Shown here: piece after piece, positions 1-20,000 of the stretch
Numbering within the stretch: the first letter of the stretch is position 1
Layout of the letters: every line of letters starts with the position of its first letter
Source: Peribolospora baueri
Lineage: Eukaryota
Direction of reading: 5' to 3'
Assembly: GCA_029717555.1 (NCBI GenBank)
Contig: JAMDHS010000107.1
Coordinates: 45,332-65,331 of the forward strand
Length of the DNA stretch: 20,000 nucleotides
Translations under genes and position numbers: made by a program
The notes under the pieces: generated by a model
What the model saw: the letters and a program-made list of their open reading frames with translations, nothing else
Told to the model about the DNA's origin: nothing
The model's database searches: none

Positions 1-3000
1 GCGCGAGCCGGACGCATCCACGCTGAGGGGCGTGTCGGGGGCGGCAGGTCTGGACGGCTCTTGCTTGTGAGCTCTCACGGCGCCGGCCTTCTTCTTGATC
101 GAAGGTAGCTTGAAGATGTCAGGTTTGGACTTGGACATGGGCTGTCGCTTGCTGTCCAGCTCGTCCACGACCAAGCCGCCCTCCTGCTTGACGGCGACCA
201 CCTCGGACTCAGATCTTCGCCTTGTGCGCGCGCGTTTTTCGGCACCGGAGAGGAAGCGCCGGACAAAGTCGGCGACGACACGGTTGTGGAGGTCTCGCTG
301 GACGACGTCTGTAAGCTCCTTCATCAACAAGTCCGTCGCTTCTGCTTCCACCTCCTCCGACGTCCAGCTCGTCTTCTTCTCTGGTGCGGACGCCAGAGCC
401 GCCAGAGAGATTGCTTTGGCCACGTCTGCGCCGATATCGAGACGGCCTGACGACAGCGCCTGTGAGGACTGGGTCGCGGCGGCCTGCGAGGGGCCGGCGG
501 GCTTCGGGATAACCAACTTGACGTCCAGCGACTGGCCAAAAAGCTTCGTCTTTACCATGTCTGCACGGCACTCGAGCGCCGTCGAAACGTCGCCAAAGGG
601 GATGTACCAGCCCGCGCCGTTGCAGTTTTGCTCGATTGCGTGGATGGCGATCGGTTCGAACCGGCGGATGTTCAGATCCAGGGCCCGGTTGAAGAGAGCT
701 TGGTCGATACGCATGAACGGTCCCATGGCGATGTAGACGTAGGGCAGGTTCAGTTGGCGCAGGTGCTCCATGACCTCTTTGGCCTCGGCATGACTTGGTA
801 GTGACGAGCCCGTCGCCGTCGCGGGCGGCTGTCCCGACTTGGGCGCCCGTCCGCGAGCGCCGCGCCTCGTGAACACCTCCGTGCTACGATTCAGACCGAC
901 ATGATCAACCTCATCATCGGAATCAATGTCCATGTCGTCTTCGCCGCGAGACCTTCCAGCCGGGGTGGCCACGGGCGACGAGGAGATTGGCGAAGGGGCG
1001 ACATACGCCGAAGCTCCATACGGCATAGAGGACGAGACGTGGGGCGCGCGGAAGCCGACCTGTCGAGGCAAGGTCGATGAGCCAGGCCGACCTGGATAAA
1101 CCTGGGAACGGTGATGCAAGGCGCGCATTGGATCATTGGGCGTTGACTCGGGTGTGCTGGAATGCGGATGTGGATCGGGCTTGGGCTTGGGATGCAGCCT
1201 CGCCATCTCCATTTCCACTGCCTTTTTGCATTTGACGCCCTCACCATCAAGCTCAACCTTGACGGGCTCCGTGCCTGTGCCAATCTTGGTGCCATTGATC
1301 TTTTTCAGCGCCGCTTTGGCTACCTGATGCGCGTCTTGTCGTGGTCCTGCTGCTGAAGAAGACAGAGAAGTGGTCTTGCCTCTCGAGCCGGTTGAAGAAG
1401 GCACATCGTGGACAAACTTGACCCAGGCGATGCCGAGACTTCCTCCAGTGAGAGGGTCGTATTTGAGCTCGGACTCTTCGATGCGGCCTAGGGCCTTGAG
1501 AGGGCGAAGGACGTGGTCGAGGAGCGTGAGGGTCGAGAGGCGGGTGATGAGAATGGCTCGTGCCGGTGGAGGGAAGGGAGAGTTGGCGTCCCACTGCAAA
1601 ATCGAACGAGGAACGACAGGGCAAGCGGCGCGTAAGCAAAACTTCCTTGCCGAACTTCCTTGCCGAGTTCACCGGACGGTGACGACGACGGACTCACTTT
1701 GTAATCAAACTTTTCCAGCATCGGCCTCCACTTTTTCCTTCCCCTCGACAACGTCTTCCCATAGTTCGGCGTGACCTTCCTCGGGTCTGGAACTACAGCC
1801 CTCTGCTGCCCTTCCTCTGGGTCCTTACCCCACACGATCACCCGCTTCTTGCCCTCGTTTCCCGGCGAAAGCGCCGGCTCGAGCGTGACACGGAAATTGT
1901 GTTTCTGCGACAACTCTGTCGGAAGAGGAACGGGAGGCGGAAGCGATGAGGGTGCAGTAGTGCTGGCGGGTCCGGTGGCCATATCCTGGGAGTCAGGAGG
2001 CGGAGGAGGCGGAGGAGGCGGGGCCTCATCCGGAGGTGGTGGTGGCGGTGGAAGAGGTTCCGACGGAGGCGGAGGAGGTGGGGCCTCGTCCGGGGGAGGA
2101 GGCGGAAGGGGCTCCGATGGTGGGGGAGGATGCTTGTCGGAGGACCGCTTTGGAGCCTGTTCGTCGTCGGACCGCCTAGCATGATCGAGATCCTTCAGCA
2201 AGGCCCTTGGAGCCATCGGCACACGCCCTCTGATGATCGGTGACCTTGCTGGGCGTGGAGGCGGCGACGGAGGCTCCCTTGGCCTGCTGGTGCTGGAGGC
2301 GGAAGGCGACCTGCGGCTGACATCTGCAAAACGCTTGGACGAAGACGCCTGTGGCGGCGGACTCGTCCTCGCGTCCGCTTTTGTTGCTCGCGAGCGCGAT
2401 CGCGGTCGATACCCGTCCGGCGTCCCATCCCTGTACGATGATTCCCTACCTCTTCCTCGCTCTGCGTCCTTGGCCGGCGTCCCATCCCTGTACAGCTCCC
2501 TTGCTCGTCCTCTGTCTGCACCCTCCCTTCCTCGCCTCCGTTCATCTCTATATCTCCTATCATCGTCGACGTCTCTTCTCCGGGAGTAGCTGCTTCGGTC
2601 CAGGTCGTCGTCCCTATCCCGATCCCACTCCCAGCTCCGGTCCCGATCCCACCTATCTCTACCGTCCCTCCGTCTTGGAGGAGGAGACGGCGACCTTCTC
2701 CAATCGTCGTAATTCTCGATGGCCCAGTGCGGTAGTCGGCTCCTTGAAGACCGGCTGTCGCGGTGAGGCGAAGGAGAACGTGCGCGGCTCGGCGGCAGCG
2801 GGATGGGCGGGCGGTGCGGGAGCAGGTCCGGTCTCGATCTGGTCCGCTCCCGTCCTGGAGAGCGCAACTTGGGAAGGGGAGAGGCACGGGAGCTCGATGG
2901 AGTTGGATCGGTGGAGACAATGGACAAGGGCCGGTGTGGGCGAGACTCGGGCGGCGACGCGCCAAGAGGTTTAGCGGGCAGGGAAGGTGGCGGGGGAGGC

Positions 3001-3047
3001 AGACTGCTGCCTTGAGCGCCCGGCTTAGGCGTCAATGCTGGTGCCAT
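1..3047 (-). CDS. SET1: Set1-family histone H3K4 methyltransferase (COMPASS catalytic subunit), N-terminal part. Exon 1 3047-1698, intron 1697-1594, exon 2 from 1593 to beyond base 1. The SET domain lies outside the window.
   Basis: ATG at 3047 opens a Pro/Arg/Asp-rich N-terminus ending ...VPDPRKVTPNYGK...LEKFDYK. A GTGAGT...TTTGCAG intron joins it in phase 0 to WDANSPFPPPARAILITRLSTLT...IEESELKYDPLTGGSLGIAWVKF...KINGTKIG...VKVELDGEG (Set1 RRM-like). Further on: LPYVYIAMG...GAGWYIPFGD (SET_assoc-like) and LLMKELTDVVQRDLHNRVVADFVRRFL...KLPSIKKK. The frame is open to base 1. Family recognised from recalled motifs. Confidence 0.88.
1640..1665. repeat. 13-bp perfect tandem duplication (AACTTCCTTGCCG)x2 inside the SET1 intron
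   Basis: Read directly at 1640-1652 and 1653-1665. Confidence 0.9.
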
Positions 3048-4841
3048 TGAGCCGAAGGAGGGCGACGGCGCGGAAGGCTGGGAGGGATGAAGAGAGGCGA
3101 GGAGGAGAAAGTGGAGATGCCGGGGCGCTCAGAGGAGGGAGAGGGCGCAGGAAAATGAAAAGCGGAGCATGAGGTGGTAATGAGACACGAAGGGGGCGAT
3201 GGTCGCTGGCGGGGCACGGAGGGTGGGGCAAGAAAGGAGCGGGGTGGATGTGATGGAAAGGAGAGGAGATGGAGACGGTGGTGGTGGTGGCTCTGGGTGG
3301 AGTCGGTGGTGGTGAGGTGGAAGGACGAGCGCGTAGATGGCGCAGACGAGAGAGACGCGCAAAGGGGGAACGAAGGAAAGCAAAGGGCTTTCTTTCGGCG
3401 CCCACGATCGACGACGGCCTCGTCTTAAGTCTCTTTTCTCCACCACCACTCCGTTCGGCGACGACGATGGCGATGACCACGAGCGAGACGCTGACTGGCG
3501 TTCTTTCTTGCCCCCATTCACCGTCGTCGCCTCCTTCTCGCCCTCCGCGTTCCATCCAAAGTTTCGCTTCGGATGAAAGAAGAACACGCAACGCAAACGC
3601 CGGTCCAGCGCAGCTCAAACGCACTCGAGACTCCCTCGCCGGCTCACAGCCGTGGCCCAAGATAGATCGCCACCCACTGGAGCCCTACTGAGCTGATGGA
3701 TTCGCCCATGTACAAACTCACCCGGGCCGCCTCACTACACCTGGGTGAACGACCATCCGGTACCAGGTCCTCCGCATGCTTGATGGCCATTTGGATGTCA
3801 AAGGCGTGCCATACGCTTCTAACCGGCTCAGAGCACCCTTGGACATTCGCACAGGGGACCACCTCATCCCAAAACAGAGCACAAACTATGAAAAGACGGA
3901 CCGAACCGCGTCGTCCTTACAGGTTGCTCTACGTTTCGCCTGGAGCTTAGAAATGTGTGAGGTGGAGCTTTGGACTAGCAGCAGTGCCTTTAAAGCTTGT
4001 CTCCGTCTCTCGACCGATATACACCAACCTCCTTGTGAGCGGCCAGTCTTCATGGAGCTTTAGACGGACGTGATGGACGATGAGAACGTCGTAGGATACG
4101 ATGTCCGTCGCCCGACAGGGCAAGCACCAAAGAGGCTGCGGCAGACTGGCCCGCCGCAGTCGATGTGGCAGACCGGACAGGCGCACAAGAAAAGGTCCAT
4201 CTCCTCTCCTCTGCTCTTCTTGTCATTGCCGAAACGACGCTCGTCGACCTCGTTCGATCAACGGCCGTAAACGATGGTAAATTCGAAACGGCTCTCGGCC
4301 TTCGATCCCGGCGCCACGTCTGCAAGCCGTGCGAGCGGGTCGCCCGTCGAGCGGACCATGTTCTGTCCGCGATACGCTAACGAGTCCGGGGAGATTCTAT
4401 TTCATCTCACGCCAGCCACCTTATTAGACACCGGCAGTCGTGTTCGTGTTACACGCTCTATCTAGCTCGCAGCTCCGATGGAGGCGATAGCCGGAAAGCA
4501 GCCTATACGTCTTTGGCAGGCATCGGCACGACACTGGCTCATGCTCGCCCGTTCGGTAGCGGACGTGCTTGCGGAGGGCATGCCTTTGTCGCCCTGTGCG
4601 ATCACCTGCGTTCTGTGATATTTACCTCCACCACCTCCTTCCTCCCTCCCAGTACCTACACCCTACCTGGAACGCTCTCCGGCGTTCCTTCACGAGGTGA
4701 TCATCTCTCTCTTCCCTGCTTCAGACCTGCTTGCTTTCATCGGGCGGCCTAAATGGCCGCTCGTCCCCGCTGAACGGCCCACTTCCTTGCCTCCCACCTC
4801 GCCTTTGATTCCCATCTCGCTTTCTTCGACGGCCACGCAAG

Positions 4842-7800
4842 ATGGCACCACCGCCTGCTGCTGATCGACCAGTGGCATCGTGGTCGCTCATAGGAGGCGG
4901 ACCCTCTCCAGCTCGCCGCTTCTCGTCTGTCGAGTCCGGCCGCCCAGAGGAGTTGGCCGACAAGACACACGACCACCCGGAATCTCCGATCCCTCCTCTC
5001 GTCATCCCCATTCTTGCCATATTCTTCGTATTGGTCGCCCTAACCGCGGGTTGCTGGATTTGTAGCAAATGGCGCCGCCGTCGCAAGAAAAACAAGGCGC
5101 GCAAGGTCAAAAAACAAAAGGACATCGCTTCTGCTTCCTCACCCGTTCAAGAGATGGAGGAGCTAGACGTGGGAGAGTGCGCCAAAATGATGGACAGTCA
5201 CCGCGATATGATGGACAGTCACCGCGATGCGGATGTCGCCAGCAGAGCACCGTCTTCTCCCACCCCTGGCAGCGTTGAGACCACATCGACGCTCATCGAT
5301 GCCCGCCCTTCCACGGCTCGCCCGACCACCGCCGGGATATCGAGTCTGACGTCCTCGTCTTCTTATCGACCCCGCGCACACGCTCTCGCGCCTTCTTGGG
5401 TCATCCATCACGCTCGTGTACGGTTCCAACGACTGGGAATGCGCGGCTTTGGACACCTGCACGAGGAAGGTGTTGAGGGTGCGCCTTTAAAAGACGTGTT
5501 GACTGAGGAGAGGTGGAGAGAGTGGCACGGCAGCGGCTTACTCAGTATGTCACCTGGGTTAGCAGACGGAGACAACGATGGATTTGGTATTGGCTATCCC
5601 GGCAACGACCTGGGTTCGCACAAGGTCGCGGGCGGAGAGGCGGGCGACCTGGCCCGCGCCCGCGCCCACACTGGTCGCCAACACGCGCGCGAGGAGGAGT
5701 CGGAGAACGTAGCTGACGTTCGTCACACCTTTGAGGGCAAGCGCGAGGTCGGAAAGTGGGAACGACACCGCGGTTTCGGAGGCGACGCCGCTTGCAAGTA
5801 CGGCTCAGCTCATCACCACATGCACGCCGACGGCTTCCAGGGCTTGCAACGCGGCATGAGCAGGATGTGGGGCAGCTTTTCGACCAAGATGCTGAACGTG
5901 TTCAAGGACTCGCAGCTGGACGAGGAGGAAGATCTGGAGAGTGGCACCCTCGCAGCATCCGAACCGCCTTCTCGTCCGACATCGCCTTTGCCTTGGCGCC
6001 ACGCTAAGTCTGGAGAAGAAGGGCACAAACAAGAGTACCGTGAACTTTCCCGTACGCGTGTCGACCATCGCGTTTCGGACGCGACAACGCTCTTCAGCGA
6101 CCTCCTCACGCCCAAAGACAAGATGTTCGTGCAGGAAGACAAGCTCGAGGCCGAGACGAAGCCGGAGCCGTGGTCCGACGAAGTACGCGCCTCCCTCTCT
6201 AAGCCTCCGCGCCGCTCGTCGGGCGCATACATTCACTCCTCCAAAGCACCCTCGGGACGTCTGGCTCAGTCCGACTCCAATACCGCGAAGCGAGTCTCTC
6301 AAAGCCCAATCTCGGCTCGAGACGCCATGGCCAAGTTGCATCCGACGCAAGTTTCCCGTTCTCCTTCTCGTCCCCGTCCTCATCTTTCCGCGAAGCCACC
6401 CAGGAGCAGCTCTGACGAAGAGCTCAAGCGAAGTTTTGAAATGTATTCGCTGCAGCAGACCCCGTCCGCTCGAGCTGCTCCTTGGGGCCATCAGCATCCA
6501 CAATCGCGACATCCGAGCGGCGGGCGCAGTATAGACTTTGAAACCATGGTCAAAAAGACGCAAACGGCGCTCGATGAGCTTGTCTCGATACTCCAGCCTG
6601 ACCATCGACGTCGGCGTGGGGCTCGGAGCCCTAGCGACGAGGGTGGCTCTAGCACTTCGATAACCGACTCGAGCGCCGACGACGAGTATCCGTCGGACGA
6701 CCATGCCGGATGGTCTCTTCTTCACTCTCGCTCTACTTCGACAATTCTTCACGTAGTTGACATGCGCCCGCTCGAAGCGGTCACGCATGCGGCGGCTGCG
6801 GAAGCGTCGTCCAAAGCGGGAGACGAAGGCTCGATGAGCTTCTTCGACGTTGACCTCTCCAGCGGGAACGATTGCCAGGAGCACTTGTCCGACGCCAGCT
6901 TTGGTCGCGTCAGCACGCAGTCGTCCGAGTGGATCGATGTTCCGATCGACGTCCGACGACGACGCGAGAGCGGAGCCGTGCCACCTTCGTCAGGGACGTC
7001 GTCTAGCGGTATCTCCCGGCTCGTCCGACGCAGCGCCATCGCCGACCATCGTCGCTCCTCGCGCCAAGAGAGCAGGTATTTCCGCCTTTCCGACGGCAGC
7101 GTTGAGGACTCTTCGAGCGCTTTCACCAACGGTATCACTCGAGCGCGCCCCGTGGAAGTGCTGGAGGATATCGCTACCGCACCGGGGAACGCCAGCGATG
7201 TCACGTCGCCTGGTCGCGCTTGCGAGGGTTCCAAAGGGGTGACCGTGATGATCGAGAACGATGGAGACGGAGTCGCACATGACGAGGCATCGAGTGTGGG
7301 CTCGTATCCCCGCGTTCAAGAGTCTCGGCGCCGCGAGGGATCGTTCTCCGCTGTGATGCAAAAAAGTTCAGGGGTGCGGTCGAGAACAGAGGGAGAAGAG
7401 CTCACTCAAGGAGACGTCGACGATCTTGAGGCCGGCGGGTCCGAGGATGGTCGCCTGCCCTCCTCCGTCGTCGACGTGCTGCTTGCCGTCTCCGTGGGCA
7501 ATGCTCCGACCGAAACGGGAAAGACGTCGGTTGGAGGACACATGCGTCAGGCGGAGGAGAAAGGGACCGGTGCGGGAATGGACGCTACGATAATACCCTC
7601 TCTCGACGTCGGTTCCATCCCCGAAGCGCCCAACGCGTACTCCAACTGTACAGAGAAGTCGAACGATGGGGAGGAGACCCCGGTCTTCGTCCCCTCTCCA
7701 GAGCTCCAGCGGGCTGCTCTTCGGGAAGAGGTTTCGCCTTCGACGGATTCAGCTTCGCCCCCGCCCTTACCGCCGAAGGAATTCGCCAAATCGCATGACC

Positions 7801-8666
7801 TCGCGGCCACAGCGGTCGAGGGTGCAGCACCGGCTTCTCTTCCGTCTGTGCAAGGCTCCTCACACGAGGTGAACAACCGGGGAAGGGTGGTGAGCGCAGG
7901 GAAGATGCATAAGAGCGTCAAGATGATGATAGCCGATTTTGAGGCTGGGGCCAAAGCGGCCGCCTCCCCTCGTTCCTCTTCGCCTCCGCTACAAATCTCG
8001 CCGACCTTTTCGCCTCGAAACCACCCCCTCGCTCTTGGACCTGTCATCCGCGCTGTCCACTCACCCGCCGATATACGCTCTTCATCGGCCTTGCCACTCT
8101 CACCGCAGAACCACCCGCACCTCTTTTTCGCGAACGCGGTGCCGCTGACCGGGCTCGTGCGTGTCGACGCCAATGGTAGCGGAGGAAAGCCGACGCCGGT
8201 CCGCCTCGAGGGCTTCGCCCAGGCTGTAGCGCCCACAGCGGGGATTACCTCGATGCTCGCGGGCGCTGAAGCGGGTAGGCCTTCTGGCCGTGAATCCGGT
8301 GCGCCTTCCACCGACTTCAGGAGTACCACTTTGGGTACGCCACCCCTCGGCCCAAGCACAGAGGTCCTGGGAAGGTCTACGTCCTGTTCGAGCGGTGGGG
8401 TCATCTCCAGCACGCACCGTACCTCCATTGTCTCCACCGATCCTCTCGAGCCTCGTCAGAGTCGCGCCAGCGGTGTGGAGGAGGACGGAAAACAGCCGTC
8501 AGCGCCTCCCGCGTCAGGACACAAAGTTGCCAGTGGCGACTCCGCCGATATACCACTGGCCCGGAACGCGTCCGAAGACGCTTTCGGTGATGTGGTCGTC
8601 AGCTTCGGCAGCCTCGCGAGCGACGGCGCGCTAGCCGCCTTCCTCTCTCCAAACCGGATGCTCTGA
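4842..8666 (+). CDS. Hypothetical 1274-aa single-pass membrane protein with a long Ser/Pro/Arg-rich, probably disordered C-terminal region
   Basis: Uninterrupted 3825-nt ORF. One hydrophobic segment (LVIPILAIFFVLVALTAGCWIC) near residues 53-74 is followed by a strongly basic stretch (KWRRRRKKNKARKVKKQK). No N-terminal signal peptide and no globular domain I recognise. Confidence 0.8.
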   Translation: MAPPPAADRPVASWSLIGGGPSPARRFSSVESGRPEELADKTHDHPESPIPPLVIPILAIFFVLVALTAGCWICSKWRRRRKKNKARKVKKQKDIASASSPVQEMEELDVGECAKMMDSHRDMMDSHRDADVASRAPSSPTPGSVETTSTLIDARPSTARPTTAGISSLTSSSSYRPRAHALAPSWVIHHARVRFQRLGMRGFGHLHEEGVEGAPLKDVLTEERWREWHGSGLLSMSPGLADGDNDGFGIGYPGNDLGSHKVAGGEAGDLARARAHTGRQHAREEESENVADVRHTFEGKREVGKWERHRGFGGDAACKYGSAHHHMHADGFQGLQRGMSRMWGSFSTKMLNVFKDSQLDEEEDLESGTLAASEPPSRPTSPLPWRHAKSGEEGHKQEYRELSRTRVDHRVSDATTLFSDLLTPKDKMFVQEDKLEAETKPEPWSDEVRASLSKPPRRSSGAYIHSSKAPSGRLAQSDSNTAKRVSQSPISARDAMAKLHPTQVSRSPSRPRPHLSAKPPRSSSDEELKRSFEMYSLQQTPSARAAPWGHQHPQSRHPSGGRSIDFETMVKKTQTALDELVSILQPDHRRRRGARSPSDEGGSSTSITDSSADDEYPSDDHAGWSLLHSRSTSTILHVVDMRPLEAVTHAAAAEASSKAGDEGSMSFFDVDLSSGNDCQEHLSDASFGRVSTQSSEWIDVPIDVRRRRESGAVPPSSGTSSSGISRLVRRSAIADHRRSSRQESRYFRLSDGSVEDSSSAFTNGITRARPVEVLEDIATAPGNASDVTSPGRACEGSKGVTVMIENDGDGVAHDEASSVGSYPRVQESRRREGSFSAVMQKSSGVRSRTEGEELTQGDVDDLEAGGSEDGRLPSSVVDVLLAVSVGNAPTETGKTSVGGHMRQAEEKGTGAGMDATIIPSLDVGSIPEAPNAYSNCTEKSNDGEETPVFVPSPELQRAALREEVSPSTDSASPPPLPPKEFAKSHDLAATAVEGAAPASLPSVQGSSHEVNNRGRVVSAGKMHKSVKMMIADFEAGAKAAASPRSSSPPLQISPTFSPRNHPLALGPVIRAVHSPADIRSSSALPLSPQNHPHLFFANAVPLTGLVRVDANGSGGKPTPVRLEGFAQAVAPTAGITSMLAGAEAGRPSGRESGAPSTDFRSTTLGTPPLGPSTEVLGRSTSCSSGGVISSTHRTSIVSTDPLEPRQSRASGVEEDGKQPSAPPASGHKVASGDSADIPLARNASEDAFGDVVVSFGSLASDGALAAFLSPNRML
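5187..5228 (+). repeat. 21-bp perfect in-frame tandem duplication encoding MMDSHRD twice
   Basis: ATGATGGACAGTCACCGCGAT at 5187-5207 and 5208-5228. Confidence 0.95.
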
Positions 8667-9847
8667 ACGCGACCGAGTGCTCGTCTCGCTCGTATTTCGT
8701 CCCCCCCCCCCTTTAATTCACCGACCAGTTACGCCCAATATCCAATCATTCATTCAATCACGTTCCTCTCTGTAGCTTGTTACTTCTCTTCTCATTTCAT
8801 CTGTGGTCCTTTTCGTTCTCGTCCTTCCTTCCTTCCGCCCGTCCGTCCGTTCGGGAAGCAAGACGTCCGTGTCGTCCTTCGCTCTCCTGTCTTTCGTTGT
8901 TGACTGAACCGATCGATTCAAGTCTTGTTGGTGCGACTGTAATATCATCTCGTTCATCTGTAGTCCGAATTGAAAGCTCACACCAGTTTGGGGCCTCCTC
9001 GTCTCACCTCATGTCTCAGAAGGCCCATTGAGGAGTGATCGTTCGTCACGAGCCAACTCGCCTCGCTCCATTCCGCGCCACACGCTATTACCACTTTACT
9101 CGCCTTAAACGAGACCGAGGTGGAAGAAGGAAGGACGCGTCCACCTGCGGACGAAGACCTGTCCGCGGTTCTCAAATCAAACTTTCCTCAACGGCCGTCT
9201 CATCCCGATAGCAGCCGCGCAGGCGGCCGTGTTGGTATCTATGGATATTCCGTGAGGGGCGAAAAAGAAGGAACAAGGAAGCAGAGAAAAGGCCCCGCGC
9301 AGCACAATCCTCGGTTCGCCTTTTTCCGCATACGTCCGAGACGGCTTCAGGCCCGAGAAGGCGAAAGCAAGTAACCAAGAGACTATGAGAGCGCAACAGT
9401 GACACCACTGGGGAAAGGAACGAAGGTCGAGAGACTGAATCCACAAGAACGGCCGGATTAAAGAGCATCCGGAAGTGAACAAAACCGAAGAGAAGAAGAG
9501 AGACCGGGGGAATCCAGGAACCAGCCCCAACCGATCCGAAACTACCGTCCACGTACAGAAAAAAGAGCATATCGGTGAGGTAAACGAAGAGACATCGCGT
9601 CTCTCCGAGGGGACGGCGTCCAGCTCGGCCTCACAAAGTGAACAAGACGAGGCATCGAGCGGCCGAGTGAGGTAGCCACCGAAGGCCTGGGAATAGCTAG
9701 GTGTGTGGAAAAGCAGAGAGCAACACAAACGGCACCGCGTTGTCCGAAGACGCCAGTCCGCCCGTCGTTTTTGCTTGCGGTGGCTCTAGACCCACTCGCA
9801 ATCGTCGGCCGCCCGCCATCCAGCCCTGGTAGCAGATTTGGGTGGTA

Positions 9848-9931
9848 TCAGATCCTGGTCCAGCCCACGCACACGTAGAACACGGGGAGGATGGCGCTTG
9901 CGAGGACGCCGATGCCAAGGTAGACGAGGAC
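9848..9931 (-). CDS. Putative alternative terminal exon of the Lcb3-like gene (VLVYLGIGVLASAILPVFYVCVGWTRI*)
   Basis: Preceded by a pyrimidine-rich tract and a CAG acceptor (9934-9932). Phase 0 matches an AAG|GTGATT donor at 10378. The peptide aligns with the 27 residues that follow VLTK in exon 8. Confidence 0.72.
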   Translation of the reverse strand, partial: VLVYLGIGVLASAILPVFYVCVGWTRI

Positions 9932-10294
9932 CTGATCGATGAGTGGGGGTGGCGTGGGGGTGGACGCCAACCGTAGGCGAGAGGCAGGGACAAGGGGAGA
10001 AAAGAAAGAGATCATCTCGTCAACATTGTTCACCGACGAGCAAAACAAAATGAAAAACGAAGCATCGGAAACTTCCGGAACACAAAACGACGAGGATGAA
10101 ACAAAGGAGACGACGGGAAGTCACGGGCACGTGAAACAAAGAAGGCGGGCAGCCGATCGGTAGCGAACGACGAGGCGAGCACGGTGGCAGGGAAACCTTT
10201 TACCTTTTTTTCCTCGTGAGGAAGGATTAAGGATTAATTACCAATACACGCGGAGCGCAACGAAGTAAAAAGGGGCAAACGGCGGTGGGCTAAT

Positions 10295-12848
10295 CTATGA
10301 AGTCCACTTGTCCAGAAAGACGAAGAGGATCGGAACCCATCCGGCTCCAAGGAAGCCGATGCCCGCGTACGTAATCACCTTAGTTAAAACTGGGATGGAC
10401 GGCATAGAGAGGAAGAGGGCGGCGAAGAAGTTGAGGTTTCCATCAGTTCACAGGACGACGAAGACGCCAGCTGCACCTTTTGCCCCGGTTATGGGCACCG
10501 TTCACGTGAGCGACGGCCGTTCTCACCTTCAGCATCATAGTGCTTCACATCCTTGCCGCTCGACTCGCCCTGCCTCGCCGCCACGTCGTTCAGCATGAAG
10601 CTTGGCGTCGGCGTCGGCGGCCTTCCGAGCTCCCTGGCATCCCGCTCCCTCTCCTTCTCCTTCTCCTGCACGGCGGTCATTGCCCGACCGCCGACTGTGC
10701 CATGAGCATAAGGATTCGCAGTCGCCACCGGTCCCCGCAGCTTGAGCACGCCCGGCTCAGCTGCCGGGTTCGCCCTGGATGCGATGTCGGAGGAAGCACC
10801 AAGAGGGACAGAGCGCGAGGATGCCGAGTGGTGCAGGGAGTGGTTGGAGAAGGTCGAGGGGAGGTCGATGACGGAGGGAATCGGATGGAGGAGACCATCG
10901 GGAGGAGGAGGTGGAATGGATTTATAATCTCTGAGGCGTCCCAAGGCAGGTAAAATAGCGAGAGAAACGGCCCAATATTAGTCGAAGACCGGTAAACTTC
11001 TCACGAACCGAGTCCAACGAACCGACGACGCGCGCGCGAGGCACTCACGTGGCGGGCGTGTAATGCCGCCTAGGCAAGGTGAAGCTGAAGGTCTGAGCGA
11101 CAAAGCGGAAGATGGGAGGCAGGGCCACGCGGCAAACGGCCTTGGCGAGGAGACGCCAGACAAAGATGCAGGAGATGCCTGATTCGACGGTTCAAGGCGG
11201 GGAAAATTTAGCTGCACGGTTGATTCATCGTACAAAGCCATGGGCAGACCGCAATAGCGCCGGTCCCAACCACTCACCGAGCGCCATCTTAGCGAGGGAC
11301 CGACCGGACCAACCGATCCAGGTCTCGTCCTCCATCAGCGGAGGCACCGCCCATGTCGTGCCACCAAGCCCAGAGGCAGCGGTACCGCCGCCGAGGGAAG
11401 CAGATATAGTGTTGCCGAGATGATCGGCAGCGGTGCCCACAGCGTGGAGGAAGGGGTGTCGGTCGCCGAGAAGAGCGAGTTTGACGCTCTGCCACCGCCC
11501 AAGCTGGACGCCCATCACTACGCTTACGAAGGCAATCGCATCTTCGAAGCAGGGGCAGTCGTCTACAGGTTCCGGGTGGAGGGAGACCATGAGAAGACCG
11601 CTGGGGATGATCAACGCCGGCACTGGTCGTCGAGATGAAGCGATCGGGTTAGATATTCTGTCGAGGCCTTTTTACGAGGCGCGTGCGATGACGAGCTCAC
11701 CTATCCAGCTGGTGTTGAGAGTGAAGGCCTCAATCTCTTGGAAGAAGGCCCACTGGACCCACGAAATGAAGGCGCCGAGCCCGACGCCGGCGATACAGTC
11801 TGGCGAAACGAGAAATGTCCGCACACGTCATGGACCGGGCTCGAGGAGATAGGCGTCCGTGCGCGCTCTCGCCGCGACGACACTCACCGACGATGCTGTG
11901 CATGCCACAATAAATCCTTCCCACCACGATGCTTAGGGCATACCATGCCAATCCAAGCTCAGAAAGCCAACTGCCAATGAACCACCCGTCCGCACCGGCG
12001 CGCCTAGCTGCGACGACCCAGCTGTACAAGTACAAGGCGACACTGACGGCGTTGGTGGAGTGTGTGGAGAGGAAGCCGTACTCGAGGTGGTGGGTGCCGA
12101 TGGTGAGACGGGTGACCGGAGGGGAATAGGGCCGGGGGACGCAGAGAAGGTCTTTGACGACAGAGGAGAGGTAGACGCCGGCTGCGAGGATGTTGATGAG
12201 CCTTCCAGGCAAATGGCGGGAGGCGAACGCGTTATTAACGCTCGCATCCCAATGTGCGACCGCGTGGGGCCGGAAGTGGCTCACGAAAGCAACACGGCGT
12301 CTGACATTCACTCACCCCCGAGCGAAGCGGGCGTTGCCAAGCCAGAAGCATGCTGGCAGGAAGACGAGGAAGAAGCTGTGCGTGCCCAGAAGAGAGGTTT
12401 GCACAAAGTACGAGTCTAGGGTGGGTGTGCGGGCCGTGGCCTAGAGAAGGGGGGGGGGGCATAATGTCACCACCGCGAGCAATGAGCGATCTGTCGACGT
12501 CAATGACACTGGCCATAGCCCCTCGCGCGCGTAGCTCACTTGAATATAAGCGAGAAGCTTTGTCTCTTTCCTCAAGCTCCACACGAGCGCCTTGCGTATG
12601 CCGGCCCTCCAAGCTGGCAAGACGCGATCATATGCTTCTTCAGGCGAGAGTCCGATATCCGTCGGAGCGCCTACCTCCTCTGCGAAGCTGACGGGAGAGG
12701 AAGAGCGGCTGATGGAGGCGGCGACGGGGGGAGCGCCTGAGAACGGCTCTTTGGTGTAGGCATAAGGGTTGAAAACGGGGCGAGAAGAGAAGGAGGAGGG
12801 GGAGGAGGGGCGCGACGAGGGCGGGGAGGTCGTGAAAGTGGCTGGCAT
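10295..12848 (-). CDS. LCB3: Dihydrosphingosine/sphingoid-base 1-phosphate phosphatase (PAP2 family, Lcb3/Ysr3-like), about 606 aa. Exons 12848-12540, 12440-12316, 12201-11888, 11799-11701, 11622-11278, 11178-11049, 10930-10527, 10389-10295.
   Basis: Spliced translation gives RTPTLDSYFVQTSLLGTHSFFLVFLP, PAP2 motif C1 KDLLCVPRP, C2 EYGFLSTH and C3 GRIYCGMHSIVD, plus the family motifs HPEPVDDCPCFEDAIAF and KHYDAEVLTKVITYAGIG. All seven introns are GT-AG with consistent phases; exon lengths sum to 1821 nt. Confidence 0.92.
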
Positions 12849-13673
12849 GGTCGGCGTGTCGTGTCAATGAGGCAAGGGCGAGGGCATGCGGACGAGGAGA
12901 TGAGGCGGGACGTCAAAGCACAACAGAGAAGCCAAAGCAGTGCGGAACAGGCGGTGCGGTGCGGTGCGGTCGGTCGCGCCGGAGGCCCCTAGGTGAAGGA
13001 GAGGACGAGGAGCGAGGAGGAGAGTGAAGACGGGCGGATTTGTCGATTCTACGCGACGGAGAATATTGGAGATTCTATGTGCCGCCCTGACGAGGTCTGA
13101 TCCTGGCGAGGGCGGGCGGGTGAGGCGGGAGGGGCAAGAAGAAAGATATAAGTGAAGAAGAAAAAAAGAAGAGAAGGGGCGAGGAGGAGAGGGATCTACA
13201 TGAACGACGGACGACGAAGAGGTCGGTCTCGTCGGTCGCCTCAAGACGTCGGTTTGTGGTGGTGAGAAGAGGGCGGTCGCGGATCGAGGATCGCTACCCC
13301 GCCGGGTGCCGAGCGCCGCAGCGCGGGTTAGGGTTATGGGCTCACAGCCGGCGATCCGTCCGGCGGCATCGTCGCGACGATCGTATTTTGTATGTGTATA
13401 TCCTCCCTGTACTCGCGCACGCATACGCCGATCGTGTATACCAGCCCGTCCGGCCACGTGCTTGCTCGCCCGCACGTGAGCGCCGCCTCGGATCGGGGCG
13501 GCCTATTGCGGTGGATGACGAGGAGCATTTGGGATTTCCTGATTCCCTTGTCCTACTTGCACTCCGGACCGTCGTCCTTCTTGCCCCTCCTTCTTTCTTC
13601 TTCTTTATCATCTCCTCCTTCTCCCAACCTTTTTACACCCTCTTGCCGCTTACCCCCCGTCGCTATCATCGTC
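12849..13673. promoter_or_regulatory. Divergent promoter/5'UTR region shared by the Lcb3-like gene (-) and the hexokinase (+)
   Basis: Head-to-head ATGs at 12848 and 13674. The + strand is purine-rich at ~12990-13220 and pyrimidine-rich at ~13540-13670, so each gene has a CT-rich leader. GGGTTAGGGTTA lies at 13325-13336. Confidence 0.6.
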
Positions 13674-16625
13674 ATGGCCGAGCCAGTCCCCACGCGCTCC
13701 CCCGGCAGCCGCCCTGGCAGCCGCAGAGGCAGCTTGACCCTCTCCTCGTACAGACGCGGCTCTGGCACCGAGAAGATGGCCTCCGGACATGTGTGTATCC
13801 GATGCTTCTATTTTGCTTGTCTCCTTGGCCGCCGTCGTGGCTCGGAAGACGCCAGCGCCGCGTTCCATCGTGGCCCGAACTGATTGCTAAGCTCGTCGGC
13901 TTGGCGGGCGCGGCGTCCACATCCGCTGACAACGGGTATCGTCCCCTCTTTTCTTTTTTTTTTTCGCAACCCCTTCACTTTGCTCACCTCCTGCTCTTTG
14001 CGTCTGGTCGTCATGTCCGACACCGCCGCCCCACCTCGCCGCCCCATGGTGGTCCGTTGCCCCTACTTCGCCGACCCCCCACCAACACGCTCCTTGTCCT
14101 GCCCTGCTGCGCCCACCTATACTGCTGATGATGCACCCTCGCCCACGGCGTCCGGCGCCTCTCTGGGATTGGCGCTCACGCCATCCTCCATCGCCGACCC
14201 TGACGATCGACCTTTCTGCTTGCCCTCGCGCAATGGCGACAATGGCGTCGACCGCTCTACATCCACTCACACAACTCCGCCTTCCTCTCCGCCACCCTCT
14301 CCGCCACCTCTACCATTCTTGCCCACCGGGGAAACTCCGGGATCACCTGTGTTCTACCCATCTCCGTCTACACCCGTGCCTCCACGATTTCACTCCCTAC
14401 CGCCCTCTCGCTCCTTCACGCCCGTTCGACGACGCCGCCTCGTACGCAAGGTGTACACCTGGCACACGCGGACCCACGAGAACGAAGAGCTTCCGCACGC
14501 GACGAAGAAGGACCTCTTCGAACATCTCAAGGAATATGAGAAGCTCTTCACCGTCACGCCACAGAGGCTGAGGATGATCGTCGACGCGTTCGTCGACACG
14601 CTCGAGACGGGACTAAAGAAGCATGGACAGACTGTCGTGAGTGGTTCATCATGGGATGATTGACGTGGAGGGGACAGCGGTCGCAAAAACGCGGCCGCAG
14701 CGCCCGCATCGCCGCCGCCCTCTCATCTCATGCGTTGTCTGCCCTCCCATTCATCTAGCCAATGATCCCTACGTGGGTCTTCGGATGGCCTTCCGGTAAA
14801 GAGGAGGGCTCTTACCTCGCTATCGACCTCGGTGAGCCCGCATGACCGGTTTCCAATGGAAAAACACGCCGTGTTCGTCGGTGGCCTGACTATATGCCTC
14901 TTCTTGTCTCACCAGGCGGCACCAATCTCCGTGTCTGCCATGTCCAGCTCAAAGGCGAAGGTAAATTCAGCATCACGCAGTCCAAATTCCGTCTCACGGA
15001 CGAGCAGAAGCAATGCAACGGGCAGGAGCTGTTCGACTTTTGCGCAGAGTGCCTTAAAACGTTCATCGAGGACAATTTTGGAAGCGAGGGGCAGGACGGT
15101 GTCATCTTCGAGGAGGAGATCGCGCTCGGGTTCACGTTCAGCTATCCTTGCGAGTGAGTTACCTTCCCGCTCGGTCCGTATGCACCGGGTCATCTCCCTC
15201 TGACCGATGGTCACCGGTTCGCCCCGCTACACAGGCAGGATCGCATCGACCACGGAAAGCTGATCCGCTGGACCAAGGGCTTCGGGAACCCGAACACGGA
15301 AGGGAGGGACTGCGCTGCCATGCTCATGACCAGCTTGGAGAAATACGTACGTGTCGAGCGAGCGGGCAGTCGCGTTTTCTCACGTGTGGGAGAGGTTCCA
15401 GCTCACATTGCCTCCTCGTCCCTCGGCCGCATGCTTCTGCACGTCCACAGCACGTGCCCATCAAGCTCACCTCCATTATCAATGATACGACGGGAACGCT
15501 CATCGCTTCCAACTATGTCAACCCGAAGACCAAGATCGCTTGCATCTTCGGCACGGGTTGTAACGCGGCGTACATGGAGCACGTGGCGGACATTCCTAAG
15601 ATTGCGGACAAGAAGATTGATCCGAAGTATGATATGGCCATCAACTGCGAGTGAGTTTTTTTGGGTCCTTGCCAATTGGCCGCCCGCGGTCTGGCTCACT
15701 GCACTCTCGACGTTCGGCAGATACGGTGCTTTCGACAGCTTCAAGCACGAGCACCTCCCCCGGACAAAGTACGACATGTCGATCGACCTCGCCTCGAATA
15801 AGCCCCACGAGCAAGCTTTCGAAAAGATGATCTCGGGTCTCTACCTCGGCGAGATCTTCCGCCTCGTCATCTGCGAGCTTGTCGACGAGGGTGTCCTCTT
15901 CCTCGGTCAGAACACGTACAAGATCGAGAAGCCCCACGCGTTCGACACCGCTTTCTTGAGTCTGATCGAGAGGTATGTGGTGTGGTTCCCCAAGCCTTGC
16001 GATTCGTCTGAGACTCGTCTGAGTTAACTCGTCCCTCGTTCCGTGTCTCAGCGACCCGACCGAAGAACTTTTGACGGTCACTGGCCTCTTCACCCACTTT
16101 TTCGTCCTCGACACCACCATCCCAGAGCGTCAGTTCCTCCGACGCCTCGCCCAGCTCATCGGCACGCGCGCCGCCCGCCTCAGCGCGTGCGGAATTGCCG
16201 CCCTGTCGTCCAAGATGGGCTACGTCGAGAGGGGAGAGGAGATCGCCGTTGGGTGTGACGGCTCCTTGATCAAGAACTATCCTCATTTCGGCGATCGGAT
16301 TCACGAGGCGCTCGTCGACATTTTCGGCGAGAAGGGCAGGTGGGTCGGCCGGGTCGAGCGGGGCCGAGCTGTTTTTCGTTGTCGTTCGGATGGACACGAG
16401 TCGGTCTGAGCGATCTGCCCGTTTCTCCCCTCACAGGCTCATTCAAATCACCCACGCCGAGGACGGCAGCGGCGTCGGCGCCGCGCTCATCGCCGCCATG
16501 ACCGAGGCGAGTGCTTCCTCCATCTCTTGTACTCGCCGCCGTGTTTCGCTAACGTCGTCACCCGCCTCCCGTCGCGTTGCTGTCTACAGGAGCGCAAGGC
16601 CGACGGCATCCACCCGGAACTCTAA
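13674..16625 (+). CDS. HXK: Hexokinase, about 523 aa. Exons 13674-13790, 14451-14636, 14759-14831, 14916-15153, 15235-15346, 15451-15650, 15721-15972, 16052-16339, 16437-16506, 16590-16625.
   Basis: Spliced translation contains PMIPTWV, LAIDLGGTNLRV (phosphate 1), LGFTFSYPCEQ...LIRWTKGF (sugar binding), IINDTTGTL, IFGTGCNAAYME, INCEYGAFD, FEKMISGLYLGE, GCDGSL and AEDGSGVGAALIAA. Exon phases are consistent and sum to 1572 nt. The exon 1 join is less certain than exons 2-10. Confidence 0.95.
13791..14450 (+). other. Unusually long hexokinase intron 1 (660 nt, GTGTGT...AAG) containing a 557-nt AG-free zone
   Basis: Phase-0 join gives MASGH|VYTWHTRTHENEELPHATKK. The last upstream AG is at 13890-13891 and the next is at 14449-14450. 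Confidence 0.7.
16507..16589 (+). other. Non-canonical GC-AG intron (last hexokinase intron, 83 nt)
   Basis: GAG|GCGAGT donor, GCTAAC branch at 16548-16553, TACAG acceptor. Splicing yields ...AAMTE|ERKADGIHPEL*. Confidence 0.85.
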
Positions 16626-16944
16626 CCTCCGTTCGTCTGTCGTCAGCATGGAGGACACGGTGCCGGCGCTCGGTCAGGTGTCGTCGTAGCCCTAGCTCCG
16701 ACAGTGCGCGTCGCCGCCGCCGTGTCTAATGATATACCAAAAATATGGCTTGAATCCCGATCGATCGTGAAGCGAACGTGAAGCCCGGCCCCTTCTGTAG
16801 TCTTTCCCCCACCCGGACTTGGAGATCACCGCCGTTCGATTCTATCTGTCGTGTTCCGCGGCCTGTCATGCTCTTCTTTCGCTCTTCGGGGCCCGTAATA
16901 ACACGCGTCTATCTGTAGAGCGGAGGTGATGACAGCAAGGGCAG

Positions 16945-17943
16945 CTAGGATGCCGGGGTCGGAGCGAGAGACGCCGCATTGGCGTGGGGACGGCCCCCTA
17001 AGACGGCGATGAGACGAGTGACACCAAAACCCAAGTCGGACGGAGCTGCACCGCCAGCCCCGCATCGGACTGATTGACACCTGTCTCGCCGCGTTCTGTC
17101 GTCCCTGCCGTGCTCGTAAAGTGGTTCGGGCGAGAAGAGGGATATCTCAATGGCGCCACACCACGTCGCCCTCTGCGTCGCGCAGATAGATACTGGAAGC
17201 TGATGATCAGGGTCGTGGAGCAAAACCAGACGTAAGCGCGGGTTGTACCGCACGCGTCCAGTATCTATCTGCGCGACGCAGAGGGCCAGGTATATGCACA
17301 TCACAAGGATCAGCGTGTGCTTCAGATTCAAAGGCCAGAAGTCGACATAAGGATGGGGCAGGCCCCCATCGTCACCATCGTCCCCGTCGTCGCCGACGTG
17401 GCGCCACATAAGCCGTCGGAGGTGGCCATCCGGGCCGCCTCGCGGCGTCGCGAAGAAAATCTCCGGATCATCGTTGACGATGTCCTCCTCTGTGATGTCC
17501 TTGAGGACGGTGACCGTCCCGGACATCACAGCCTTGGGCCCGGCGATGCGACCGACCTGGTGTGACGGCGCCGAGCGGAGGAAGGATAAATGCGCCTCGA
17601 AGTGGGCGCGAATTTCCGCTCGCAGCCGTTCGGTGTCGGCCGGAGGCGGTACTCGACCGGTCGTCCCTCTCCTACCGCCGAGAACCTGCCTGGCGATGTT
17701 TTGCAAAGGGGCCGGGGGTCTCCAATCGTCGTAAAACCCGCCCGCGGCGCTGTTGGTGAGGGTGGGTCCGCCAAGAGCGACCAGGTGGCGCTCAATGTCT
17801 TGCAAATCCTGCCTGGTGCGGATAGCGGTCGCGGCCGGCAGCTCAACTTGCACGCCTTTACACGCATACACCGTCCACGCGCCGGACAGCTTGCTCCAGT
17901 TACCCATGCGCGTGTTCACGACGGCGTTTTCGTCGTTCACCAC
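16945..17943 (-). CDS. Hypothetical protein (332-aa ORF, 5' end unresolved), possibly part of a degenerate or orphan gene
   Basis: About 1 kb open frame with protein-like composition, a GDDGDDGDDGG repeat and a hydrophobic stretch (TLILVMCIYLALCVA). It is bounded upstream by in-frame TGA TGA. No family recognised. Confidence 0.5.
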   Translation of the reverse strand: MVNDENAVVNTRMGNWSKLSGAWTVYACKGVQVELPAATAIRTRQDLQDIERHLVALGGPTLTNSAAGGFYDDWRPPAPLQNIARQVLGGRRGTTGRVPPPADTERLRAEIRAHFEAHLSFLRSAPSHQVGRIAGPKAVMSGTVTVLKDITEEDIVNDDPEIFFATPRGGPDGHLRRLMWRHVGDDGDDGDDGGLPHPYVDFWPLNLKHTLILVMCIYLALCVAQIDTGRVRYNPRLRLVLLHDPDHQLPVSICATQRATWCGAIEISLFSPEPLYEHGRDDRTRRDRCQSVRCGAGGAAPSDLGFGVTRLIAVLGGRPHANAASLAPTPAS

Positions 17944-17980
17944 CCGTTGTGTCGGTGTGTCATGCCGACGTATTTGGAGT

Positions 17981-18289
17981 TTACGTCGTCATCACGGTGC
18001 TGCATGCCCTGAGGACGGCGGAGTGGCATTGATCCGCCGGGTACTTTTGTCCGTAACTTTCCGCCCGGGCGTCCAGGTCGGGCGGAGGCAAGCGCTCTTG
18101 CTGGCGGAGGTACACCTGGAAGACAAAGGGCCAACGCGGGTCGACGTTCTGCTCAGCCTCCTCGCGCTGCAGGGCGTCCGGCCAGGCGGCGGGATCGAAA
18201 CCCAGCGTGTCTACCGCGAAGGCAAGGAGCGCGAGATGATTATTCTCGCGCACCAGATGGACGAGGCCGGGGTTGTCCGCGTCGATGGG
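17981..18289 (-). pseudogene. Protein-like fragment upstream of, and out of frame with, the 332-aa ORF
   Basis: Reads PIDADNPGLVHLVRENNHLALLAFAVDTLGFDPAAWPDALQREEAEQNVDPRWPFVFQVYL... and has no in-frame ATG near its start. I found no clean intron joining it to 16945-17943. Confidence 0.3.
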
Positions 18290-18504
18290 CCTGCTCGCTC
18301 GACTGCCAAACCGCGTTTTTCATATTGGCGTCACCTAAGCGCGTGGTGTCTGCTGATGTAGAGCTTTTCGAGCCGAGAGGCGTATCCCAAGGCAGGATCT
18401 CTGAATTAATGAAAAACAATGGAAGTAGGGTTTGCCCTCAACCAAGTGAAAGCCTGAAAGCTTGTAGATAAAAGGTAAGGTAACAGTGGAAGTCGCCGTC
18501 ATAT

Positions 18505-18757
18505 TTACACAAATATCAATGACAGCTCATAGCTGACAGCTTTGACAAGTCCTGCTTCCCTGAATATCCTTCCGACGCGCCATACATAGGCGACGATCGC
18601 CTTCTCCCTTTCTTGTATGTACGCGTCTTCCTTTATGTTCATAAAAGCAGCCTTCTTACGACAGTCCTGGTTCTCGTTCCAAGCCTGAATCGAGCTTTCA
18701 TCTGCAAATAAACGAACAATCGAGCACACGTTAGATCCGCTGAGAGCCTTTTTGGCA
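18505..18757 (-). CDS. Possible exon of a small, lower-GC spliced gene or relic
   Basis: Open frame AKKALSGSNVCSIVRLFADESSIQAWNENQDCRKKAAFMNIKEDAYIQEREKAIVAYVWRVGRIFREAGLVKA, preceded by TCTGTCTGTAG and followed by a GTCAGC donor-like site. A GCTAAC...CAG 3' splice-like signal lies at ~18875-18859. Confidence 0.3.
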
Positions 18758-19443
18758 CTACAGACAGAAACGCTCCCTTCGGCCGCCGTGCGTTACGAGG
18801 CGTGTCGCTCTGGCTCTCCTTTTTGTGTGCGCCTCATACTGGCGCCACGATGCCGTGCCTGGACATGCGTTAGCAGCGCAGAGAGGGGTACAACCTGTGG
18901 AACAAGCTTAGACGTATTAGGACAACGGCTATGAAGGCCAGCTAAGCGCAATCTACACGGCCGTGAGTTGAAATTGGTCTCTTTTCAGCTAGCCTTCAAA
19001 ACTGACTTACTTCAATTCAATTTAAATCATACATCGACCTGACAGATAGAGATTCGGCTCTTCAGGCGATACAAGTGCCCAACCTGTGGCGTGATGCTCG
19101 ACACAAGCAGCGGTCCGACCCATTACTGCAATATAAAGAAATAGGTTTGCAAGCGACGAGGGAGCAGTGTCGCACGACGGGAGGGACCGGCGATGACCGA
19201 CCGGTGGCGACGACGCGTCTCTCGACTACGGGCTGTCGGGCCTAGCTCCGAGTGGCCCGTGCCCGTCTGCTATGGTGCCGATCCGGGTTGAAGACATTGT
19301 CACGTAGGGAGTTTGGCTGGGGCGGCACATCTGTTAAACAATAACGCAGGTGAAGGAGAGGCGACGCGCGGGACGAGAACGGGGAAGAAGGAAAGCACAC
19401 CAGAACAAAAATATAGAAAACGAGAGGAGGGAGCGTGTGGCGG

Positions 19444-19473
19444 GTTGTTGTTGTTGTTGTTGAGGAGGAGGAG
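19444..19473. repeat. Compound microsatellite (GTT)6(GAG)4
   Basis: Read directly from the sequence. Confidence 0.85.
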
Positions 19474-19921
19474 GGGGAAGAAGAGGAGTCGAGGCTTGGA
19501 AGAGAAACGAACAAAAAAAGGACGAGGAGTAACGAGGCCAGAGACGAGGCGAGGCGTGATCGATCAGGCGGTGATAGAAAGGAAGAAAAAAGACGGCGGG
19601 GAGGGACGTGGTGCACTCTGCATATTCTTTGGGTACCAACTTGGTCAGGGTCATCGACGGATTCGTCATCTGGAGCCTCAGATGGCCGCACGTCTTCTGG
19701 ACCATTCCTGTTCATCAGGCATTCACCTCATTGCCATGTCCTTTTTTCATGCATGAGACGGCTTTCGACCGCGCACACGCCTATCATCAGGGGTTTCCCT
19801 GCGGGGGTCGTTGTCAAGGGAAACGACTCGGAGAAAGCTCGCAGGACGAAGGCCAGGAAGGAGGGGTATCGAGACTGCGGGGAGCAGGGGCGACAGACCG
19901 GTAGGATTCCTGGCGTTGGCA

Positions 19922-20000
19922 TCAGCTATTAATACTGAAGTACATGCCGACTATCTCGGCCCTAAGACGGAAGGACGGATCAGAGGACGAAATTAGACTC
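19922..20000 (-). other. Possible intron 3' end plus short terminal exon of a gene entering from the right edge
   Basis: The minus strand reads ...CTAAT-pyrimidine tract-TTAG| then G GCC GAG ATA GTC GGC ATG TAC TTC AGT ATT AAT AGC TGA (or GRDSRHVLQY* in another phase). Downstream is T/C-rich, 3'UTR-like sequence. Confidence 0.3.

Follow-up and report, generated by a model that had tools for sequence, protein, structure and literature searches.

The LCB3/YSR3-type phosphatase gene of a smut-related fungus carries two homologous versions of its last hydrophobic segment, arranged in tandem at its 3' end. The proximal version (tail A) is read through in the last exon, and the distal version (tail B) is preceded by the signals of a candidate splice acceptor. 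On our reading of the sequence, there is about an even chance that tail B is a lineage-specific alternative terminal exon retained by selection, and that the gene makes two tail forms. We regard the two-tail gene as a well-founded hypothesis. All positions given here refer to the window, i.e. the whole 20-kb stretch of DNA that was analysed.

The gene is located on the minus strand (12848-10295). In our exon model, the form ending in tail A has eight exons (12848-12540, 12440-12316, 12201-11888, 11799-11701, 11622-11278, 11178-11049, 10930-10527 and 10389-10295) with 1821 nt, which encode 606 amino acids and a stop, and all seven constitutive donors read GTGAG. That the product is a predicted sphingoid-base-phosphate phosphatase of the LCB3/YSR3 type and the PAP2 superfamily, as the initial annotation had proposed, is supported by several observations. 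The open reading frame of exon 3 scores 44.9 bits against Pfam PAP2 (PF01569; cut-off 27.2), six orthologs gave collinear matches to the gene region in tblastn, and a protein search returned 431 proteins at E<=0.001. Among the matches listed, the best named ones are YSR3/LCB3-type proteins of Ustilaginomycotina with at most 70% identity, these names being source annotations and not assays. The nearest sequences to the gene are only ~70% identical, in the PAP2 core, and the aligned protein body has 46-53% identity. Enzymes of this superfamily have three catalytic motifs, K..RP, S.H and R...H...D, and the corresponding KDLLCVPRP, STHS and GRIYCGMHSIVD are present in the translation of exons 3 and 4. 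The family C-terminal motif KHYDA[DE]VLTK followed by a hydrophobic tail is also present, with KHYDAE|VLTK and tail A being read across exons 7 and 8.

Exon 8 starts at 10389 and is preceded by CCCAG. Its first 11 nt (10389-10379, TTTTAACTAAG) complete the V codon and encode LTK; this segment is common to both forms and would be a micro-exon in the distal one. Tail A, VITYAGIGFLGAGWVPILFVFLDKWTS, follows directly after (V)LTK at 10378-10295 and ends with TAG at 10297-10295. Tail B, VLVYLGIGVLASAILPVFYVCVGWTRI, is found 447 nt downstream at 9931-9848, directly after a C/T-rich tract and CAG, in the same frame and on the same strand, and ends with TGA at 9850-9848. Both tails have exactly 27 codons before the stop, and they can be aligned without gaps with identity at 8/27 residues and 41/84 nt. 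Whether the predicted protein ends in A or in B, its length in the exon model is 606 residues. The exon, donor, branch-like GTTGAC, tract, CAG, tails and stops are all on the minus strand where the initial annotation had placed them, and its values for tail length, gapless identities and isoform length were reproduced by our recount and exon model. The best 19-residue stretch on the Kyte-Doolittle scale scores 1.86 in tail A and 2.19 in tail B. From this hydropathy and general knowledge of the family, we take the tail segment to be the last membrane helix of Lcb3-type phosphatases; the topology of Lcb3p was reportedly addressed by Kihara et al. in 2003.

The two tails are homologous to each other and to the last hydrophobic segment of the family. 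The ungapped BLOSUM62 score between A and B is 37, which was reached by only 2 of 100,000 shuffles (P 2e-5). The tails of 95 orthologs were made into a profile HMM. When this was run against the 566 six-frame open reading frames of the window, tail B scored 21.2 bits and tail A 20.1 bits, with the next best frame at 3.7 bits. In 40-aa sliding windows the scores were 23.0 bits for B and 20.8 bits for A, and over all runs they ranged over 20.1-22.4 bits for tail A and 21.2-24.8 bits for tail B. The two tails therefore fit the family profile equally well, and the claim that both are versions of its final segment was confirmed. The match covers profile positions 1-24/25, including G-W, in B and positions 1-19 in A. 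In the flanks, A/B homology is not detectable outside a 14-nt core that lies within the tails.

Tail B is no more decayed than tail A. With the column consensus of 96 tails as reference, the relative-rate counts for A and B are 5:5, both being small counts; the mean identity to these 96 tails is 9.5 for A and 10.2 for B, and the mean BLOSUM score is 42 and 53, respectively. As a reference we used the closest relative that has a tail on its contig (L002). The L002 tail is identical to B at 13/27 and to A at 9/27 residues; outside the tail, the proteins are 48% identical. With L002 as the reference, dN/dS over the 27 codons comes to ~0.38 for tail B and 0.34 for tail A. The distance between A and B equals the distance of each tail to L002 (40-43/81 nt), and the Nei-Gojobori dS between A and B is ~1.13, which is near saturation. 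In neutral-decay simulations with 15 consensus-like tails as starting points (4500 runs per divergence d), an intact reading frame at the score of tail B was kept in 4.4% of cases at d=0.3, 0.8% at 0.4, 0.1% at 0.5 and none at d>=0.75, and survival rates were lower still when the simulations were started from A or B. The probability of such retention under neutral decay is thus ~0.001-0.04, and the loosest divergence bound (d ~0.28) gives ~0.05 for a neutral relic. The GC content of tail B by codon position is 0.59/0.41/0.93, with flanks that are flat in B's frame, and GC3 in tail A is 0.70. Of all the 27-codon windows in the whole 20 kb, only 0.42% have a GC3 of at least 25/27.

The constraint on tail B appears to begin at its acceptor. 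Tail B matches 5/6 of the tail columns that are conserved at >=93% but 0/4 of the VLTK columns just upstream (hypergeometric P 0.024). The counterpart of VLTK in B, formed by the last four codons of the tract in B's frame, is LIDQ, and its likeness to VLTK (5/12 nt) is not significant. Of 40 fungal loci with a tail match beginning no later than profile position 3, 37 have TK directly before the tail. Finding LIDQ at this position would be expected if the 11-nt upstream piece supplies VLTK to tail B. Taken with the rates and codon bias, this pattern suggests that both copies have been under protein-level constraint, with the caveat that every constraint test is made on 27 codons and at near-saturated dS.

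AAG|GTGATT (10378-10373), directly after the K codon, is the candidate internal 5' splice site. Of the 80 exonic GTs, no other agrees with CAG|GTRAGT at 7/9 positions or more. The two codon choices that are free at this site (GTG and ATT) both fit the consensus, with a joint codon-usage probability of 0.093. It has no G at +5, a position at which all seven constitutive donors have G. On the acceptor side, a C/T-rich tract without AG runs over 10015-9932 and ends in CAG (9934-9932), no AG being listed between 10016 and 9932. The only good branch-like motif for the proposed intron is GTTGAC (10024-10019), whose A at 10020 leaves 88 nt to the acceptor. Introns 1 and 3 likewise have TGAC-type motifs ahead of their acceptors, but at ~25-30 nt. 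AAG|GTGATT and CAG|GTC can be joined in frame, at phase 0, and this would remove 447 nt, 3-6 times the length of the other introns (78-137 nt). The splice anatomy that had been claimed is therefore borne out in part: the donor, pyrimidine tract and CAG are exactly where an in-frame swap needs them, but the missing +5 G, the branch site at 88 nt and the long intron are unfavourable. Moreover, the conserved K-V codons by themselves produce the AAG|GT of the donor and the AG of the acceptor, so much of this signal comes free with homology.

Two AT-rich patches at 10240-10191, 55-105 nt past the stop of tail A, form a putative proximal poly(A) region. They account for two of the four 20-nt windows with AT >=0.7 in 9600-10400, and the remaining two are in the micro-exon region (10390-10371) and in a T-run (10060-10041). 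Two other ways to reach tail B were ruled out. Read-through of the stop codon from A to B would meet two more in-frame stops (10240-10238 and 10123-10121), and direct splicing of exon 7 to 9931 as coding sequence would be out of frame, the donor being phase 1 and the acceptor phase 0.

A second tail was also looked for downstream of LCB3 genes in other fungi, a comparison that the initial annotation had suggested for related basidiomycetes. We fetched 77 fungal metagenome LCB3 loci and scored them in 40-aa sliding windows; 59 of them have a tail, and in 45 of these the flank downstream extends over at least 600 nt. None of the 59 loci has a second tail at >=9 bits, and none was found in the 696 nt downstream of the tail of L002. 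The nearest sequences available have only the modest identity given above. With no second tail at these 59 loci, the A/B arrangement is lineage-specific at best. This result is also an argument for the main rival explanation, which we consider rather unlikely: tail B could be a non-functional relic in the 3' flank that is never joined to mRNA, either a last exon that was duplicated in tandem and is now dead, or one that remained when the body of a neighbouring, once-functional LCB3 paralogue was deleted. The suboptimal donor, the atypical intron length and branch distance, and the loss of B's own acceptor region and VLTK point the same way, and the AG|GT features, being free with homology, would be found in a relic as well. 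However, a neutral copy made in situ at the age of the A-B split should have lost its intact 27-codon frame, its stop position, its 23-25 bits of profile score and its GC3 of 0.93, and tail B is at least as near to the relatives as tail A. A recently truncated old paralogue would account for both the high A-B divergence and the well-kept B, and the constraint argument fails if B belonged to a functional paralogue until recently. Against such a paralogue, other LCB3-derived pieces were not found downstream: tblastn with six orthologs and a comparison of 8664-10294 with the gene by blastn/tblastx gave only insignificant matches, among them one at 9510-9376 that resembles the PAP2 core (E 8-10). 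Its deletion would also need a breakpoint exactly at the K|V boundary and in phase, and by eye there is one LCB3-type protein per named species among the 120 matches listed.

That tail B is instead the constitutive ending, with the 447-nt intron always removed and tail A a decaying copy wrongly read through by annotation pipelines, we consider improbable. Tail B does have the slightly longer profile match, including G-W, the greater likeness to the L002 tail and the stronger codon bias. On the other hand, tail A also has an intact reading frame, 20-22 bits and a low dN/dS against L002, and the neutral-decay argument covers A too; T3, G11 and W14 are common to A and the constitutive tail of L002. 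AAG|GTGATT is weaker than every constitutive donor, and the AT-rich patches past the stop of A resemble a 3' end. About as improbable, and in our estimate marginally more so, is the expression of tail B by another route. Exon 7 could be spliced to a GGAAG|TT acceptor (exon start 10071), giving a protein of 649 aa with a 46-codon linker before B, or B could be part of a stand-alone 55-aa single-helix reading frame from ATG 10015-10013. Both starts are in frame with B, and a GGAAG acceptor is also used by intron 2 of the same gene, but GC by codon position over the 46 linker codons (0.48/0.48/0.63) lacks coding periodicity, and splicing to 10071 would swap the near-invariant VLTK for unrelated residues. 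Promoter or translation of the micro-ORF is unsupported, and a protein search with the 90-aa reading frame that contains B gave 16 word-sharing candidates, none at E<=10.

How an alternative terminal exon could arise and be used here is suggested by the layout of the gene. We argue that a single-copy LCB3/YSR3-type gene would long ago have undergone a tandem duplication of the terminal-exon part that encodes its last transmembrane helix, and that both copies may have been retained since as coding sequence. In the majority of transcripts, exon 8 would probably continue unspliced into tail A, with polyadenylation shortly downstream. In a minority, the weak donor AAG|GTGATT inside exon 8 could be used, and the 447 nt taken out would include tail A with its stop codon as well as the signals for the proximal 3' end. 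The 11-nt VLTK piece would then be joined to tail B at CAG|GTC, resulting in a second 606-aa enzyme that is different only in its last helix and C-terminal tail. The use of this junction, the making of both forms and the competition between splicing and proximal polyadenylation are what we infer from the anatomy of the locus. A fuller picture is more tentative, with a chance somewhat short of even: an animal-style device, very rare in fungi, in a basidiomycete yeast or smut relative, in which an 11-nt micro-exon gives access to a tandemly duplicated terminal exon, with a purposely weak internal donor in competition with a proximal poly(A) site. Such a device would give two phosphatases that differ only in the last membrane helix, a one-gene equivalent of LCB3/YSR3 in which the helix swap may change partners, localisation or turnover. 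That the tail swap in fact switches localisation or partners is pure speculation.

In animals, productive alternative splicing often exchanges homologous protein segments; in fungi, in which intron retention is the dominant form, hardly any such case is documented to our knowledge. In the literature searched, we found no account joining LCB3, YSR3 and alternative splicing, and no fungal case in the titles and opening lines of abstracts on tandem-duplicated mutually exclusive exons. A mechanistic parallel is the switch between secreted and membrane immunoglobulin mu, in which a suboptimal 5' splice site in the terminal coding exon sets proximal poly(A) read-through against downstream splicing. 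The fungal gene would likewise have an internal suboptimal donor in its terminal exon and an alternative C-terminus (a membrane anchor in mu). In mu, however, the downstream exons are not homologous to the read-through tail, whereas the fungal endings are homologous helices and their poly(A) sites are only guessed from AT-rich patches. According to PMC9882654, mutually exclusive use is a frequent outcome of tandem exon duplication, and the alternative last exons 4A and 4B of KRAS give KRAS4A and KRAS4B different membrane-targeting C-termini. The fungal gene is similar in having homologous terminal exons in tandem and two predicted proteins whose only difference is at the membrane-associated C-terminus. 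The KRAS pair is vertebrate, with transcripts and protein shown and conservation over hundreds of millions of years, whereas the fungal case is lineage-specific and proposed from DNA. Moreover, exon 4A, as described there, is skipped or included whole, while in the fungal gene the donor for the switch would lie within the proximal terminal exon.

SKI7/HBS1 is one alternatively spliced gene in many fungi and two paralogues in S. cerevisiae, as verified by RT-PCR and western blot (PMC3597508), and is thereby a fungal precedent for a single spliced gene doing the work of duplicated S. cerevisiae paralogues. One LCB3-type gene with two tails would be the parallel to LCB3 plus YSR3, neither of which is named in PMC3597508. 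If verified, the two-tail gene would mean that fungi can diversify a membrane protein by exon duplication and competition between splicing and polyadenylation instead of gene duplication, and it would provide a natural enzyme pair differing in one helix that is useful to probe the role of the last helix in Lcb3-type phosphatases. As standard annotation would report tail A alone, such isoforms would be systematically missed. The gene shares the PAP2 core, KHYDA[DE]-VLTK and the final segment V.VY.GIG...P..F..GW with S. cerevisiae Lcb3/Ysr3 and basidiomycete orthologues; each of the 95 orthologue proteins and 59 metagenome loci with a tail has a single one, whereas two are present here.

The LCB3/YSR3-type sphingoid-base-phosphate phosphatase gene occupies 12848-10295 of the minus strand, and its eight exons (12848-12540, 12440-12316, 12201-11888, 11799-11701, 11622-11278, 11178-11049, 10930-10527 and, for exon 8 in its tail-A form, 10389-10295) sum to 1821 nt, or 606 codons and a stop. 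The PAP2 domain lies in exon 3, where PF01569 scores 44.9 bits, above its cut-off of 27.2. A protein search with this exon returned 431 proteins at E<=0.001, none of the matches listed exceeding 70% identity; judged by these matches, the host is an Ustilaginomycotina-like basidiomycete. Exon 8 starts at 10389, completes the V and encodes the LTK of the family motif VLTK, and then runs into tail A, the proximal last hydrophobic segment (27 codons, 10378-10298; TAG at 10297-10295). The candidate donor GTGATT (10378-10373) stands directly after the K codon. Further along the same strand lie a branch-like GTTGAC (10024-10019), an AG-free C/T-rich stretch from 10015 to a CAG at 9934-9932, and tail B, the distal homologous segment (27 codons, 9931-9851; TGA at 9850-9848).

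What the initial annotation had observed here is confirmed in every detail. The exon-8 reading, the GTGATT after K, the GTTGAC and the pyrimidine tract with its CAG each lie where it had placed them, and the interval is 447 nt, which puts the two tails in one frame. In the exon model, joining 10379 to 9931 yields a second protein of 606 aa, and the tails, both 27 codons long, are identical at 8/27 residues and 41/84 nt.

We regard the resemblance of A and B as real, since their ungapped BLOSUM62 score of 37 was reached by only 2 of 100,000 shuffles. A tail profile was built from the 27 residues following ...HYDxxV[LIV][TS]K in the 95 motif carriers among 120 listed orthologues. Of the 566 ORFs in the window's six frames, the tail B ORF ranked first with 21.2 bits (E 6e-6; it matches profile positions 1-24), followed by the tail A ORF with 20.1 bits (positions 1-19), and the third-ranked ORF had just 3.7 bits. 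With this 27-position profile, hmmsearch missed true matches in long ORFs, the whole-sequence score being corrected downward. Because that correction hides tails inside long ORFs, translations were cut into 40-aa sliding windows, which gave 23.0 bits for tail B and 20.8 for tail A; no spurious second match of at least 9 bits arose in ~1 Mb of fungal metagenome loci.

Several comparisons bear on whether tail B has been kept by selection. Against 96 tails of the family, A has a mean identity of 9.5 and a mean BLOSUM score of 42, B 10.2 and 53, and the column consensus of these tails is matched by A only at 5 sites, by B only at 5 and by both at 7. The closest relative with its tail on the contig, the metagenome locus L002, has an intronless gene whose PAP2 exon is 63% identical to the query. 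Tail B shares 13/27 residues with its tail and A 9/27, and the remaining 579 residues of the phosphatase are 48% identical; thus B has not diverged from L002 faster than the remainder of the enzyme has. The L002 tail (2160-2240) looks intermediate between the two, having T3, G11 and W14 in common with A, and L2, S12, A13, L15, V17, F18, G23 and R26 in common with B. The ancestral residues retained seem to differ between A and B. Over 81 nt, A and B differ at 40 positions and the tails from L002 at 41 and 43; the Nei-Gojobori dS between A and B is ~1.13, near saturation. Measured against L002 over 27 codons each, dN/dS comes to 0.34 in tail A and 0.38 in tail B.

As the A-B identity of 0.49 cannot fall below approximately the square of a neutral copy's identity to the ancestor, such a copy would lie at least ~0.4 substitutions per site from it. 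In a neutral-decay simulation from 15 consensus-like starting tails (mean 51.6 bits, n=4500 per distance), the ORF stayed intact with a score no lower than the 24.8 bits of B in 4.4% of runs with d=0.3, dropping to 0.8% for d=0.4 and 0.1% for d=0.5; no run did so for d of 0.75 and above. These rates were lower when the simulation started from A or B themselves, and the neutral P climbs to ~0.05 if the divergence is bounded most leniently. GC by codon position is 0.59/0.41/0.93 in tail B, 0.48/0.48/0.63 in the 46 codons upstream in the same frame and 0.59/0.63/0.59 in the 27 codons past its stop. Across the 20 kb, 0.42% of all windows of 27 codons reach a GC3 of 25/27 or more, as do 11/579 windows taken in frame along the CDS of the gene. 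The stop position is also identical, A and B each ending after exactly 27 codons. These small tests, resting on 27 codons each and none of them decisive, point the same way: tail B would have been kept by selection.

The splice signals give a mixed picture. The candidate donor AAG/GTGATT has 7/9 matches to CAG/GTRAGT, equal to most real donors of the gene, and is the sole GT to reach 7/9 among 80 exonic GT dinucleotides; it lacks the +5 G present in all seven real donors, which read GTGAG in 7/7 introns. Five of its 7 matches follow necessarily from the conserved K-V-I codons, and the two free codon choices (GTG not GTC/GTT, ATT not ATC/ATA) both suit the donor consensus, with a joint probability of 0.093 under local codon usage. 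The CAG acceptor sits at the K-codon position of copy B, so its AG comes with homology. The onset of the constraint carries more weight: tail B matches 5/6 tail columns conserved at >=93% and 0/4 of the columns immediately upstream, where it reads LIDQ and the family VLTK (TK in 37/40 independently found fungal loci; hypergeometric P 0.024). That contrast would be expected if the 11-nt piece of exon 8 supplies VLTK and B's own copy joined the pyrimidine tract. The candidate intron measures 447 nt where the other introns span 78-137 nt, and 88 nt separate its sole good branch-like motif from the acceptor, compared with ~25-55 nt in those introns; both count against splicing. The duplicated, spliced alternative last exon of the initial annotation is partly supported: the homologous tails, in-frame signals and selection tests favour it, and the atypical intron length, branch distance and donor do not.

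We hold with about even confidence that tail B is a selected, spliced alternative terminal exon. Exon 8 would then be a composite terminal exon. Read-through would give tail A, with cleavage shortly downstream; splicing from the weak internal donor would take out tail A together with its stop codon and the signals for the proximal 3' end, and join the VLTK micro-exon to tail B. As a guess, the proximal 3' end could be marked by two AT-rich patches (10240-10221 and 10210-10191, minus strand), which are 2 of 4 such patches in 9600-10400 and lie 55-105 nt past the tail-A stop in an otherwise GC-rich region. The best 19-mers (Kyte-Doolittle 1.86 for A, 2.19 for B) are both hydrophobic enough for a membrane helix, and the tails differ in helix face and final residues. 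The immunoglobulin mu switch follows the same splice-versus-poly(A) logic as is proposed for exon 8.

The main rival, that tail B is a non-functional relic, is possible though rather doubtful. A dead duplicate formed in situ is disfavoured by the selection tests, which would be escaped by the last exon of a long-functional, recently deleted neighbouring paralogue. Yet no other LCB3-derived sequence was found downstream of the gene, the homology is bounded exactly by the in-phase K/V position, and tandem paralogues were not seen in the other fungal loci surveyed. Weak tblastn matches of the PAP2 core motif region of two orthologues (9376-9510, minus strand; E 8-10, 31-47% identity) do not reach significance, nor are they collinear with tail B.

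Smaller rivals share the rest of the probability. That B is constitutive and A decaying sits poorly with the equal constraint on A and the T3, G11 and W14 it has in common with L002. Exon 7 might instead be spliced to GGAAG/TT (10071-10073, minus strand), which is phase-compatible with its donor and leads in frame to tail B in a 649-aa product, but the 46-codon T-rich linker from 10071 has no coding periodicity. Tail B might also end a stand-alone 55-codon single-helix ORF, for which nothing speaks beyond its in-frame ATG at 10015-10013 (minus strand). Stop-codon read-through from A to B would meet two further in-frame stops, which exclude it, and direct splicing of exon 7 to 9931 is out of frame.

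A second tail is not common among the fungal LCB3-type loci surveyed. Scanning metagenomes with the PAP2 exon yielded 77 of them, of which 59 have a tail match of at least 9 bits in 40-aa sliding windows (in 45 of these the downstream flank spans 600 nt or more), and 0/59 have a second. All 95 motif-bearing orthologue proteins from the 120 listed likewise have one tail, contiguous with VLTK; the duplication is therefore lineage-specific. In 19/59 loci (L006-L025, L040-L045, L051, L069 and others) the tail match does not begin until profile positions 4-6, and 18 of them have unrelated residues upstream of it, the exception being L002, which reads VLTK. This pattern suggests that in some fungal lineages an intron interrupts the tail-coding region right before GIG, at a position different from the K/V boundary.

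Tandem-duplicated alternative homologous terminal exons are well known in animals; one example is KRAS 4A/4B, where they give different membrane-targeting tails (PMC9882654). For fungi, PMC3597508 calls alternative splicing that yields two functional proteins rare, and presents SKI7/HBS1, where one spliced gene replaces two S. cerevisiae paralogues. Among the papers searched, no main text combines LCB3, YSR3 and alternative splicing, and no fungal case of mutually exclusive tandem exon duplication appears in the titles or abstract openings of the papers found. If true, the two tails would be an unusual case for fungi of alternative homologous terminal exons.

The downstream neighbour is a convergent, uninterrupted ORF of 1285 codons (4809-8663, plus strand; GC3 0.66) that ends at 8663 and matches no Pfam family at E<=0.01. 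The upstream neighbour is a hexokinase gene (13884-16686, plus strand), matched by Pfam Hexokinase_1 and Hexokinase_2 with E down to 4e-25 and falling into at least 4 ORF pieces, which implies several introns.

Follow-up and report, generated by a model that had tools for sequence, protein, structure and literature searches.

The first intron of a hexokinase gene in Peribolospora baueri ends in an uninterrupted run of 557 nucleotides from which the AG dinucleotide, and only that dinucleotide, is missing. This AG-free tail, read from the genomic sequence, suggests selection for splicing to a single site, possibly from a branch point that lies far upstream, and by analogy the layout of motifs along it matches the signature of vertebrate distant-branch-point introns. 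The features on which this reading depends are collected in Table 1; positions refer to the window, by which we mean the whole 20-kb (20,000-nucleotide) stretch of DNA that was analysed.

Table 1. Coordinates of the hexokinase exons, the first intron and the splicing signals within it
Feature	Position	Strand	Description
Hexokinase exon 1	13674..13790	+	Start ATG, 39 codons, two RRxS motifs, ends ...RRGSGTEKMASGH
Intron 1	13791..14450	+	660 nt, GTGTGT...AAG, phase 0; GT and AG ends read directly
First CTNAY of intron 1 (CTGAT)	13880..13884	+	A at 13883; last AG 7 nt after that A
AG-free zone	13892..14448	+	557 nt, 68% pyrimidine
GCTGAC, candidate distal branch site	13925..13930	+	A at 13929, 521 nt from acceptor G
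Pyrimidine tract	13942..13965	+	24 nt, T-richest stretch of intron 1
In-frame ORF in intron 1	14013..14450	+	146 codons, Pro/Ser/Thr-rich; judged non-coding
TTCAC, candidate proximal branch site	14415..14419	+	A at 14418, 32 nt from acceptor G
AAG acceptor	14448..14450	+	First AG after the zone
Hexokinase exon 2	14451..14636	+	Begins VYTWHTRTH...

The hexokinase gene and its first intron

The gene is predicted to encode a hexokinase, since both of the Pfam hexokinase domains are matched above their curated cut-offs (PF00349 at 80.3 bits in the exon at 14918-15151, and PF03727 at 76.5 bits in the exon at 16053-16337). The best named matches to its most conserved exon are found in Tremellomycetes, rusts and Ustilaginomycotina, at 68-77% identity, and the nearest relatives of the N-terminal motif are Ustilaginomycotina proteins. 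The short first exon has a GC3 of 0.84, against 0.80 for the hexokinase coding core, and it can be aligned Met-to-Met with residues 1-36 of L001 (BLASTP E 8e-6), a single locus recovered from a metagenome scan with the two-sequence alignment A2, and with residues 13-31 of a named Violaceomyces hexokinase, P0068 (15 of 19 residues identical, 79%; BLASTP E 2e-8); alignment A3 supports the same exon.

The same two proteins define the exon junction. L001 is collinear with exon 1 over its residues 1-36 and with exon 2 from residue 38 onward, and P0068 is collinear with exon 1 over residues 13-31 and with exon 2 from residue 35 onward, so that the junction of 13790 to 14451 proposed in the initial annotation is upheld by homology: both proteins resume exactly at 14451. 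Joining the exons at that point restores the conserved spacing between the motifs RRGSG and WHT(R/S)TH. In an exhaustive protein search, moreover, homology begins at residue 144 or later of the open reading frame that runs into exon 2 in 56 of 59 matches (residue 147 corresponds to 14451). A word search with residues 140-208 alone gave six candidates, none of which obtained a score. By homology, intron 1 thus appears to be a genuine spliceosomal GT-AG intron, the removal of which would restore a conserved, in-frame protein.

At 660 nt, intron 1 is between 5.4 and 9.4 times longer than the eight remaining introns (70-122 nt) in the present gene model, close to the five- to ninefold excess that had been estimated beforehand. 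At least 13 of the 29 relatives compared carry no intron at this position (these being ORF fragments in which both protein motifs lie in one uninterrupted ORF), which implies that intron 1 is either lineage-specific or has been lost many times. The L001 sequence is mRNA-like, and consequently says nothing on the presence of an intron in that relative’s gene. Two further sequences, P0006 and P0018, had the initial appearance of read-through of the end of an intron at the same position; the N-terminus of P0006, in which RRVELTL occurs, may instead be diverged but uninterrupted, and for that reason the presence of the intron is claimed for no relative.

A scan for RNA families across 13300-14800 returned zero matches at E values up to 1, and folding of the intron gave no sign of structure (z-score 0.37, with 14 of 20 shuffled sequences folding at least as well). 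Between 13300 and 14700 there is no tandem or dispersed repeat structure, the search having returned four families of short direct repeats and one inverted pair, all at the level expected by chance.

The AG-free zone

The AG that precedes the zone lies at 13890-13891 and the next at 14449-14450; a direct count of the 557 nt between them confirms that not a single AG is present, and the count of GA, which the initial annotation had put at about 17, is exactly 17. The zone contains 72 A, 244 C, 108 G and 133 T, from which 14.0 AG dinucleotides would be expected (Poisson P ~8e-7). The remaining purine pairs are present near expectation (GA 17, AA 8 and GG 22, with AC at 45 and AT at 18), so it is AG alone that is missing. 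When the A and G residues were shuffled among the fixed purine positions of the zone, a mean of 11.3 AG was obtained, with a minimum of 2, and none of 200,000 shuffles was free of AG.

Comparison with the remainder of the window gives the same picture. Nowhere else in the 20-kb window are two successive AGs as far apart as those that bound the zone (a gap of 558 nt); the next in length measure 156, 151, 131 and 120 nt, while the longest such gap on the opposite strand is 163 nt. Of 1556 windows of 557 nt, taken from the two strands, 85 had a pyrimidine content of 62% or more; in the 60 that lay outside intron 1, all from the 20-kb window, the ratio of observed to expected AG had a median of 1.03 and a minimum of 0.64, and each contained at least 11 AG. 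The earlier argument that base composition is insufficient as a cause is thereby sustained, both by the purine shuffles and by these pyrimidine-rich windows. With the 20-kb window as the comparison, the zone is neither an AG-free repeat nor an effect of composition.

Within the gene, the exclusion is likewise confined to this one region: the expected number of AG is 21.5 for the interiors of the remaining eight introns, which contain 16, and 3.7 for the opening 101 nt of intron 1, which contain 3, while the AG-free tails of those eight introns measure 24-77 nt and that of intron 1 measures 557 nt. Of 1671 possible single substitutions in the zone, 179 (about 11%) would create an AG, and a neutrally evolving sequence would therefore soon lose its AG-free state.

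Branch-site signals and precedents for distant branch points

The GCTGAC motif, the pyrimidine tract and the AAG acceptor that the initial annotation had described were each found where claimed. Intron 1 contains seven CTNAY motifs, all of them 181-567 nt from the acceptor and located at or inside the AG-free zone, and no CTNAY is found upstream of it. Of ten branch candidates, A13929 is followed by the best pyrimidine tract (80% pyrimidine over the next 25 nt, with 13 T). The last 25 nt of the intron, in comparison, are 60% pyrimidine (a value also seen before the acceptor in two other introns) and contain 4 T, fewer than in any of the other eight introns; the acceptor itself is AAG in this intron alone, the other eight of the nine ending in CAG or TAG. 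All but one of the other eight introns have a CTNAY or TTAAC at a distance of 22-45 nt from the acceptor, whereas the nearest CTNAY of intron 1 lies at 181 nt; the branch distance taken here as typical of a basidiomycete is that of these eight introns of the hexokinase gene. The earlier statement that no convincing branch motif lies near the acceptor holds for CTNAY, of which there is none within 181 nt, but it was too strong: a consensus relaxed to YTNAY also admits TTCAC at -32 and at -58 (the latter with its A at 14392), and intron 7 has no branch candidate other than a TTAAC of this relaxed kind.

In vertebrates, an AG exclusion zone is accepted as the mark of a distant branch point, and such zones accompany regulated exons. 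As defined by Gooding et al. 2006 (PMC1431707), AG is absent from such a zone over 100-150 nt or more up to the acceptor, and a consensus branch site and a pyrimidine tract lie near its upstream end; the tract in intron 1 extends for 557 nt up to its acceptor, and CTGAC (A13929) and the tract at 13942-13965 lie at its upstream end. The same account places the branch point of alpha-tropomyosin exon 3 at -175, describes a 381-nt zone with a validated branch point at -351 for PTB exon 11, and gives a 590-nt zone with a predicted branch point at -566 for the Fugu orthologous exon, Fugu PTB exon 11 (PMC1431707); AGs that lie very close to a branch point are reported to be bypassed (PMC1431707, PMC2991248). 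Intron 1 resembles these introns, as so described, in lacking AG all the way to its acceptor, in the branch motif and pyrimidine tract at the upstream end, in the similar length of its zone and perhaps, given the TTCAC at -32, in the poor signals of its last 40 nt. It differs from them in that its host is a basidiomycete with other introns of 70-122 nt, in that there is no sign of an alternative or mutually exclusive exon, and in that its distal branch site is a candidate from sequence alone, unlike the validated vertebrate sites.

The precedents from fungi involve much shorter distances. In the yeast literature cited here, spacings of at least 30 nt between branch point and acceptor are poorly spliced in S. 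pombe, acceptors within about 10-45 nt of the branch point are used in S. cerevisiae, and the branchpoint-distant introns of S. pombe require Sde2, Cactin/Cay1 and Tls1 (PMC9508853); introns of S. cerevisiae are also described that reduce the distance from branch point to acceptor by RNA folding (PMC3239191). Intron 1 shares with these introns a fungal host and a second step that would reach an acceptor farther away than usual. However, ‘distant’ in the yeasts denotes about 20-45 nt, as these sources use the term, whereas the consensus motifs of intron 1 are 181-567 nt away across a spacer without significant structure. A fungal branch site too far from its acceptor is also described for S. 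pombe TER1, in which spliceosomal cleavage proceeds through the first step only (PMC5378181); in TER1 the cleavage serves to yield the product of that step, whereas a functional hexokinase mRNA needs exon ligation. Literature searches limited to open-access text returned no fungal AG exclusion zone or distant-branch case.

Competing explanations

The explanation that we favour, and to which we would give about an even chance, is that intron 1 is real, that its tail is kept free of AG by selection on the 3' splice site, and that branching occurs at least partly at the upstream motifs. The intron would separate a conserved regulatory N-terminal peptide from the catalytic body of the hexokinase. 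Branching would come first, after which the spliceosome would ligate the exons at the first usable AG downstream; an AG placed behind any of the seven CTNAY motifs would then act as a false acceptor and ruin the reading frame, and selection on the choice of 3' splice site would keep the last 557 nt of the intron AG-free. Branching would most likely occur, at least in part, at the upstream motifs, and above all at CTGAC (A13929) with its adjacent 24-nt tract, and exon ligation would have to cross an unstructured, C/U-rich spacer to the single AAG at 14448-14450. Intron 1 would, in other words, be a vertebrate-type distant-branch-point intron in a fungus. Several observations weigh against this explanation: the TTCAC motifs at -32 and -58 could be ordinary proximal branch sites; the intron has no structure able to shorten the distance from branch point to acceptor (z-score 0.37); the spacings reported for S. 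pombe and S. cerevisiae are only tens of nucleotides (PMC9508853), which lowers the prior for half a kilobase in a fungus; and some long AG-free zones are described as by-products of AG-free elements, the branch point being still proximal (PMC1431707). The distant branch point put forward in the initial annotation therefore stands as to the layout of motifs, which fits, while distal use of the candidate site is a conjecture that the yeast distances make less probable. The strongest form of the claim, in which a constitutive hexokinase intron is spliced from a branch point ~520 nt upstream and the first AG is found across half a kilobase of C/U-rich RNA, is a tentative one that we regard as less likely than not.

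The proximal motifs lead directly to a reading in which the intron is equally real but TTCAC, at -32 or -58, is the productive branch site and no long-range ligation occurs. Branching at the upstream motifs would be rare or its products discarded, and the zone would serve only to prevent scattered branch motifs and pyrimidine tracts from pairing with nearby cryptic AGs; in a variant of the same idea, the AG-free sequence is simply what stayed tolerable as the spacer grew. The TTCAC at a canonical distance, the TTAAC that is the sole candidate in intron 7, and the action over tens of nucleotides of those fungal spliceosomes studied so far, as summarized in PMC9508853, all speak for it, and since no two neighbouring branch-like motifs are separated by more than 142 nt, short-range avoidance of decoys could account for most of the zone. 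However, if upstream branching is rare, then selection against AG there would be weak, and yet exclusion is complete over 557 nt, even where the nearest CTNAY or TTCAC is over 60 nt away; in addition, none of the other eight introns has proximal signals as weak as these (CTNAY is absent, the last 25 nt hold 4 T, and the acceptor is AAG). We consider this reading possible, although its probability falls well short of even.

Two explanations dispense with selection on splicing altogether. The AG-free state might be a neutral by-product, the intron being young and derived from an AG-poor, C/T-rich insert or from slippage; this agrees with the at least 13 relatives that have the two protein motifs in a single uninterrupted ORF, with a 369-nt AG-free zone that Gooding et al. 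attribute to a repeat (PMC1431707), and with the GTGT that opens both intron 1 and exon 2, which hints weakly at an insertion accompanied by a short duplication. It is nonetheless improbable, given that the region has no repeat structure, that GA, the reverse of AG, is as frequent as expected, like the remaining purine pairs, that other pyrimidine-rich DNA in the 20-kb window has a normal AG content, and that about one in nine single substitutions would make an AG. Alternatively, the zone might be coding, with AG rare because of the amino acid content of a Pro/Ser/Thr-rich N-terminal extension that begins at ATG 14013; a second CT-rich tract resembling a promoter lies ahead of this ATG, and the product would be a hexokinase of 630 residues. 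Positions 14013-14636 do form a single open frame running into exon 2, and the same five bases and a pyrimidine-rich tract precede both ATGs. However, DNA that is poor in A and lacks TAG is expected to have open frames, and two of the three frames are indeed open across the greater part of the zone; the codon log-likelihood of the ORF (-0.37) is no better than that of the other two frames (-0.37 and -0.43), with a GC3 of 0.62 against 0.80 in the core. When the amino acids were held fixed and synonymous codons redrawn from the hexokinase gene or from a neighbouring ORF, 11.6-15.6 AG were obtained, and in each of six runs none of 5000 draws was AG-free. The extension matches no Pfam family and no homologue that covers it was returned by protein searches; the three of 59 matches that start upstream of residue 144 (at 115, 125 and 137) align low-complexity sequence, and relatives have the conserved RRGSG peptide where the extension would be. 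A coding extension from ATG 14013, which shows neither codon bias nor a rise in GC3 and has no counterpart in relatives, was accordingly rejected as very improbable. The long, spurious in-frame ORF that the zone creates can nevertheless mislead gene callers into a false, Pro-rich N-terminus for the hexokinase.

If the distant-branch explanation is correct, then a distance of ~520 nt between branch point and acceptor would be by far the longest known in fungi, and a fungal spliceosome accustomed to short introns would be capable of the AG-independent, distant-branch mode of splicing seen in vertebrates. The removal of intron 1 might require factors that act in the second step, for example Slu7, Prp18, Sde2 or Cactin. 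It could also throttle the output of hexokinase, because the intron splits a conserved peptide with twin RRxS motifs, which resemble kinase sites, from the body of the enzyme and because its second-step signals are weak; that its splicing is regulated is pure speculation. Intron 1 offers a simple and testable splicing substrate, and the presence of so clean a 557-nt zone in a fungal housekeeping gene suggests that the first-AG rule may police long fungal introns over hundreds of nucleotides.

The hexokinase gene model and its first intron

The initial annotation had placed the first splice junction of the hexokinase gene at 13790/14451. This junction, with intron ends GTGTGT...AAG, is well supported by homology, since two relatives match on both sides of it: P0068 (the Violaceomyces palustris hexokinase) and L001, the one related locus that turned up in metagenomes, which carries an intron-less, Pfam-checked hexokinase ORF of 525 codons. 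Exon 1 aligns from its Met with L001 residues 1-36 (E 8e-6), and its residues 17-35 are identical to P0068 residues 13-31 at 15 of 19 positions (E 2e-8). Exon 2 matches P0068 from residue 35 of the latter, and the 208-residue ORF that continues into it (14013-14636) aligns only from its residue 147, the codon at 14451, to L001 residue 38 onward. An exhaustive phmmer search with the same ORF (1.84 billion representatives, E up to 0.001) returned 59 matches. Of these, three start at query residues 115, 125 and 137, and the remaining 56 no earlier than residue 144.

Coordinates and ends of features in the hexokinase gene
Feature	Position	Strand	Ends
Exon 1	13674-13790	+	ends ...RRGSGTEKMASGH
AG-free zone	13892-14448	+	
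Exon 2	from 14451	+	begins VYTWHTRTH
Last intron	16507-16589		GCGAGT...CAG

Among 29 relatives retrieved from the 59 matches, 13 carry an RRGSG motif 8-12 residues ahead of HT(R/S)T within a single ORF; the window carries this motif as well, but 660 nt farther upstream. Nine of these 13 continue beyond the exon end with V-V-(S/R/C) and then unrelated sequence, read-through tails that fit a GT donor and suggest that these ORFs were predicted from genomic DNA. The RRGSG-to-HT arrangement recurs in six of seven named basidiomycete hexokinases retrieved, the exception being a Microbotryum protein. Judged from these alignments, intron 1 is very probably real. Because its position is uninterrupted in at least 13 relatives, it would either have been gained in the host lineage or lost many times. 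The tetranucleotide GTGT opens both intron 1 (13791-13794, GTGTGTA) and exon 2 (14451-14454, GTGTACA); such a short direct repeat at the borders is the trace expected of insertion-type intron gain, and is a weak signal because the GT donor dictates two of its four bases.

The last intron of the gene (83 nt) seems to be a GC-AG intron. The alternative GT donor at 16511 shifts the frame and opens more than 40 residues without a stop. With the GC donor, ...AAMT is followed by a tail of 13 residues, equal in length to the C-termini of P0001 (another relative's protein), P0068 and L001 and sharing R, (D/E) and G with them at corresponding positions. Basidiomycete hexokinases (P0068, P0077, P0092, P0156, L001) have in common two N-terminal RRxS motifs, RRGS... 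followed by RRGSG, a short way ahead of WHT(R/S)TH, and both motifs of the window lie within exon 1. They look like putative basic-kinase (PKA-type) sites; Hxk2 of S. cerevisiae is regulated by phosphorylation at a serine close to the N-terminus. In L001, an mRNA-like contig, a second, unrelated ORF of 108 codons (30-356) lies directly 5' of the hexokinase ORF and ends in a stop that overlaps the region of the hexokinase ATG. It could stem from chimeric assembly, from a structured leader of unusual length or from a transcript with two cistrons.

Exclusion of AG from 557 nucleotides

By direct count on the forward strand, AG dinucleotides occur at 13890-13891 and 14449-14450 with none between, and both the 557-nt extent of the zone and the 17 GA dinucleotides counted earlier within it are exact. 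The zone (A72, C244, G108, T133) holds 0 AG against 14.0 expected, with AA (8) and GG (22) both near expectation; among purine-purine pairs, AG is the sole absentee. It is the window's longest AG-free gap by 3.6-fold, the next measuring 156, 151, 131 and 120 nt, and the maximum on the opposite strand 163 nt. The gap of 156 nt is a CT-rich tract (13525-13681), upstream of and into the exon 1 start codon, in which a CT-box type core promoter and the 5' UTR probably lie; a T-rich tract resembling it, followed by the identical five bases and ATG, recurs inside intron 1 at 13942-14015.

The earlier claim that base composition is insufficient to explain the zone was borne out by three controls. When A and G were permuted among the fixed purine positions of the zone, keeping its purine/pyrimidine pattern (47 purine-purine steps), 200,000 shuffles averaged 11.3 AG and never fell below 2. 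Among 1556 control windows of 557 nt from both strands, 85 were at least 62% pyrimidine, and the 60 of these outside intron 1 each held at least 11 AG (observed/expected median 1.03, minimum 0.64). Nor do the eight remaining introns avoid AG in their interiors (16 versus 21.5 expected), or intron 1 in its initial 101 nt (3 versus 3.7), all of these background statistics describing one 20-kb window. AG is specifically excluded from the zone. A repeat search around intron 1 (13300-14700) found no repeat structure, an Rfam scan of 13300-14800 found no match, and the folding of intron 1 was not unusual (z-score 0.37). To our knowledge, the sole function of a bare AG within an intron is as a 3' splice site.

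Because 14013-14636 is one open frame leading straight into exon 2, a coding extension was suspected first, in which Pro/Ser/Thr-rich amino-acid content would account for the lack of AG. This was rejected on codon resampling, codon bias, GC3 and Pfam, and coding function here is very improbable. Synonymous resampling that kept the 145 amino acids, with codon usage from the hexokinase gene, a neighbouring 1285-codon ORF or both, gave 11.6-15.6 expected AG and no zero-AG draw in 5000 for any of six runs. Log-likelihood per codon is -0.37 in the extension frame and -0.37 and -0.43 in the other two, versus +0.41 for the hexokinase core in frame; the core read out of frame equals the extension. GC3 of the zone is 0.62, below that of the core (0.80) and of exon 1 (0.84), and the extension's 146 residues matched no Pfam family. 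Most of the zone is open in two reading frames out of three because the DNA is A-poor and without TAG, and two long stop-to-stop ORFs that overlap across intron 1 in different frames (13884-14663, 259 codons; 13930-14571, 213 codons) are a side effect of the same property, and a trap for gene callers.

Branch signals and competing interpretations

The branch consensus CTNAY, relaxed to YTNAY, was taken from the eight other introns of this gene and general knowledge. Those introns (70-122 nt) all end in CAG or TAG after AG-free tails of 24-77 nt, and in seven of the eight CTNAY or TTAAC precedes the acceptor by 22-45 nt. In intron 1, CTNAY occurs seven times (branch A at 13883, 13929, 13986, 14128, 14178, 14203 and 14269), all 181-567 nt from the acceptor, with no further one upstream of the zone. 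It has a single strong pyrimidine tract (13942-13965), which comes after the CTGAC at 13929; near the acceptor, an AAG, the only branch-like motifs are TTCAC at -32 and -58 from its G, and the last 25 nt contain four T, the fewest among the nine introns. The final AG before the zone (13890) falls 7 nt past the first motif's A, and, since AGs so close to a branch point are described as bypassed in passages of PMC1431707 and PMC2991248, the zone begins exactly where branch-competent sequence begins.

This layout largely fits how distant-branch-point introns are defined operationally in the relevant passages of Gooding et al. 2006 (PMC1431707), which describe a branch validated at -351 in a 381-nt zone and a Fugu zone of 590 nt. 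Complete exclusion of AG over 557 nt points indirectly to branching at the upstream motifs that would be frequent enough for selection to see, its events being either resolved at the sole AG or wasted. That these predicted branch sites, 181 nt or more from the acceptor, serve productive splicing has about an even chance. A possible but rather unlikely alternative places the productive branch near the acceptor and leaves the zone as decoy protection only. Literal transfer of the distant mode to a fungus is opposed by the short spacings of yeasts: as excerpted from PMC9508853, S. pombe splices poorly at branch-acceptor spacings of 30 nt or more, found in about 40 of some 5250 introns, and S. cerevisiae acceptors lie within about 10-45 nt, working distances of tens of nucleotides, whereas the CTNAY motifs of intron 1 are 181-567 nt off. 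The zone might also have arisen neutrally, as a by-product of a recent insertion that lacked AG, and a passage of PMC1431707 does caution that some AG-free zones are by-products of AG-free elements; however, of the 1671 single substitutions that the zone allows, 179 would create an AG, so that neutral sequence is AG-free only while very young, and this origin is improbable.

The phenomenon is of a known kind, that of AG exclusion zones with distant branch points, of which no fungal example was found in the open-access literature. The novelty lies in host and scale: a fungus whose introns measure about 100 nt, and a zone that sits in the constitutive first intron of a housekeeping enzyme.
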